From: Acidobacteriota bacterium
GTDB taxonomy: Bacteria; Acidobacteriota; Terriglobia; Terriglobales; Acidobacteriaceae
Assembly (NCBI GenBank): GCA_046735175.1
Contig: JBKPSP010000027.1
Coordinates: 220-64,219 of the forward strand
Reading direction: 5' to 3'
DNA length: 64,000 nucleotides
This document shows, in pieces, positions 1 to 64,000 of the stretch. The notes beneath the pieces are model-generated. The model was not told where the DNA came from. It did no database searches and worked only from the letters and a program-made list of their open reading frames with translations. The stretch's first letter is position 1; the number at the start of each line of letters is the position of its first letter. A program made the translations under genes and the position numbers.

Positions 1-1
1 C

Positions 2-2569
2 ATCCCCCTCGATAAGCTGATTTGTGCCATCGCGAGTTACGGCTATGACTGGGAACGTCATCCAAAACAGGGCCGCATGCCGGCCAAAGATATCGGCAAG
101 TCGGCCTCAGTGCAGGACGCCTGGCTCGCTGCTCGCGATTCCGATGAATACGTAGACTTCGACGGCGACAGCCTCAATCCGCATATCAGTTATCTCGACG
201 AGAAAAATCTGCAACATGACATCTGGTTTACCGACGCTGTGACCGCGCTCAATCAGATGCGGGCCGCGCGCCAACTTGGAATCCGCACCTTCGCCTTGTG
301 GCGCCTGGGATCCGAGGACCGTTCTCTCTGGAAAATTTGGGACTCTCCTACCGACAACGACGCGCCGGCGAAATTGAGCGACGTGCCGCCTGGGCAGGAC
401 GTTGACATGGAAGGTGACGGCGAGATCTTAAATCTGGAAGCGACTCCCACGAACGGCTCCCGCACCATCACTCTCGACCGCACCGGACTTATCACCGACG
501 AAGTGATGGACTCGCTACCCGAGCCCTACCGCGTCGGCCGCTACGGCGCCAGTCCGAATCAGGTCGTAATCACCTTCGATGACGGCCCCGATCCTGAATG
601 GACACCGAAAATCCTTGACATCCTGAAGAAAGAGCACGCCACAGCGACTTTCTTTCTGATAGGAAACCAAGCAGACAAGTTCGCTTCTATCACCTCCCGA
701 ATTTTCCGTGAGGGACATGAAATCGGCAATCATACATTCACCCATCCGGACATTAGTGAACTGTCTGACCGTTTTGTTCAACTTGAGCTGAATGTGACAG
801 AACGCTTGTTCGTTAGCCGGTTGGGTATGCGGACAGTGCTCTTCCGTCCGCCATATTCGCTGGATGCCGAACCGGACACCGAGGATGAGGTCCGGCCGCT
901 CGAGATGTCGGAAAGCATGGGCTACCTGACTATCGGAGACAAGATCGACCCCAATGATTGGCGCCAGACCGACGAGGCGCATCGCAGCGCCGAGCAGATC
1001 GTCCAATCAGTGCTCGACAATCTGCCTCCGTGTCCGCCAGTGAAACGCCTAACCTGCGGCAACATTATTCTTTTGCACGATGGCGGTGGCGACCGCCGCG
1101 AAACCGTGCGCGCCCTGCCTGTGATCATCCAAGGCATTCGTGCCAGGGGATTGCAGATCGCCAGCGTCGCCGATCTACTTCACAAGAACCGTGCTGACAT
1201 CATGCAGCCGATCCCCACCAGCGAACTGTGGTCCGCGTGGCTCACACTCTTGGGCTTCTGGATGTACGGTGCTGTGCAGAAGTTCATCGTTCTCGTCTTC
1301 TTTATTGGAGACGTGTTGATGACCGGGCGACTGCTTTCCATCGGCGCACTGGCGATCTACGACCGCCTCTGTTCGAAGCGGATCCCCGATGCCAAAGACT
1401 TCAGTCCCGCCGTTGCGGTGTTGATCCCCGCGTACAACGAAGAAAAAGTGATCGAGCGCACGATTCGCGCCGCGCTGCGCTCCAGCTATCACAATCTGCG
1501 CGTCATCGTGATCGACGATGGCTCCCGGGACAGGACGCTGGAAGTTGCCCGAACCTGCTTTCCGCGCGAACAAATCAATGGACGTCTGGTGGTCCTGACT
1601 AAACCAAACTCAGGCAAGGCCGACGCACTGAATTTCGGGTTGCAACATCTTCGGCCGCAGGAAGAAATCTTCGTTGGCATTGATGCCGACACGGTGATCG
1701 CTCGCGATGCGGTTGCCTTGCTGGTCCCGCACTTCTTGAATTCCAAAGTCGGCGCGGTCGCCGGCAATGCAAAGGTCGGCAATCGCGTAAACCTCTGGAC
1801 CCGGTGGCAGGCACTTGAATACATCACCAGCCAGAACTTCGAACGACGGGCGCTGAATACCGTGGGAGCTGTCAGCGTGGTACCCGGCGCAATCGGCGCA
1901 TGGCGCGTCTCGGCCGTGCATGAGGCAGCGGCATTCCACACCGATACGGTAGCCGAAGACGCAGATTTGACCATGGCCTTGCTCCGTCGTGGTTACCGAG
2001 TCGAGTATGAAGACCGCGCGCTCGCGTACACCGAAGCCCCGGTTAATGCGAATGGGCTGATGCGGCAAAGATTCCGCTGGTCATTCGGAATTTTGCAGGC
2101 GGTCTACAAGCATCGCGAGGCGTTTACCCGGAAAGGCGTGCTCGGCTGGGTCGCTATTCCAAACATTGTTGTATTCCAGATTCTGCTGCCATTGGTTTCG
2201 CCATTCATCGACATCATGTTCGTGGTCGGTTCGGGATGGTTTTTCCTGCAGAAACAGTTCCATCCGGAATCAGCATCACATTCGGATTTTCAGCGCCTGG
2301 TGATCTTTTTCCTCATGTTCCTGGTCATTGATTTCGTCACGTCGGCGATTGCCTTTGCGTTGGAACGCAGTACCCCAGATACACGAGAGGATTCTTGGCT
2401 GCTGAGCCAGGTGTGGCTGCAGCGGTTCGCGTATCGTCAACTGTTCTCATGGGTGCTGTTTAAGACAGTGAAGCGCGCAGCTGAAGGCGAGCCATTCTCC
2501 TGGGACAAACTGGAACGCACTGCCGCAGTGACCTATCAGGAAGCAGAAGATTCTGTTCACGTACATTGA
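2..2569 (+). CDS. 5'-truncated multidomain polysaccharide synthase: end of a GH18-like domain, NodB-type (CE4) deacetylase, and family-2 processive glycosyltransferase with a C-terminal TM bundle
   Basis: The frame is open from nt 2 (IPLDKLICAIASYGYDW... precedes the first Met at 77), so the gene starts outside the window. NodB motifs TFDDGP and HEIGNHTFTHP are present. GT2 motifs DDGSRD, GIDADT, EDADLT and QRFRWSFG (QxxRW) are followed by hydrophobic helices. Confidence 0.85.
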   Translation: MPLDKLICAIASYGYDWERHPKQGRMPAKDIGKSASVQDAWLAARDSDEYVDFDGDSLNPHISYLDEKNLQHDIWFTDAVTALNQMRAARQLGIRTFALWRLGSEDRSLWKIWDSPTDNDAPAKLSDVPPGQDVDMEGDGEILNLEATPTNGSRTITLDRTGLITDEVMDSLPEPYRVGRYGASPNQVVITFDDGPDPEWTPKILDILKKEHATATFFLIGNQADKFASITSRIFREGHEIGNHTFTHPDISELSDRFVQLELNVTERLFVSRLGMRTVLFRPPYSLDAEPDTEDEVRPLEMSESMGYLTIGDKIDPNDWRQTDEAHRSAEQIVQSVLDNLPPCPPVKRLTCGNIILLHDGGGDRRETVRALPVIIQGIRARGLQIASVADLLHKNRADIMQPIPTSELWSAWLTLLGFWMYGAVQKFIVLVFFIGDVLMTGRLLSIGALAIYDRLCSKRIPDAKDFSPAVAVLIPAYNEEKVIERTIRAALRSSYHNLRVIVIDDGSRDRTLEVARTCFPREQINGRLVVLTKPNSGKADALNFGLQHLRPQEEIFVGIDADTVIARDAVALLVPHFLNSKVGAVAGNAKVGNRVNLWTRWQALEYITSQNFERRALNTVGAVSVVPGAIGAWRVSAVHEAAAFHTDTVAEDADLTMALLRRGYRVEYEDRALAYTEAPVNANGLMRQRFRWSFGILQAVYKHREAFTRKGVLGWVAIPNIVVFQILLPLVSPFIDIMFVVGSGWFFLQKQFHPESASHSDFQRLVIFFLMFLVIDFVTSAIAFALERSTPDTREDSWLLSQVWLQRFAYRQLFSWVLFKTVKRAAEGEPFSWDKLERTAAVTYQEAEDSVHVH

Positions 2570-2581
2570 AGTTCCTGGCCC

Positions 2582-3931
2582 ATGCCCCGAACCGTCATCG
2601 AACCTTTTCGTATCAAGAGCGTCGAACCGATCCGTTGGACGACGCGGCAACAGCGCGAAGTCCTGCTGCGCGCTGCACACTACAACTTATTTTTGCTTCC
2701 CGCCGAAGACGTGTTGATTGACCTGCTCACGGATTCTGGCACCGGCGCCATGTCCACCCATCAATGGGCCGCAGTCATGGAAGGAGATGAAAGTTACGCC
2801 GGAAGCAAAAGCTTCGAACGTTTTCGCGCTTCCGTTCAGGACATCTTCGGCTACAAACACGTGATTCCGGCCCACCAGGGCCGCGCCGCGGAACGCATTC
2901 TCTTCGGAGTTGCCTGCAAAAAAGGCGACGTGGTCCCCAACAACACACACTTCGATACGACGCGCGCGAATGTAGAGTTCGCTGGCGCGGAAGCGCTCGA
3001 TCTCGTGATTCCCGAAGGCCGGGAGCCGGCAAATAAGCATCCGTTCAAGGGAAATATGGATGTCGTCGCCCTGCGAGAGATCATTTCGCGCGTAGGCCGG
3101 GAGCGAGTTCCGTTGGTGATGCTGACGGTCACCAACAACTCCGGCGGCGGTCAACCCGTCTCAATGGAAAACATGCACCAAGTGAGCGCTGTCTGCCGTC
3201 AGAACAAAATCCCGCTCTATTTCGACGCCTGCCGATTTGCCGAGAATAGCTACTTCATCAAGCTCCGCGAGCCCGGATATGACTCGAAGACTCCCAAACA
3301 GATTGCCCAGGAGATGTTCGGCTACGGCGACGGTTGCACCATGTCGGCAAAGAAAGATGGCATGGCCAATATCGGAGGATTTCTCTGCACCAACGACGAC
3401 CTGCTGGCGCAGCAGGAAAAGGATTTGCTCATCCTTACCGAGGGATATCCAACTTACGGCGGTCTCGCCGGCCGCGATCTCGAGGCCATTGCGGTCGGAG
3501 TACAAGAGGCCCTCGAAGAAGACTACCTGCGTTACCGCATTGCTTCGACCGCCTATCTGGGCAATCACATCTCCGAACAAGGCGTGCCCATCGTTCAACC
3601 GCCGGGCGGTCACGCTATTTATTTGGACGCGCGCGCCTTTTTGCCCCACATCCCGCAAAGCGAGTTCCCAGGCGTAGCTCTCGCAGCAGAATTGTACTTA
3701 GAAGGCGGCATTCGATCGGTCGAAATAGGAACGTTGATGTTCGGCGCATCGGCCCAGATGGATTTAGTGCGCCTGGCAATTCCGCGCCGCGTATATACCC
3801 AAAGCCACATCGATTACGTGGTCGAGGTGATTCTCGAAGTTTGGAAAGAACGCGACACAATTCGAGGACTGAACCTTTTGTATCAGGCGCCGTTCTTGCG
3901 CCACTTCACCGCCCGGCTCGAACCGATCTAG
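2582..3931 (+). CDS. Tryptophanase / tyrosine phenol-lyase family PLP-dependent beta-eliminating lyase
   Basis: 449-aa ORF. The N-terminus (EPFRIKSVEP...LLTDSGTGAMS) and the PLP-lysine motif MSAKKDGMANIGGF are typical of TnaA/TPL. TnaA and TPL cannot be told apart by eye. Confidence 0.85.
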   Translation: MPRTVIEPFRIKSVEPIRWTTRQQREVLLRAAHYNLFLLPAEDVLIDLLTDSGTGAMSTHQWAAVMEGDESYAGSKSFERFRASVQDIFGYKHVIPAHQGRAAERILFGVACKKGDVVPNNTHFDTTRANVEFAGAEALDLVIPEGREPANKHPFKGNMDVVALREIISRVGRERVPLVMLTVTNNSGGGQPVSMENMHQVSAVCRQNKIPLYFDACRFAENSYFIKLREPGYDSKTPKQIAQEMFGYGDGCTMSAKKDGMANIGGFLCTNDDLLAQQEKDLLILTEGYPTYGGLAGRDLEAIAVGVQEALEEDYLRYRIASTAYLGNHISEQGVPIVQPPGGHAIYLDARAFLPHIPQSEFPGVALAAELYLEGGIRSVEIGTLMFGASAQMDLVRLAIPRRVYTQSHIDYVVEVILEVWKERDTIRGLNLLYQAPFLRHFTARLEPI

Positions 3932-6380
3932 CTTGCGCTCCGACCGGTTCCCTTCGTGTACCTTCGTGTCCTTTGTGGTTCATTGACGAAAGCCCGATCT
4001 CCACAACGGACGCGGGCCTCATAGCGTTCCTTCCCTCACGACTGACGAGTCGCACATAAATCTTCGCCAACTCATCCACGACGTCATCCCACAGGAATTT
4101 CTCGCGTGCACGCTCTCGTGCTCGCGCCCCAAATTTTTCACGAACCTGGGCGTTGTCCAATAGATAAGTCAGCATTCTCCGCAAATCGGCAACGTCGCCG
4201 CGTTTGAAGGTGAAGCCCGTATCGGCGAGCGCTTCCAGATTTTCTGGCGTGTCGCTGGCGAGCACGCATATGCCCGCGCTCATTGCGTCCAGCAGAGCGA
4301 GAGACAGGCCCTCAAGGTCCGAAGGAAGCACAAACAGCGCGGCATTGGCCAGGATTTCATGCAGGGCATCGCCGGAAAGCCAATCCAGGAAAATGACTCG
4401 ATCACTCGCATGCGTCCGCAAGGCTGCGGAGTATTCGTCCGTATGACTGGAGCCGCCGGCGAGCACCAGTTTGTATGACGTCGCGATTTGTTCAAATGCT
4501 TCGATCAGCAGGTGGCAGTTTTTTTCGGGAGAAAATCTTCCGAGGAATAGAACGTATCCGTTGGGCGACAGGCCCAGGCGTTCAAGATGCCCAGCGCCTA
4601 CATTCTCGCGAATTTCGGTTCCGTTCCCGACCAGCAAAGTCGGTTTCGCATAGTTCGCTCGATAATAATCCTGCAGTACGCGCGAGACTACGATTGTCTG
4701 GTTCGGGAATCTGGCGGAGGTCCACTCGGCAAATCTGAGACAACGCCGTGCAACCCGCCCCCACTTCGCGCGTTGCCAGTCGAGCCCTTGAACCGTAACC
4801 ACAGTGCGTTTGCCGAACACACGTGGAAGAAAAGAAAAGATTGAAGGCCCGATGCAATGGTAATGGACAATATCGCTCCTGCTGAAACACGCATGAATAG
4901 TGGAGAAGAACGTATGCACAAGAGTTTCGAAGTGTTTGGAGCGGAGTGCGGGGATGCGCACCACGCGAACGCCTTCTGCCTGTGCGTCGGCGGGAGTGAA
5001 ATAACTTCGACAATAGGCGGTTACCTCAATTCCCATGCTCGCTAGCCGCTTGGCGGTCTCTTCATAGTAGGTTTCGATTCCGCTGTATTTTCTTCTGACT
5101 CCCCGGCCGCCGATGTACGCCACGCGAATTCGTGGCGAAGGCTGGTGTGAAGCGCATCGCGCGCGAAGGCCCTCGTAAAGGTTCTCCAGTTTCCCGAGGT
5201 GGTCTTCTTGCGAGTGCAGTTCGCGCACCAACTCACGCCCGGCCTCTCCCATCTGTTGCGACAACGCCGGATTACACTGCAACCACGCCATCGCGGCAGC
5301 AAGCCGCTCAATGTCACCCACGGGATACAGAATCCCCGTCTTGCCTTGCTCAACCAGTTCTCGCCGGGAGCCCAAATCTGAAGCAATCACTGCTCTGCAC
5401 ATTGCATAAGATTCGAGAATGCTCTTGCCCATGGTTTCGTAGGCATAGGAAGGAAAAATCGTAAATTGCGCCGAGGAGATTAACTTGTCCAGGTCATCTT
5501 TTTTAAGATGCCCGGTGAACTCCACGTTCTTCAATCCGAGCGATTGAGTACGCTTTTCCATATCCGCCCGCTGTGGCCCATCACCCGCCACGACCAACCG
5601 GAGGTCAGGCAGCAACTTCATCGCGCGGATCAGATCTGCAACTCCCTTCTCGCTCGACAATCGTCCGAAATAGAGCACCGGCGCTTGAGAACCAGGGTGC
5701 GGCGTTGCGCTCAGTGGCAAGGCTTGATGATGAGGCAGGACCTCGATTCGGGATGATTCCCAACCATTCTCGACAAACTTCTCCTTCACAAACCTGCTGG
5801 GCGCTACGATCAAGTCCACACACTTTTCGTAAGTAGCAAGCCAGCGATGAACATATGCTTCGAGTGCAAGCCCGACGGACGCCGCAGTTCCTCCCGCGTA
5901 GCAGCCTTCGCGAACAACGTTGTAGAAGCATCCTCCTTTACACCTCTCGCACGCCTTACCTGCGGAAACCATGTTGTAACTCGGGCAGAGCAGCTTGAAG
6001 TCGTTAACGTGATAAAGCACCGGCACGCCGTGGGCCTTCAGTTCCCACAAGATCGAGGGCGAAAGCTGGTGATAAATATTCCGTACATGCGCGACATCCG
6101 GGCGGAACTCTGCAATCATCTGGCGGATCTTGCGCCGTGCTTCGACCGAGTAGATGGCACGAAGTCCCAAGCGCGCTTTGCTGATTGGATTTGTTTGGCG
6201 CTTGAAGTCAACGTACGGAACAAAGTTGTGGTCGTCTTCGGTGCGAGCGCCGCGTGGATCGGCCATCGAGAACAACGCCACTTCATGGCCCCGCGCCCGC
6301 ATCAACTCCATGGTTTCGAACAGGTACGTCTCGGTCCCGCTAAACCCGAAGTTGTACTTGTTGCAGTAGAGAATCCTCAT
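3906..6380 (-). CDS. Tandem GT4-GT4 fusion glycosyltransferase (two complete family-4 modules)
   Basis: Two successive Glyco_trans_4/Glycos_transf_1 units, each with a GRxxxEKG motif (FGRLSSEKG; LGRFSPEKN) and an E-x7-E/D motif (ETMGKSILE; EGLSLALLD). The start is set at ATG 6380 (MRILYCNKY), preceded by AGGGAGA. The longest ORF starts at 6416. Confidence 0.85.
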   Translation of the reverse strand: MRILYCNKYNFGFSGTETYLFETMELMRARGHEVALFSMADPRGARTEDDHNFVPYVDFKRQTNPISKARLGLRAIYSVEARRKIRQMIAEFRPDVAHVRNIYHQLSPSILWELKAHGVPVLYHVNDFKLLCPSYNMVSAGKACERCKGGCFYNVVREGCYAGGTAASVGLALEAYVHRWLATYEKCVDLIVAPSRFVKEKFVENGWESSRIEVLPHHQALPLSATPHPGSQAPVLYFGRLSSEKGVADLIRAMKLLPDLRLVVAGDGPQRADMEKRTQSLGLKNVEFTGHLKKDDLDKLISSAQFTIFPSYAYETMGKSILESYAMCRAVIASDLGSRRELVEQGKTGILYPVGDIERLAAAMAWLQCNPALSQQMGEAGRELVRELHSQEDHLGKLENLYEGLRARCASHQPSPRIRVAYIGGRGVRRKYSGIETYYEETAKRLASMGIEVTAYCRSYFTPADAQAEGVRVVRIPALRSKHFETLVHTFFSTIHACFSRSDIVHYHCIGPSIFSFLPRVFGKRTVVTVQGLDWQRAKWGRVARRCLRFAEWTSARFPNQTIVVSRVLQDYYRANYAKPTLLVGNGTEIRENVGAGHLERLGLSPNGYVLFLGRFSPEKNCHLLIEAFEQIATSYKLVLAGGSSHTDEYSAALRTHASDRVIFLDWLSGDALHEILANAALFVLPSDLEGLSLALLDAMSAGICVLASDTPENLEALADTGFTFKRGDVADLRRMLTYLLDNAQVREKFGARARERAREKFLWDDVVDELAKIYVRLVSREGRNAMRPASVVEIGLSSMNHKGHEGTRREPVGAQARSVRAGR
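3946..3982. repeat. TGAACCACAAAGG-type intergenic repeat (reverse orientation), member of the TTAACC(R)CAGAGG family
   Basis: ggttcccttcgtgtaccttcgtgtcctttgtggttca. Its reverse complement resembles the copies at 43671-43711 and 56096-56141. It has periodic CACGAAGG/CACAAAGG units. It lies in the 3' overlap zone of two convergent genes. Confidence 0.7.
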
Positions 6381-7590
6381 TGGTCTCCCTCTGGGACGCT
6401 CTGGGCTGCGCACCATGATTCACTCGCTCAAGAAGGTCGACGGCAACTTCGACGACATTCCGGCGGCTGTCGTAACTGATTTCAATCTGGCGCCGGGCTT
6501 CCCGGCGCAAACCATGCAGGTGTTCCCCGGCCAGGCGAATCGCGGTGAGTTTTGCCAGGAAATCGTCCATAGATCCGGGCTGGTACAGAAATCCTGTCTT
6601 GCCCGAGGTAATCAATTCCGGAACACCGGTGATAGCTGGCGCGAGCACGACGCGCTCCATGGCCATTGCTTCCATCAGCGCGATCGGAACGCCTTCGCTG
6701 TGACTGGTAAGCACCACCACGTCTGCTTGCGCATACAGCTCGCGTAGCGCGACCTGATCGACCGATCCGAGCAAACAAACTTCGGGGGTGAGTTCCAATT
6801 CGCCGATCAGTTGCTGCAGTTTTTCGCGTTCGGCGCCTTCCCCGGCGATCTTGCAGACGAATGGAACGCGCGCGGTTTTGAGCGCTCGGCACGCGAGCAG
6901 CAAGAAAGCCTGATTTTTGACAGGGTGCAAGCGCCCAACATTTAGAATCGAAAAAGTTGACGTAGCCAGAGCCGCGATCGGCACCCATCGGCTCACGTCA
7001 ATTCCTAGCCGGTGTACCGCGATCTTCTTTCGGGCAAACGGATACCGATCCAGCAGGTACTTCCGGTTGTATTCAGAGATGGTGAAGCAGCAGTGGCAGT
7101 TTTGCAGTTTGCAATCGAGATAATCGGCACGCACCAGCAGGTCAGAGCCGTGCAGGGTCATGCTGAAATCGATCGCGAGCATACGCGCCGCGGTCATCGC
7201 GCACCAGGAAGCAAAAAAGCCGTGATGCACGTGGATGTGATCGATACCCTCTCGCTGCAACGTCGCTGCCAGGTAGGCGCCGAGCCAGGTGTGAACCAGC
7301 GCTCTGAGCCGGCGGTGATACGGCTCCGGCCCGCGTAACGCCCTGAGGAGCATGTCAGCGATGGCGCCGAATCGCGATACGCAAAGCCATGTCGCCCGCA
7401 AGCACGCCCGAATTCTCAGCGGAAAAACATAGATCGCACCGTGGCCGATCCGCGATCGTGGATCTCTCGGCTTTCGAAACGCGCAAGGTACAACCCGATG
7501 TCCTCGCCGCCGCAGTTCCGTGATCTCCTGTGAGACGTAGCCTTCGGATGGCTCGGGAAAGGAATTCGCGAGATAACAAATCGAGGTCAC
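6340..7590 (-). CDS. Family-4 glycosyltransferase
   Basis: 416-aa ORF with a GT4 C-terminal signature (VGRLHPVKN...SHSEGVPIALMEAMAM...GVPELI). The GTG start overlaps the upstream stop (GTGA). Confidence 0.85.
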   Translation of the reverse strand: MTSICYLANSFPEPSEGYVSQEITELRRRGHRVVPCAFRKPRDPRSRIGHGAIYVFPLRIRACLRATWLCVSRFGAIADMLLRALRGPEPYHRRLRALVHTWLGAYLAATLQREGIDHIHVHHGFFASWCAMTAARMLAIDFSMTLHGSDLLVRADYLDCKLQNCHCCFTISEYNRKYLLDRYPFARKKIAVHRLGIDVSRWVPIAALATSTFSILNVGRLHPVKNQAFLLLACRALKTARVPFVCKIAGEGAEREKLQQLIGELELTPEVCLLGSVDQVALRELYAQADVVVLTSHSEGVPIALMEAMAMERVVLAPAITGVPELITSGKTGFLYQPGSMDDFLAKLTAIRLAGEHLHGLRREARRQIEISYDSRRNVVEVAVDLLERVNHGAQPRASQRETNEDSLLQQVQLRV

Positions 7591-8897
7591 ACATCCTGCA
7601 TGATTAGAAGTTCCCTGGCGTGAGTCTTCTGCGCGGCCAGAATTCCGGCGAAGGTAAAAACAAGCCCATTTACAAATTGATAGTTCATGACCACCGCGCT
7701 CGCGTTAATCAAATACACCGCGAGGATGATCACCCACAAGCGCCGGAACTCCGCATCGGCGAACGTCTGCGTGTTTCCTCCGCGCGACAAACGAAAAAGG
7801 CACACAATCAGCCACGCATAAAGTCCGAGCCCGACAATCCCTCTCTGCACAGCCAGTTCCAGAAATGTGTTGTGGAAGACGTAGTAGTCAGGACGGAAGT
7901 CACTGACCCGACGCGCCACCTCAGCTTGTACCGTGGCCTCGTCTTGCCATCCAAGAACCGGCCGCTCCAAGAACATCTCCCATCCTGCGGCATATATTTC
8001 GCTGCGAAAATCCACGGGAGATTGGTCTCGCAGGCGTTCGGCAAATTCGCTCGAATTGAGGTTCCGTAGCCAGAAGGCAACCGGTCCAATGCAGGCGAGA
8101 ACACACATCGTTATCGCGACTCGGCGCACTTCGCGATTTCGACAGAACACCCAAATGGCCGCGATCGAAAAAGCTGCTGAGATCCAAACCGCTCTGGTTT
8201 TCGTTGCCAGAAGTGCAACCGGCATCGCGGCGAACAGCAGCATGGCAACTGGCGCTGACAGTCTGCCTCGCCGATAGGAGTTCAACGCGACCAGCCCCAG
8301 AATGTTGAGTGAAACTCCATTCGCAACGGCTTGCAGGAACGGCCCACGCGCGCGGTCTACATGAATTCCGACGCTGGGGTCCAGAATGAATCGGGGGAAG
8401 ATCAAGGATTTGATGCCAAATAGAAAGAAGATTGAAACGACACTGAGGTATACAAGAACAGCAATGCAGAACACCTCGAGGTAGCGCAGTTGGTGCGGAG
8501 CTGTGAATGCAGCACCAGCTAAATGAAAGAGCACCAAAGGCACGATCCACTTGGCAGCGAGCAAACTCCACGATTGCGCCTGAAAGGGAGAACCCCATAG
8601 GCCAGCGGCCGCGAGCAGCGTAAGCGCCAGGAGCGGCCAGGTGATCGGATGAGTTCGTGTCTCTTCAGCCCGCGCACACACGCGCAAGGCAACACAGCCC
8701 ATGAGCAACCCCAGTGCGATCCGGTCCACGGGAAAAGCCTTGAGGTCCGGTGGACGAAACAGCATTGCTGTCAATGTCAGCAGGAAGAAGAGGGCTGGGG
8801 CGCTTGCCCATGCGTGCAATAGCCGGAACGGCAGGTGCAGCATCGTGGGTTTCCATGCGTTCTCGACAGACGGTGCTACAACATTGGCAGCACTCAT
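7587..8897 (-). CDS. O-antigen ligase / Wzy-like polytopic membrane protein
   Basis: Multi-TM ORF (about 10 hydrophobic segments) with a central periplasmic loop. Its position between the sugar transferase and the GTs fits a polymerase/ligase. ATG 8897 overlaps the upstream stop as ATGA. The longest ORF starts at 8936. Confidence 0.65.
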   Translation of the reverse strand: MSAANVVAPSVENAWKPTMLHLPFRLLHAWASAPALFFLLTLTAMLFRPPDLKAFPVDRIALGLLMGCVALRVCARAEETRTHPITWPLLALTLLAAAGLWGSPFQAQSWSLLAAKWIVPLVLFHLAGAAFTAPHQLRYLEVFCIAVLVYLSVVSIFFLFGIKSLIFPRFILDPSVGIHVDRARGPFLQAVANGVSLNILGLVALNSYRRGRLSAPVAMLLFAAMPVALLATKTRAVWISAAFSIAAIWVFCRNREVRRVAITMCVLACIGPVAFWLRNLNSSEFAERLRDQSPVDFRSEIYAAGWEMFLERPVLGWQDEATVQAEVARRVSDFRPDYYVFHNTFLELAVQRGIVGLGLYAWLIVCLFRLSRGGNTQTFADAEFRRLWVIILAVYLINASAVVMNYQFVNGLVFTFAGILAAQKTHARELLIMQDV

Positions 8898-10201
8898 GCG
8901 CCACTTCCGCGCGCAACAGCGCCGATCGTCCGCCACAGAATCCGGAGATCAAGCCAAAGGCTCCAGTTGCGGATGTATTCCACATCCAGGGCAACGCTCT
9001 TCTCGAAGGAAGGGTCCTGTCGGGCAGTGACTTGCCACAATCCAGTAATCCCGGGCACGAAATCCAATCTGCGCAGATGGTGAGTGCCATAGCGCTTGAA
9101 ATCATCCGGCGGATGCGGCCTCGGTCCCACCAAACTCATTTCGCCGCGAAGCACGTTCCAGAGCTGTGGAAGTTCGTCGAGGCTGTAGCGGCGGAGAAGT
9201 TTGCCAACGCGGGTGACCCGCGGGTCATCGGTGATCTTGAAAAACGCGCCTGTTCGTTGATTGCGCTTCCGAAGTTGCTCTTTACCAGCTTCTGCATCCG
9301 CCGCCATGGTCCGAAACTTGTAGCAGCGGAACCTTCGCCCTTTAGTCCCCACTCGCTGACTTCGGTAGAGAACCGGCCCTTCGGAATCGATAGCGATCAA
9401 GGCTGCGATGACCAACATCAGCGGGAGAAGTGCTATGAGCGCAAGGGCTGACAACGCCACATCGGCGGCACGTTTTGCAAATAGTTGAATCGCCGGCCTC
9501 TGTTCGCGGCGGACACCTATCACGCGCGCGCGCCCGATGCGTTCAACGGTTATTTCTCCCGACTCTTGTTCGTCCAACTCAGGAATCGCGAAACTTACAT
9601 CAAGTCGCTGCCGTCGGGCTTCACGCATAACGGACAATAAGTCGACATCTTGCGAAACCACCAGGATTTCATCTGCAAACTGCTCGCGGGCAAGGGCTGC
9701 GAATTCTGCGCGCGCGCAGAGTTGCCGAAACTCGGAGGCTGAGATCACTCCGGTCACGCATCGATTCGAATTCCTAATCTCGGCAAGCGTGTTCATCGCC
9801 AGAGCGCCACTTCCAACTGCGAGTACGTTGCGGCGACTACATCTTTCCACCGATAGCGCCCGAACGGTCTTGCGCCCGAGGATTGCGAGAACGCAACTAA
9901 GTGGCACAGCGAGGAGCACAGACCATTGAGAAACGTGCGCTCGGAGGCCATACAGAACTGCAGCGAACAGTAACGAAGTGAACAGGCTTGTACCGAATAG
10001 GGCGAAATCATCCTGATCGAGCCACGTTCGGCGTTGCCGAACCAATCTGCGATAAACGTCGTTCTCAGCGCCAGGGATCAGGCGGGCGAGATCGGACGCT
10101 TGCGGTAAGCGTGGCACCGGCCGCGCGGCAATCGACGCAGGCGCAATCCGGCCATCAAGAATGTTGGTAAGTTGCCCCATTTCGAGTCTTCCGTTGTGCA
10201 C
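8894..10201 (-). CDS. Polyprenyl-phosphate glycosylphosphotransferase (WbaP/EpsB-type bacterial sugar transferase)
   Basis: 435 aa. N-terminal TM helices plus a CoA-binding-like region. The C-terminal bacterial sugar-transferase core is recognisable (FRCYKFRTM...DELPQLWNVLRGEMSLVGPRP). Confidence 0.9.
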   Translation of the reverse strand: MHNGRLEMGQLTNILDGRIAPASIAARPVPRLPQASDLARLIPGAENDVYRRLVRQRRTWLDQDDFALFGTSLFTSLLFAAVLYGLRAHVSQWSVLLAVPLSCVLAILGRKTVRALSVERCSRRNVLAVGSGALAMNTLAEIRNSNRCVTGVISASEFRQLCARAEFAALAREQFADEILVVSQDVDLLSVMREARRQRLDVSFAIPELDEQESGEITVERIGRARVIGVRREQRPAIQLFAKRAADVALSALALIALLPLMLVIAALIAIDSEGPVLYRSQRVGTKGRRFRCYKFRTMAADAEAGKEQLRKRNQRTGAFFKITDDPRVTRVGKLLRRYSLDELPQLWNVLRGEMSLVGPRPHPPDDFKRYGTHHLRRLDFVPGITGLWQVTARQDPSFEKSVALDVEYIRNWSLWLDLRILWRTIGAVARGSGA

Positions 10202-10231
10202 GGCGCTCCTCCCCAGAAGCGCCAGTGCACG

Positions 10232-10915
10232 TTACAGCCGGCGATAAATCGTTTCCGGCACATCAAAAACGCGATCGATCAAAACCGTTCCCAACAAGGG
10301 CAGTTTGTATTGCCCAACCTGTTGCTTCGCGTTCAATGCGACCTCTTTCCTGGTTTTGTTTGCGGTCACAACCAGCACGGCGGCATCGCAAACGCCGGCG
10401 AACGCCGGCAACTCGCCACTTCCCGCGCTCGTGGCGAAAAGAAAATATTGGAAAATCGTGCGGAACTCGGCCATGGATCCGCGCGGCGCGAAGCTCTCCT
10501 GGGCCAGGCGATCGCGGAACAACCATCCCGGCAGACGCCATACGCGATCGCTCAGCGCCACCGAATGAGCGCGCCACACATTCGATTCGGCAACACTCTG
10601 TGGAGGCCGTTTTGACGAAGGCGATACCAGCGCTCCGCCAATGACCGCCGCCTTCAGTCCTGAAATCGTGGCAAGTGTCACCGCGCTCTTCTCGCACAAC
10701 TCGACAACACGCGTCTCCTGATCGGCTGCAAGAAATAGAACCTTTCGGGGCACAACACTTGACCCCGTCGACACGAAGACTTGCCGAACGAGCCCGGCAT
10801 AAGGATCATTCGAGAGAACGTCCGGCCCGAAATCGGCGCCAGAAACTGTCGCGGTATCCGTCTGCGGAATGCGGGCCGGGGATCCAAGTTTCCAGAGCTC
10901 CGCGCTGACGCTCAT
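10232..10915 (-). CDS. BY-kinase (CpsD/EpsG)-like protein with degenerate nucleotide-binding motifs
   Basis: Position and overall pattern match the tyrosine autokinase of EPS loci. The Walker A position reads LFLAADQETRV instead of GEGKS, and there is no C-terminal Tyr cluster. ATGA overlap with the upstream chain-length determinant gene. Confidence 0.6.
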   Translation of the reverse strand: MSVSAELWKLGSPARIPQTDTATVSGADFGPDVLSNDPYAGLVRQVFVSTGSSVVPRKVLFLAADQETRVVELCEKSAVTLATISGLKAAVIGGALVSPSSKRPPQSVAESNVWRAHSVALSDRVWRLPGWLFRDRLAQESFAPRGSMAEFRTIFQYFLFATSAGSGELPAFAGVCDAAVLVVTANKTRKEVALNAKQQVGQYKLPLLGTVLIDRVFDVPETIYRRL

Positions 10916-12426
10916 ACTCCCCTCAGTCTTTCTTTCGGCAGAGAGCGCGGTTTAGGCAGCGCAGCCAGCACTGGCGTTCCCAACACCTGCATCACGTCAC
11001 CGGGACCGCGGAGAGATGGATCAAGATAGTTGGCGACGAACGCACAACCGGTGCTGACGGTCATCGCGCCAAACATCGCAACCAATGTTGAACTCCACAG
11101 CGGCCACACCGGCAAAACCGGCACATGAGGCGCTTCCGCGAGCGTGACGTTCAACATTCCGTTTTGATCGAGCGCATCTCCTATACGCGCCTCTTCGCGC
11201 TTGTTTACGTACAGCAGATATTTGTCTGCCGCTGACTTTAAGTTTTGTTCCAGGTCGCGCTGAACGATTGCGTTCTCGCCTAGCTTTTGCGCTGTCTGGC
11301 GATAGCCGATGATCTGCTTCAATTCGGTCACGTGCCGCTCTTCAAGTGCGTCGAGTTCAACTCGACTCTTCAAAGCTTCCGAATGGGCCCACTGGTATTC
11401 CGGGTCTTGTTCGGTTGTCTCGTCCCGCAGAGGCCTGAGGTCCTCCGCATCGATCGCAGATTTCGTCTGCCTGATCTGGTCCTCGACTTCCTGCACCAGG
11501 CGATAAGAGGGCTGAAATTTCGTCAGCAGTTCGGTGCGCCGAAGCTGAAGTTCAAGAAGTTTGGACTTGAGCTTTTCCTGGAGCTGCTGGTTGTCGGTAT
11601 TTCGGACCTGTCCTACCCGACGCTCTGGCAGGTCATGGAGTTTTGCCTCAAGGGTGTGCGCGCGCTTCGTTGCTTCTGCAATGGAGGCACGCAGCCCGAG
11701 ATCGCCAGCCTCAGCTTCACTTAATTTCTGAAGCGCCAGGTCACGTTCCAGTTCCGGGGACACTACGCGGTTCCTGCGCGTGAAGTCCATCAACCGTCGT
11801 TGTGCCGCATCCAGTGCCTGCCTTGCCTGCTGCATCTGCGATTCGAAAAACGTCTGCTGGCCCGAAGGACGCTTCATTGCAGCGTGTTTCTTGATGTATG
11901 CGTCAGCCAATTTTTCCAAGACTGCGGCTGACAGTTCGGGATTGCCAGAGCTGTAGGCGATCGTGATCAGCCGTGACTTACGGACCGGCAACACATCCAG
12001 TTTTTGAGCGAGACGTTGTACAGCCTTCTGTGTCCTTAGCTCTTGCGAATCGTTTCGCAAAGATGGCAGCCACGAATGTCTTTCGGCGAGTCCCGTTCCG
12101 AGAACGACCTCTCGAAGAATGTCGCCGTCGCGAACCAATTCCATCTCAGAATTCATTTCCTCTTCCGAGATTTCATCGTGATCGAACGCCGGCGAAACGG
12201 TCTGCGTGGGTGTTAACGCCGGATCGATGCGGCCTCGGCGGACAAGTATCTTCATTTCCGCTTTGTACGACGGCATCAAAATGGCGTAGCCCGTGATTCC
12301 GGTGAAGATGAGAAGGAAAACGATGACAAACATTAGCTTGTGACGAAACAGAATGCTTGCCACATCTCTCGCCGTAAGTCGGCGAGACGGATCGAACCGC
12401 GCAGCGAGTTGTAAGGAATCCCCCAT
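10912..12426 (-). CDS. Polysaccharide chain-length determinant (Wzz/GumC family)
   Basis: 504 aa. N-terminal Wzz-type TM segment (HKLMFVIVFLLIFTGITGYAIL), a long coiled-coil periplasmic region and a C-terminal TM helix. Confidence 0.85.
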   Translation of the reverse strand: MGDSLQLAARFDPSRRLTARDVASILFRHKLMFVIVFLLIFTGITGYAILMPSYKAEMKILVRRGRIDPALTPTQTVSPAFDHDEISEEEMNSEMELVRDGDILREVVLGTGLAERHSWLPSLRNDSQELRTQKAVQRLAQKLDVLPVRKSRLITIAYSSGNPELSAAVLEKLADAYIKKHAAMKRPSGQQTFFESQMQQARQALDAAQRRLMDFTRRNRVVSPELERDLALQKLSEAEAGDLGLRASIAEATKRAHTLEAKLHDLPERRVGQVRNTDNQQLQEKLKSKLLELQLRRTELLTKFQPSYRLVQEVEDQIRQTKSAIDAEDLRPLRDETTEQDPEYQWAHSEALKSRVELDALEERHVTELKQIIGYRQTAQKLGENAIVQRDLEQNLKSAADKYLLYVNKREEARIGDALDQNGMLNVTLAEAPHVPVLPVWPLWSSTLVAMFGAMTVSTGCAFVANYLDPSLRGPGDVMQVLGTPVLAALPKPRSLPKERLRGV

Positions 12427-12428
12427 AT

Positions 12429-13151
12429 TTAAAACTGCGCCGGCGTAAAGAAAGTGCTGAGACTCGATGCCGGAAGAAATTTCTTGATCTTCGAAATTCT
12501 GTTCTGCGGAACGAAGAGCATGTCTCCAGGTTTTAATTCCTGGTCTTCTTCCAGGTTCCGCGAAGCAAGCATTGCTTTGAGATTTAATACGTGAGTTTCA
12601 ACAATGCCACTGCTGATTCGCCGAAAAACCACGACTTGGGAGTGTTTTGAGGCGTCGGTGAACCCACCGGCGATCTGGACCGCCTCGGCTGCCGTGGTTG
12701 GAGAGCGCAACTCATACTTGCCCGGGCGTCCGACCTGGCCACCCGCCACAAAAAACGGATGCTCGAAATCCTTAAGGGTGACGCTGACCTCGGGGTCGCG
12801 CAGCGAAGGTTGATACGCTTTCGTGATTGCATCGTGCAAATCAGCTAGAGTCAGGCCCTCTGCCAGCAGATCACCAACTGACTTCAACGATATGAATCCA
12901 TCCGGCTGGACCGTTAACTCCTGGTCAAATTCCGGCGTGAAAGTAAATCGGACTTGGACGACATCGCTTTTTCGCAACCGGTACAGCGGACGGCGTTCCC
13001 CCGTCAGGGCCGGACTCCCGTTTTTAGGATTTCCTGTGCCGTCCGCCACACTGGTTTCTGTGCTGACTGCCCTGCTTTGGGTCTGGGCAGGGATCGCCAA
13101 TGAGATCAGCCATGCGGCAAACATCGCACGAATTGCACGCTCGAGAATCAT
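12429..13151 (-). CDS. Polysaccharide export outer-membrane protein (Wza-like, Poly_export + SLBB)
   Basis: 240 aa with a signal peptide, a YRLRKSDVVQVRF... Poly_export motif and a GKYEL...GGFT SLBB-like segment. First gene of the minus-strand EPS operon, 2 nt from the next gene. Confidence 0.85.
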   Translation of the reverse strand: MILERAIRAMFAAWLISLAIPAQTQSRAVSTETSVADGTGNPKNGSPALTGERRPLYRLRKSDVVQVRFTFTPEFDQELTVQPDGFISLKSVGDLLAEGLTLADLHDAITKAYQPSLRDPEVSVTLKDFEHPFFVAGGQVGRPGKYELRSPTTAAEAVQIAGGFTDASKHSQVVVFRRISSGIVETHVLNLKAMLASRNLEEDQELKPGDMLFVPQNRISKIKKFLPASSLSTFFTPAQF

Positions 13152-13495
13152 TGGCGCTTGGCTGACGGACGAATCACTCCGTCGCCATTGGCAAGTTAGC
13201 CTCGCGTGCCACGACCTACAAGGCGCGAAAAGTACGGTGTACGAAAGTAGGTAGAGAGATCGGCTTACAACTTCCGATGTAGAAGCGCATTAATCGATGA
13301 AGTTGCAAGCACTTGCAGCAAGCGTGGCTGCCTGATGGCATGTTTCTTCAGGCCAGCCTTCAAAATTCAGCTTGCTTATCATCGGAAGTTTTCCACAGGC
13401 TAAAAGCCACTAAATACGTTCCTTGGTCACTGAAACCATGAGCCAGACTCGATAGACTGCCGCTAATCCCAGCAAACTTCGCTGCCTGGTGGCTT

Positions 13496-14206
13496 ATGAC
13501 AAATCATGATTCGAAATCGCAGGTGAGAATTAGCGTGTTGCTGGCCGACTCCAAACCACTGGAGAGCCAACTGCTTGCCGCGTCGTTACAGCAGCGCGGC
13601 CTTGAGGTGATTACGTGCGGAAACGACGTGAGTTCCATTTTGGAACTGATGGATCGCCGTGCCGTGGACGTTGCGGTCCTGAGCTGTGCAGAGCCGCATT
13701 CCGGGCTGCCCGACATGGCGGCGCTACGAACTTTGCATCTGACGCATCCACAAATCCCCAAGATATGTTTGATGGAAACCGACGCCAGCGAACTGGCAGT
13801 GCAGGCATTTCGTTCGGGCGCGCGCGGACTGTTTTGCCTGTCAGACTCGTCTTTTCAGGTGTTCTGCGAATGTATTGAGCGAGTGCATCGTGGAGAAATC
13901 TTCGCAACGACAGAGCAGTTGAATTGCCTGCTGGATTCTGTTTGCCAATTGCCATGTCTTAGAGTGCTTAGCGCCAACGGAGAAAAGCTTCTGACCTCGC
14001 GTGAGGAACAGGTGGTCGCACTGGTTGCCGACGGCCTGAGTAATCGCGATGTCGCGACCGAACTCGGGTTGAGCGAGCACACAGTGAAGAAGTATCTGTT
14101 TCGCATATTTGAGAAGTTAGGCATCTCGAGCCGGGTGGAACTGGTGCTCTACGCCCTGAATCACGGCGCTACACAGCAGTTACAGTGGGTGGTGGCGGGA
14201 GCGTAA
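13496..14206 (+). CDS. LuxR/FixJ-type transcriptional regulator with an atypical (non-phosphorylatable-looking) receiver domain
   Basis: C-terminal LuxR HTH (LTSREEQVVALVADGLSNRDVATELGLSEHTVKKYLFRIFEKLG). The receiver-like N-terminus has Ser at the phospho-acceptor position (VDVAVLSCAEP). Confidence 0.8.
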   Translation: MTNHDSKSQVRISVLLADSKPLESQLLAASLQQRGLEVITCGNDVSSILELMDRRAVDVAVLSCAEPHSGLPDMAALRTLHLTHPQIPKICLMETDASELAVQAFRSGARGLFCLSDSSFQVFCECIERVHRGEIFATTEQLNCLLDSVCQLPCLRVLSANGEKLLTSREEQVVALVADGLSNRDVATELGLSEHTVKKYLFRIFEKLGISSRVELVLYALNHGATQQLQWVVAGA

Positions 14207-14228
14207 CCACGTTTCTGTTCGCAATTGC

Positions 14229-14633
14229 TTGATAGGCCCGCCCCTGTCATACAATGGCAGTGCCTTGCCATTGCTGAAGCGCAAAACCGTCCTTGGCGCG
14301 GGGTTCCTTTGTATCGCCTTGACCCTGGTGGTGATGTTCACCAGCCCGGCCGCATTTCGCAGCCCGTTGGCCTTGGTGGTCATGGCCCTGATTGGCGCGG
14401 CCGCGGTACTGCTGCAGATCCAACTTCGTGACGGTGAATCGAGTCACTTTCGTCCGCCGGTGTGGCTCAACGTCGCGGGTATTCTCTTTACTATAGGGGC
14501 GCTTTTCCCATCCGCCTTGCACCTTGGCGGGAAACTCGTGCAGGCCATGGTACTCGGCGCGGTGGGCAGCTTTGCCATCAGCAGCGCGCTCATTCTTCAT
14601 GGGTTTCGCAAGGACTCGCCAAGACCGGAATGA
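14229..14633 (+). CDS. Hypothetical small membrane protein (about 4 TM helices)
   Basis: Hydrophobic 134-aa ORF with a TTG start (uncertain). Its stop overlaps the rpiA start as ATGA, suggesting co-translation. Confidence 0.45.
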   Translation: MIGPPLSYNGSALPLLKRKTVLGAGFLCIALTLVVMFTSPAAFRSPLALVVMALIGAAAVLLQIQLRDGESSHFRPPVWLNVAGILFTIGALFPSALHLGGKLVQAMVLGAVGSFAISSALILHGFRKDSPRPE

Positions 14634-15331
14634 ACTCGACGAAAACTGAAGTCAATCTTCGCGACCGGGAAAAAGAAGCAGCGGCCTCAGCCGCGCTGGA
14701 CCTGGTGCAACCAGGCCAGATTGTCGGGCTGGGATCAGGTTCCACCGCAACTTATTTTGTGAAATTTCTGGCGGAGCGCGTCCGCCAGGGATTGAAAGTC
14801 ACGGGAATCCCGACATCGCAAGCAACCAAGGAGCTAGCCGAGCAGCTTGGCATTCCCCTCACCACGCTCGACGCCCACCCTGAGATTGATATCGATATCG
14901 ACGGCGCCGACGAGATCGATCCGGACCTCAACCTTATTAAAGGAGGCGGGGGCGCCTTCCTGCGAGAGAAGGTGATCGCATCGGTCTCAAAGCGGTTCGT
15001 GGTGATCGCGGATTCCCTCAAACAAGTCAAACAGCTGGGCAAATTTCCGCTGCCGGTTGAGGTCATCGCCTTCGCCCAATCTCTGATTTCTCCGCAAATC
15101 CAAAAACTCGGCGCGCAAGTCGTTTTGCGGCGTCACGCGGATGGCAGCGTCTATATCACTGACGAGGGACATCACATTCTCGACTGCACCTTCGGCGTGA
15201 TCGATGACCCTCCCGCGCTTGCTGCAGCGATCCGCAAGATCCCCGGCGTGGTCGAGCACGGACTATTCATCGACATGGCCGAAATGGCGCTCATCGGCCG
15301 GGACGGATCTATCATTACACTCCGCCGATGA
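14630..15331 (+). CDS. rpiA: Ribose-5-phosphate isomerase A
   Basis: GLGSGSTA motif, DGADEID and IKGGGGA motifs. The start is set at MNSTKTEV (ATG 14630) rather than the long 14462 ORF. Confidence 0.9.
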   Translation: MNSTKTEVNLRDREKEAAASAALDLVQPGQIVGLGSGSTATYFVKFLAERVRQGLKVTGIPTSQATKELAEQLGIPLTTLDAHPEIDIDIDGADEIDPDLNLIKGGGGAFLREKVIASVSKRFVVIADSLKQVKQLGKFPLPVEVIAFAQSLISPQIQKLGAQVVLRRHADGSVYITDEGHHILDCTFGVIDDPPALAAAIRKIPGVVEHGLFIDMAEMALIGRDGSIITLRR

Positions 15332-17013
15332 CCGCTATCAATATGAGATGTCTCAGGATTGCAATATTTGCGATCGCCCTTGTGCCCTTGCAGGCTGAAG
15401 GCCCGCAACCCGTCACCATCGAAGTCCGCGCCGATCATCCCCAGGGTTCTCTTCCCACATCGTGGAATTTCTTCGGTTACGACGAACCGAACTACACCTA
15501 CGCTCCGAATGGAAAAAAGCTCCTCAACGAAATCGGCCGGCTGAGTCCAACGCCGGCCTACATTCGTGTCCACAATCTTTTCACCACCGGCGACGGCTCA
15601 TCCTCATTGAAGTGGGGATCGACAAATGTCTACACGGAGGACGCGTCCGCCCACCCGGTCTACGATTGGAAAATTATCGACCGTATCTTCGACACATTTC
15701 ACGACTCCGGTCTCAAGCCTCTTGTCGAACTCGGCTTCACGCCCGAAGCGCTCTCCACGCACCCGGAGCCTTATCGCCACAATTTTCCCAATGGATCCAT
15801 TTACACCGGCTGGGCGTACCCACCGAAGGATTACCAGAAGTTCGCTGACCTCGTTTTTCAATTCACAAAGCATCTCCGCGATCGCTACGGCGATGCCGAA
15901 GTGAAAACCTGGCTTTGGGAAGTGTGGAACGAACCCGACATCGACTACTGGCACGGAACGCCGGAAGAATATTTCAAGCTCTACGACTACTCAGCGGAGG
16001 CCGTCCTTCGCGCCTTACCCGGAGCAAAAATCGGCGGCCCAGACTCCACGGGCCCGGGACGCCCCAAGTCCGCCGACTTCCTTCGCCACTTCCTTCAGCA
16101 CTGCGATACCGGCACCAACTACGCCACCGGCAAACCTGGCGCGCCGCTCGATTTCATCAGCTTTCATCCCAAAGGATCGCCAACGTGGCAAGGCGATCAC
16201 GTCCAAATGGGCATCGCCGCACAGCTGAACGCGATCGAGCAGGGTTTCAAAATCGTCGCTTCATTTCCTAAATGGCGCAACACGCCGGTCGTTCTCGGCG
16301 AATCCGATCCCGAGGGCTGTGCCGCATGCTCGGCCGAAAAGAATCCGCAGAACGGCTACCGCAACGGCGCGCTCTACGCCGCTTACGAAGCCGAAGCCTA
16401 CAGCCAAACTCTGGCGCTCGCCGAACGAGAACACATCCATCTGCTGGGCGTAGTCACCTGGGCTTTCGAGTTTGAAGATCAGCCTTATTTCGCCGGGTTT
16501 CGCGAACTCGCCTCAGGTGGCCTGGACAAGCCTGTTCTCAACGCATTTTGCATGTTCGGCTTGATGGATCGAGATCGGGTTGAAACCATTAGTTCCGCTT
16601 CCTTACCCACTGATCAAATCGTGCGCGATGGAGTCCGGGCCGCCCCCGACATTCGCGCCATCGCCACGCGCTCCGACCGCAGCCTGGAAGTATTGGTCTG
16701 GAACTACCACGACGACGATCTCCCCTCGCCTTCCAATACAGTACACCTCACGATCACCGGGTTACCGCAGTCCGTCAACCGCACATTGCTCGAACACTTC
16801 CGCATCGATGCTCGGCACAGCAACGCCTTCACCGCCTGGAAAGAAATAGGATCGCCGCAGCATCCGTCACCTGAGCAATACAACAACCTTGAATCAGCCG
16901 GACAGTTGCAGCTTCTGACTTCACCCTCCTGGATTCAACTCCAGCATGGCACCGCCACTCTCGAATTCGAACTGCCCCGCCAGGGCCTCTCGTTGATAAG
17001 AATCAGCTGGTAG
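15328..17013 (+). CDS. Secreted clan GH-A glycoside hydrolase, GH39-like
   Basis: Signal peptide, WLWEVWNEPD acid/base motif, and size and layout like GH39 beta-xylosidase-type enzymes. ATGA overlap with rpiA. Confidence 0.6.
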   Translation: MTAINMRCLRIAIFAIALVPLQAEGPQPVTIEVRADHPQGSLPTSWNFFGYDEPNYTYAPNGKKLLNEIGRLSPTPAYIRVHNLFTTGDGSSSLKWGSTNVYTEDASAHPVYDWKIIDRIFDTFHDSGLKPLVELGFTPEALSTHPEPYRHNFPNGSIYTGWAYPPKDYQKFADLVFQFTKHLRDRYGDAEVKTWLWEVWNEPDIDYWHGTPEEYFKLYDYSAEAVLRALPGAKIGGPDSTGPGRPKSADFLRHFLQHCDTGTNYATGKPGAPLDFISFHPKGSPTWQGDHVQMGIAAQLNAIEQGFKIVASFPKWRNTPVVLGESDPEGCAACSAEKNPQNGYRNGALYAAYEAEAYSQTLALAEREHIHLLGVVTWAFEFEDQPYFAGFRELASGGLDKPVLNAFCMFGLMDRDRVETISSASLPTDQIVRDGVRAAPDIRAIATRSDRSLEVLVWNYHDDDLPSPSNTVHLTITGLPQSVNRTLLEHFRIDARHSNAFTAWKEIGSPQHPSPEQYNNLESAGQLQLLTSPSWIQLQHGTATLEFELPRQGLSLIRISW

Positions 17014-17040
17014 CGGAGCCTGCCCTGAGCTTGCCGAAGG

Positions 17041-17068
17041 GTCGGACATTCCGTCCGACAATCTTTTA
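17041..17068 (+). terminator. Hairpin plus T-rich tail downstream of the GH39-like gene
   Basis: gtcggac-attcc-gtccgac followed by aatctttta. Confidence 0.5.
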
Positions 17069-17169
17069 CCACTCCGCTTGACAACTCACCCCAACCGCCA
17101 TACTCTGCCTGCGTCCGATTCGTCGCGATCGAGTTCCCGCAGTACATATCTCAACCCCAGGAGAGTTCT

Positions 17170-17421
17170 ATGGCACACGGGATCATCTGGTGGATCGTAG
17201 TTGGACTGATTGCCGGCTGGGCCGCCGGAAAAATCATGAAAGGCGGCGGCTACGGCGTCATCGCCGACATTCTGCTCGGCATCGTCGGCGGCATCGTCGG
17301 CGGCTGGATCGTCGGCCTGCTCGGCGGCGGGGGTGGTGGCGGGCTCATTTCCAGCATACTGGTGGCTATCCTCGGGGCGGTGGTTTTGATCTGGCTTACG
17401 CGGCTGATTAAGAAGGGGTGA
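17170..17421 (+). CDS. GlsB/YeaQ/YmgE family (transglycosylase-associated) small membrane protein
   Basis: 83 aa with a Gly-rich TM pattern (WIVVGLIAGWAAGKIM...GIVGGIVGGWI) typical of this family. Confidence 0.85.
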   Translation: MAHGIIWWIVVGLIAGWAAGKIMKGGGYGVIADILLGIVGGIVGGWIVGLLGGGGGGGLISSILVAILGAVVLIWLTRLIKKG

Positions 17422-17467
17422 GTACTATCATGCAGGCCCACGCAAGAAACTAACTTTCGGCGGGTGG

Positions 17468-17498
17468 CCCACTCAAGCCGGCTTTTGGCTTGAGTGGG
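17468..17498. repeat. CACTCAAG...TTGGCTTGAGTGG hairpin element, copy 1
   Basis: cccactcaagcc-ggctttt-ggcttgagtggg, a 12-bp stem. A related copy lies at 17880-17909. Confidence 0.7.
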
Positions 17499-17541
17499 GA
17501 AGTTGTTAGAGCAAGCGTTGGATTTGATCTGTTCGGGGACA

Positions 17542-17868
17542 ATGGACAGGACCATGACGAAACTTCTTGCTGTCATACTCAGCTTATCTACATATATGGC
17601 TGCCGCAGCCGAGAAGCCGGTAACGATAGTCAGCACCTCTGTGTCAGGCCGACACGTGTTGGTTCATATTCAGCTTGACGGGAAAGCTGATGAGATGACA
17701 TGTACCCGGGGTGTTAAAGGCTGTGTCGTGCCAGATCCGGGCGCCTATTTAATGATTGAACTTTCGCCCGAAGAGAGTCTCTACACTGACTGCGACAATG
17801 TGCGAATCTACTCGCAAGAAACTCAGGCCGGGCAACGAAACGAGATTGGTGATTTCTGTGTTCTGTAG
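17542..17868 (+). CDS. Hypothetical secreted protein
   Basis: The ORF has a signal-peptide-like N-terminus (MDRTMTKLLAVILSLSTYMAAAA). The start was chosen downstream of the hairpin. No recognised domain. Confidence 0.5.
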   Translation: MDRTMTKLLAVILSLSTYMAAAAEKPVTIVSTSVSGRHVLVHIQLDGKADEMTCTRGVKGCVVPDPGAYLMIELSPEESLYTDCDNVRIYSQETQAGQRNEIGDFCVL

Positions 17869-17879
17869 GCAGGTGGTCA

Positions 17880-17909
17880 CCACTCAAGGCCATAGTTGGC
17901 TTGAGTTGG
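17880..17909. repeat. CACTCAAG...TTGGCTTGAGTTGG hairpin element, copy 2 (between convergent genes)
   Basis: ccactcaag-gccatagttgg-cttgagttgg. It sits between the stops at 17868 (+) and 17914 (-) and is likely a bidirectional terminator. Confidence 0.65.
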
Positions 17910-17913
17910 AACG

Positions 17914-19719
17914 TTACTCGCCCTCGCCCACCTTCAGCACCGCCAAGAACGCCTCTTGCGGGATGTCTACCCGCCCGATGCGTTTCATGCGCTTTTTCCC
18001 TTCTTTCTGCTTTTCGAGGAGCTTGCGTTTGCGGGAGATGTCGCCGCCGTAGCATTTGGCAAGGACGTTCTTGCGCATGGCGGCGACGGTTTCGCGGGCG
18101 ATGATCTTTGCTCCGATAGACGCTTGAATAGGAACTTCGAACATCTGTCTCGGGATCAGTGTGCGCATCTTCGAGACCAGCGCTTTGCCGCGTTCGTAAG
18201 CGAAGTCGCGGTGCACGATGATCGAGAGCGCATCCACCGGATCGCCGGCGACCAGGATGTCGAGCTTCACCATCGGCGATTCCCAGGTCCCTGACAGGTG
18301 GTAGTCCAAAGATGCGTATCCGCGCGAAACCGATTTCAGGCGGTCATAAAAATCGAGGACGATTTCGTTCAGCGGCAATTCGTACTGCAGCATGACCCGC
18401 GTCGAGCTCACGTATTCAAAGCTCTTCTGTTTGCCGCGCTTTTCTTCGACCAGCGCCAGAATCCCGCCCACATATTCTTCGTTGGTAAGAATAGTCGCCA
18501 GAATGATCGGCTCGTCGATCTTCGCAATTTCGCTCGGATTCGGCCACCGCGACGGATTATCCACTTCAATCACTTCACCATCGGTCTTCGTAATCTGATA
18601 CCTCACACCCGGGGCCGTCGTTATGAGATCCAGCCCGAATTCCCGCTCCAACCTCTCCTGAATAATTTCCATGTGGAGGAGGCCTAGGAAGCCGCAGCGG
18701 AAGCCGAATCCGAGCGCAACGGAACTTTCTGGCTCGAAGAAGAATGAGGAATCGTTCAGGCGCAACTTTTCCAGCGCCTCGCGCAGTTGAGTGTGCTCGT
18801 GAGAATCCACTGTGTACAGACCAGCAAACACCATTGGCTTGATGTCTTCGAATCCGGGCAGAGGCTCGAGCGCGGGGGCGGAGTCGTCGGTTACGGTGTC
18901 GCCGATTTTCGTGTCGGCAACGTTCTTGATGTTGGCGATCAGAAAGCCGACCTCGCCAGCATGGAGCTCGTCAATCTCGACCGGCTTGGGCGTGAGCACA
19001 CCGAGAGTTTCAACGTCGAAGACCCGGCCGTTCGACCACAAGCGAATCTTCTGTCCCTTGTGCAGCCGTCCTTCGAAGACGCGGACTAGCACAATCACAC
19101 CACGATAAGGATCGAACCAGGAATCGAAGATCAACGCCTGCAGGTGACGTTCGGAGTTGCCTTTCGGCGGCGGAACCTTTTTGACGATGGCTTCGAGCAC
19201 ATCGGGGACGCCTTCGCCGGTTTTGGCGCTGATGAGTAGAGCATCAGTCGCGTCGAGGCCGACCGCGCCTTCAATCATCTCTTTCGTGCGTGGGATATCG
19301 GCGCTCGGGAGGTCGATCTTGTTGATGACCGGAATGATCTCCAGCCCGTGGTTGATCGCAAGATATGAATTCGCCAGCGTCTGCGCTTCAACTCCTTGGG
19401 ATGCATCCACCACCAGCAGCGCGCCCTCGCATGATGCCAGCGAACGCGAAACTTCGTAGGAAAAATCGACGTGGCCCGGAGTGTCAATCAAATTGAGCTG
19501 ATAGGTTTCGCCATCTTTCGCGGTGTACATCAACCGGACGGCGTGGGCTTTGATGGTGATTCCGCGCTCGCGCTCCAGGTCCATCGAGTCGAGCACCTGC
19601 GCTTCCATCTCGCGGGCGGTCAGGGCACCGGTCAACTCCAGCAGGCGGTCCGCAAGCGTAGATTTCCCATGGTCAATGTGCGCCACGACCGAGAAATTGC
19701 GGATATGCTGGGGATCCAT
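17914..19719 (-). CDS. lepA: Translation elongation factor 4 (LepA)
   Basis: [22 protein letters not shown]1 motif, [12 protein letters not shown], and the conserved LepA C-terminal domain. Confidence 0.97.
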
Positions 19720-19792
19720 AGGAGAGCGGATTAAGTACTGATTCTAACAGCCGTATAGCTAGGGGATTGGCGGGCGAGAGCGAGAGCGTTGT

Positions 19793-20527
19793 TTATTTGA
19801 ACCCGCCGGTGACGGCTTCTCGGTACTCCAGCCAGAACGCAGATGCGTTCTGTAGTCCAGCTTCGGCAAGTACGCGAAGGTCTTCGCTCAAGGTGAGCGG
19901 CTGGTCGTGATCGCGGGTCTCGAGATCGGCAATGAATGCACGGGTTGAGGACTCGTTCCTGAAGCGCTCATCACGTCCGGCGGAACGGCGGACAATTCCT
20001 TCAACACGAAGTTCCTGATAGCGGTTTTGTATTTGTACGTCATTTGCCACGATCAAGTCCGCATTCAGGAGCCACCCGCTGGGGTTCAGGAACCCGACCG
20101 CTTCGCGCAGCGCCGGAACTTTGTCGGTCGCCGGGAGATGATGCAGCGCAAACGCCGAATAGACCAGATCGCCACGCTCCCCGGCAATCAAACGCGACAG
20201 CTCGCGAAAATCACCAACGCGGAAATCAACGCGATCGGCGAGAGAACCCAACCTGCCTCTAGCCATATCCACCATGGCAGCCGCGCCATCAATTGCGATC
20301 ACGTGGCAGTTGGCAAAATTTCTGAGAATCGCTTGGGAAAAGAATCCGGTTCCGACGCCGAGGTCGAGCGCGGTAAATTCTTTCTCGCGATCGAACGGGA
20401 CCAGATCGAGAACCACCTCAAGCATTTTGTGCCGATTGGGATGCATCAGGTCCATATCGGCGTCGTAGGACGCGACTCGTTCAGGGATGTCGTAGGCGGC
20501 GACTGAGTGGCTTTTGGCGGTGCTCAT
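19793..20527 (-). CDS. Class I SAM-dependent methyltransferase
   Basis: SAM-binding motif I (ALDLGVGTGFF) and overall Rossmann-type pattern. Substrate unknown. Confidence 0.8.
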   Translation of the reverse strand: MSTAKSHSVAAYDIPERVASYDADMDLMHPNRHKMLEVVLDLVPFDREKEFTALDLGVGTGFFSQAILRNFANCHVIAIDGAAAMVDMARGRLGSLADRVDFRVGDFRELSRLIAGERGDLVYSAFALHHLPATDKVPALREAVGFLNPSGWLLNADLIVANDVQIQNRYQELRVEGIVRRSAGRDERFRNESSTRAFIADLETRDHDQPLTLSEDLRVLAEAGLQNASAFWLEYREAVTGGFK

Positions 20528-20671
20528 GGAACGATCAGTTTAGCATTCGGCGTGAACGACTCTCAGTTCCAGAACATCCATGCCAACTCAAATTGGGAAA
20601 TATTTGCCACCTGAAGGAACTTCTAATCTCGAACTAATCGCCCTCTTAATCTCGCTTGTCACAATCGGATC

Positions 20672-21535
20672 ATGACGGCAGCTGCGGTCCCGGTTCCGAG
20701 CGGTGGTGTCCTGGTAGCCAGCGCTAACGCCCACCTTCACGGTGATGTCTTAAGCCAGTTCCAACTCGGTCGCGGGCCGATTTGCATCGCGAGCGGCGGG
20801 GCCGAAGCTCTGGCAAAGCTGGACAGCGGCAACTGGCAGACGCTCATTCTCGATCGCCATCTTCCCGATCTGGATGCGGAAGAGTTGAGAGGGATCACCG
20901 AGCGGCAGTATCCCGGAATCCGGGTCATGCTGCTTGATCCAGCATCCGCTGAACCACAAAATCGCGGATTGGTGCGGACCCAAACGCCGACTCGGAGCAC
21001 AAGTGCAGCCAACTCCGGGCCTGTCCCCGGCATGGTAGGCGAGAGCAGGCCCATGCGGGAGATGTACCGGATGGTGCGGCTGGTTGCGCCGCGCAATACG
21101 ACAGTGCTCGTGACCGGGCCAACCGGCAGCGGCAAAGAGTTGGTGGCTCGCGCCCTGCATCGTTTAAGTGGCCGGGCGAGCGCGGGATTCGCGGTGCTCA
21201 ATTGCGCGGCCATCCCGGACACACTGATCGAATCCGAATTGTTCGGCCTCTTGCCGAGCACCGCCGACGACAGTCCCCTGCTGCAGTGCCTGCGCTCGGA
21301 GATGCGCGACATTCTCGCCCGGGCCATCGGCGAACTGCCAGAAAAGGAGCGGCAGGTACTGGCTCTTTACTACTTCGAGGAGTTAACCATGAAAGAAGTA
21401 GGCATGGTGCTGGGCGTGGGCGAGTCACGAGTTTCGCAGATTCATTCCATGGCGGTGGTGCGGCTGCGAGCGCGAATGGCGGAACTGACGGCGGCCCACG
21501 GTAAAGCGGCAAAGAAGGCGGCGGGGGCAGGGTGA
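20672..21535 (+). CDS. In-frame chimera: degenerate receiver, the first ~70 residues of a sigma54-interaction AAA+ domain (ends at ESELFG), and FliA/sigma28 region 4
   Basis: GESRPMREMYRMVRLVAPRNTTVLVTGPTGSGKELVARALH...NCAAIPDTLIESELFG matches NtrC-type activators up to the residue before the GAFTGA segment. From nt 21248 the sequence switches to ELPEKERQVLALYYFEELTMKEVGMVLGVGESRVSQIHSMAVVRLR, a sigma70 region 4 of FliA type. Probably non-functional. Confidence 0.75.
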   Translation: MTAAAVPVPSGGVLVASANAHLHGDVLSQFQLGRGPICIASGGAEALAKLDSGNWQTLILDRHLPDLDAEELRGITERQYPGIRVMLLDPASAEPQNRGLVRTQTPTRSTSAANSGPVPGMVGESRPMREMYRMVRLVAPRNTTVLVTGPTGSGKELVARALHRLSGRASAGFAVLNCAAIPDTLIESELFGLLPSTADDSPLLQCLRSEMRDILARAIGELPEKERQVLALYYFEELTMKEVGMVLGVGESRVSQIHSMAVVRLRARMAELTAAHGKAAKKAAGAG

Positions 21536-21540
21536 GGGTC

Positions 21541-21661
21541 TCAGAATGCAGAATTCAGATTCAGAATTTAGATTTTAGATTTCAGATTTCAGATTGTGAC
21601 CAGTTGAGTGGGTTGCTGGCTTTAGATCTGCAATCAAAAATCTGAAATCAGAAATCTGCAG
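21541..21661. repeat. Heptamer-periodic inverted-repeat element (TCAGAAT/CAGATTT units)
   Basis: The left arm has 8 tandem heptamers (tcagaat gcagaat tcagatt cagaatt tagattt tagattt cagattt cagattg). The right arm, aatctgaaatcagaaatctgcag, is its imperfect complement. Confidence 0.85.
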
Positions 21662-21668
21662 TTGAAAT

Positions 21669-22637
21669 ATGGACAAGGTTCTAAACCAGCAGGAAATCGA
21701 CGCGCTTGTGCGCCAGGCACGCGGGGGCGCGACCGCGCGGACGGAAGCGCCGGTCGTTCGCTGGGACTATCGCCAGGCGGGGCGGCTCGGGCGCGAGCAG
21801 ATGGAAGCCATCAGCGGATTACACGAAGGGTTTGCGCGCAGCTTGACTCACTCGATGGGCGCCTATCTGCGTTTGAGTTTTAATGTCGCGCTGGTCTCCG
21901 CCGAGCACCTCAGTTACCGGGAGTTCGTCGGCAGCGTTCCGGAAGGGACCTATCTTTCCTCCTGCAAGCTGGCTCCTTTTGGCGCGCGTGGGCTGGTTCA
22001 ACTGGATATAGGAGTTTCCTTCGCCCTCATCGATGTTCTGCTGGGTGGTGAGGGATCCGCCCAGCCTCCGGTGAGAGAGGTCACGGAGATTGAAGACCAG
22101 GTACTTGAAACCGTGATGCGGATTATCTGCCGTGAACTGCAAGTTGCATGGAGTGCTCTGGGCCTGGAATTCCAATTTGAGCAGCGCCAGCACGCGGCCC
22201 AGGTACAGCACCTTCTCTCTCCGGACGAGCGCGTGCTATGCCTGAGCTTTGAAGTAACCATGAAGGATTGCCGGGGAACTATGAGCGTGATCGTGCCCGC
22301 GGTAATTTCCAGCGCGCTGCTGCGAAAAATTTCCGTAGCGCGGCCGAAGACCTACACCCAGCTTGGTTCGCCGGACTCGGCGCAACGTCTGATGGAGCGG
22401 CTGCTGGCATGCCGCTTCCGCATGCAACTGGGAATGGATGTGCGGACGTCCTCAGAGCAACTGGCAGGCATATCCAAGGGCATGGTGCTGACGTTCAGCC
22501 GGGACAGTGATGGGACTTGTGACCTGTTGGCCGGTACGCGCCCGGTCTTTAAGGCCCGGGTGGCGCGGCGAGGAAACAATCGAGCTGCTCAGATTCTTGG
22601 CGCGCTAGAAGGAAAGATGGAGCGGGGGGCCATATGA
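21669..22637 (+). CDS. fliM: Flagellar motor switch protein FliM
   Basis: N-terminal CheY-P-binding-type motif LNQQEIDALV, FliM middle-domain pattern and a C-terminal FliN-like segment. 322 aa. Confidence 0.88.
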   Translation: MDKVLNQQEIDALVRQARGGATARTEAPVVRWDYRQAGRLGREQMEAISGLHEGFARSLTHSMGAYLRLSFNVALVSAEHLSYREFVGSVPEGTYLSSCKLAPFGARGLVQLDIGVSFALIDVLLGGEGSAQPPVREVTEIEDQVLETVMRIICRELQVAWSALGLEFQFEQRQHAAQVQHLLSPDERVLCLSFEVTMKDCRGTMSVIVPAVISSALLRKISVARPKTYTQLGSPDSAQRLMERLLACRFRMQLGMDVRTSSEQLAGISKGMVLTFSRDSDGTCDLLAGTRPVFKARVARRGNNRAAQILGALEGKMERGAI

Positions 22638-23464
22638 CGGTAACGGACGATACGCAATCAATCGCTCGCGAGTTCATGCAGCTTTGGGCTACAAGCGCGT
22701 CCAACGCGATCGGCCAGATTGTGTCGGGAGCATTTCAAATAGAAGTTACCGAGGAGGCGCCTGCCGGACCGCTTGAAGCCGCAGAAACCGATATTTATCT
22801 GACAATCACTGTGGCGGGGAGTGCGCGCGGCGAGATGAGTTTCCGCCTGCCGGCGAATGTTGCTCTCAAAATGGCAAGAACGTTTTCCGGGGAGCCGAGC
22901 GCGGAGAACAAAGAGTTGACCGCCGACCATCGCTCGGCGCTGGATGAATTTTTCCGGCAGATCGCCGGACATGTCTCCACCGCGGCGAAGGAGAAATGGA
23001 ATGAACTCCCGATCACGGTTGCATCCGGCGAAGCGCCCACTTGGTCACCCGGCGCCAGCGGATGGCTCTGCTCTGCCGCTGGGACACCGTTCGCCATCGC
23101 AATGGAATGGCGGCTGAGTGCGGCACTCACGACTTCGTTGCAGGCATTCCGGCAAGCGTCTGCCTCGACCAGCCAGTCAATACGCCCGTCACCCGCAACG
23201 AACGAAAGCTCCGCGTCCAATTACGACCTGCTCATGAATGTCGACCTTGAACTAACGCTGCGGTTCGGGGAGCGCGAGATGCTCTTGAAGGACATTCTGG
23301 AACTGGGTGCGGGTGCGGTCATTGAGCTTGACCGCGAGGTGGAAGACCCTGCCGATCTCCTGCTGGACGGAAGATTGATTGCCCGCGGCGAGGTGGTCAT
23401 CGTAGACGGAAACTTTGGATTGCGAGTGACAGAGGTCGTCCCAGTTTCACAGACGCTGGCCTGA
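22634..23464 (+). CDS. fliN: Flagellar motor switch protein FliN (FliY-like long form)
   Basis: C-terminal SpoA/FliN domain (VDLELTLRFGEREMLLKDILELGAGAVIELDR...LLDGRLIARGEVVIVDGNFGLRVTEV). ATGA overlap with fliM. Confidence 0.85.
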   Translation: MTVTDDTQSIAREFMQLWATSASNAIGQIVSGAFQIEVTEEAPAGPLEAAETDIYLTITVAGSARGEMSFRLPANVALKMARTFSGEPSAENKELTADHRSALDEFFRQIAGHVSTAAKEKWNELPITVASGEAPTWSPGASGWLCSAAGTPFAIAMEWRLSAALTTSLQAFRQASASTSQSIRPSPATNESSASNYDLLMNVDLELTLRFGEREMLLKDILELGAGAVIELDREVEDPADLLLDGRLIARGEVVIVDGNFGLRVTEVVPVSQTLA

Positions 23465-23469
23465 ACCGC

Positions 23470-24315
23470 ATGGCAGTATCAACACAGCGACTTCGCGAGG
23501 CGGTACTGCACTGGGAAGCCCGCGTACTTGGATGCCAGGCACCGGATTGCTCCAGGCACCACCGGATCTGGAAGCGAATTTCGAGCCACTCACGGAGTAT
23601 TCGCGTACATGGCGTGCAGTATTGTTTTCCGCAGTGCTTTGAACGGGAGCTGCAACGGAAATGTGAAGCTCTGCAGTTATCGGAAGGGTTCGAAAGCCGC
23701 CGGGAGCGCCGCATTCCGCTGGGACTGCTGATGCTTTCGCGAGACGACGTGACACCTGCGCAGCTTCATGAAGCTCTCGCCGAACAGGGCCGCCGGAACG
23801 AGATGCGCATCGGCGAATGCATGCAGCGCCTCGGATTTGTTGGGCAGCAGCAGGTCACAGCCGCACTGGCAGCGCAATGGCGCTGCCCGGTCCTGCATAA
23901 GATGCCGCGGCAACTGCTGCACTGCGGCCTGCCCCACGGACTGCTGCTGGAATTCGAGATGTTGCCGGTGCATTTTGTATCAGCCACGCGAACTCTTCAC
24001 GTTGCGTTTGCCACGGAGATCGCATATGGCGCGCTGGTCGCGGTCGAGCAGATGCTGGATTGCAGGACGGAAGCCTGTCTGGTCACACCCGCGGCGTTCC
24101 AAGCTGGGATTGAGCGTTTGCAGCAAACCGCCGCCCCTTCGGAAAAACTCTTCGCCAATTCGCGCAGCCCCGCAGAAATTGCGCGAATCACGTCGAGCTA
24201 TGCTGCGAGGCTCGAGGCAGAGAACGTCAAGCTTGTCGCTTGTGGAGACTTGGCCTGGGTTAGAATCGACGGCGACCGCGAGCCGACGAATTTACTATTT
24301 CAGCGACCGTGTTGA
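23470..24315 (+). CDS. T2SSE_N (MshEN)-domain protein with an N-terminal Cys-rich zinc-finger-like segment
   Basis: PLGLLMLSRDDVTPAQLHEALAEQ and RIGECMQRLGFVGQQQVTAALAAQ resemble the tandem 24-residue MshEN motif. The downstream P...HV.FA pattern is typical of GspE N-terminal domains. The N-terminus has CQAPDC...YCFPQC. Confidence 0.7.
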   Translation: MAVSTQRLREAVLHWEARVLGCQAPDCSRHHRIWKRISSHSRSIRVHGVQYCFPQCFERELQRKCEALQLSEGFESRRERRIPLGLLMLSRDDVTPAQLHEALAEQGRRNEMRIGECMQRLGFVGQQQVTAALAAQWRCPVLHKMPRQLLHCGLPHGLLLEFEMLPVHFVSATRTLHVAFATEIAYGALVAVEQMLDCRTEACLVTPAAFQAGIERLQQTAAPSEKLFANSRSPAEIARITSSYAARLEAENVKLVACGDLAWVRIDGDREPTNLLFQRPC

Positions 24316-24365
24316 AAGGCGGAATTGGCATTTTGGCGCTTGGCCCGTATGGATGGATGCTCACC

Positions 24366-24632
24366 CTAAGTTTTAGAGCTCGGCCGCAACACAAGCTCTG
24401 ATCCCTGGGCTAGATAGCCCTTTCGGCGAAACCAATCCTGCATCGCGCTTTGCAGGCCGGCGAGCGGAACTCTTTCGCCAATCTCGACCACACCGTCAGC
24501 CACCGGGAGGGTATCGTCGAAAACGCTGGCATTGGTAAAACTGCGCATGGAAAAGCTATCAAGCCATTTCAATGGGCATGGAAGCCGCTCGCCTTCGTGT
24601 TCGTACTCCACGAGGATTTTGCGGGAAAACAT
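24366..24632 (-). CDS. Hypothetical protein
   Basis: 88-aa ORF from ATG 24632 (MFSRKILVEYEHEG...). The longer ORF start lies inside the heptamer repeat. No recognised domain. Confidence 0.35.
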   Translation of the reverse strand: MFSRKILVEYEHEGERLPCPLKWLDSFSMRSFTNASVFDDTLPVADGVVEIGERVPLAGLQSAMQDWFRRKGYLAQGSELVLRPSSKT

Positions 24633-24647
24633 GAGGGAAGAATAGCA

Positions 24648-24795
24648 GCACTCAGCATTCAGCACTCAGCATTCAGCATTCAGCCAGGGAAGAGGGCTGT
24701 AGATTCCAATAGGATTGCATGAATCGGTTCGATGAGTCATCGCGAATGCGTGGCTATTTGTTCGGGCTGAATGCTGAGTGCTGAATGCCGAGTAC
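24648..24795. repeat. Heptamer-periodic inverted-repeat element (GCATTCA/GCACTCA units)
   Basis: The left arm is gcactca gcattca gcactca gcattca gcattca gcc (24648-24685). The right arm, gctgaat gctgagt gctgaat gccgagt (24766-24793), is its complement. The spacer is about 80 nt. Confidence 0.9.
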
Positions 24796-24799
24796 TTTT

Positions 24800-25117
24800 C
24801 TACATCGCCGGCGATGGCGTGGCAGAGGCTGGAGCAGTTGTCTCGCCGTTGACTAGATCCTTGAGTTCTTTGCTCGGCTTGAAGAAAGGGATCTTCTTTG
24901 CCGGAACTTCAACGCGATCGCCAGTTTTCGGATTGCGGCCGACGCGGGGCTTACGTTGACGGGTACGGAAGCTGCCGAAACCGCGGATCTCGATTTTGTC
25001 GCCCGCCCGCAGCGAGCGCACGACGCTCTCAAAGATGGTTTCGACGATGACCTCGCTGTCTTTGCGGGTCAACTCCGCCAGCCGAGACACCTCGTCGATC
25101 AAGTCCGCCTTTGTCAT
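24800..25117 (-). CDS. ihfB: HU/IHF family DNA-binding protein, IHF-beta-like
   Basis: IEIRGFGSFRTR...GRNPKTGDRVEVPAKKIPFFKPSKELK matches the IHF/HU beta-arm signature. Confidence 0.85.
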   Translation of the reverse strand: MTKADLIDEVSRLAELTRKDSEVIVETIFESVVRSLRAGDKIEIRGFGSFRTRQRKPRVGRNPKTGDRVEVPAKKIPFFKPSKELKDLVNGETTAPASATPSPAM

Positions 25118-25239
25118 AGCTTCTCCCCAAGACAGCTTCTAGTGACTAGCTGCCCCCGGCGATGGCCAGCGCAGCAGCTTCTCCATAACATTCTCAAAAA
25201 TCGAGGTTTATGGCAAGAGCCGAGACGGCTTCTCCCCAT

Positions 25240-26157
25240 CTATCGCCACAAATAATAGAAGCCCATCTGCTCGTCCAGCAATTTCTCTTTCGTCGGGAGC
25301 CAGGGTGATACATCTCCCATCAGCAGGTCGAGCAAAGATTTCCGTTCGCGTTCGGGATGGACCAGCACCGGCTCGCCGCTTATGTGGACTGCTTTGGCTG
25401 TGTCCTCAACCGCGCTGCGGAAATCTCCGATCTGGTCCACGAGATGCATGCCCAAAGCCTGCTCGCCGGTCCAGACGCGACCATCCGCGATCGGCTTGAT
25501 GTCTGAGTCTTTTACATGCCGGCCGTCAGCAACGGCGTGGACGAACTGGCTGTACATGTTATCGATCAGGCCCTGCAAATACTGGCGTTCGGCCGGAGTC
25601 AGTTCGCGGCGCGGGTCGCCGGTGTCTTTGAATTCACCCACCTTGAGCACTTCAGGTTTCAGCTTCGCCCACTTCAAAAGATCGCCATAGTTCACCCATT
25701 CAGCGATCACGCCAATCGAACCCACCACACTGCCGCTGTCGGCGTAAATCTTATTGGTCGCTGACGAAACGTAATAAGCGCCGCTGGCGCCGACTGTCTC
25801 GATATCGGCCACGATGTGCTTGTGCTTTTCGTCGCGTATGCGCTTGACTTCGCGATAGATCTCTTCCGAGGCGGCCACTCCTCCGCCGGGCGAGTTCACG
25901 TGGATCAGGATGGCCTTGATCGAGTCGTCATCCGCAAACTTGCGCAACTGCTCGACTACATCACTGGGATCGAGAATGACGCCATCCAGGTCGACGACGC
26001 CGATTTTGTCGCCAAAGGCGTGGATCCCGGCCCGCTGGCCGCCTCCCGCATGCAGCGCTACGTAGACCAGGGTAAACACGGCCAGCACAAAGAGGAAGAA
26101 TGCTCCTCCCCCAATCAACACCCAGAGCCATACGCGCGAGCGACTGTTTTCACCCAT
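25240..26157 (-). CDS. sppA: Signal peptide peptidase SppA (36K type)
   Basis: N-terminal TM anchor and ClpP/crotonase-fold S49 motifs (INSPGGGV..., GASGAYY, GSIGV). Confidence 0.88.
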   Translation of the reverse strand: MGENSRSRVWLWVLIGGGAFFLFVLAVFTLVYVALHAGGGQRAGIHAFGDKIGVVDLDGVILDPSDVVEQLRKFADDDSIKAILIHVNSPGGGVAASEEIYREVKRIRDEKHKHIVADIETVGASGAYYVSSATNKIYADSGSVVGSIGVIAEWVNYGDLLKWAKLKPEVLKVGEFKDTGDPRRELTPAERQYLQGLIDNMYSQFVHAVADGRHVKDSDIKPIADGRVWTGEQALGMHLVDQIGDFRSAVEDTAKAVHISGEPVLVHPERERKSLLDLLMGDVSPWLPTKEKLLDEQMGFYYLWR

Positions 26158-26255
26158 AAATGGCTAGTAGTTTAGCACTTACGGGAGCCATGAGCAGCGA
26201 GCTTCGAGTGAACTGAGCGTTAGATCGCTCGCGGCTCACCGCTCAGTGCTTGTGG

Positions 26256-27110
26256 CTACGCGGGAGCGATGACCTTCAGCACCTTTGGCTCTACGCTGAA
26301 TTCCACCGGAGTCTGGCAGACGAACTCGCCATCGGCGTAAACGTCTAATGGATATTCCGTCTCGATGCGGAGTTTCTCCGCCTGCTCATACTGGACTTCT
26401 TCGAATCCCAGATGCCGGCCGAAGAACACCGTAGGAAAAAGGCAGAACAGCTTGAAGGTGTCCATGCTGCGGACCGTGCACAGGTCGAGCTTGCCGTCAT
26501 CGAGTTTCGCTTGCGGAGCGATCTTCATGCCGCCGCCGTAAGTTTGTGCGTTGGCGACTGCGGCCAACATCGTGGGTCGAAATGGCTGGCCTGCATTGCC
26601 ATTGTTTGAAATCTTCATGGGAAGAGGAGCGAAGCGAAAAAATTCACGAGTGGCGGTTAAAGCGTAACCGCCATGGCCGCGAATCCAACTGGGAAGTTCG
26701 TTGGCATGCTTGTTGATTTGGCTGTCGAGCCCGATTCCGGCCACGCAGCAGAAGTATCGGCTGCATTGCGCCGATGTTTCTGACCCCAAGCCTCTGATTA
26801 CCCCGAGGTCGATCGTGCGAAAGCCCGCCGCCTCTTCCGCGAACTTGCGCCACGCATCGATCGAGTCTTGCAGGTTTCGCAGGCCAAGAGCGCGAGCAAA
26901 ATCATTCCCGCTTCCGCAAGGCACGACCAGCAGCGGAACGTCTAAATCGAGCAATGTCGTAAGTTGATGGTGGATGGTACCGTCGCCGCCGAAGATGATG
27001 ATGGCTTCAGCCTGCTCGATCAGCGATGTCCATCGCACATTGGTGGCACGCTGGAATTCAAGGAAGTCTTTCGACACGTTCCCCGGCCCAAGAATCGCAG
27101 CAGCGCGCAT
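26256..27110 (-). CDS. Diacylglycerol kinase family lipid kinase (YegS/BmrU-like)
   Basis: GGDGTIHH and PCGSGNDFAR motifs of the DAGK catalytic domain. Confidence 0.85.
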   Translation of the reverse strand: MRAAAILGPGNVSKDFLEFQRATNVRWTSLIEQAEAIIIFGGDGTIHHQLTTLLDLDVPLLVVPCGSGNDFARALGLRNLQDSIDAWRKFAEEAAGFRTIDLGVIRGLGSETSAQCSRYFCCVAGIGLDSQINKHANELPSWIRGHGGYALTATREFFRFAPLPMKISNNGNAGQPFRPTMLAAVANAQTYGGGMKIAPQAKLDDGKLDLCTVRSMDTFKLFCLFPTVFFGRHLGFEEVQYEQAEKLRIETEYPLDVYADGEFVCQTPVEFSVEPKVLKVIAPA

Positions 27111-27257
27111 GCGCGGGTATTAGAGCACAGAGAGCAGCAGGGGAATAGGTGTTTCTTGATAATTGAGTGATCGTGTGTTCCAAATCGGAACGAAGTTAGC
27201 TGAATGCTTATTCAGGAGAACGCTTTCCCAGCTTAAGCGTACACCAAAATTAGAACG

Positions 27258-28496
27258 TCAATTTAGATGAACTCGTTTAACGCGCTTTCCAACCCGAACC
27301 AGGATCCCGCCATTCGAAGGAATGTTCACGATTGGAGTGCTCACGGCATTACCGTTGATCGTAACCGCTCCTTCCTGAATCTTGCGTTCTCCTTCGGTCC
27401 GGGACGACACCAAACCAGCTTCTTTCAGAAGCTTATCAACGCGGATCGCGTAGCTTCCGTTCTTTGACTCTGATCCAGCGGCCACCGCGGACTTATCGAT
27501 CGTGACCTCTTCTACACTCTCTGGCGCTTGGTTCTTCTGGAACTGCTTCGCCCAATCCTCTGCGGCTTTGGCTGCCGCTTCGGCGGAGTGAAAATCCTTA
27601 ACGATGCGCGCTGCCAAGTCTTTCTTCGCCTGCATCGGGTGCGCGTCCTTCTTCATGCGCTCGATCTCGGCCATCTGCACGTCAGTCAGCAGTTCGTAGT
27701 AGCGCCACATCATCTCGTCGGAAATGGACATCAGCTTGCCGTACATCTCCAGTGGCGCTTCCTTGATTCCTATGGCGTTGCCGTACGACTTGGACATCTT
27801 CTGCACACCGTCCAAGCCTTCGAGGATGGGCATCGTCAAAATGACCTGAGATTCCTGCCCATGAGCGCGCTGCAGTTCGCGGCCCATCAGCAGGTTGAAC
27901 TTCTGGTCTGTGCCGCCGAGTTCAACGTCTGCCTTGAGCATCACCGAGTCGTATCCTTGTGAGATCGGATAGAGCAACTCGTGAAGGGCGATCGGTTTTT
28001 CTTCCTGGAAGCGCTTGTGAAAATCCTCGCGCTCGAGCATCTGCGAAACGGTGAATTTGGCCGCGAGCTTAATCCAGTCTGAAGACTTCAATTTGTCAAA
28101 CCACTCGCTGTTGAAGCGAACTTCGGTGGTCCGCGGCGAGAGGATTTTGTAAACCTGCTCCATGTAGGTCTTGGCGTTCTTCATCAATTCTTCGGCGCTG
28201 AGAGGCGGGCGAGTCGCCGAGCGTCCTGTGGGATCGCCGATCATGCCGGTGAAATCGCCGATCAGAAAAATGACGGTGTGGCCAAGGTCCTGAAAGTGCT
28301 TCAGCTTGCGCAACAGCACGGTGTGACCGAGGTGCAGGTCGGGTGCAGTGGGATCGAAGCCGGCTTTGACGCGCAGCGGTTTGCCTGCCGCGAGGGACTT
28401 CTCAAGCTTCTCGCGCAGTTCTGACTCCTTCACAACCTCGGCGGAGCCTTTTTTTATGTATGTCAGTTGTTCATCAACGGGGGCGAAAGTTGGCAT
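27258..28496 (-). CDS. tyrS: Tyrosine--tRNA ligase
   Basis: HIGH-type motif (DLHLGH), KMSKS motif (KMSKSYGN) and a C-terminal S4-like domain. Confidence 0.95.
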
Positions 28497-28513
28497 TGTT
28501 CAAGCATTATAAG

Positions 28514-28626
28514 GAATGCAGAAGGCAGAAGTCAGAATTCAGAAGTAAACCGGCCTGCCCATTTGACCGGAAGATGATTCCGCACTGGGTCTTACTTCTG
28601 CATTCTGACTTCTGCCTTCTGACTTC
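28514..28626. repeat. Heptamer-periodic inverted-repeat element (GAAGGCA/GAAGTCA units)
   Basis: The left arm is gaatgca gaaggca gaagtca gaattca gaagtaa (28514-28548). The right arm is ttacttc tgcattc tgacttc tgccttc tgacttc (28592-28626). The right arm overlaps the 3' end of purN. Confidence 0.9.
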
Positions 28627-29221
28627 GTAACAATCGGCGACCCACGATGGTGAATTCGCCCGCAAGAACCAAGTTGATGGCCTCGCTGTATGCAATGTGC
28701 TCCTGCTCCAGAATCCGCGCTGCAAGCGTGTGTTCATCATCAGAATCGAGAACTGGGACGGATTTTTGCAGGATGATGGCCCCGTGATCCAGTTCCTCAT
28801 CGACGAAGTGGACCGTGCAGCCCGCGACCTTCACTCCGTACGCAAACGCCTGCTCCTGCGCCTCGAGTCCCGGGAATGCCGGCAACAAAGAAGGATGGAT
28901 ATTCAGAATCCGTTGCGGGAATTGCTTTACAAACCATGGCGAGAGCAGGCGCATGTAGCCGGCGAGGCAAACAATATCGACCTTGTGCTGCTGCAAAGCT
29001 GCGACGACTTCCCTATCGTGGTCTTCACGGGCCTTGCCTTTCGAGGGTATGACCAGAGCCTCAAGGCCGAGTTGTCGCGCAGTCTCGATCCCGCCTGCGT
29101 CGGTCCTGTTGGAGATCACCACCGCAATGCGTGCGTCCGGGATTTTTCCAGCCGCGACGTTTTTGGCAATCGCCTCGAAGTTAGATCCGCGCCCGGAGAG
29201 AAGAATGCCGATGTTTTTCAT
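28592..29221 (-). CDS. purN: Phosphoribosylglycinamide formyltransferase
   Basis: MKNIGILLSGRGSN..., NIHPSLLP and the C-terminal PurN pattern. The last ~10 codons (QKAEVRMQK*) are encoded by the repeat arm. Confidence 0.93.
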   Translation of the reverse strand: MKNIGILLSGRGSNFEAIAKNVAAGKIPDARIAVVISNRTDAGGIETARQLGLEALVIPSKGKAREDHDREVVAALQQHKVDIVCLAGYMRLLSPWFVKQFPQRILNIHPSLLPAFPGLEAQEQAFAYGVKVAGCTVHFVDEELDHGAIILQKSVPVLDSDDEHTLAARILEQEHIAYSEAINLVLAGEFTIVGRRLLRSQKAEVRMQK

Positions 29222-29375
29222 CGCAGGCCCACGCAGCCATCTTTGTGATCTTGTCTACTCATCGCGATAAAACGCTAAATGCTGGTGTGAATGTCCGTCA
29301 ATTGGGCCCCCGTGCACCGCCGGAGGGTGCGAACTTTGCGTGAACCGTTTACAGTGGCTGAGGCATCTTCCACCC

Positions 29376-30098
29376 ATGATTTCACGAGCACTGCAGGCCT
29401 TTGTGATTTGCGCATGCGCTATTCAACTTGCTGCGCAGCAGGGTACCGCCTCGCTGCCCGAATCTCCGGGGCAAACGTCACAGGCAGAGAAGGACCAGTC
29501 GGGCAGAATGCTCGGCATTCCGCAGTTCGGCGTGACAAACGAGAAGCATCCGGCGCCGATGAGCGCGGGACAGAAGTTCCGCCTTTTCTACCGTACGGCT
29601 GTCGATCCAGCGGAGTTCGTCGTCATCGGTTTCGAGGCGGGCATCAACCAGGCAAGTAATTCCTTCCCCGGCTACGGACAAGGCGCTGCCGGATACGGCA
29701 AGCGTTATGGTGCCGCATTCGCCGACCAGTTGTCGGCTGAGTTCTTTAGCAACTTCGCCTATCCGGTACTGCTTAAGCAGGACCCACGCTACTTCCGAAT
29801 GGGCGATGGCCCGGTCAAGCAGCGATTTTTTTATGCGCTTGCTCAGGAATTCGTCGGACACAAAGATGGAGGACGAAAAACCTTCAACTGGCCGACCACT
29901 TTGGGGGCTTTAACGGCGGGAGGCATTTCTAACGCTTACTATCCGGAAGACGACCGCGGTTTTGGACTGACCGTGAGCCGCGCGGCCATATCAATGCTCT
30001 ATGGAAGTTTGAGTGGAGTGGGCAATGAATTCTGGCCCGATATCTCGCGAAAACTGCACCGCAAGAAATCAGTGCCGGGCGATCAATCCCAGAAATAG
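29376..30098 (+). CDS. Hypothetical secreted protein
   Basis: Signal peptide MISRALQAFVICACAIQLAAQQ. No domain recognised by eye. Confidence 0.6.
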   Translation: MISRALQAFVICACAIQLAAQQGTASLPESPGQTSQAEKDQSGRMLGIPQFGVTNEKHPAPMSAGQKFRLFYRTAVDPAEFVVIGFEAGINQASNSFPGYGQGAAGYGKRYGAAFADQLSAEFFSNFAYPVLLKQDPRYFRMGDGPVKQRFFYALAQEFVGHKDGGRKTFNWPTTLGALTAGGISNAYYPEDDRGFGLTVSRAAISMLYGSLSGVGNEFWPDISRKLHRKKSVPGDQSQK

Positions 30099-30272
30099 CA
30101 GAACGGAAAGCAGAAGCGCCGCCCAGGCGTTGGCGCGCACGAATTTGTGCGTCGCCGGCCAGGGGAACATTAGGACGTCGAAGACCGCGATCAACCGCTC
30201 CGGCCACAAGAGGCCGGCCATTCCGAAGGCAAGAGACAACTGCACAACCAGAGACAAAACCAGATGGTTCAT
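30069..30272 (-). CDS. Hypothetical small membrane protein (2 TM)
   Basis: 67-aa hydrophobic ORF from ATG 30272. Its 3' end overlaps the convergent gene by 30 nt. Weak support. Confidence 0.35.
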   Translation of the reverse strand: MNHLVLSLVVQLSLAFGMAGLLWPERLIAVFDVLMFPWPATHKFVRANAWAALLLSVLLFLGLIARH

Positions 30273-30377
30273 CCCAACGCTCCAACGCAAGATTTCAGGA
30301 CGGAAAACCGTTAGTAGAAGTCTAGCGTGAGTACGTGAGGGCGAGTCAACGAAAAAACGCGGGTTTGCAAACTTAGG

Positions 30378-30737
30378 TCAGTCTTCCTTCTTGGACGTGC
30401 CGGCCAGCCAGCGGAAGAACATATTCACCAGGCTGAGGAAGATGGCTCCCCAGAAGGAGGAGAAGAACGAGTCAACGCTGAAAGCGGGGCGCAGCAGGGC
30501 CGACGCCAGCTCCAGCATGAGGGCGTTGATGACTAGCCAGAAAATTCCCAGCGTGAGAACGGTGAGAGGAAAGGTAATGACTTTTAGAATCGCGCCAAGA
30601 GTTGCATTGATAAAGCCGATAACAATGGCTGCTACGAGCGCCGCAGCCAGTCCGCGCACGTGAATACCCAGCGGCAGCTGCGCGACCACCCATACCGCGA
30701 GCGCGCTCAGGATCCAGTTGATGAGGATGCGAGTCAT
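30378..30737 (-). CDS. Phage_holin_4_2 (YvlD-like) family membrane protein
   Basis: 119 aa, four TM helices. The pattern ...VIGFINATLGAILKVITFPLTVLTLGIFWLVINALML... is typical of this family. Confidence 0.75.
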   Translation of the reverse strand: MTRILINWILSALAVWVVAQLPLGIHVRGLAAALVAAIVIGFINATLGAILKVITFPLTVLTLGIFWLVINALMLELASALLRPAFSVDSFFSSFWGAIFLSLVNMFFRWLAGTSKKED

Positions 30738-30819
30738 CTTGCTCTGAGCTAAAGAATATAGTTACTGGACGGCATACACGCAAACTGCCTCAGCAAACCC
30801 GCGCAACCACGAACGCGGT

Positions 30820-30972
30820 GTCATCCCAGCGAAGCAGTAATTGAGCGCCGCGAAAACGCTGCGCAGTCGAGGGACCCTGTGTTTTTGGTCTCGTCCCTGC
30901 TTCTTACGGCCGTAAACACAAGGTCTCTCGACTACGCGGCTCGCGTAGGCGAGCCCCTTCGCTCGAGATGAC
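30820..30972. repeat. About 150-nt nested inverted-repeat element (GTCATC...CGAAG termini)
   Basis: Outer arms: gtcatcccagcgaagc / ccttcgctcgagatgac. Inner arms: cagtcgagggaccctgtgttt / aaacacaaggtctctcgactac. It accounts for the spurious 95-aa ORF 30762-31049. Confidence 0.75.
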
Positions 30973-30992
30973 ATCGCCTGTAGGGATTTACG

Positions 30993-31016
30993 TCTGACGC
31001 CTGAAGCCTGACGCCT
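30993..31016. repeat. Short heptamer array (CCTGACG/CCTGAAG x3)
   Basis: tctgacg cctgaag cctgacg cct, 25 nt upstream of the E1-beta start. Confidence 0.6.
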
Positions 31017-31040
31017 TATCGTAGTAAACTTTTTCCGGTC

Positions 31041-32015
31041 ATGGCACAACTTACATATCTGGAGGCCATCCGCCAGGGCATCTGGGAAGAGATGGAGCGC
31101 GATCCGGCCGTCTTCTGCATTGGCGAGGACATCGGTATCTACGGCGGAGCTTTCAAAATTACCGACGGATTCATTGATACCTTCGGCCCCGAACGCGTGA
31201 TCGATACTCCGATCGCGGAATCGGCAATTGTGGGCGCGGCTTTCGGCGCGTCACTAACGGGAATGCGCCCTGTTGCCGAATTTCAGTTCATGGATTTCAT
31301 CAGCTGCGCCATGAATCAGATCAGCAACATGGTGGCGAAGACGCATTATCTGTGGGGAGCACCTGCGCCGTTAGTCCTGCGCGGGCCGAGCGGCGGTGGG
31401 GTGCACGGCGGCCCATTCCACTCTCAGAATCCTGAGATGTGGTTCGTGCACAATCCCGGACTGAAGGTGGTTTGTCCGGCGACACCGTACGACGCCAAGG
31501 GGCTAATCAAGTCTGCTATCCGCGACAACAATCCGGTGGTGTTTTTCGAGCACAAGTATCTCTATCGCCGGATTAAAGAGGATGTGCCAGCGGATGATTA
31601 CGTGGTTCCTCTCGGCAAGGCGCGGATTGCCCGCGAGGGCCGCGACATTAGCATCATTACTTATGCCGCGATGGTCCACCTGGCGCTCGAAGCCGCAGAA
31701 TTGTTGGCGAAAGAGGGAATAGAACTCGAGATTGTCGATTTACGTACCTTGGCGCCGCTTGATCGCGAGGCGATTGCCGATACCGTTCGCAAGACCAACA
31801 AGGTCATCCTTCTTCACGAAGACACAAGGACCGGAGGCATCGCAGGCGAGATTGCCGCCATCATCAATGAGGAAGCATTCGACGACCTCGACGGTCCGAT
31901 CGTGCGAATTACGGCACTCGACAGCGCCGTGCCGTTTTCGCCGCCGCAGGAAGAGCACTTTCTGCCCCAGTTGAAAGATGTGGTCGAGAAAGCGCGTTGG
32001 CTGAAGTCGTATTGA
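31041..32015 (+). CDS. 2-oxoacid (pyruvate/branched-chain) dehydrogenase E1 component beta subunit
   Basis: 324 aa. The pattern ...GEDIG.YGGAFK.T.G...FG..RV.DTPI.E... is a transketolase-like Pyr/C-terminal domain pattern. Confidence 0.9.
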   Translation: MAQLTYLEAIRQGIWEEMERDPAVFCIGEDIGIYGGAFKITDGFIDTFGPERVIDTPIAESAIVGAAFGASLTGMRPVAEFQFMDFISCAMNQISNMVAKTHYLWGAPAPLVLRGPSGGGVHGGPFHSQNPEMWFVHNPGLKVVCPATPYDAKGLIKSAIRDNNPVVFFEHKYLYRRIKEDVPADDYVVPLGKARIAREGRDISIITYAAMVHLALEAAELLAKEGIELEIVDLRTLAPLDREAIADTVRKTNKVILLHEDTRTGGIAGEIAAIINEEAFDDLDGPIVRITALDSAVPFSPPQEEHFLPQLKDVVEKARWLKSY

Positions 32016-32023
32016 AATCCGAT

Positions 32024-32118
32024 GTAGAGACGTAGCTTGCTACGTTTTTTGCAGGCGGCGTGTGTCATCGCACGCTGCTGTGCCGCTGCACGCAAGACGT
32101 TGCAAGCAACGTCTCTAC
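32024..32118. repeat. Inverted pair of GTAGAGACGT-GCTTGC-ACGT modules; the left module doubles as an intrinsic terminator
   Basis: gtagagacgtagcttgctacg(tttttt) at 32024-32050 and acgttgcaagcaacgtctctac at 32097-32118. Each module is itself palindromic. Confidence 0.8.
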
Positions 32119-32140
32119 GTTCGATCTTGAGGAGATTCCC

Positions 32141-32713
32141 ATGCGAGCTTTCGTACTCGGGATCATTGTTACGATTTTTGTGGCGTTTGCCATTGTGCTC
32201 GGCGTGGCCGAGTTCGGGCTTATGCCGACGAATGCTGACGCGACTCCGCCGGCGTTCGAAACGAAGATGGCCGGAAACGCGCTTGATGCCGCGATGGAGC
32301 GCGCGGCGCCTCGGGTGAACAATCCCGTGCCGCCGACCGATGAGAACCTGATTGCCGGCATGAAGATCTACACCATGAACTGCTCGGTGTGCCACGGCAC
32401 ACTCGACTACAAGCCCAGCCCGCTTGAGCATTCGCTCTATCCGCCGCCGCCGCAGGTCATCATCGATCCCCTCGATGATCCCGAGTGGCATCTCTACTAC
32501 GCGATTCGTACTGGCGTACGCTACACGGGAATGCCAGCATGGAACAAAGCCCTCAGCGAGCAGGACATGTGGAAGGTCACCGGCTTCCTCTCGCGTCTCG
32601 ATAAACTCCCGCCGGGCGTGCAGGACTACTGGAAGAAATCCTTCGGAACTTCACCTGAGGAACACAAGGGCGAAGGGCACGAAGAACACGGCGGGCACGA
32701 GCATCACGATTGA
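32141..32713 (+). CDS. Membrane-anchored mono-haem c-type cytochrome with a His-rich C-terminal tail
   Basis: ATG 32141 is preceded by GAGGAG. There is an N-terminal TM helix, a single CSVCH haem-binding motif, a distal GMPAW Met ligand region and the tail EEHKGEGHEEHGGHEHHD. Confidence 0.8.
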   Translation: MRAFVLGIIVTIFVAFAIVLGVAEFGLMPTNADATPPAFETKMAGNALDAAMERAAPRVNNPVPPTDENLIAGMKIYTMNCSVCHGTLDYKPSPLEHSLYPPPPQVIIDPLDDPEWHLYYAIRTGVRYTGMPAWNKALSEQDMWKVTGFLSRLDKLPPGVQDYWKKSFGTSPEEHKGEGHEEHGGHEHHD

Positions 32714-32737
32714 GCATGCCCGCTTCCCAAAAAGCTC

Positions 32738-32831
32738 TTAACCGCAGGGGCGCAGAGAAGGCCCGCCGAGGGCGCAGGAGGGAGTCTTTCTCTGCGAACT
32801 TTGCGCTTTTCTTTGCGATCTCTGCGGTTAA
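32738..32831. repeat. TTAACCGCAGAG-type inverted-repeat element
   Basis: ttaaccgcaggggcgcagagaagg ... ctttgcgatctctgcggttaa, directly after the cytochrome c stop. Related copies lie at 49207-49246 and 57737-57854. Confidence 0.85.
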
Positions 32832-32948
32832 AGACTCTTCTGAGTGTAGCGCCACGTCGGGGCGGACGCCGGACGGCCTGCGACGCGTGACGATATAATT
32901 ACCAGTTACTATTCGCTCAATCCACACTGAGCCAGGTGGAAGGAAATC

Positions 32949-34295
32949 ATGCCGACTGACATCGTTATGCCCCAAATGGGCGAGTCCATCGTTGAGGGGA
33001 CCATCACCAAGTGGCTCAAGAAGCCCGGCGACAAGATCCAGCGCGACGAGCCGCTGTTTGAGATTTCGACCGACAAGGTTGACGCTGAAATTCCTGCGCC
33101 CGCGTCTGGCGTCCTGTCGGAGATCAAAGTCACTGAGGGCACGACCGTTCAGGTGAACACGGTCGTCGGCACAATTTCTTCCGATGGCGAAGGGGCGGTG
33201 AAGAGCGCGCCCACTGCCGAGAAGAAGGCTGCACCAGCCGCTTCCCCAGCAAAGGCTCAGCCACCGGCACCGTCTCCTCAAGCGAATGGAACACCGGCAG
33301 CGGCGCCGCCCGCTCCGGCCACGGCAAAGCATGATGAAGATGAACATGCGCGATCGTCACCGCTAGTCCGGAAAATCGCGCGCGAGCACAACGTGGATTT
33401 ATCGCAAGTCGAAGGCAGCGGCCTGGGCGGAAGAATTACCAAGCAGGACATCCTGGCGTTTATCGAAGGCGGAGGTTCTGCGGCTCAGGCGCCAGCTTCG
33501 ACATCGGCAGCCTACCAAGCGCCCGCGCCTTCGCGACAGCCCACGATCGAAGCACCCGCTGCGGTTGCGCCACCCCGTCCGGCCGAAATTCCCGGCGATC
33601 TCGTGCCTCAGTCGCGCATGCGGCAGCTCATCGCCAAGCACATGATCGAGTCGCGCCGCACCAGCGCCCACGTCCACTGCATGTTTGAGGTGGACCTCAC
33701 GCGCATCGTCAATATCCGGAATAAGAACAAGGCCGCGTTCGAACAGCGCAATGGCGCGCGCCTGACGTTCATGCCATTTTTCGTGCGCGCGGCAATCATC
33801 GGCCTGCAGCAGTTCCCGATCGTGAATGCCTCGACCGAAGGCGACAACATCCGCTATCACCGGCATGTGAACGTCGGCATCGCCGTCGCGCTCGATTGGG
33901 GATTGATCGTTCCCGTGCTCAAGAACGCCGACGAACTGAACTTTCTCGGCCTGCAGCGCGGAATCACCGATCTCGGCGAGCGCGCCCGCAATAAGAAACT
34001 CAAGCCGGAGGAAGTCGAAGGCTCGACGTTCACCGTCACTAATCCCGGCCAGTTCGGCGCAGTGTTCGGCTTGCCGATCATCAATCAGCCGAACTCGGCG
34101 ATCATGGGCGTCGGCGGCATCACTAAAATGCCGCTGGTCGTCACCGACAAAGACGGCAACGACTCCATCGCCATCCGCTCCGTCGTGCACCTCACCCTCG
34201 GCTACGACCACCGCCTGATAGACGGCGCCGTCGCCGACCAGTTCATGGCGTACGTGAAGAAGACGCTGGAGGGGTGGAGCGAGGATGTTGGGTAG
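32949..34295 (+). CDS. Dihydrolipoamide acyltransferase (E2) of a 2-oxoacid dehydrogenase complex
   Basis: N-terminal lipoyl domain (EISTDKVDAEIPAP), Ala/Pro linker, E3-binding domain (SPLVRKIAREHNVDL) and catalytic domain with DHRLIDGA. Confidence 0.93.
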   Translation: MPTDIVMPQMGESIVEGTITKWLKKPGDKIQRDEPLFEISTDKVDAEIPAPASGVLSEIKVTEGTTVQVNTVVGTISSDGEGAVKSAPTAEKKAAPAASPAKAQPPAPSPQANGTPAAAPPAPATAKHDEDEHARSSPLVRKIAREHNVDLSQVEGSGLGGRITKQDILAFIEGGGSAAQAPASTSAAYQAPAPSRQPTIEAPAAVAPPRPAEIPGDLVPQSRMRQLIAKHMIESRRTSAHVHCMFEVDLTRIVNIRNKNKAAFEQRNGARLTFMPFFVRAAIIGLQQFPIVNASTEGDNIRYHRHVNVGIAVALDWGLIVPVLKNADELNFLGLQRGITDLGERARNKKLKPEEVEGSTFTVTNPGQFGAVFGLPIINQPNSAIMGVGGITKMPLVVTDKDGNDSIAIRSVVHLTLGYDHRLIDGAVADQFMAYVKKTLEGWSEDVG

Positions 34296-34318
34296 GCGGC
34301 TCGCGTTTCCTTTCCTGT

Positions 34319-35496
34319 ATGCCGACAGAGACTAGAGATCACAACGTGTACATTCTGGGTGCCGGATTTTCGCGGGACTCCGGTGCTCCACTGATTCATG
34401 ATTTTTTGGATAGGTCGCGTGAGTTTTTCGACGATCCGGAGTCCGCGCTCGATCAACAGGAGCGCCAGCAGTTCGAAGATGTTTTTCAATTTAAGCGAGA
34501 GGTCGCGAAAGCCCGAGAGAAATTTCGCATTGACCTCGATGATATCGAACAGTTTTTTGGGCTTGTCGAAATGTCGCACCGTCTCGGCACCGTCAGCGCG
34601 GGAACTCGCGACGCTACTGTCTACCTCATCGCGAAAACTCTTCAGCTTGCTATAGCGAGGAATGCCCAAAGACCGCAGGTAAAGCTCCACTTACTACAAG
34701 GTTTTGCTGCACAAGATTCATTTAGTCAATACGTTCGCAAGCTTGTCGGGTACCAGCCGGACATGTTTGAGACCGACATCTACACGCATTTCGCGCTCTA
34801 TCTATCGGGAAATACGACGACCAGAGAAAGCTGCAGTCACGCTCCAATACAGTTATTACGTTTAACTACGACCTAGTTCTGGATGAAGCCCTAGATCGAG
34901 TTGAGGCGAATCCAGAATACGAGCTCGCTGGCGCTGCTTACGAAGAGGCGAAGATCGGCTACCCGGTGGTTCGCCTCCTTAAGTTACACGGCTCGACAAA
35001 TTGGGCGATCTGCGCATGCAAGCAGATCCATGTCCTTGGAAAGAAAGCCACAGCTGAGCCTGCTATGTTCAGATCTATGGCATGTCGAAAATGCGGAAAG
35101 GGTGGCCTTAAGCTGCTTTTAGTTCCACCGTCTTGGGACAAAAGCGAATATAGCCAGATTATGCAACCAGTTTGGAAAACAGCTGTCGAGGCGATCCAGC
35201 GCGCCACGAGGATCTGTGTGATTGGTTACTCAATGCCCGAAACCGATGCCTTTTTCAAGTTTTTGCTGACTCTTGGATTGGCAGAGAACGACGGACTGTA
35301 CAAGCTCATTGTTGTCGATCGCGTCCTGCAAGCTCCCACTGCTGACGAAGTAACAATCGAAAAACGTTGGCGAAACATGCTGGAAGGAGTGTTTGTCAAA
35401 CGACGCTTTCACTTTTTCGACCGCGGTGTGGCAGAGTTCATGAAAGGGCCGATTCAGTATCACCTACGACGCGGAGAGCAAGTCAATATGAGTTAA
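34319..35496 (+). pseudogene. SIR2-like (SIR2_2 / defence-type NADase-like) gene interrupted by a single frameshift
   Basis: ORF 34319-34876 carries VYILGAGFSRDSGAPL. The -1 frame continues from ~34810 with KYDDQRKLQSRSNTVITFNYDLVLDEAL...VVRLLKLHGSTNW...CRKCG...VIGYSMPETD to 35496. Adding one nt in the gggaaa run near 34808-34813 gives one 392-aa ORF. The Asn (FNYD) and His (LHGS) residues are intact. Confidence 0.75.
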
Positions 35497-35690
35497 ATTC
35501 CAGGGGTTCATACAGGTTCCCGGACGATTTTTGTGGGTACAGTCTTACTTGAGAAGGAGTGGTAGATCGCACAGCGGAGCCTGTCCGTGTTCAACCAGTC
35601 CTCAAACTTTGCATCTTGTTCCATCAGCGCAACCCATTCGGGGGCTGGCCCGGCCTTTCCTTTTCTACTTACGGAACCTCCACGATGAGG

Positions 35691-35852
35691 CTGCCCCAGC
35701 CTTTGCGGTTTTCAAAGGCTGGGTTATCACGAACGATGAACCAGGTGGCGGTTGTCGCAATGTTCGGGTGCGAATGGAAGTTGAGGGTGCGGGAAGGCTG
35801 GCCCAAGCGGTCGAAAATCCCTGCCCTTTGAAAACCACAAAGCACGGGGCAT
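35691..35852. repeat. Inverted-repeat element (TGCCCC..CTTTG.GGTTTTCAAAGG arms)
   Basis: The left arm is ctgccccagcctttgcggttttcaaaggctggg (35691-35723). The right arm is ccctgccctttgaaaaccacaaagcacggggcat (35818-35852). Arms are about 80% complementary by eye. Confidence 0.7.
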
Positions 35853-35957
35853 CCTCAATTCTAGTGATACATACCGTGAAAAGCGGGCCGTCTCCCAATC
35901 TGGGATAAGTTAGACCGGCAGCTCGTACTGCGCTATCCTTCTGGCGGGGTTTGAGCC

Positions 35958-37301
35958 ATGAACAAACGGACCTTCCTCAAGCTCGGCTCGGCTGCGGCAG
36001 CCACTCCGTTCCTCTCACCCATGCTTGCCTGGGCTTCGAAGGAAAAGCTGACCAACTGGGCGGGCAATCTCGAATACGGAACGGAGCAGCTCACTTCGGC
36101 CGCTTCGACAACAGACGTTCAGAACTTTGTGAAGGCTCACAGCAGCTTCAAGGTCCTCGGCACCCGCCACTGCTTCAACGACATCGCTAATACCTCACAC
36201 GAGTTCCTCTCGTTGAAGCCTCAGGACAAAGTTGTTGGACTGGACGCGAAGGCGCGCACGGTAACGATTGAAGCCGGCATGAAATACGGTCAATTGGCCC
36301 CTTATCTTCATCAGAACGGATTCGCGCTTCATAATCTCGCCTCGTTGCCACACATTTCAGTTGCGGGCGCGTGCAGTACCGGTACGCACGGATCGGGAGA
36401 GAAGAACGGAACTTTGTCCACTGCCGTCTCAGCGCTGGAAATGGTTCTGGCCTCGGGAGAAGTGCGCATGCTATCGCGCGAGAAGGACGGGGAGACATTC
36501 CATGGCGCGGTGGTTGGTCTGGGAGCGCTGGGTGTAATTACTAAACTCACTCTCGATCTTCAGCCCACCTTCATGATGCAGCAGTACGTTTACGAAGACC
36601 TGCCGCTCGATCAACTGACGGAGAATTTCGATGCCATCGAAGCTGCCGGATACAGCGTGAGCCTGTTTACCGACTGGCAGAAGCCGCGCCTGAATGAAGT
36701 CTGGATCAAGAGCCGGATGGACGCGGAACACAAATTCGAAGCTAAGCCGGTGTTCTACGATGCCAAGCTCGCAACACGCAATCTACATCCGATCGCAGAT
36801 CTCTCGGCAGAAAACTGTACCGAGCAAATGGGAGTTCCCGGGCCCTGGTACGAACGCCTGCCGCACTTCCGCATGGGATTCACGCCCAGCGCAGGCAAAG
36901 AGCTGCAGTCAGAATACTTCGTGCCTCGCCAGCACGCGGTGGATGCGATCCTCGCGGTGCAGCGGCTCCACGAAATGGTCAGCCCGCACATGCTGATCAC
37001 CGAAATTAGAACCATTGCCGCTGATGACTTGTGGATGAGTACTGCCTACAAGCAGCCAAGTGTGGCCATCCACTTCACCTGGAAGCAGGATTTGCCAGCG
37101 GTCAGTAAGGTGCTGCCGGTCATCGAGAAAGAGTTGACTCCGTTCAAAGTCCGCCCGCACTGGGGAAAGCTGTTCACCATCAGTCGTGAAGAACTGAAGA
37201 CGAGGTACGAAATGCTGCCGGAGTTCGTCGCGCTATGCAATCAGTTCGACCCCAAGGGCAAATTCCGCAACAGCTTTCTCAACAGAAATATTTTTCGCTA
37301 G
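35958..37301 (+). CDS. Tat-signal FAD-binding oxidoreductase (alditol / sugar-1,4-lactone oxidase family)
   Basis: NKRTFLKLGSAAAATPFL...AWA is a Tat-like leader. It has a PCMH-type FAD-binding domain (GTRHCFN, GTHGSG) and a C-terminal ALO-type domain (HWGK). Confidence 0.85.
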   Translation: MNKRTFLKLGSAAAATPFLSPMLAWASKEKLTNWAGNLEYGTEQLTSAASTTDVQNFVKAHSSFKVLGTRHCFNDIANTSHEFLSLKPQDKVVGLDAKARTVTIEAGMKYGQLAPYLHQNGFALHNLASLPHISVAGACSTGTHGSGEKNGTLSTAVSALEMVLASGEVRMLSREKDGETFHGAVVGLGALGVITKLTLDLQPTFMMQQYVYEDLPLDQLTENFDAIEAAGYSVSLFTDWQKPRLNEVWIKSRMDAEHKFEAKPVFYDAKLATRNLHPIADLSAENCTEQMGVPGPWYERLPHFRMGFTPSAGKELQSEYFVPRQHAVDAILAVQRLHEMVSPHMLITEIRTIAADDLWMSTAYKQPSVAIHFTWKQDLPAVSKVLPVIEKELTPFKVRPHWGKLFTISREELKTRYEMLPEFVALCNQFDPKGKFRNSFLNRNIFR

Positions 37302-37320
37302 GTGGAACGGAGTCGCCCAG

Positions 37321-37698
37321 TTGCGAACCTTCAAATCGCCGCGCTATGCTTTGTTCCTGATGCAACGCCTCACCGCCAGGCTGCTATTGCTGCTGATCGC
37401 GCTGGGAGTGTGCCAGCCGCTGGTGGAGGCGCTCTCTGCCGCGCCGCCGCATGCCTGCTGCTTGCGAAAGCTTCATGCGCGTCCGAACCACCCGGCACAG
37501 GTGCAAGATCGTAGGAAGGCAGGCGGCAACTGCTGTCCCCCGCTGACTACGCCGCATACGGCGAATCCGGTTTCTGGCGGTCAAACGCATTTTGCCCGGA
37601 CAATCTCCAACCTGAAGCTCATTTCGCAGGATTGTTTTCTTCACAACGCGTTTCAATCCAGCCTCTCCACTCGCGCTCCGCCGTCCCACCTCGGGTAA
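37321..37698 (+). CDS. Hypothetical protein (weak)
   Basis: TTG-initiated 125-aa ORF with one hydrophobic segment and two CC pairs, immediately upstream of the TonB-dependent receptor. No domain recognised. Confidence 0.3.
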   Translation: MRTFKSPRYALFLMQRLTARLLLLLIALGVCQPLVEALSAAPPHACCLRKLHARPNHPAQVQDRRKAGGNCCPPLTTPHTANPVSGGQTHFARTISNLKLISQDCFLHNAFQSSLSTRAPPSHLG

Positions 37699-37737
37699 AT
37701 CCAGGACAGCAATCCTTTGAATCGCAGGAGGGGGCGC

Positions 37738-39933
37738 ATGCTTCAACGCTGCGCGCTGCTTGCCGGAATTTGTGTGATGCTGTGCGGCGAGCTCAGCGCT
37801 TCGATATTCGGCTCAATTACGGGGCTTATTCATGATCCCGAGCACCGGCCGGTTCAGGGTGCGAAGGTGATCATCTGGTCGAACACGACGCAATGGACGA
37901 CTACAACCACAAGCGATCAGGCCGGACAGTTCCGCTTCGACAATGTTGCACTGGGAACTTACACCGTGGAAGTTGATGCGCCCGGTTTCTCGCCGCAGAC
38001 CCAGCAACTGACGCTGGGGTCGGAAGGAGAGATGCGATTGCATTTTCCGTTGAGCATCGCTCAGGCGAACGAATCGGTCCGGGTCACGGATGTCGTTTCG
38101 CAGGTAAATGCCGATTCTTCTACCTCAACCAGCGTGATTGACCGCGAGCAGATCGCGGAGACGCCCGGCGCAACCGAGCCCAACAGTATGGCAATGATTA
38201 CCAATTACGTCCCGGGCGCGTACATGATTCACGATCAACTGCACATTCGCGGAGGGCACCAGGCTTCCTGGTTGCTCGATGGAGTGCCGGTGCCGAATAC
38301 CAGCATTGCGTCCAACGTTGGGCCACAGTTCGATCCCAGAGACATTGACACAATCGAAGTGCAACGCGGGGGATACTCGGCGGAATACGGCGACCGCACG
38401 TACGGCGTTTTCAACGTCGTCACACGCTCGGGTTTCGAACGGAATCGTGAAGGCGAATTCGTCGTGGGCTACGGAAGCTTCAACCAGACCAGCAACCAGA
38501 TCAGCTTTGGAGATCACAGCGAGCGGTTTGCGTATTACGGCAGTTTGTCGGGATACCGCACCGACCTCGGACTCGAAACGCCGGTGCAGAAGGTGATCAA
38601 TGACCAGGGTGCCGGGTTGAGCGCGTTTACGTCACTGATCTTCAACAAGGATGTGAACAATCAATTGCGTTTGGTGGCGTCGGCCCGCGGCGATCACTAC
38701 CAGGTGCCGATCGATCCGTCTGCGCCGTTGCACGATGTGGAAAACGAGCGCGATGATTTCGTGAATTTCTCATGGTTGCATACCATGGGGACAGGCGTGA
38801 CGCTCACGGTTTCGCCGTTCTACCACTTCAATCGCGCGCATTACGAGCCGAGTTTTGCCGATGCAGTGCAGTCGGAATACGATCGCGGATCCAATTATGT
38901 TGGCGGCGTGACCACGATCGGTGTGGTTCGCGGACGCCACAACTTTCACGCCGGACTGCAAGCCTTCGGTGAGCGCGATAATCAGTTCTACAAGGCAAAC
39001 ACGTTGCCGCCGGGCGGACCGGACACATTTCCCCCATCCCGAACCGTGCCCTGGACCAACACTGAAGCAGCTTTCCTCGAGGAACAATTCAAAGCCACAA
39101 GCTGGCTTACCTTGAACGGAGGGGTGCGACTCACCCATTATGGCGGGCCGGTCAGCGAGAACTCCGCCGATCCGCGCATCGGGGCGGCGGTTCAGATTCC
39201 ACATCTGCACTGGGTCCTGCGCGGATTCTATGGACGCTACTATCAGGCACCGCCGCTGGTGACGGTGAACAATCCCGTTCTCAGCCAGACGTTTCTTCCG
39301 CTCCACGGCGAGCGCGATGAACAGCGCGAGATCGGGCTGGCAATTCCGTTCCAAGGCTGGACGTTCGACGTGAGCAACTTTCGTACTGCCGCGCGTAACT
39401 TCTTCGATCACGATGCGCTCGGCAATTCGAACGTCTTTTTTCCTCTGACGCTGGCGCATGCTCGTATTCGCGGATGGGAGGCGACGACGACCTCGCCCCG
39501 GATCGCCAACCGGGCGCAATTTCACCTGGTGTATTCGCATCAGTATGCGGAATGGTCAGGCGATGTGACTGGGGGGCTCATCGGCGGGGACTCATGCGAC
39601 ACGCTCTGCTTCCTGGATCACGATCAGCGGGACACGCTGACCACGGGATTAGACCTTGCTTTGCCGTGGAAGGCTTCGGCTGATGTGAACCTGAGCTATG
39701 GGTCCGGGTTTTTGAACGGCGACGGCGATGTGATGCCGACGCACTTACCCGATCACACCAGCTTCGATCTAGGGCTGGCGAAATCGTTTGGCGAAAAGTT
39801 CACGTTGCGCCTGACCGGCCTGAATCTTTCGAACAATCATTACATGCTCGATAACAGCAACTCGTTTGGAGGCACGCATTTTGTTAATCCGCGGGAAATT
39901 TCGGCGCAGTTGACGTACAGATTCCGCTATTGA
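37738..39933 (+). CDS. TonB-dependent receptor with an N-terminal carboxypeptidase-regulatory-like domain
   Basis: ATG 37738 follows AGGAGGGGG. Features are a signal peptide, a CarboxypepD_reg-like beta-sandwich (GLIHDPEHRPVQGAKVIIW...GTYTVEVDAPGF), a plug domain and a C-terminal aromatic residue (YRFRY). Confidence 0.88.
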   Translation: MLQRCALLAGICVMLCGELSASIFGSITGLIHDPEHRPVQGAKVIIWSNTTQWTTTTTSDQAGQFRFDNVALGTYTVEVDAPGFSPQTQQLTLGSEGEMRLHFPLSIAQANESVRVTDVVSQVNADSSTSTSVIDREQIAETPGATEPNSMAMITNYVPGAYMIHDQLHIRGGHQASWLLDGVPVPNTSIASNVGPQFDPRDIDTIEVQRGGYSAEYGDRTYGVFNVVTRSGFERNREGEFVVGYGSFNQTSNQISFGDHSERFAYYGSLSGYRTDLGLETPVQKVINDQGAGLSAFTSLIFNKDVNNQLRLVASARGDHYQVPIDPSAPLHDVENERDDFVNFSWLHTMGTGVTLTVSPFYHFNRAHYEPSFADAVQSEYDRGSNYVGGVTTIGVVRGRHNFHAGLQAFGERDNQFYKANTLPPGGPDTFPPSRTVPWTNTEAAFLEEQFKATSWLTLNGGVRLTHYGGPVSENSADPRIGAAVQIPHLHWVLRGFYGRYYQAPPLVTVNNPVLSQTFLPLHGERDEQREIGLAIPFQGWTFDVSNFRTAARNFFDHDALGNSNVFFPLTLAHARIRGWEATTTSPRIANRAQFHLVYSHQYAEWSGDVTGGLIGGDSCDTLCFLDHDQRDTLTTGLDLALPWKASADVNLSYGSGFLNGDGDVMPTHLPDHTSFDLGLAKSFGEKFTLRLTGLNLSNNHYMLDNSNSFGGTHFVNPREISAQLTYRFRY

Positions 39934-40026
39934 GAAGTCGTGGGTCCCAGTGGTCGTTTCTGTCCGGACAGACTCATGGAATGTTCGGCGCACTCTGCAG
40001 TTAATGCTTTTGAACCGGAGAACTGA

Positions 40027-40350
40027 ATGAACGCAAAACTTCTTACTTTCATCTGCCTGGCTGTGGCGCTCTCGACATCCTGCAACAAAGCCCCGGCCAC
40101 GGCCGCCAAGCGCTACCATTTGAAGGGCAAAGTGGTTTCTATCGACAAGCAGGGCAAAATGGCCAACATTGACTCCGAGGCCATCCCCGACTTCATGGGT
40201 GCGATGACCATGCCGTATACCGTCAAGCCTGAAGGCGAACTCGACCAACTCAAGCCCGGCGACGCGATCACGGCTGATGTGGTTGTGCAGGACGAAAGCG
40301 CTTGGCTGGAGAATGTTGTGGTGATCGCACCGCCCCCGGTTTCCAAATGA
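40027..40350 (+). CDS. CusF-like periplasmic copper-binding lipoprotein
   Basis: Lipobox LSTSC. GKVVSID...ANIDSEAIPDFMGAMTMPY matches the CusF_Ec-type M-x-M fold pattern. Confidence 0.7.
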   Translation: MNAKLLTFICLAVALSTSCNKAPATAAKRYHLKGKVVSIDKQGKMANIDSEAIPDFMGAMTMPYTVKPEGELDQLKPGDAITADVVVQDESAWLENVVVIAPPPVSK

Positions 40351-40754
40351 AGTACGCGCTCTTGATCGTCGCGCTCGTCGGGCTGGCCGCTTCGTCACTT
40401 GCGCTGCGCGAACACTATCGTCCCTACGGCGACTCTCCATGCGACATCAATGCGCATTGGGATTGCGGAATCGTGAATCATAGCCCGTATGCGGTGGTCC
40501 ATGGAATTCCGGTAGCGGTCGTCGGAATCGCGGGGTACCTCTTGCTCGGAGCCCTTGCCCTGAAGGGTGCCTACCGACTGATGCTCGCCTTTGCTCTCCC
40601 CGCGCTGGCGTTTTCTCTATCTCTGGCACGGATTGAGGCACATGATCTCGGAGTTTGGTGTCTGTATTGTGTGATCTCGCTTGGGGCGATTTCGATCATG
40701 ACGTTGCTGCTGGTGGGCGCTGTTGCCGTCAGTTTGCGTAAGCAATCGGCGTAG
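40347..40754 (+). CDS. Vitamin K epoxide reductase (VKOR) family membrane protein
   Basis: The loop Cys pair (SPCDINAHWDC) and the CLYC redox motif sit in a 4-TM protein. ATGA overlap with the CusF-like gene. Confidence 0.8.
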   Translation: MKYALLIVALVGLAASSLALREHYRPYGDSPCDINAHWDCGIVNHSPYAVVHGIPVAVVGIAGYLLLGALALKGAYRLMLAFALPALAFSLSLARIEAHDLGVWCLYCVISLGAISIMTLLLVGAVAVSLRKQSA

Positions 40755-40824
40755 AAGGCCTCGACGGAAACGCTTCATGCAAGTTTGATCTAGGTTATCG
40801 TTCTCACAATTAACTGGAGGCACC

Positions 40825-41529
40825 ATGAGAAATTTCCTCGTTGTGGCATTCGTGTGTGTGGCTTCTTTCTTGGCGCAAAGCCAGCAACTCATAACTGCAC
40901 CGAAGGTCATTAAGACGACGGGAACGGCGGAAATAAAGGTCACACCCGACAAAGCGATCATCCAGGTTGGGGTCGAGCGGCAGAGTGCGACCGCAAAAGG
41001 CGCGAAAGCTGCCGCAGACAACATCTCGCGAAAGATCCTCGCGGCACTCAAAGCGAGCGCGGTGGAAGACAAGGACATCCAAACTGCCTACTTGTACCTG
41101 CAGCCCACGAGCTATTACGAAAAGCACGTACGCATCAACAACTTTACGGCGACCCAGTCCCTCTCGGTTACCGTTCGCGACCTTTCTCACTTGGACAGTG
41201 TCATGGACACTGTGATGTCGGCCGGCGCCAATCGCATCGATGGCATTGAATACCAATCCAGCGAACTGAGGAAATACAGGGACCAGGCACGCGATGAGGC
41301 GGCCAAGGCAGCAAAGGAAAAAGCCATCGCTCTCGCGACGGCGCTGGGAAATCAGATTGGGAAGACGTATTCGATAGAAGAGGTCCAGCAGTGGAATGGC
41401 CCTTACGGCTACGCCAGCCTCCAAGCGAACGCGGTGTTCGAAGGACCGATGAAATCACGGGTCCCTTCCACCGCTCCCGGACAACTAACTGTCACAGCGT
41501 CCGTAGTCGTCAGCTTTGATTTGTTGTGA
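40825..41529 (+). CDS. SIMPL (DUF541) domain periplasmic protein
   Basis: Signal peptide. ...GTAEIKVTPDKAIIQVGVE...ARDEAAKAAKEKA...PGQLTVTASVVVSFDL is the SIMPL family pattern. Confidence 0.8.
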   Translation: MRNFLVVAFVCVASFLAQSQQLITAPKVIKTTGTAEIKVTPDKAIIQVGVERQSATAKGAKAAADNISRKILAALKASAVEDKDIQTAYLYLQPTSYYEKHVRINNFTATQSLSVTVRDLSHLDSVMDTVMSAGANRIDGIEYQSSELRKYRDQARDEAAKAAKEKAIALATALGNQIGKTYSIEEVQQWNGPYGYASLQANAVFEGPMKSRVPSTAPGQLTVTASVVVSFDLL

Positions 41530-41640
41530 AGCTGAGAATTGGAAAGCCCCACGTCTCATGGGTGCAAGAGAGGTTCCGTCGAGCTTCGCTCGACTGAACG
41601 GGCGGGCCGCCCGTTCCACATGGCCTGAGGGAGATTTCAA

Positions 41641-41675
41641 GCAAAAACAAAAAGGCGACCTTTACAGGTCGCCTT
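41641..41675 (-). terminator. Rho-independent terminator of the cold-shock gene
   Basis: On the minus strand: aaggcgacc-tgtaaa-ggtcgcctt followed by tttgttttt. Confidence 0.85.
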
Positions 41676-41695
41676 AACCAAGTTGTAAGTGGTTG

Positions 41696-41896
41696 TTAGA
41701 CAGCCTTTACGTTCTCGGCTTGGAAGCCCTTGGGGCCCTTTACTACGTCGAAGCTGACTTGCTGACCTTCCTGCAGGCTGCGGAATCCGTTGCTTTGAAT
41801 GGCCGAGAAGTGAACGAACACGTCCTCGCCGTTCTGGCGGCTGATGAAACCATAACCTTTGGCGTCGTTAAACCACTTTACTGTTCCTGTTTCCAT
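41696..41896 (-). CDS. cspA: CspA-family cold-shock protein
   Basis: [15 protein letters not shown] (RNP1) and VFVHFSAI (RNP2). 66 aa. Confidence 0.97.
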
Positions 41897-42022
41897 GGTA
41901 TTGCTTTGTTTCCTTTGTGTTGAAATCGCGCTGAGTTTTCGCTGGACTTCTGCAGGCAGGTCACGCAGGTGCGGGATTGCTTGTTGCAGTGGTACCGCTA
42001 AATCAAACGCAGCTACATTATA
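41897..42022 (-). promoter_or_regulatory. Long 5' leader of the cold-shock gene with a candidate -10 box
   Basis: A perfect TATAAT on the minus strand (plus coordinates 42017-42022, context GGTATAATG) lies about 120 nt upstream of the ATG. Long structured leaders are typical of cspA-type genes. No convincing -35 element. Confidence 0.35.
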
Positions 42023-42128
42023 CCTTAGATGGTCAAGAAAGGCTAGACGAATGCGGACAGACCTTCAAAGAACAGGCTAACTGTCCACCCTAAGCTGGTT
42101 GCGCTGACCTCTATGCGAAAATCCTTGC

Positions 42129-42779
42129 GTGATCGCGGAAACGATCCCGGGTGGCTACGACGGAGGGGGAAGGAGGGTCACAGCCGCCTACTTCCACCGC
42201 AACGCACACGGGGCCCTGCCAATAGGGCGTTACCTGAGCCACCGCTTAACAGTCCAGTGCAGTTGTTTAGACGATGTCCGCCGATTCCTGAATGAATGTC
42301 GCGGGGTCTCCTCCGTGGATTTGTTTGGAAAATACAGGTGGCAACCGCCAGAGGATTTCGAACGCTTGAAAAAGGGAGGTTGTGTAGATTTCTCGCTATG
42401 GACATGGCGGCAGTTACTCGCCCTGGGCTACGATGCACGCTTTGTTGGCGGGAGAAGTGGCCGCTACGGAACAGGGCACGCTTGGGTTGAATATTTCGAA
42501 GATGGAAAATGTTTCCTTGTTGAGCCGCAACTCAGCAAAGCTGGAGAGAGGATTCCAAGGCTGACCACAGTCCGCTACCACCCTAAGGTTTCCGTCGCGC
42601 AAGACGGGGAAAAACTCTTGTATTTTGCTCATCGGGAAACTGAATTCGCTCCTAAATGGCGGACTCTATTGTCGCTTCTATGGGAGTGGTTCACCTTTTG
42701 GGCGTTGTTCTGGCTGAAAAACGCTCACCATCTGCCACTTTTGCTTGGGCGGCTTTGGCGAAGAAAAGTCCAACGGTAA
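42129..42779 (+). CDS. Transglutaminase-like cysteine-protease-fold protein with a C-terminal TM segment
   Basis: GGCVDFSLWTW (Cys), GTGHAWVEY (His) and FLVEP (acidic) are spaced like a transglutaminase-core triad. GTG start, uncertain. Confidence 0.5.
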   Translation: MIAETIPGGYDGGGRRVTAAYFHRNAHGALPIGRYLSHRLTVQCSCLDDVRRFLNECRGVSSVDLFGKYRWQPPEDFERLKKGGCVDFSLWTWRQLLALGYDARFVGGRSGRYGTGHAWVEYFEDGKCFLVEPQLSKAGERIPRLTTVRYHPKVSVAQDGEKLLYFAHRETEFAPKWRTLLSLLWEWFTFWALFWLKNAHHLPLLLGRLWRRKVQR

Positions 42780-42860
42780 CTAAGTTATGCCGAAAAATAC
42801 AAAAGGCGCTCGCTTTTTGGCGAGCGCCTTTACCCAACGCGGGGCTGGTTGACCCCAAAC

Positions 42861-43535
42861 TTATTTCGCAGTTACCAACGAATGCGTGATCGCGTGGACT
42901 GACAGCGCGATTCGGTTCTGCACGCCTACTTTGCGCATCAGCTTGGCGACGTGAGCTTTTACAGTCCGCTCTTCGATTCCCAGGGCTGAGCCGATTTCTT
43001 TATTGGAGCGGCCGGCGACCAGCATCTCCAGGACTTCTTTTTCGCGGTCGGTGAAAGTCACGCGGCCGGCTGGGAAGATGCGTCCCGGAGCCGAACTGAC
43101 GCGCTCAATAAACATCGAGAGCACGCGGCGAGGGGCCCAGACCGAACCTTGATGAACGATTCTCAAGGCCTGCACAAATTCGCTGGCAGAAGCGGCTTCG
43201 TCGACGTAGCCTTTTGATCCCGAGGCGATCGCTTTGAGAATGGTTTCTTCGTCCATGCCGGCGCCGGTCACGATGATTCTGAGGTCGGGGCGGGAAGCCT
43301 TCAGGCTGGCCATCACGTCGAACAGGTTTTGGCCGTTGCGGTTACCGAGGAGCACGAGGTCGATGTCCTGCATGACCGCGATATCGGGCAGGCTGGCCGA
43401 GACCAACTCGAAATCCGGTTCGGAATCAAACAGGGCGCGAAAGCCAACAAACCGCAGCGGATCGCTTTCAACTACGGCGATGCGAATCTGCGCTTTCTTG
43501 CTTGGTGTCGCCTTCATTGCGGTTCCAGCTTTCAT
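42861..43535 (-). CDS. LuxR/NarL-type regulator with a degenerate receiver domain
   Basis: LuxR HTH (FTDREKEVLEMLVAGRSNKEIGSALGIEERTVKAHVAKLMRKVG). The receiver phospho-acceptor position is Gly (DLVLLGNRNG). Confidence 0.8.
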   Translation of the reverse strand: MKAGTAMKATPSKKAQIRIAVVESDPLRFVGFRALFDSEPDFELVSASLPDIAVMQDIDLVLLGNRNGQNLFDVMASLKASRPDLRIIVTGAGMDEETILKAIASGSKGYVDEAASASEFVQALRIVHQGSVWAPRRVLSMFIERVSSAPGRIFPAGRVTFTDREKEVLEMLVAGRSNKEIGSALGIEERTVKAHVAKLMRKVGVQNRIALSVHAITHSLVTAK

Positions 43536-43670
43536 AGGTATGGCTGTCCTCGGAGGTAGCGATGTAAGTAGGATATCTGCAATAGAAAGCGATGCAAGTT
43601 CCGTAACGTATTGTGAATTACGGGAGTAACATGGATTTGCATCCGAACTCGTGGTGCTCCGGAAGAAAAT

Positions 43671-43711
43671 CTTGAACCACAGAGGGCACAGAGGTTCACA
43701 GAGGAAAACAC
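43671..43711. repeat. TGAACCACAGAGG-type repeat abutting a start codon
   Basis: cttgaaccacagagggcacagaggttcacagaggaaaacac ends 6 nt before ATG 43718. Its last GAGGA can serve as the SD. Confidence 0.75.
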
Positions 43712-43717
43712 ATAGGC

Positions 43718-44155
43718 ATGAACATTCGACGAGGGCTCATTAGAGGAATTTCAGTTTTGCTGCTGGCGGCGGTAGTGTCGGCACAGGCGGCGTATACGCC
43801 GAAATTCAAGGGCGATCCGGCGCGGTCGGATTCGGAGGCGGCGGCGCTCGGATATCTGCGGACGTTTTTGCGAGCGCAGAAAATCTACAAAAAGAAGAAC
43901 GGTAAGTACGCGTACACATTGATGGACCTGTCGAAAACCGGGTCGTTCACCCGGCGCATGGCGTCTTCGACCGATCGCGGCGACTATACGGTGAAGTTTC
44001 GTCCGCATAAGGACAAGGACACGTTCGAGATCACGATGGTGCCGAAGCAGGAAGACTCGACGCATCGCTCCTTCTTCTCGGATGAACAGGGAAAGCTTCG
44101 GGTGGACGAGACGAAAGAGGCGGATGCTGGGTCCGACGTGTTGAAGGCGGACTGA
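43718..44155 (+). CDS. Hypothetical secreted protein
   Basis: Signal peptide (ISVLLLAAVVSAQAA). No domain recognised. Confidence 0.55.
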   Translation: MNIRRGLIRGISVLLLAAVVSAQAAYTPKFKGDPARSDSEAAALGYLRTFLRAQKIYKKKNGKYAYTLMDLSKTGSFTRRMASSTDRGDYTVKFRPHKDKDTFEITMVPKQEDSTHRSFFSDEQGKLRVDETKEADAGSDVLKAD

Positions 44156-44200
44156 AAGAACCATCGTTCGTCGTACGTCGTTCTTCAAAACTGGGAGCCT

Positions 44201-44911
44201 CTAACCTCCTGCGCCAACCTTTACGTCCACTGCCTTTCCGTTGTGGAAGCTGATTCTGACCGGTTTGCCGCCGTTGGGGTAGTTGAGTGTGCGGTCGGTT
44301 GAGTCGCTGCCTGATTCCAGCAAGCCGAGGCCGAGCGCAAAATCTGCCTGGATTTCATTCATGCCGGGCTTGGCTTGATGCTGGTCGATCGCCTGCCACA
44401 CGTCTCCGGGCCAATGCTTGTAGAGCCCGTGCGGATCTTCGAAGAACAGCATGTCATTCACCCAGAAATTGTAGAACCCACCTTGTTCGGTTCCGATTGC
44501 TGTGGCGTACGACTTCCCCGCATCGTCGAAGACGGCAAGGAGCTGTTTTTGGGTGCCCTCTTTTGGCGACGCGCCAGTCACCAGATCTTTGACCTCGAGC
44601 TTTTGCAGCGGGAGAAGCTTGCCAGCTTCATGACCGAGATCGGCGTGGTGCGACTGCAGATTGTAGGGGAAGTAGGCGTAGGCATATCCCACCTTGACCC
44701 ATGCCGGCTGTTTCGTAAGCTCGGCTTTGGCGGATTTCAGGTCGTAGGGAAAAATCTTTTTGGGATGAACATAGAAATCGGGATCGATGGCCGGGGCCTG
44801 CTGTTTCTGTGAGACGGCTGAATCCTGATGGCGTTCGTAGAAGATCCAGGCGACGCGGATTGCGGCGAGGACCATGCCGAGAGTGAGGATGGTTTGGATT
44901 TTCTGTTTCAT
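44201..44911 (-). CDS. Hypothetical membrane-anchored protein
   Basis: 236 aa with an N-terminal TM anchor (TILTLGMVLAAIRVAWIF). No domain recognised. Confidence 0.6.
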   Translation of the reverse strand: MKQKIQTILTLGMVLAAIRVAWIFYERHQDSAVSQKQQAPAIDPDFYVHPKKIFPYDLKSAKAELTKQPAWVKVGYAYAYFPYNLQSHHADLGHEAGKLLPLQKLEVKDLVTGASPKEGTQKQLLAVFDDAGKSYATAIGTEQGGFYNFWVNDMLFFEDPHGLYKHWPGDVWQAIDQHQAKPGMNEIQADFALGLGLLESGSDSTDRTLNYPNGGKPVRISFHNGKAVDVKVGAGG

Positions 44912-44914
44912 AAA

Positions 44915-45064
44915 GCCATCAGCCGTCAGCCATCAGCCGTCAGGAAAACCAGTTCCTGGGTTTTGGCTCTTAGCTGACCAGCCAAGGTTCACGCTAAAGG
45001 CTAACAGCTAGGAGCTAAAAGCTAAAAGTTTTACCTGATGGCTGACGGCTGATGGCCGATGGCT
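44915..45064. repeat. Triple heptamer-array element in a divergent promoter region
   Basis: The left arm is gccatca gccgtca gccatca gccgtca (44915-44942). The central array is gctaaag gctaaca gctagga gctaaaa gctaaaa (44993-45027). The right arm, cctgatg gctgacg gctgatg gccgatg (45034-45061), is complementary to the left arm. Confidence 0.9.
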
Positions 45065-45094
45065 CGCTTGAGATAAACTGAGAGCGAGACATTT

Positions 45095-45415
45095 ATGTCA
45101 GCCCTCACGCAGGAAGAAGTCTTCACGGCGCTAAAGGATTGTTACGATCCGGAGATTCCGGTCAATATTGTCGATCTCGGGTTGATTTATGGGGTCAAGA
45201 TCGATCCGATCGAAAATGAGCAGCAGGACGTTACGGTGGACATGACATTGACCGCGCAAGGCTGTCCGGCGCATGTGCAGATCGGGGAACAGGTGAAGTC
45301 ACGGGTGCAGCAGCTTGCGGGGGTGCGGAACGTGAACGTCAACGTGGTCTGGAACCCACCGTGGACGCCTGAGCGCTTGAGCAACGATGCGCGCAAGCAA
45401 CTGGGCATTGAGTAG
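45095..45415 (+). CDS. DUF59 / SufT-like iron-sulfur cluster assembly protein
   Basis: VFTALKDCYDPEIPVNIVDLGLIY...TLTAQGCPA is the classic DUF59 (MIP18) signature. Confidence 0.85.
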   Translation: MSALTQEEVFTALKDCYDPEIPVNIVDLGLIYGVKIDPIENEQQDVTVDMTLTAQGCPAHVQIGEQVKSRVQQLAGVRNVNVNVVWNPPWTPERLSNDARKQLGIE

Positions 45416-45607
45416 CTGAGCGGACGGTGCCCCGGGCTTGTTAAGCCGGAATCTCGGTCGTCCCTACGGGACTTGGAACCACTTCTTAATGTTCCAGCGC
45501 TGAAGGGCGGGGCTAAGCTCGGCCGGCCTTCCGGGTCTGTTGCGAGGAGTTAGGGATATTAAGATTGCACGGGCAAGGACCGCCGATGCCCCACAACTTC
45601 TTCACGA

Positions 45608-45916
45608 TCAGCTGCGCAGCAGAGTGTCAACCCAATCGCGGTTGCGGCGATCATTGGCGGCCGCAAGATGCTCGCCCACGCGCGACGCGACTTCGAGCAC
45701 AGTCAGCCCGCGATCAATGTAGTGCGGCAACTCCGCTCGAATGGAGCGAAATTTTTCCGGATACTCAGAAGCCAAGGCGGTAAGGCTCACTCCCATGAGG
45801 AGGAGTCCCGGGCCGGGCTTACCCTTGACGAAACAGATCGTGCTCAAGGCAGCGGAGCCTGCGATGAGCGCTCGTTTCCAGTTTTCCATTTCCTGCCGTT
45901 CTTCTCTTCTGGTCAT
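45608..45916 (-). CDS. Hypothetical protein
   Basis: 102-aa ORF with one or two hydrophobic segments. No domain recognised. Confidence 0.4.
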   Translation of the reverse strand: MTRREERQEMENWKRALIAGSAALSTICFVKGKPGPGLLLMGVSLTALASEYPEKFRSIRAELPHYIDRGLTVLEVASRVGEHLAAANDRRNRDWVDTLLRS

Positions 45917-45957
45917 AGCTTCTCGAATATACTGCCGAGTGCCTTCGGAGGGCTAGG

Positions 45958-47106
45958 ATGCGAACTTTCAGGGTTGTGACCTGCTTATCAACACTTTTTG
46001 TTTGTATTGCGTGGGGAGAGTCAAAGCCGCGCGCCCGCGATTTGGGTGTCCCATTCGATGGGACGCCGGGGACCCTTAATGCGATTACAGATGTAAAGGG
46101 AGTAGAAGTTGGCCAGACCACGCTGATCTCGGGCGAAGGCAAGCTGAAGGTCGGGATTGGGCCGGTACGGACGGGTGTGACGGCGATCTTCCCGCGAGGC
46201 AAAGATTCTCTGGACCCGGTTTTCGCAGGCATCTTCAGCCTGAACGGCAATGGCGAGATGACGGGAGCGCATTGGGTTGAAGATTCCGGATTTCTGGACG
46301 GGCCGGTCATGATTACGAATACGCATAGTGTCGGGGTGGTGCGCGATGCGGTGATCGCATGGCGAGTGAAGCGAGCGCCGCCTGACCAGGAGGGCTATAC
46401 ATGGTCCTTGCCGGTTGTCGCTGAAACCTGGGACGGCGATCTAAACGACGCTAACGGCTTTCACGTAAAACCCGAACACGTATTCAGCGCCCTCGACGCG
46501 GCCGCTGCCGGACCGGTCGTGGAAGGTAATGTTGGCGGCGGCACAGGCATGGTTTGCAACGAGTTCAAAGGCGGCATCGGGACCTCATCGCGGAAGCTTG
46601 ACGCGAAGTTTGGCGGTTACACCGTAGGCGCTCTTGTGCAATGCAATTATGGGTGGAGAAGTCAGTTACGGATTGCAGGCGTTCCGGTTGGACGCGAGAT
46701 CACCGAGAACACGACACGCGACGACGATGTCGGATCAATCATTGTGGTTGTCGCAACCGATGCTCCGCTGATTCCGACACAATTGAAACGTGTCGCCAGG
46801 CGCGTGACTCTGGGGTTAGGCAGACTCGGCAGTTTCTCGGGAAATGGTTCCGGAGACCTGTTCATCGCTTTCTCGACGGCAAATTCCGGAGCTGCGGACG
46901 CAACGGGGGTACGGAAGCTGGAGATGCTTCCGAATGAACGCATCAATCCCCTGTTTGTAGCGACCGTCCAGGCCACGGAGGAGGCTGTAGTCAATGCGAT
47001 GGTTGCAGCCGAGACTATGACAGGCATCAACAACCACACTGTCATGGCTCTGCCGCACGACAAGCTGCGGGAAGTCTTGAAAAAATACAACCGGCTAGTG
47101 AAGTGA
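45958..47106 (+). CDS. P1 family (S58, DmpA/BapA-like) aminopeptidase
   Basis: Signal peptide. PGTLNAITDV.GV.VG..T, ...VGGGTGM... and ...GSGD... patterns are typical of peptidase family S58. Confidence 0.8.
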   Translation: MRTFRVVTCLSTLFVCIAWGESKPRARDLGVPFDGTPGTLNAITDVKGVEVGQTTLISGEGKLKVGIGPVRTGVTAIFPRGKDSLDPVFAGIFSLNGNGEMTGAHWVEDSGFLDGPVMITNTHSVGVVRDAVIAWRVKRAPPDQEGYTWSLPVVAETWDGDLNDANGFHVKPEHVFSALDAAAAGPVVEGNVGGGTGMVCNEFKGGIGTSSRKLDAKFGGYTVGALVQCNYGWRSQLRIAGVPVGREITENTTRDDDVGSIIVVVATDAPLIPTQLKRVARRVTLGLGRLGSFSGNGSGDLFIAFSTANSGAADATGVRKLEMLPNERINPLFVATVQATEEAVVNAMVAAETMTGINNHTVMALPHDKLREVLKKYNRLVK

Positions 47107-47236
47107 CGCGACCGGGAGAGTGGTTACTGCGGTTACCCCGAATTTACATCATTTCCGGCCAACTGGTTTAGACTTACGCAACGGCGGTATCGCATCTTCC
47201 CCGGCAGGTCGCCACATCGACTGAGGAACAACGGCG

Positions 47237-49132
47237 TTGAGTATCCGGCCGAAACCAGCTCCCGCGCTTACTGAAGCCGAACAGCGACTTCGCACCATTG
47301 TCTCCAAAGCCCCGGTCATTTTGTTTGCCGCCGACCAGAACGGCACGGTGACGCTTTGCGAGGGCAAGGCACTGCAAAAGCTCGGCAAAGTTCCTGGCCA
47401 GTCCGTCGGGCAATCCCTGCTCGAGATGTATGGAAAATACCCGGCTCTGATCACGAGCATTCGCCGCGCTCTCCGCGGTGAAGAGTTCTTGAGTGTTGAG
47501 GAACTTCCCGAGCTTGGTCTGTGCTTCGAAACCCACTGGGTGCCGCAGCATTCTGAGGATGGCGAGCTGGCCGGCACTATCGCTGTAGCGGTGGATGTGA
47601 GCGAGCGCAGCCGTAACGAGCGCGCGAGGGAGGAGGCCGAAACTCTTTATCGCAGCCTGGTGGAGCAACTCTCGGCCGTCACCTACATCGCGGAGCTGGG
47701 AGTTGAGGGCGAGTGGCTGTTTGTCAGCCCTCAGATTGAATCGCTCCTGGGATACACGGCGCAGGAATGGCGCGCCAACGCCGCCAACTGGATCGAGAAC
47801 GTGCATCCGGAAGACCGCGAAATTGTTCTGGCGGCAGAGGATGCAACCCTGCAAGGGAAATCTTTCCGGGCGGAGTATCGGATGTTCCGCCGTGACGGCA
47901 AACTTATTTGGATCAACGATAGCGGCTCGCTGGTGCCGGGGCCGAATGGCCGGTCATTGCTGCACGGTGTTCTCCTCGAAGTAACTGAGCAAAAGCAATT
48001 GCAGGTGCATCTCTCGCACAGCCAACGCATGGAAGCTGTGGGACAGCTGGCGTCCGGCGTCGCGCACGACTTCAACAATCTGTTGACGATTATCAAGGGC
48101 TACAGCAGCCTGCTGATGGAGCGGGATCTGGATGAGACTGACGCACACGCGGCGCGAGAGATCCAACAGGCTGCGGAGCGCGCGGCTGCGCTGACTCACC
48201 AGCTTTTGGCATTCAGCCGCAAGCAGACCCTGCAGCCGCGAGTGCTGGACTTGAACAAGATTGTTCACGGCCTAGAAATGATGCTCCGCCGCGTACTCAC
48301 CGAGAACGTGGAGTTGCGCATCCAAACGGCGGCAGATTTGGGACTGGTGAAAGCCGATCCGGTGCAGATGGAACAGGTCCTGATCAACCTGGTGGTGAAC
48401 GCTCGAGACGCCATGCCCAAGGGAGGTACGCTAACCATTGCCACTGCGCCCCGTCAAGTATTGCAGCACTCGGGTGAGGGCGAATCGTTGATGCGCGCAG
48501 GTTCGTACGTGAGTCTGACCGTATCGGATACCGGCATAGGAATGGATTCGGCGACGCGGACCCGGATATTCGAACCCTTTTTCACCACGAAAGAGGTTGG
48601 CAAGGGAACCGGATTGGGCCTCGCAACCGTATATGGCATTGTCAAGCAGAGCAACGGCCATATCGAGGTCGAAAGCGAACCCGGGAAAGGCGCCGCTTTC
48701 CGCATATCATTGCCCAGAGTTGAACAGGAAGTGACCGCACCACGGAAGCCCCCAATGACCGAGCCCAAACACGGAACTGGAACAATTCTGTTGGCCGAGG
48801 ACGAACCGCTTTTGCGAGAGCTGGGCCAAACCATTCTTACCCAGGCGGGTTATAAGATCCTGACCGCACCCAATGCCGACGCGCTTGAGACGTTCGTCGC
48901 CGAGCACGAAGGCAAAATCGATTTACTGCTGACTGACGTCGTCATGCCGGGCATGAGCGGGCCGGAACTGGTGAAACTGGTGCGCGCGCGCTGGCCCGAG
49001 GTGCGGGTTCTGTATATGTCCGGGTACGCGGACGACGAAATTGAGGATCTGGATCGCGATGCCGGATTTTTGCAAAAGCCCTTTACGCCAACCGAACTGA
49101 CCGAGAAGATTGCGGAGATGCTGGCGAGGTAG
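47237..49132 (+). CDS. Hybrid sensor histidine kinase/response regulator (PAS-PAS-HisKA-HATPase-REC)
   Basis: H-box VGQLASGVAHDFNNLL, N/G boxes (NLVVNARDAM; DTGIGM; GTGLGLA) and a C-terminal receiver (ILLAEDE...DLLLTDVVMPGMSG). TTG start, uncertain. Confidence 0.88.
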   Translation: MSIRPKPAPALTEAEQRLRTIVSKAPVILFAADQNGTVTLCEGKALQKLGKVPGQSVGQSLLEMYGKYPALITSIRRALRGEEFLSVEELPELGLCFETHWVPQHSEDGELAGTIAVAVDVSERSRNERAREEAETLYRSLVEQLSAVTYIAELGVEGEWLFVSPQIESLLGYTAQEWRANAANWIENVHPEDREIVLAAEDATLQGKSFRAEYRMFRRDGKLIWINDSGSLVPGPNGRSLLHGVLLEVTEQKQLQVHLSHSQRMEAVGQLASGVAHDFNNLLTIIKGYSSLLMERDLDETDAHAAREIQQAAERAAALTHQLLAFSRKQTLQPRVLDLNKIVHGLEMMLRRVLTENVELRIQTAADLGLVKADPVQMEQVLINLVVNARDAMPKGGTLTIATAPRQVLQHSGEGESLMRAGSYVSLTVSDTGIGMDSATRTRIFEPFFTTKEVGKGTGLGLATVYGIVKQSNGHIEVESEPGKGAAFRISLPRVEQEVTAPRKPPMTEPKHGTGTILLAEDEPLLRELGQTILTQAGYKILTAPNADALETFVAEHEGKIDLLLTDVVMPGMSGPELVKLVRARWPEVRVLYMSGYADDEIEDLDRDAGFLQKPFTPTELTEKIAEMLAR

Positions 49133-49136
49133 AAGC

Positions 49137-49206
49137 GGCTCTTGGCTCTTGGCTCTTGGCTCTTGGCTCTTGGCTCTTGGCTCTTGGCTCTTGGCTCTTG
49201 GCTCTT
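49137..49206. repeat. Perfect tandem repeat (GGCTCTT) x10
   Basis: Counted base by base: ten uninterrupted copies of ggctctt, starting 5 nt after the kinase stop codon. Confidence 0.97.
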
Positions 49207-49246
49207 GGCGTTCTCCGCGGCCTTTCTCTGCGATCTCTGCGGTTAA
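49207..49246. repeat. Half TTAACCGCAGAG-type element fused to the heptamer array
   Basis: ggcgttctccgcggcctttctctgcgatctctgcggttaa matches the right arm of the 32738-32831 element. Confidence 0.75.
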
Positions 49247-49294
49247 AAGCTTTTGCAATAAGCCGCAGGTGAGTCTGTGCTACAGTCCTCTTTG

Positions 49295-49450
49295 ATGTCG
49301 TCCCAACCATCCGCACTCCCTGAACTTCTTTATTGCCCGAAATGCGCGACCGAAGTTTCCGATCCCCTGACTTGCGGCGATTGTGGCGCGGTTATTTGCA
49401 GAAAATGCGGGACGCCACTGGAATTTCCCGACGAACTGGGTATGGGGTGA
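49295..49450 (+). CDS. Small (51-aa) zinc-ribbon protein, below the ORF-track size cut-off
   Basis: My own translation: MSSQPSALPELLYCPKCATEVSDPLTCGDCGAVICRKCGTPLEFPDELGMG, with three CxxC pairs (CPKC, CGDC, CRKC). Confidence 0.5.
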   Translation: MSSQPSALPELLYCPKCATEVSDPLTCGDCGAVICRKCGTPLEFPDELGMG

Positions 49451-49476
49451 GCTCGCTTCGATTACGCCTTTACGCC

Positions 49477-49947
49477 TCAAAATCTGTTGTCGTTGACTTC
49501 AATCCAATAGCCGTCAGGATCCTGGAAGTAAATCTGGTGCACTCCGTCCGGGCGGTTGGTGACTTTTCCGTCCTCGCCCTTGAAGTCGCTGTATTTAACT
49601 TGCATCTTGTCCAGATGTGCCCGGAATGCATCCACCGATGCCACGTGGAAGGCGAAGTGTAGTTCCTTATCCTGTTGCGGAACGTCTGCGGCTTTTCCGA
49701 CTACGTGCAATTGCTCGTGCGGACCGATGTGATACCAGATGTGATTGTTGTCCTTGAACGGATCGGGAATTCGTTTCAGTTGCAGCACCTTGTCGTAGAA
49801 TTCCCCGCTCTTCTGCAGATCGCGAACGTGCCGTGTGGTGTGGTCGAAGACTGGCGAATTGCTCTGCGCGAATGATGGGCGAGAGAGCAGAACAGACACG
49901 AACATCACTGCGGCAATTGTAACTTCGGCAATTCTGCGAGTCTTCAT
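49477..49947 (-). CDS. Secreted VOC (glyoxalase/bleomycin-resistance fold) family protein
   Basis: Signal peptide from ATG 49947 (MKTRRIAEVTIAAVMFVSVLL...AQ). The FDHTTRHVRD...HFAFHV...YFQDPDGYWIEV pattern marks the VOC fold. Confidence 0.8.
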   Translation of the reverse strand: MKTRRIAEVTIAAVMFVSVLLSRPSFAQSNSPVFDHTTRHVRDLQKSGEFYDKVLQLKRIPDPFKDNNHIWYHIGPHEQLHVVGKAADVPQQDKELHFAFHVASVDAFRAHLDKMQVKYSDFKGEDGKVTNRPDGVHQIYFQDPDGYWIEVNDNRF

Positions 49948-49994
49948 GGCCCGGCATAGTACCACAATCCGAGCGTGGCTTGAGGTCTCGAAGC

Positions 49995-51191
49995 TTACAC
50001 CGGAACCGCTGTCTTCCTTGGGGGATTGAAGAACGGCAGCTTCGTCACCTTCGCAGAAGCTTTCTGACGCATGGCCTCAATGGTGACTTCCATCTGCAGC
50101 GTGGTGCCGGGATTCGCGTGATTGGCCTCGACACTGGCGAGCGCGATCAGCTTCTTCAGGGTCGGAGACCAAGTGGTAGAGGTCGCTTTTCCTACCTGCC
50201 GATTGCCGGAGTAAACCGGGACGTGCACGCGTGACGCCTGGCTGGGCGCGGCGGGCGTGAGACCGAGATCTTCGTATAAAGCTTCGATTTCGTTCCAGTC
50301 GAGTTCGAGCCCGACCAATTGGCGCGCGACTCCGTTACGGTTGTCACGTTCGAGGGCGGCGCATCCGACGAAGTTTTCCTTTTCCAGGTGGACCATCTTT
50401 GCGAAGCCCAGCTCATACGGCGAATACCTTTGCGAAGCGATCAGGGCTCGGCGTGAACTGGTGTAGTCAACGTCGAGCAGGAGGAGTCCGGCTTCAATGC
50501 GCGCAACATCTAACGCCAACATCCCAGTTGGATGGAGATCGAACTGTCTGCCAGCAGTCGTAACTGCGTCCCAGATCTTTACCGCGTCTTTCCAGTCCAC
50601 CCAGATTTCATAGCCGAGGTCGCCGGTATAGCCGGTGCGCGAAATGTCGACGGGGATGCCGGCGATCTTGCCACTGGTCATGCGGAAATATTTGAGATTG
50701 GAGAGTTCCGCCTCGGCGATGGTCTTCAGCACCTTCGCGGAGGTCGGACCTTGCAAAGCCAGGGCGGCAGTTTTTTCCGATACGTCTTCGATCTGCACCT
50801 GCATGTTCAAGCCGTTCTGGTGAAACCAGCGGATATTAGGTTCGGCGGCGGTCCAGCGGTAGCGGTTTTCATCGAGGCGCGTGATGGTGCCGTCGTCGAT
50901 GACTTTGCCCTGCTCATCGCACCAGCAGCAGTAAATGACCTGGCCCTTGGCGACTTTGTTGATGTCGCGGGTGATGATGCGGTTCACGAGTTTGGTCGCG
51001 TCGCGGCCGGTGATCAGGTACTTGTAAAGCGGCGTGATGTCGATGAGCGCGGCGGCGTTGCGGATAGCGTTGTACTCGTGTTCGTGGTGAACTTCGTACA
51101 CGCTGACGGTGTAGTATCCCGACCACTCGCGATAGTTGAGGCTATGGCAGAGTGAGAGAGTGCGTTCGTGAAATGCGGTTCCGATGGGCAT
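49995..51191 (-). CDS. Aminomethyltransferase (GcvT) family folate-binding protein
   Basis: From ATG 51191 (MPIGTAFHERT...). GcvT-fold pattern (...ITPLYKY.I.G.DA..L......D......G...Y....DE.G....DG...). The long N-terminal extension of the ORF-track entry is rejected. Confidence 0.8.
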   Translation of the reverse strand: MPIGTAFHERTLSLCHSLNYREWSGYYTVSVYEVHHEHEYNAIRNAAALIDITPLYKYLITGRDATKLVNRIITRDINKVAKGQVIYCCWCDEQGKVIDDGTITRLDENRYRWTAAEPNIRWFHQNGLNMQVQIEDVSEKTAALALQGPTSAKVLKTIAEAELSNLKYFRMTSGKIAGIPVDISRTGYTGDLGYEIWVDWKDAVKIWDAVTTAGRQFDLHPTGMLALDVARIEAGLLLLDVDYTSSRRALIASQRYSPYELGFAKMVHLEKENFVGCAALERDNRNGVARQLVGLELDWNEIEALYEDLGLTPAAPSQASRVHVPVYSGNRQVGKATSTTWSPTLKKLIALASVEANHANPGTTLQMEVTIEAMRQKASAKVTKLPFFNPPRKTAVPV

Positions 51192-51394
51192 AGGTATTGG
51201 TAAATTCCGAATCTGGATTATACCCATCGCCGGGCGCGCGATGCAGTTTCCCAAAATGGCCAGGGAAGAAATCAACCCGCAATCCTTGTAGCTAAACCAA
51301 AAAAAATGGGCATATGATCCACAGCAGCGCCACATAGTCCGACACCTGTGGCCGGTGCACCTTCCGAAAGCCCGCTTCCTTGAACGGAGGCCCG

Positions 51395-52549
51395 ATGTCA
51401 CTGTTAAATACTGGCTCCGCCTCGTTTGTACCCTCGCGTTTCCTCAAACATCAGGTTCTTACCATCGCGGTTGGCGTGTCCCTCACGATCGGGGCCTTCG
51501 CCATTTGGCCGATATTGCCTGTTCAGTTGCTGAGCACAAACTATCTACCCCACGCATTTTGCTATTTGAGGAGGCCCGGGTTGGTGTGGACCCACGTCTC
51601 TGCAGATTTACTGATTGGGGTGTCATACCTTGCGATCTCGATCACGCTCGGATATCTGGGTTACAAAGGGCGGCGCGATGTTCCGTATCACTGGATGTTT
51701 CTGGCGTTCGGACTCTTCATTCTTGGCTGTGGCGGAACGCATTTCGTGGAAGCGGTCACGTTTTGGATCCCCGTGTATGTGCTGGCGGCCGCGGTCAAAC
51801 TTTTCACCGCTGCAGTTTCGCTCACTACAGCTGCGGTGCTTCCTTTTACTGTGCAGCACGCGTTTGACCTCATAAAGCAGGCTAGAGCAACGGAACAACG
51901 GACGGCAGAACTGCGCGCAAGTGAAGAGCGTAAGGATGCCCTGCTTCAGGAAGTCCATCACCGGGTGAAAAACAATATGGCGGTGATTTGCAGTCTTTTT
52001 TATCTGCAATCGATCCATACGAAGGACGAGGAGACCGCGCAGATTTTTCGTGACATGGAGAATCGCGTGCATTCCATGGCGCTGGTCCACGAAAGCCTCT
52101 ACGGATCGGACAACCTGGCGCGCATCGACTTTGCCGAATATTCCCGGCGTTTGGCGGAAGATATTCTGGCGTCGCACGGGAGCCCTGACGTGTTAGTGCG
52201 CTTGCGTGCCGAACTGGAGCCTGTAACCATGGGCGCTGACTTAGCGGTGCCATGTGGGCTCATCCTCAATGAACTGGTCTCGAATGCGTTTAAGCATGGC
52301 TTTCCTGAGGGCGCGCGCGGCGAGATCAACCTGACGCTGCGCGGTGATGCAGGCGGCAGATATACTCTGTGCGTTCAGGACAGCGGGGTGGGGATTCCCG
52401 CCGGCCTTGATGTCAGAAACAGCCGATCTCTTGGACTGAAACTGGTGCGGTTGCTGACCCAGCAGATTCGCGGTTCGTTCGAGCTGGTGAAGTGTGACCA
52501 GGGGACCTCAGCCAACCTGCACTTTGAGGTGAGCCAACATGCATGCTGA
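51395..52549 (+). CDS. Membrane sensor histidine kinase: ethylene-binding-domain-like TM module + HisKA_2 + HATPase_c
   Basis: ATG 51395 follows GGAGG. The TM region aligns with ETR1 residues ~20-115, including C-x3-H (LGCGGTHF). The H-box EVHHRVKNNMAVI is HisKA_2 type. The ATP-binding region is LILNELVSNAFKHGF...DSGVGIP...GLKLV. Confidence 0.8.
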   Translation: MSLLNTGSASFVPSRFLKHQVLTIAVGVSLTIGAFAIWPILPVQLLSTNYLPHAFCYLRRPGLVWTHVSADLLIGVSYLAISITLGYLGYKGRRDVPYHWMFLAFGLFILGCGGTHFVEAVTFWIPVYVLAAAVKLFTAAVSLTTAAVLPFTVQHAFDLIKQARATEQRTAELRASEERKDALLQEVHHRVKNNMAVICSLFYLQSIHTKDEETAQIFRDMENRVHSMALVHESLYGSDNLARIDFAEYSRRLAEDILASHGSPDVLVRLRAELEPVTMGADLAVPCGLILNELVSNAFKHGFPEGARGEINLTLRGDAGGRYTLCVQDSGVGIPAGLDVRNSRSLGLKLVRLLTQQIRGSFELVKCDQGTSANLHFEVSQHAC

Positions 52550-52955
52550 TTTAATCACGACTGAGCCACGCGCACTGATTGTGGAAGATGAAGCTCTGAT
52601 CGCGGAAGAACTGAGAGAGCGGCTTTCGCGGTTGGGTTTTTCGATCATTGCGGCTGTGGATTCCGGCGAAGAAGGTATAGCAATCGCTACGCGAGAACGT
52701 CCTGACCTAGTCTTGATGGACATAAGGTTGAAGGGCCAGAAGGATGGCGTCCAAGCTGCTAAAGAGATTCGCGAGCAGGTTGATGTGCCAATTGTTTACC
52801 TGACTGCCCACTCGGATCGTGGCACTGTGGACCGGGCGAGTAATACCGACCACGATGGTTTCATCCTGAAGCCATTCGTGAGGCGAGAATTGCAGTCTAC
52901 GATAGAGGTCGCGATGCAGCGGCATGCGATGAGGGCGCAGGAGAAGGTGCAGTAG
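52539..52955 (+). CDS. Single-domain response regulator (CheY-like)
   Basis: Canonical receiver: VEDE acidic pair, DLVLMDIRL phospho-acceptor, YLTAHS and ILKPF. It overlaps the kinase gene by 11 nt. Confidence 0.9.
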   Translation: MHADLITTEPRALIVEDEALIAEELRERLSRLGFSIIAAVDSGEEGIAIATRERPDLVLMDIRLKGQKDGVQAAKEIREQVDVPIVYLTAHSDRGTVDRASNTDHDGFILKPFVRRELQSTIEVAMQRHAMRAQEKVQ

Positions 52956-53146
52956 AGGGACGCAACAAATCCCAGTCTTCAACGGACTTTCATCCCAAAC
53001 TCGCACGGGCGAGAGAGGAACCTCACGACGCGCGTGGATTAGCACGGACATGAGTGGGATTGTGGATTACACATGCGCCTGGAATCTGGCGTAGCTCGCA
53101 AGCTGACGTTAGGTTCCCTCCCTTTATGAAGCCTGGATTGTAAGCC

Positions 53147-54178
53147 CTATTCGATTCCTCGACCAGTCAACCGTTCGATTACGGTTTTCACTGGGCCTGA
53201 GAGTTCAATGCTCCCCTCAAAACTGCGCGTTTCTATTCCGTCGCTCTCGGCGACAATCATGTCTTTGTCGTGAAACTCAAAAATAATCCTGGGTTGGCCT
53301 ATGGGAAGCCCGTGCCGTCTGGAACGAGAAACCACAAAGGCCCACATTGACTGCCCAGCCCGTAGTCGGCTGTCGTACCCGGCTTGGCGGAGTTGTCGCA
53401 GGAAGTGAAGCACTTTAGTTCGTGAAGGGAAATGGAAATCATCGACGTAGGAACGTTCAACCCAATTCCAGCTGTGCAGAAATTCGCCTTCTATGGGATT
53501 CCCGCGTTCGTAATACTCGGCGATTTCTCCTATGGAAAGCCACGGGAATTCTTTGCGCATTTCTGACGGTTGTACATCCTCGCAGAGCCATCTTTTCAGG
53601 ACAGCACCGAATTGGCTCAAATCATCTACATCGTGACGAAACATCTCACAGTCATCCCATTTGCAGGATGCTTGAGGGACATCGTTACGAAGATAAATAT
53701 GACATGAGCGTGCGTGAGTTCGAAACCAGAGTGATCGGAACTCAGGCGACGCAAGGCCTTTCTGGAGTTCGGTTGAAAGCTTCTGCAGTTCCGGAAACGC
53801 CTTAGTAACAGAGGTAAGAATGTGAGTTAATTCGCGTTCTGGCTTGTCCACAAATGCGAAATGGTCGTAGAGCGAGGACAGTGACTGACCATCCAGCCAG
53901 CATTGAACAGCTCTCTCTGCCTCGTCGATCGACCGCGTTCTGCCAGCCGCAACTTTCTGCTCTACATCTTTAAATACGATCAGGAACTCAGGGCCGCGAT
54001 ACTCACGGAGTCGGTAATGGAAGCAGTGCACAACAGCCAATCGTTGCTGCCGCTTCGCACGGCATTTGGAGTTCGTTCCCTTTCCGTTAATCTCCACAGT
54101 AACATCGGCCGAACGTGGGAACCGCTGAACTAGACGGTCGGATAACTCGCACGCGTAATCTTCCTGGGGGTATTGCAT
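53147..54178 (-). CDS. Hypothetical protein, no recognisable domain (AT-richer orphan)
   Basis: 343-aa uninterrupted ORF flanked by ~190-nt and ~280-nt non-coding regions. A hand count of nt 53401-53520 gives 57/120 G+C. Confidence 0.6.
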   Translation of the reverse strand: MQYPQEDYACELSDRLVQRFPRSADVTVEINGKGTNSKCRAKRQQRLAVVHCFHYRLREYRGPEFLIVFKDVEQKVAAGRTRSIDEAERAVQCWLDGQSLSSLYDHFAFVDKPERELTHILTSVTKAFPELQKLSTELQKGLASPEFRSLWFRTHARSCHIYLRNDVPQASCKWDDCEMFRHDVDDLSQFGAVLKRWLCEDVQPSEMRKEFPWLSIGEIAEYYERGNPIEGEFLHSWNWVERSYVDDFHFPSRTKVLHFLRQLRQAGYDSRLRAGQSMWAFVVSRSRRHGLPIGQPRIIFEFHDKDMIVAESDGIETRSFEGSIELSGPVKTVIERLTGRGIE

Positions 54179-54417
54179 AGGCGAAACTTAGTTTATCTAA
54201 TACAGCAAACAGCTCATCTGGGCTAAAATGGTTTGCTCATGTCACGCCTTCTCCAGTGGAGCGTTCTTCCTAGCGGACTCTGATCCGCGTCGCGCGAAGT
54301 CCTGTTCGCGAGTATTATTCCTGTTCACATAGAATTCAGCGGCTTAAGCCGCGGACCATCTGTATGAATTTTGCGGCACGTCTGAAGACGTGCCCTGATA
54401 CGAATCAACGGCGTAAA

Positions 54418-54452
54418 GCTGACAGCTGAGAGCTGACAGCCAGGAGCTAGAA
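54418..54452. repeat. Heptamer array (GCTGACA/GCTGAGA x5) abutting a start codon
   Basis: gctgaca gctgaga gctgaca gccagga gctagaa ends 4 nt before ATG 54457. The AGGAG within unit 4 can act as the SD. Confidence 0.85.
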
Positions 54453-54456
54453 GGCA

Positions 54457-56040
54457 ATGGCTGTTTCATACGACGCAATCGTCATCGGAGGCGGGCACAA
54501 CGGGCTCACGCATGCGGCGTATCTTGCGAAGGCGGGCAAGAAAGTGCTCGTGCTCGAGCGTCGGCACGTGCTCGGAGGGGCGGCGGTTACGGAGGAAGTT
54601 TTTCCGGGATTCAAGTTCTCGGTCTGCTCCTATGTTGTGTCGCTGTTGCGGCCGGAGATCATTCGCGATCTCGACCTGCCGCGGCATGGCCTCGAAATCC
54701 TTCCGCTGGACGGCACGTTCACGCCGATGCCTAATGGCGATTACCTGTGGCGCGTGAACGATCATGGCAGAACGTATCGCGAGATCGCACGGCACTCGCG
54801 ACTTGATGCGGATGCTTACGACGACTTCGGCAAGGCGATGCAGCCGATGTGCCACTTCGTGAAGCCGATTCTGAACATGGTGCCGCCCGACCCAACCGGG
54901 CTGAATCCGAAAGAACTTTCGAAGCTGCTGTTCATGGCTCGGCGATTCCAGAAGCTTTCGAGCGGTGATCGCTACAACCTGGTGCAGCTCATGACGATGA
55001 GTGCGGCGGACTTTCTCGATCAGTGGTTCGAGACGGATGTGCTCAAGGCGACGATGTCGGCGTCCGGGATTATCGGGACGTTTCTCGGAGTGCGTTCGCC
55101 CGGCACAGCGTACGTTTTGCTGCACCACTACATGGGCGAGATCGACGGCGCATTTCGCGCCTGGGGATTCGCACGTGGCGGCACCGGCGGAATTTCAAAT
55201 GCGATTGGCGACGCGGCGGTCGAAGCGGGCGTGGAGATTCGAAAGGAAGCGGGAGTTGCGAAGATTATCGTGAAAGCCGGGCGGGCTGTCGGCGTTGCGC
55301 TGAGCAACGGCGATGAAATCTACGGAAAGGTTATTTCATCGAGCGTCGATCCGCGGCATACGTTCATTGAGTTCATCGATAACGCAAATCTGCCAGGAGA
55401 CTTTCTCGACGAAGTTCGCCGATACAAATACCGGGGATCTTCGGGGAAAGTGAACCTTGCGCTCGATGCTCTGCCGGACTTCAGATGCATGCCCGGGCCG
55501 GGTGCGCACTTGCGCGGTGCGATTTCGATTTCGCCGGCAGTTGAATACATGGAGCGCGCTTACGACGACGCGAAATATGGGACGTTCTCGCGGCGTCCTT
55601 ATATCGACATGGTGATTCCGTCGTTGACTGATCCGAGCGTAGCGCCTCCGGGAAAACATGTGCTCTCATGCTTCGTGCAGTATGCACCGTACAAATTGAA
55701 GCCCGGGCTTGATTGGGACCAACTGCGCGATGATTTTGGGAACACAGTGATCGACACGATCTCGGAGTACGCGCCGAACCTGAAGAACATCATCCTGCAC
55801 AAACAGGTTGTGACGCCGCTCGATCTTGAACGCGAGTGGGGGCTGAGCGAGGGGAACATTTTTCAGGGCGAACTGTCGCTGGAGCAGCTTTTCTTTTTGC
55901 GTCCCGCACCGGGATGGGCGCGGTTCCGAACGCCGATCAAGAATCTGTACATGTGCGGCTCGGCAACGCATCCCGGCGGCGGGATCATGGGTGCGCCGGG
56001 AAGATTGTCGGCGCTGGAAGTTTTGAAAGATGTGGGTTGA
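54457..56040 (+). CDS. Phytoene-desaturase (CrtI)-family NAD(P)/FAD-dependent oxidoreductase, paralogue 1
   Basis: IVIGGGHNGL dinucleotide-binding motif, 527 aa, C-terminal GSATHPGGGI motif. Confidence 0.85.
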   Translation: MAVSYDAIVIGGGHNGLTHAAYLAKAGKKVLVLERRHVLGGAAVTEEVFPGFKFSVCSYVVSLLRPEIIRDLDLPRHGLEILPLDGTFTPMPNGDYLWRVNDHGRTYREIARHSRLDADAYDDFGKAMQPMCHFVKPILNMVPPDPTGLNPKELSKLLFMARRFQKLSSGDRYNLVQLMTMSAADFLDQWFETDVLKATMSASGIIGTFLGVRSPGTAYVLLHHYMGEIDGAFRAWGFARGGTGGISNAIGDAAVEAGVEIRKEAGVAKIIVKAGRAVGVALSNGDEIYGKVISSSVDPRHTFIEFIDNANLPGDFLDEVRRYKYRGSSGKVNLALDALPDFRCMPGPGAHLRGAISISPAVEYMERAYDDAKYGTFSRRPYIDMVIPSLTDPSVAPPGKHVLSCFVQYAPYKLKPGLDWDQLRDDFGNTVIDTISEYAPNLKNIILHKQVVTPLDLEREWGLSEGNIFQGELSLEQLFFLRPAPGWARFRTPIKNLYMCGSATHPGGGIMGAPGRLSALEVLKDVG

Positions 56041-56141
56041 TTCCTCTGTGTGACTCTGTGATCAGAAAAAGAACGAACAGTTCCCGATAGAAGCTTTAAC
56101 CACAGAGGACAGAGAGGTACACAGAGGAAAAGCCACAGAGA
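56041..56141. repeat. TTAACCACAGAGG-type inverted-repeat element between the two CrtI-family paralogues
   Basis: The left arm is ttcctctgtgtgactctgtga. The right arm is ttaaccacagaggacagagaggtacacagaggaaaagccacagagaagc. Confidence 0.85.
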
Positions 56142-56146
56142 AGCAA

Positions 56147-57736
56147 ATGCCTAACTCTCACGACATCGTCATTATCGGCGGCGGGCACAACGGCCTGGTC
56201 ACGGCATTTTATCTTGCCAAGGCCGGATTAAAGCCGCTGGTATTGGAGCGACGTAATCAGGTTGGCGGCGCGGCCATCACGGAGGAATTCCACCCTGGTT
56301 TTCGCACATCCGCCCTCGCGCACTCGGCGGGGCCGCTGCGCCCGGAAGTCGGGCGCGACATGCAGCTTGAGCGGCATGGGCTGAAGATCGTCACTCCTGA
56401 AATCGCGGTAACAACGCTTTCGCCTGATGGACGCGCGCTGATGATTCCGGCCGACATTAACAAAGCCGCGGAGCAAATCGCCAGGTTCTCGCAGGCGGAC
56501 GCTGCAAAGTACCGTGAGTTCCAGCCTGCATTAGAAAAAGCCTCACGGGTGATCGCAAAAACTCTGGCGATGACTCCGCCAGAAATTGAGAATCCGACGA
56601 AGGCTGATCTGTTCGGGCTGCTTCAGATCGGACGGTCCGTGCGCGGGCTAGGAAGGAAGAACACGTTCAACCTGCTGCGCTGGGCGCCGATGGCGGTTGC
56701 CGATCTTGCAGCTGAGTTTTTCGAAACAGAATTACTGCGCGCCACGGTTGCTGCTCGCGGGATATTCGGGACATTTCTGGGGCCGTGGTCGGCAGGGACG
56801 GCGCTGGTGCTGTTGCTTCGCGCCGCGGCGGACGCGACTCCGGTTGGCGGCAATTTCTTTGCTGTTGGCGGCGCAGGAGCGATCACGCAAGCGATGGCTG
56901 CCGCGGCACAGCAAGCCGGCGGGGAGATTCGCACTGGCGCGGAAGTGATTGAGATTCAGATCCAGGGCGGAGTGGCGCGCGGCGTGGTGCTGTCATCAGG
57001 AGAAGAGATCACGGCGCGCGCGGTGATTTCGAACGCCGATCCGAAGCGGACGTTCCTTAAGCTGACCGATCCTTCGTTGCTTTCGCCTACATTTACGAAA
57101 CGTCTGCAGAATTATCGGACGAATGGAACCGTCGCGAAGGTGAACCTGGCGCTCGCGGGGCTGCCGACTTTCAAGGGTCTTGAAGGGAATACCGAGGCGC
57201 TGAAAGGCCGAATGCAGATCGGGCATGAGATTGATTATCTGGAGCGCGCGTTTGATGAGTCGAAGTATGGGAACTTTTCGCGCGCGCCGTATCTGGAGAT
57301 CACGATCCCGTCGCTGACCGATCCTTCGCTTGCCCCGGACGGCAGGCACGTGATGTCTGTTTACATGCAGTACGCGCCTTACAAATTGAAGAATGGCACT
57401 TGGGACGATCAGCGTACCGCGCTCGGCGACACGGTGGTGAAGACGCTCGCACAATATGCGCCTGACCTGCCGGAGAAGATCTTGAGCCATCAGATCATCA
57501 CGCCTCAGGACCTTGAGGACAACTACGGGCTGACCGGCGGGCACATCTTCCACGGCGAACTGGCGCTGGATCAGGTGTTCACCATGCGTCCGATGCTGGA
57601 TTGGGCGCGGTACCGCACGCCGATTCACGGGTTGTATTTGTGCGGCTCGGGGACGCATCCCGGGACGGGGTTGACCGGCGGTTCGGGGCAGAATGCGGCG
57701 AGGGAGATTGTGAAGGATTTGAAGAACCGGCGGTGA
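56147..57736 (+). CDS. Phytoene-desaturase (CrtI)-family NAD(P)/FAD-dependent oxidoreductase, paralogue 2
   Basis: IIGGGHNGL motif and GSGTHPGTGL. Collinear similarity to paralogue 1 along the whole length. Confidence 0.85.
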   Translation: MPNSHDIVIIGGGHNGLVTAFYLAKAGLKPLVLERRNQVGGAAITEEFHPGFRTSALAHSAGPLRPEVGRDMQLERHGLKIVTPEIAVTTLSPDGRALMIPADINKAAEQIARFSQADAAKYREFQPALEKASRVIAKTLAMTPPEIENPTKADLFGLLQIGRSVRGLGRKNTFNLLRWAPMAVADLAAEFFETELLRATVAARGIFGTFLGPWSAGTALVLLLRAAADATPVGGNFFAVGGAGAITQAMAAAAQQAGGEIRTGAEVIEIQIQGGVARGVVLSSGEEITARAVISNADPKRTFLKLTDPSLLSPTFTKRLQNYRTNGTVAKVNLALAGLPTFKGLEGNTEALKGRMQIGHEIDYLERAFDESKYGNFSRAPYLEITIPSLTDPSLAPDGRHVMSVYMQYAPYKLKNGTWDDQRTALGDTVVKTLAQYAPDLPEKILSHQIITPQDLEDNYGLTGGHIFHGELALDQVFTMRPMLDWARYRTPIHGLYLCGSGTHPGTGLTGGSGQNAAREIVKDLKNRR

Positions 57737-57854
57737 GCTTCTCTGCGGCCTCGTTGGTTTTCCCTGCGTACTCTGCGGTTAAGAGCTTTTCGGCAGCTAA
57801 GAGATCTTAACCGCAGAGGTCGCCGAGAAAAATCGCGGAGATCGCCGAGAAAAC
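57737..57854. repeat. TTAACCGCAGAG-type inverted-repeat element
   Basis: ...ctctgcggttaagagct ... agatcttaaccgcagaggtcgccgagaaaaatcgcggagatcgccgagaaaa begins at the base after the stop codon. Confidence 0.85.
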
Positions 57855-57902
57855 TCTTATCCAAGCCGATTGGTCGGGTACCATCGCATTTACCGAACCT
57901 AC

Positions 57903-58760
57903 ATGACAAGGAATTCTGCCGTTCTGCTACTGAGCTGTCCCGACCGCAAGGGCATCGTCGCGGCGGTGTCGGGATTCGTTGCGCAGCATGGGGGCAACAT
58001 TCTGCACGCTGATGAACATGGAGATCACGACTCCGACACGTTTCTGATGCGCGTCGAGTTCGATCCTGCAGGGCTCGATTTGCCGCTGACCGATTTCAAT
58101 TGGCAGTTCAAGAAAATTGCCGAACAGTTCTCCATGCAGTGGCGGCTGGCGCTCTCGGATGTGCGGCAGCGCATGGCGATTCTGGTTTCGAAGTACGACC
58201 ACTGCCTGGTGGACCTGCTGTATCGGCACAAGAGCGGAGAGTTGGCTTGCGACATTCCCTGCATTGTTTCAAATCACGCGGACAGCCAAGCCATCGCAGA
58301 TTTTTACCGCATCCCGTTTTATCTGATTCCAGTTGAGAAGGACGCCAAGCGAGCAGCCGAAGGCCAGATTCTGGCACTGCTTGAGCGCAACGCGGTGGAC
58401 TTCATCGTGCTCGCGCGCTACATGCAGATTCTCTCGACGGATTTTGTAAACAAATATCCCAGCCGCATCATCAACATTCATCATTCGTTTTTGCCGGCGT
58501 TTGTTGGGAGCAGGCCCTATCATCAGGCATTCGAGCGCGGCGTGAAGCTGATCGGCGCAACCAGCCACTACGTCACCGAAGTGCTTGACGACGGTCCCAT
58601 CATCGAGCAGGATGTGGTGCGCGTTTCGCATCGCGATTCGGTCGAAGATTTGATTCAGAAGGGGCGCGATCTGGAGAAGGTGGTGCTGTCGCGCGCGGTG
58701 CGGTGGCACATTGAGAATCGGGTGCTGCTTTATGGGAACAAGACTGTAGTGTTTGAGTAA
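57903..58760 (+). CDS. purU: Formyltetrahydrofolate deformylase
   Basis: N-terminal ACT domain (VLLLSCPDRKGIVAAVSGFV) and a formyltransferase core (INIHHSFLPAF.G..PY.QA). Start at ATG 57903. Confidence 0.93.
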   Translation: MTRNSAVLLLSCPDRKGIVAAVSGFVAQHGGNILHADEHGDHDSDTFLMRVEFDPAGLDLPLTDFNWQFKKIAEQFSMQWRLALSDVRQRMAILVSKYDHCLVDLLYRHKSGELACDIPCIVSNHADSQAIADFYRIPFYLIPVEKDAKRAAEGQILALLERNAVDFIVLARYMQILSTDFVNKYPSRIINIHHSFLPAFVGSRPYHQAFERGVKLIGATSHYVTEVLDDGPIIEQDVVRVSHRDSVEDLIQKGRDLEKVVLSRAVRWHIENRVLLYGNKTVVFE

Positions 58761-58844
58761 TTTAGAACCGGGGTCCTTCGGATCCAGGGTTCCCGCCCTG
58801 GAATAGAAGTATTGAGATTGCTTACCCGGGCGCATGAATCTATC

Positions 58845-59708
58845 ATGCCTGCTACAAAGGAAAAACATGGCCGCACAAGACCAATTACTGTATGTGTAAT
58901 TAACCTGAAGGGCGGTGTGGGAAAGTCTACTATTGCCGCTCTACTGGCACGAAGAGCGTTTACGAGAGGTCTGGATGTTCTGGCAATTGATCTTGACCCG
59001 CAAGCGAACCTTAGCCAGGGGCTTATGCACAGTGATTACAGAGAGTTCTTGAAACAGCAACGCCCTTCCATAGTTGAAGTTTTCAGCGGATACATCCCAC
59101 CATCTAAACAGGCATCGTCGCCCTCTTCCCTCCCTATCAACGCCACATTCGAAGTTATCGCCCAATCAGACGCTAAGTCACTTCAATTAATTCCGGCGCG
59201 GTTTGATTTTTCTGACAACTTACTGGGTGCAATTCGGCCAGATCCTAAGGTGCTTGCCAAGTTTCTAAGTTCGAATTTCAAGCATAAAGACCTCATCATC
59301 ATTGACTGCTCACCGACGGAGTCGATTCTAACAACCGCCGCCTACCATGCTAGTGGCAACGTGCTAGTACCCGTAAAACCTGAGTACTTTGCCACGGTGG
59401 GCTTTCCATTACTACGAGAGTCTCTTGAGAATTTCAGGAGCCATAATCGCGCCCACCACATTTCTGTTGTGGGTGTCGTTATCAACAATGCCTTCTACGA
59501 TGGGGGAAACAACGGAGGTCCCGAGAAGACGCGCGCCCTGGCTGATATTAGAACGGAGGCCAAGAAGAATGGGTGGAGAGTGTATGCGCACGAAATTGAG
59601 CACTCGAGAGGATTCCCCAAGATCATGCGCGGCGACTACAGTTATCCCGGCAATGCCCAATATTTCTACACATTTGCGAATGAATTCTTCGAATCTATTG
59701 GTGTGTAG
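58845..59708 (+). CDS. ParA/MinD-superfamily (deviant Walker A) ATPase, orphan
   Basis: VINLKGGVGKSTIA (deviant Walker A), DLDPQANLS (A') and LIIIDCSP (Walker B). No parB-like gene nearby. The first 120 nt have 57 G+C by hand count, versus 70/119 in purU. Confidence 0.85.
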   Translation: MPATKEKHGRTRPITVCVINLKGGVGKSTIAALLARRAFTRGLDVLAIDLDPQANLSQGLMHSDYREFLKQQRPSIVEVFSGYIPPSKQASSPSSLPINATFEVIAQSDAKSLQLIPARFDFSDNLLGAIRPDPKVLAKFLSSNFKHKDLIIIDCSPTESILTTAAYHASGNVLVPVKPEYFATVGFPLLRESLENFRSHNRAHHISVVGVVINNAFYDGGNNGGPEKTRALADIRTEAKKNGWRVYAHEIEHSRGFPKIMRGDYSYPGNAQYFYTFANEFFESIGV

Positions 59709-59734
59709 CTGTAGGAATTCGGTAGGATAAACAG

Positions 59735-60265
59735 ATGAAGAACCAAAATGGCGTTCTGCCCAGATTGGTCCAAATACTGGTGGACGAGTGGGGGTACGAC
59801 AGAGTAGCGCAAGAACTCTCTCGTGTTAACCGATTCTCGGATATTTCTTTGCCCTCACGCCGTTCAAGAAATGGTTCGGCGAAACGCAGGCTCAATCCAA
59901 CGGAGCAAGTACAGAAGATGCCACTCGAGTCGGGCCGACGAGAGGCGCTACTGCGACTCGCGAAGCGATATGAAGAGCGACAATTTTTGCCAAATGTCGC
60001 GGCAGTCAGAGAATTTTTGTCGATGGCGGGTTACGATCCAGGTCCGATGAAGGATCGGGATCAAGCGTTTCGAACCCTACTCTTAACGCTTCTTCAACTT
60101 CCAACTGAGCGGCTCAACCAGCTGACGCACTCTTCCCTGCACTCAGGTCCTTCGCAGCTCGGCCCAATATCTGACGCAATTGCAGCGGCGGGAGAACAGA
60201 TGCCGAGGCGGGCCCATCCATCCGACACGTCCTCGAACTCCGAACATGAGGTGCAAAAGTTTTGA
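59735..60265 (+). CDS. Hypothetical 176-aa protein, candidate ParA partner
   Basis: It starts 26 nt after the ParA-like gene and has the same AT-richer composition. It has a basic stretch (SRRSRNGSAKRR) and a Ser/Pro-rich C-terminus. No domain recognised. Confidence 0.55.
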   Translation: MKNQNGVLPRLVQILVDEWGYDRVAQELSRVNRFSDISLPSRRSRNGSAKRRLNPTEQVQKMPLESGRREALLRLAKRYEERQFLPNVAAVREFLSMAGYDPGPMKDRDQAFRTLLLTLLQLPTERLNQLTHSSLHSGPSQLGPISDAIAAAGEQMPRRAHPSDTSSNSEHEVQKF

Positions 60266-60351
60266 CAGGTTTTCCTTACCAAGGTAACTACCTCGTAATC
60301 CCTCCCCTCTGGCAGTATTAATTTGGAACCGGTTTCATCGAGGGAAAACTA

Positions 60352-61854
60352 TTGGCTGAAGATCCCAAATGGGAGCTTGCCATCCTCGCCACCGTGCAGG
60401 GCTTTTACGAGAAGCTTTTGCAGGAGGCGGTGGAGGGCGAGGTACCTGTGCCTGCGGGTCTCGAGACTGTCTCACTGCAAGGAGATGATGACGTCGGGGG
60501 CATGCTGGCGGCAATGCGGCGCTGGCTGCGTCTGCTCGACATGGCAATTTCTCCGGCAATGCTGCGCCGCGCTTTTGGCGAGCAGACCGATCCCGAGATC
60601 GCCGAGGCCATGCTCCGTTATTTTGTGCGGAAGAAAGAGCACACGGAATCCGACCGCGACAAGACCGACATTGTTGCCACGTTCTTGTACCGGCATCCGC
60701 GCGTGCCAGGGCAGTGGGAGCAGCGCGGCTACGGACTGGATGGATCGCTGCCGCTTTCGCCGTTTGAAATCGCGCTGATCGAGATTCTTGCCGATTCCGA
60801 CCTGCCCGAGTTGCCGGAAGAACATCTGCAACTGCTGCGCCGCTTCGATCCGCTGGAAGAGCAGGTGCTTCGTTTTCGCGATCTGAATGCGCTGCTTGAG
60901 TCGGGGCTGATTCAGACCGTGCGTCAGTTGAAGGGGACGCTCGAAGATTCGTTCTTTCATCCCGGCGTGCTGGCGACGATCGCGCCTTACAACGCGACAT
61001 TTGGCGCGAAGTTCGATGAACTGTTTCGCGAGGCGACGAAACAGATCAAAGATTTCTCTACCGAGCTGGAAGACCAGGGCGGAACGATTCTCGGCAGCGT
61101 GGATGGCGTGGATGTAACCGTCGATCACGTCAAGGCAATGGACGAGGACAATCTGCTCAAGCTCGATTATGGTCAGGCGCTCGACAAGTTCCGCCGGGTT
61201 TCGAAGTTAAAGCAGACGCTGGAACAGAAGCCTCCCATGAAGCGCGGATCGAAGCCGGCGAAACCCGCGCCGAAACCAGCCGTGAAGACGGCGAGCGCGG
61301 TGGTGGTAAATGCGCCTTTCAATTTGAAGGCGATGCGGAAAGCGGTCACGCCGCAGCAGGTGGCGGCGGAAGAGACCAAGCTGTTGAAGGTCGAGGAGTC
61401 GGTAAGAATTTTCGTGCGCGTGGCCGATCCGAAGTTCCGGCAAGTGGTGCCGATGCGGTTCTTCAACCTGACGCTCACTCCGGCGGAAGCCGACGCATAT
61501 TGCGCGGACTATCTCGAAGAGAAAAGCTTGCGTGCCGGCGTAGCGCGAGTGCTGTTGCGGCTTGTAGCCGTGACGGCCCGGCTGATCACGGAGCTTGAGG
61601 AGTTGAAGCGGGCGAACAAATCTCCTTCGCTTTGGAAGCTGCATGCAGATTCGCTGGTCACGCTGCTCGAAATCGGCGCGAACGCCACGGAGAACGCCGA
61701 GAAGGTCTGCAATCTGGCTGGACAGCGTGGGCACCGGCAGCAGGTGGAAGAAGTCCAGACGTCGCTCAAGAAGCTTCGAGATTACAGCGGGATTGCGGAG
61801 CGCACGCTAACGGGATCGGCGGAGGCCAAGAGCGCGGCGGCGGGGGCGGATTAG
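60352..61854 (+). CDS. Hypothetical 500-aa protein (two helical halves joined by a Lys/Pro/Ala-rich linker)
   Basis: Long uninterrupted ORF with host-like G+C. TTG start uncertain; the next in-frame ATG is 50 codons downstream. No domain recognised. Confidence 0.6.
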   Translation: MAEDPKWELAILATVQGFYEKLLQEAVEGEVPVPAGLETVSLQGDDDVGGMLAAMRRWLRLLDMAISPAMLRRAFGEQTDPEIAEAMLRYFVRKKEHTESDRDKTDIVATFLYRHPRVPGQWEQRGYGLDGSLPLSPFEIALIEILADSDLPELPEEHLQLLRRFDPLEEQVLRFRDLNALLESGLIQTVRQLKGTLEDSFFHPGVLATIAPYNATFGAKFDELFREATKQIKDFSTELEDQGGTILGSVDGVDVTVDHVKAMDEDNLLKLDYGQALDKFRRVSKLKQTLEQKPPMKRGSKPAKPAPKPAVKTASAVVVNAPFNLKAMRKAVTPQQVAAEETKLLKVEESVRIFVRVADPKFRQVVPMRFFNLTLTPAEADAYCADYLEEKSLRAGVARVLLRLVAVTARLITELEELKRANKSPSLWKLHADSLVTLLEIGANATENAEKVCNLAGQRGHRQQVEEVQTSLKKLRDYSGIAERTLTGSAEAKSAAAGAD

Positions 61855-61901
61855 GTCTCGCTGACGTAGAGCCGTCAATCAGAACCCCATAGGAACACGG
61901 C

Positions 61902-62531
61902 ATGCCTCGTGCTAGTACCCTGAGCGAAATCATCGACATGTTGTGGGACCACCCCGAAAATGCGGAGTGGACTCCAAAACTTAAAGATATTCCTGGGCCG
62001 CTTTTTCGCGAATGGATGGCCAGCCGCGATATAGAGATCCTCGGGTTTGTATATTCGACGCTTGGCAACCAAAAATTTCGTGTTGAGCCGGAACTCTCAC
62101 TCGATGAGTACCTCAAATTCGTAAGGAACTACTACGAGCGGTGCTTCTTTGAGAATCCCGATGGCGAGTGGTCGGACAGCAGATACTCAGCAGGCTGGGA
62201 TCTGGTGAATGTGCTGGCATTCCAGTGGGATAGTTCGCAAGTGCCGCGGTCGGTCATGGAAGATTGGAAGAACTGGCTCGCTGAGAACTACAGACGCGGC
62301 TCAGAAGAGGTCCGGACCTGCATAATTAGTGCTACCCTCGAACATTTGTTCGAGAGGGGAACCATGCGCAAGTTCTTTGCCGATTGGGTGAAGGATCCAG
62401 TCCTAAGAACGGCTTACGAACATGCTCTACTTTGGTATGCGGGAGGCGGAAGGACACCACTTGGCAAGAGCACTGCTGTTCAGCCCCGCGTTCGATCTCA
62501 GCTGGAAAAGAGCCGTCTTTGCAAGAAATAG
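61902..62531 (+). CDS. Hypothetical 209-aa Trp-rich protein
   Basis: Uninterrupted ORF with no signal peptide and no domain recognised. Confidence 0.5.
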   Translation: MPRASTLSEIIDMLWDHPENAEWTPKLKDIPGPLFREWMASRDIEILGFVYSTLGNQKFRVEPELSLDEYLKFVRNYYERCFFENPDGEWSDSRYSAGWDLVNVLAFQWDSSQVPRSVMEDWKNWLAENYRRGSEEVRTCIISATLEHLFERGTMRKFFADWVKDPVLRTAYEHALLWYAGGGRTPLGKSTAVQPRVRSQLEKSRLCKK

Positions 62532-62552
62532 ATTATCTACCCCGATCAAATA

Positions 62553-62572
62553 GGCGGGCGAGGACGCCCGCC
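62553..62572. terminator. GC-rich hairpin between convergent genes
   Basis: ggcgggcg-agga-cgcccgcc, an 8-bp perfect stem. No clear U-tract. Confidence 0.5.
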
Positions 62573-62588
62573 GCACACAGTCAGTTTT

Positions 62589-62623
62589 ACTGACGGCTGA
62601 CGGCTGATAGCTGACAGCTAATT
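62589..62623. repeat. Heptamer array (GCTGACG/GCTGATA/GCTGACA x5) overlapping the RNase E/G stop codon
   Basis: actgacg gctgacg gctgata gctgaca gctaatt. The stop codon (cta on the plus strand, 62618-62620) lies in the last unit. Confidence 0.8.
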
Positions 62624-64000
62624 GATGTCGAACTGCTCCTGGTGCAGCGCCGGGTCGCTCTTGACGATGATCGTCTTCTTCGAGAGCTCTTCGAGTTCAT
62701 TCAACCAGCGGCCGTTGTTAGTCTTCAGCGCCTTGGCCACTTCGGGATTCACGCGCAGCATCACGTCTGAGTGCTCCAAGTGCTTTGAGATCTTTCGCAT
62801 CTCGACATAGATCTCGTTGCAAACGGTATTGACGTTTTTCACGAATCCGGTGGCTTCGCAGTACGGGCATGGCGAGCCGATGGTGCGCTCGAGGGATTGC
62901 TTTACGCGCTTGCGCGTGATTGCCACCAGGCCGAAGTCGTTAAACTGCAGGACCTTCGACGGCGAGCGGTCGGCGCGCAGTGCTTCTTCCAAAGCCTGCA
63001 TGACCTTCTGGCGGTTGCGGCGCTCGTCCATGTCGATGAAGTCGATCACGATGATGCCGCCGAGGTCGCGCAGGCGAATCTGGCGGACGATCTCTTTGAT
63101 CGCGTCCACGTTGGTTTTAACGATGGTGTCTTCGAGGCGCGCAGTCTTGCCAACGTACTTGCCGGTGTTGACGTCAATCGCGACCAGAGCTTCGGTTTGA
63201 TTGATGACAATGTAGCCGCCGCTCTTCAGCCAAACTTTCGACTTGAGAGCTTTGTCGATTTCGTCCTTGAGGCCGAATTGTTCGAAGAGCGGAGTCTCTT
63301 TCGAGTAGAGCTTCACGCGCCGGACCAGCGCGGGCTGGAAACGGTTGGCGAAGCGCAGGATGCGCTCGTACTCCTGCTCGGTGTCAACCCAGATGGCTGA
63401 GAAATCGGACGTGACCTGGTCGCGCAGAATGCGTTCGACGACGTTCAGGTCGTGATAGATCAGCGCGGGCGGCTTGCTGTTTTCTGCGCGGGTGCGGATC
63501 TCGTTCCACAGGCCTTTCAGGAAACGGATGTCGGCGCGGAGTTCGTCTTCTGCGGCGCTCTGCGCGGCGGTGCGGACGATGAAGCCGCCATGGCCATTTT
63601 CGCGCTCGCTGTTGATGATGCGCTTCAGTCGCTGGCGCTCTTCTTCGGAAGCAATCTTGCGGGAGACGCCGGTGTGGTTCACGGTCGGCATGTAAACCAG
63701 AAAACGTCCGGGAAGCGCGATGTGGCTGGTGATGCGCGCGCCCTTTTTGCCGATCGGTTCTTTGGCTATCTGGACAAGAATCTCCTGGCCTTCTTTGAGG
63801 AGATCGGTGATCTGCGGAAGGTTCTGCGGCTCGGTGCGGCGGAAGCGGCGTCCACCGCCGCCGCGGCGGAAACCTCCGCGCCGTCCGCGGTCGCGGTCGA
63901 AGGAACGGCGCGGGCGTTGGGTGTAAGCGGCGGTTGCAGCAGGAGCACGTACTTCGACGCGGGCGTCGACGGTGCCATTGCCGATGGCTTCAGCGTCAAG
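62618..64000 (-). CDS. Rne/Rng-family ribonuclease (RNase E/G), 5' end outside the window
   Basis: The frame is open to nt 64000. The S1-domain end (LKEGQEILVQIAKEPIGKKGARITSHIALPGRFLVYMP) is followed by the RNase E/G catalytic core (GGFIVRTA..., IDVNTGK, DFIDM) and a C-x2-C Zn-link (CPYCEATG). Confidence 0.9.
   Translation of the reverse strand, partial: LDAEAIGNGTVDARVEVRAPAATAAYTQRPRRSFDRDRGRRGGFRRGGGGRRFRRTEPQNLPQITDLLKEGQEILVQIAKEPIGKKGARITSHIALPGRFLVYMPTVNHTGVSRKIASEEERQRLKRIINSERENGHGGFIVRTAAQSAAEDELRADIRFLKGLWNEIRTRAENSKPPALIYHDLNVVERILRDQVTSDFSAIWVDTEQEYERILRFANRFQPALVRRVKLYSKETPLFEQFGLKDEIDKALKSKVWLKSGGYIVINQTEALVAIDVNTGKYVGKTARLEDTIVKTNVDAIKEIVRQIRLRDLGGIIVIDFIDMDERRNRQKVMQALEEALRADRSPSKVLQFNDFGLVAITRKRVKQSLERTIGSPCPYCEATGFVKNVNTVCNEIYVEMRKISKHLEHSDVMLRVNPEVAKALKTNNGRWLNELEELSKKTIIVKSDPALHQEQFDIN

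Follow-up and report, generated by a model that had tools for sequence, protein, structure and literature searches.

What does a ParA-type ATPase gene, accompanied by a single small gene, do between two conserved host genes of a soil acidobacterium? The question arises from a 64-kb stretch of Acidobacteriota DNA, hereafter the window, in which a two-gene cassette separates purU from a gene for a 500-aa protein. ParA ATPases are general positioning engines of bacteria whose specificity is set by the partner protein, and the initial annotation offered three readings of the pair: a cargo-positioning system, a remnant of the partition system of a mobile element, or an accessory pair acting for example in defence. 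The reading favoured here, to which we assign a probability of about 0.42, is that the two genes form a maintenance module, operated by a ParA switch, that is self-contained and can be moved horizontally.

The cassette is a compositionally foreign insertion

Homology of the window to 80 related Terriglobales loci and to the contigs of run X6 ended at the purU stop codon (58759/60) and restarted at 60274/5, leaving a segment of 1513 nt that holds both genes (58761–60273, not assigned to a strand). Empty sites, at which the 500-aa gene comes straight after purU as the initial annotation had envisaged, were found in 41 of the 80 loci, and because of these sites and the contig breakpoints at 58759/60275 the segment is identified as an insertion. 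Both ParA and the partner were missing from the purU/500-aa site in all 80 loci, as scored over 7 kb either side of the 500-aa gene and not over whole genomes. This spacer is hypervariable and holds other accessory genes in relatives. The cassette is carried at the same site by the relatives L005–L009, of which L005 is 85% identical, and independent soil contigs carry the same sequence as the window.

The insert is AT-richer than its surroundings, as had been annotated. Its GC content of 0.505 corresponded to the 0.6th percentile among all 1.5-kb segments of the 64 kb, and GC3 was 0.51 in the ParA gene and 0.54 in the partner gene versus 0.70–0.81 in purU, the 500-aa gene, rng and the oxidoreductase genes. 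The annotated hand count of 57 G+C in the first 120 nt of the ParA-like gene was reproduced from ATG 58845, whereas that for purU was corrected from 70 to 69 out of 119. The annotated lack of an integrase was confirmed: tblastn searches of the window with the integrases of two related islands (L011 and L151) returned no homologue, and no recombinase domain was found by Pfam in the ORFs flanking the cassette (57870–62531). No tRNA was found in the 64-kb window, and an Rfam scan of 57650–60450 gave no match.

Just past purU, a hairpin without a T-run was read from the sequence (TCCAGGG-TTCCCG-CCCTGGA; 58783–58802, + strand). It is a possible purU terminator that was not called by a terminator scan, and the hairpin at the equivalent place in L005 is a different one. 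On the right, the insert is followed by the host leader or promoter region of the 500-aa gene (60274–60351, + strand), which is kept in the 17–18 closest relatives without the cassette and contains the palindrome TTACCAAGGTAA at 60276–87.

The cassette had been described as bounded by an 11-nt near-direct repeat, as an insertion with target duplication would be. The two 11-mers are indeed located at 58761–58771 (TTTAGAACCGG, + strand) and 60322–60332 (TTTGGAACCGG, + strand), but target-site duplication was rejected because the right copy belongs to the leader of the 500-aa gene, conserved also at cassette-free sites, and the left copy is absent in L005–L009, whose cassettes occupy the same site. 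Between the true right border at approximately 60273 and the right 11-mer lie 48 nt of host leader, as at empty sites. The right 11-mer is part of a small hairpin in that leader and is single-copy at the empty sites L018, L025, L030 and L033, where compensatory variants occur (GGAAC-nn-GTTCC, GAAAC-nn-GTTTC). Shuffling the two spacers gave a 10/11 match in 4% of cases. The flanking repeat is a coincidence. For the window insert, neither of the two features of an integrative island was found, namely bracketing repeats that are single at empty sites and a recombinase gene, while bracketing direct repeats and a recombinase are both found in the related islands L011, L151 and L102.

A conserved ParA with a displaced start codon

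Both ORFs were found where the initial annotation had placed them. The first (58845–59708, + strand) encodes 287 aa from ATG 58845 and is open from TTG 58812. Its translation includes a Walker A motif, KGGVGKST (within NLKGGVGKST; 58908–58931), that contains the signature lysine and is invariant in 108 family members, as well as Walker A' (AIDLDPQAN) and Walker B (LIIIDCSPTES) motifs conserved in the family consensus. The annotated KGGVGKST, DLDPQ and IIIDCSP were thereby all recovered, as was a basic patch in the second protein. Classification as a ParA/MinD-type ATPase was upheld by these three motifs and by Pfam scores above cut-off for both AAA_31 (E 2e-27, 96.6 bits, cut-off 27) and CbiA (57.8 bits, cut-off 25.4). 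The PHROG family phrog_164 (ParA-like partition protein) matched with E 1.9e-32. The NCBIfam ParA_partition equivalog NF041546 gave 67.2 bits, below its curated cut-off of 180; judged by profile score, the window ParA belongs to the superfamily and lies outside this equivalog. The nearest PDB sequences were Thermus Soj 1wcv (E 2.8e-12) and ParA 8ray, with further matches to pSM19035 delta (2oze) and, weakly, to McdA (6non/6noo). All 123 of the 123 family columns that are at least 97% conserved are intact in the window protein.

Most homologues begin with MARxxGP at a canonical ATG, the equivalent of which in the window is ATG 58867 behind AAGGA (58857–61). Here, this ATG opens an out-of-frame ORF of only 10 codons (58867–58899, + strand). 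In alignment with L005–L009, the window lacks 4 nt after 58877 and 1 nt ahead of the canonical ATG. The 4-nt deletion relative to L005 puts the canonical start out of frame, and it is only from ATG 58845 that the frame is open, owing to the second, 1-nt deletion. ATG 58845 is not preceded by a Shine-Dalgarno sequence and overlaps a putative -10 box, and the record of the window's own ParA (P0261) is a 227-aa product without the P-loop.

A putative cassette promoter (TTGCTT, 17 nt, TATCAT; 58818–58846, + strand) falls in a block shared by the window and L005, and in most homologous loci a TAnnAT box precedes the ParA ATG by 20–30 nt. The promoter is termed putative because 58818–58846 scored under the threshold of a consensus promoter scan. 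Short palindromes overlap the -10 region in the window, L001, L011 and L103 and are not conserved between the window and L005.

The partner is a helical protein of a large family

The second ORF (59735–60265, + strand) begins 26 nt downstream of the ParA ORF, as annotated, and encodes a 176-aa protein with a pI of 10.05. Its AlphaFold2 model (pLDDT 73) is all-helical; its parts are a helical hairpin, a basic linker that is disordered, and a bundle of helices. The linker SRRSRNGSAKRR, read from the translation at 59855–59890 (+ strand), has a pI of 12 and corresponds to the annotated basic patch. The partner had no match among the Pfam, NCBIfam, PHROG or PADLOC models, and Pfam was likewise without a match in 10 longer members of the family. 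A PDB profile search gave no sequence match, and Foldseek of the model against PDB and BFVD returned no neighbour with E below 0.5. The statement that no ParB fold is recognisable thus held, and neither a ribbon-helix-helix or HTH signature nor a ParB/Srx fold was found by Pfam, NCBIfam, PHROG, PDB or AlphaFold2 with Foldseek. With 92 close homologues and 688 clusters at 50% identity, the partner founds a large uncharacterised protein family. Its basic N-terminus (MK.R..LL) and basic linker are candidate ParA-stimulating or DNA-contacting parts.

The pair is linked to mobile elements

The ParA subfamily comprises more than 2,600 proteins at E ≤ 1e-30, and ParA was immediately 5' of the partner in every locus with room for both (more than 50 loci, 22 independent contexts). 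The pair occurs across phyla, in Acidobacteriota, Stellaceae and Sinorhizobium, and is mostly chromosomal, as is the window copy. Related loci bear out the link to mobile elements made in the initial annotation, with the pair residing on islands, on a plasmid-like contig and on a conjugative element. L011 is a 7.57-kb island at tRNA-Lys with the order attL, ParA, partner, a 197-aa gene, a type IIG restriction-modification gene, integrase and attR. L151 spans 3.7 kb between 31-nt repeats and contains nothing besides the pair but a fragment of an integrase and a 272-aa ORF without annotation, and L102, 8.06 kb in size, lies at tRNA-Leu. The pair forms the att-proximal end of each of these three islands, opposite the recombinase, and in L104 and L152 an integrase directly adjoins it. 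The integrases adjoining the pair in different loci are mutually unrelated, so the pair behaves as cargo or a shuffled module and not as a fixed backbone.

Outside of islands, the pair provides the sole partition-like genes of a 6.6-kb circular plasmid-like contig (L140; 123-nt terminal overlap) that encodes a MobA/MobL relaxase, and it adjoins a relaxase and a type IV coupling protein in a conjugative element (L131). It was found in 1 of the 72,556 plasmids of PLSDB, within an integrase-flanked island, and an IMG/VR scan with the partner profile yielded no relatives and no viral contig. The mini-islands carrying the pair have no replication genes. As annotated, a repeat search revealed no parS-like or other centromere-like array in the window, and 7-mers recurring within 300 nt upstream or downstream of the pair showed nothing consistent in 22 loci, in searches that target repeat-type centromeres and that a single-site or intragenic centromere would escape. 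A literature search gave no specific description of such a ParA-plus-partner island or defence system.

Selection acts on both genes

ParA was 63–82% identical between loci, whereas partner identity fell to 26–65%, or 29–65% when both were compared across the same loci. A slow ParA with a fast partner is the pattern of pairs of ParA and centromere-binding protein. Between the window and L005, dN/dS was 0.033 for ParA and 0.160 for the partner at a dS of about 0.7–0.9, and in solitary copies without an integrase purifying selection matched that on housekeeping genes in strength. The wording "remnant" in the initial annotation is too weak on account of this selection. Decayed copies were also encountered (L002, L111, L112, perhaps L149, plus the start lesion of the window), and in about 5 of 5 ParA is damaged and the partner intact (chance p about 0.09). 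Damage to ParA in these copies is an indirect hint bearing on the idea of a toxin-antitoxin system.

Likeness to known ParA systems

Type Ib partition systems (ParF-ParG of TP228, delta-omega of pSM19035) combine a small ParA with a small non-ParB centromere-binding protein. The pair resembles them in its ParA of ~280 aa without an N-terminal HTH, its small basic partner ~26 nt downstream, its conserved ATPase with a fast-evolving partner, the presence of 2oze among the PDB matches and its occurrence on a small circular plasmid-like contig. It differs in its all-helical partner, which has no RHH/HTH signature or fold neighbour, in that no repeat-type centromere was found in the loci searched, and in its near-absence from sequenced plasmids and mostly chromosomal location. 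Soj-Spo0J (ParABS) provides the best PDB match of ParA, Thermus Soj, but here there is no ParB/Srx-fold partner, no parS and no proximity to the origin, and the pair is accessory, not core.

McdA-McdB, which positions carboxysomes, and further orphan pairs of ParA and adaptor likewise join a ParA-family ATPase to a small, basic, partly disordered non-ParB adaptor. The deviant Walker A of McdA lacks the signature lysine, however, which the window ParA retains; moreover, there are no carboxysome genes in the window flanks and no cargo operon, and the pair is borne by mobile elements and absent at this site in 80 relatives. In layout, the islands resemble integrative and conjugative elements of the PAPI-1/pKLC102/ICEclc group, in which a ParA-family gene (Soj/ParA) lies at the end opposite the integrase and the att site is in a tRNA gene, tRNA-Lys in the case of L011. 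Deletion of soj from PAPI-1 causes loss of the island (PMC4489591). Unlike that group, the islands described here are 3.7–8 kb in size, carry no conjugation or replication genes and encode a different partner family.

A proposed portable maintenance module and its alternatives

As a maintenance module, the cassette would work as follows. ParA, a deviant-Walker-A ATPase, should form ATP-sandwich dimers, and the helical partner would bind it as cognate adaptor and activator. The ancestral job of the pair would have been the segregation or retention of the DNA carrying it, whether excised mini-islands, small plasmids or conjugative elements, with this DNA as the cargo. In this genome the pair landed without an integrase in the hypervariable purU/500-aa spacer prior to the split of the window and L005 lineages, and selection has kept it since. 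This reading is favoured because ParA and the partner are strictly paired, because the att-proximal layout matches that of soj in PAPI-1, because the pair has no partition-like company on circular L140 and stands in a relaxase context in L131, because ParA matches phrog_164 and is closest to Soj/ParA structures, and because ParA evolves slowly and the partner fast. Counting against it are the lack of a centromere-like array in 22 loci, a partner with no recognisable DNA-binding fold, mini-islands without replication genes, the single PLSDB plasmid, the lack of IMG/VR relatives and the cargo-like association with unrelated integrases. In addition, partition of an excised element leaves the selection on integrase-less copies unexplained.

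A possible though somewhat doubtful alternative is that the two genes form a conflict system of the anti-phage, anti-plasmid or addiction kind. In one version the partner would keep a nucleoid-binding ParA·ATP dimer turning over, and ParA would lock on DNA, resulting in arrest of the cell or the invader, once the partner has been lost, sequestered or set off by an invader. In another, related elements would be excluded through partition incompatibility. Bona fide defence systems do adjoin the pair, comprising a CBASS cyclase with a patatin effector (L125), SIR2-HerA (L152), the type IIG restriction-modification gene (L011), AbiEii/AbiEi with a PLD nuclease (L105), Dcm-Vsr (L132) and a GHKL ATPase with a methyltransferase (L136). 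Genes of toxin-antitoxin type are also nearby, namely a MazE antitoxin and PIN (L001/L097), a Gp49-family HigB-like gene (L140) and a HipA kinase (L131). The hypervariable spacer with its changing accessory genes, the absence from 80 of 80 related loci combined with cross-phylum spread, the strong selection on solitary copies next to a fast-evolving partner, the cargo-like company of unrelated integrases and the decay that hits ParA and spares the partner are all consistent with such a system. Set against this, the partner has no PADLOC match and ParA only a weak 42-residue P-loop match to the candidate PDC-M28B (PADLOC-DB v2, E 2.4e-6), and the pair encodes no effector domain such as a nuclease, pore or NADase. 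A defence role is not known for any ATPase of the ParA/MinD class. Mobilome genes are likewise enriched in defence islands, and members of the family are found on a small plasmid (L140) and a conjugative element (L131). A new ParA-based conflict system, in which the partner restrains or directs nucleoid-binding ParA and the carrier is protected by arrest or partition interference, is considered unlikely. If true, it would explain why solitary copies in defence hotspots are under housekeeping-level selection.

A domesticated positioning system in the style of McdAB, PomXYZ or ParC, with the partner tethering a cellular structure to a nucleoid ParA gradient, is improbable. Solitary copies between core genes (purU and the 500-aa gene in the window, purC and SMC in L147, trmB and rimP-nusA in L155) and their purifying selection would suit such a role, as would the layout of the partner, in which a helical domain joined to a disordered basic linker at a pI of 10 recalls non-ParB adaptors. 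However, no cargo or other neighbouring gene recurs across the 22 independent contexts, leaving the host cargo suggested in the initial annotation unsupported, and the 80 of 80 related loci lacking the pair, its foreign composition and its frequent linkage to integrases, att sites, relaxases or plasmids speak against a settled host function. That the window cassette has lost its function and is what remains of a decayed island, its ParA disabled by the start lesion, is very improbable: the out-of-frame canonical ATG, the alternative ATG 58845 without a Shine-Dalgarno sequence, the truncated P0261 record and a window devoid of integrase, att site and tRNA would fit, but the low dN/dS of both genes, the intact family-invariant residues, the two separate indels that together hold the frame open from 58845 and the same sequence in independent soil contigs argue against decay.

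As a portable maintenance module or otherwise, the pair couples a highly conserved ParA subfamily strictly to a partner family that numbers about 700 clusters and has neither a model in Pfam, NCBIfam, PHROGs or PADLOC nor a structural neighbour. It marks a class of 3.7–8 kb integrase mini-islands with defence cargo in soil bacteria, across phyla. Knowing the target of the partner would disclose either an adaptor or centromere-binding protein of a new type or a conflict system that is the first to be built on ParA, and would show as well how such tiny islands are kept without replicating.

Cassette genes and composition

Reading of the open reading frames bore out the gene layout proposed in the initial annotation. 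The ParA-like ORF extends from TTG 58812 or ATG 58845 to 59708, the 176-aa partner ORF (59735-60265) starts 26 nt after it, and the 500-aa ORF (60352-61854) comes next. Upstream lies purU (57870-58760; Formyl_trans_N and ACT domains), and two tandem 22-nt units (AACCGCAGAGGTCGCCGAGAAA / AATCGCGGAGATCGCCGAGAAA) are found immediately 5' of it at 57809-57852. The cassette is compositionally foreign, and the AT-richness first claimed for it was confirmed: GC3 is 0.51 for ParA and 0.54 for the partner against 0.70-0.81 in neighbouring genes, and the GC of the 1.5-kb insert ranks at the 0.6th percentile within the window. AT content is also raised in a second stretch (GC ~0.50-0.52), which holds a 343-aa ORF (53147-54178, minus strand) with no Pfam match, adjoined by an ETR1_N/HWE-type histidine kinase (51380-52549) and a response regulator (52539-52955).

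Insertion site

A total of 80 loci encoding the 500-aa protein at 57-91% identity were retrieved from Terriglobales/Acidobacteriota MAGs. Neither ParA nor the partner occurred within 7 kb of the 500-aa gene in any of the 80, a count that describes the site and not whole genomes, and in 41 loci purU lay directly upstream of the 500-aa gene, separated from it by 106-1322 nt (median 231 nt). These empty sites uphold the earlier proposal and show that the cassette is an insertion. Roughly 80 nt preceding the 500-aa gene are kept in the 17-18 closest relatives (consensus CTTACCAAGGTAACTACC..CGTAA..CTCTGGCAGTATT..TTTGGAACCGGTTTCATCGAGGGAAAAC). Homology to the empty site picks up again at 60274/5, just 8 nt past the partner stop codon, and contig breakpoints of relatives in soil sequencing run X6 fall exactly at 58759 and 60275. 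The closest relatives with the cassette, Logan contigs L005-L009, carry it at the same site and share 85% DNA identity over 57802-61853.

The 11-nt near-repeats at 58761-58771 and 60322-60332, initially read as a possible target duplication, were ruled out as such. The left copy is missing in L005-L009, which have unrelated sequence at its position, and the right copy lies inside the conserved leader of the 500-aa gene, where it forms a small hairpin with arms that co-vary among relatives; 4% of shuffles gave a 10/11 match between the spacers. As target duplication needs the host leader to the left of the insert (58761-60273) and the leader lies to its right, the 11-mers are not scars. The leader itself (60274-60351) contains a perfect palindrome, TTACCAAGGTAA (60276-87), the CTCTGGCAGTATT box and the hairpin. 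It matched no Rfam family and is probably an operator plus a promoter or 5'UTR element of the 500-aa gene, which is uncharacterised and Terriglobales-wide.

Other small genes occupy the same spacer in relatives, namely a 23S-rRNA-IVS/bAvd-like gene (L026), an ArsR and AHSA1 pair (L056) and unassigned ORFs (L022, L085). Judged from these accessory genes, the spacer is a variable spot and behaves like a hotspot for integration or exchange. Between the 500-aa gene and rng, the 209-aa gene (61902-62531; GC3 0.59) is present in one of the 80 relatives (L091) and is replaced in L005 by a 99-aa ORF on the opposite strand; it is a second accessory insertion.

The ParA-like ATPase and its start

The ATPase matched Pfam AAA_31 (96.6 bits), CbiA and phrog_164 ("ParA-like partition protein"), and scored well under the cut-off of the NCBIfam ParA_partition equivalog. 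Among solved structures, those closest to it in sequence are Soj (1wcv), ParA (8ray), pSM19035 delta (2oze) and McdA. The subfamily comprises 2,640 members at E<=1e-30, one of them from a Stellaceae MAG, and the window protein keeps all 123 columns that are conserved at >=97% among 108 members of the family.

In most homologues the protein begins with MARxxGP; its ATG follows a GGAG-type Shine-Dalgarno sequence and has a TAnnAT box 20-30 nt upstream. In the window a 4-nt deletion relative to L005 puts the homologous ATG (58867, behind AAGGA) out of frame, and a further 1-nt deletion brings the upstream ATG 58845 into frame. Since this ATG is not preceded by a Shine-Dalgarno sequence and overlaps the -10 box (TATCAT, 58841-46) of a putative promoter, ParA may be translated from it only by read-through from purU. 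Contigs of independent soil runs have the same sequence at the lesion; the database record for the window ParA is a 227-aa product (P0261).

The partner family

No match in Pfam, NCBIfam, PADLOC or PHROGs was found for the partner or for the 500-aa and 209-aa proteins. A word-indexed search returned 92 partner homologues, and when 1.84 billion cluster representatives were searched with a profile, 688 clusters passed E<=1e-3, of which 417 also passed E<=1e-10. Four parts can be told apart in the partner alignment (A1): an N-terminal helix pair (LLxxLLxTLVDEWG) and a helical domain (FLPSVADVREFL, KDR, FRxLL), both conserved, a basic linker that is hypervariable, and the motif SGPSQLGPxSDAI, which is invariant. 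The protein has a pI of 10.05 and its linker a pI of 12. The AlphaFold2 model is all-helical with a disordered linker (pLDDT 73, core 87-92); Foldseek found no neighbour for it in PDB or BFVD, in keeping with the initial view that there is no recognisable ParB fold, and PDB held no sequence match.

ParA lies directly 5' of the partner in each locus with enough room. ParA is exceptionally well conserved: identity among loci is 63-82% for ParA and only 29-65% for partners, and in the most distant pair, from Sinorhizobium, 63% and 26%. From knowledge of the family it is safe to infer the biochemical core: ParA forms an ATP-dependent dimer, and putative contact with the cognate partner governs its cycle.

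Selection

Between the window and L005, dN/dS was 0.033 for ParA (dS 0.90), 0.160 for the partner (dS 0.66), 0.062 for purU (dS 0.66) and 0.022 for the 500-aa gene (dS 0.71). As dS is alike in cassette and flanks, the insertion is older than the separation of these lineages and has been vertically inherited since. A second integrase-less pair, L001 and L097 (MGMT / cassette), gave 0.053 for ParA and 0.138 for the partner. Homology between these two loci ends at the partner stop codon, and a MazE-PIN pair follows immediately downstream in L001 and a PIN gene ~1.7 kb downstream in L097. Given the low dN/dS in both comparisons, the pair is functional as a solitary chromosomal copy. In decayed copies ParA was struck first (L002, L111, L112/L144, perhaps L149).

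Genomic contexts and function

Neighbourhoods were compared over 22 independent contexts. Three islands are bounded by direct repeats. In L011/L115 a 48-nt copy of the tRNA-Lys 3' part lies 7.57 kb downstream, and the stretch so bracketed contains ParA with its partner, a 197-aa gene, a type IIG restriction-modification gene and an integrase. L102 has 42-nt tRNA-Leu repeats 8.06 kb apart, and in L151 31-nt repeats 3.7 kb apart enclose the pair together with just an integrase fragment and a 272-aa ORF that lacks annotation; an integrase directly adjoins the pair in L104. On S. meliloti T073 pSymA (L152; NZ_CP021805.1, ~269-275 kb) the order is integrase / pair / SIR2-HerA-FRG / integrase, a stretch with no annotated features in PLSDB; SIR2-HerA is a defence system and the gene after it has an FRG domain. 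Two contexts relate to transfer or replicons. In L131 HTH_36, relaxase and type IV coupling protein genes precede the pair and HipA lies ~3.4 kb downstream. The circular 6.6-kb contig L140 carries a MobA/MobL relaxase, a Gp49-family (HigB-like) gene and HTH_17 and, on direct reading, appears to carry a BrnTA-like pair as well. The pair was found in 1 of 72,556 PLSDB plasmids and, by pattern search, in no IMG/VR contig. Solitary copies lie between core genes (purC/SMC, L147; trmB/rimP-nusA-infB, L155), directly after tRNA-Leu (L004) and amid metabolic and regulatory genes (L149, L142, L106). In the metagenome contig L015 two inverted DNA_pol_B_2-family (family B polymerase) genes (896-2975, 9233-11674), one intact (813 aa) and one degraded, flank the pair, and an HNH gene is also present; the setting may be that of a pipolin-like or linear element.

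The att-proximal position of the pair, opposite the integrase, matches that of soj, a gene required for retention of the PAPI-1 island (PMC4489591). Together with the plasmid and conjugative members and the pattern of slow ATPase and fast partner, this tentatively suggests, with a probability of about 0.4, a maintenance or segregation module of the carrier DNA. Several observations fit maintenance poorly and would suit a conflict or defence system, a reading that we consider somewhat unlikely: integrase-less copies are under housekeeping-level purifying selection, neither centromere-like repeats (scanned over 300 nt on either side of the pair in 22 loci) nor a recognisable DNA-binding fold was found, the integrases beside it are mutually unrelated (<=31-40% identity over short stretches), and its surroundings are those of defence islands, with CBASS (L125), AbiE and a PLD nuclease (L105), Dcm-Vsr (L132), a GHKL ATPase with a methyltransferase (L136) and DUF5343 with DUF4145 (L138). 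Positioning of a host cargo is improbable, as no cargo gene recurs beside the pair in the 22 contexts. That the window cassette is a dead relic is contradicted by the selection data and very improbable. On the preferred reading, the pair would act in maintenance or segregation of the DNA that carries it.
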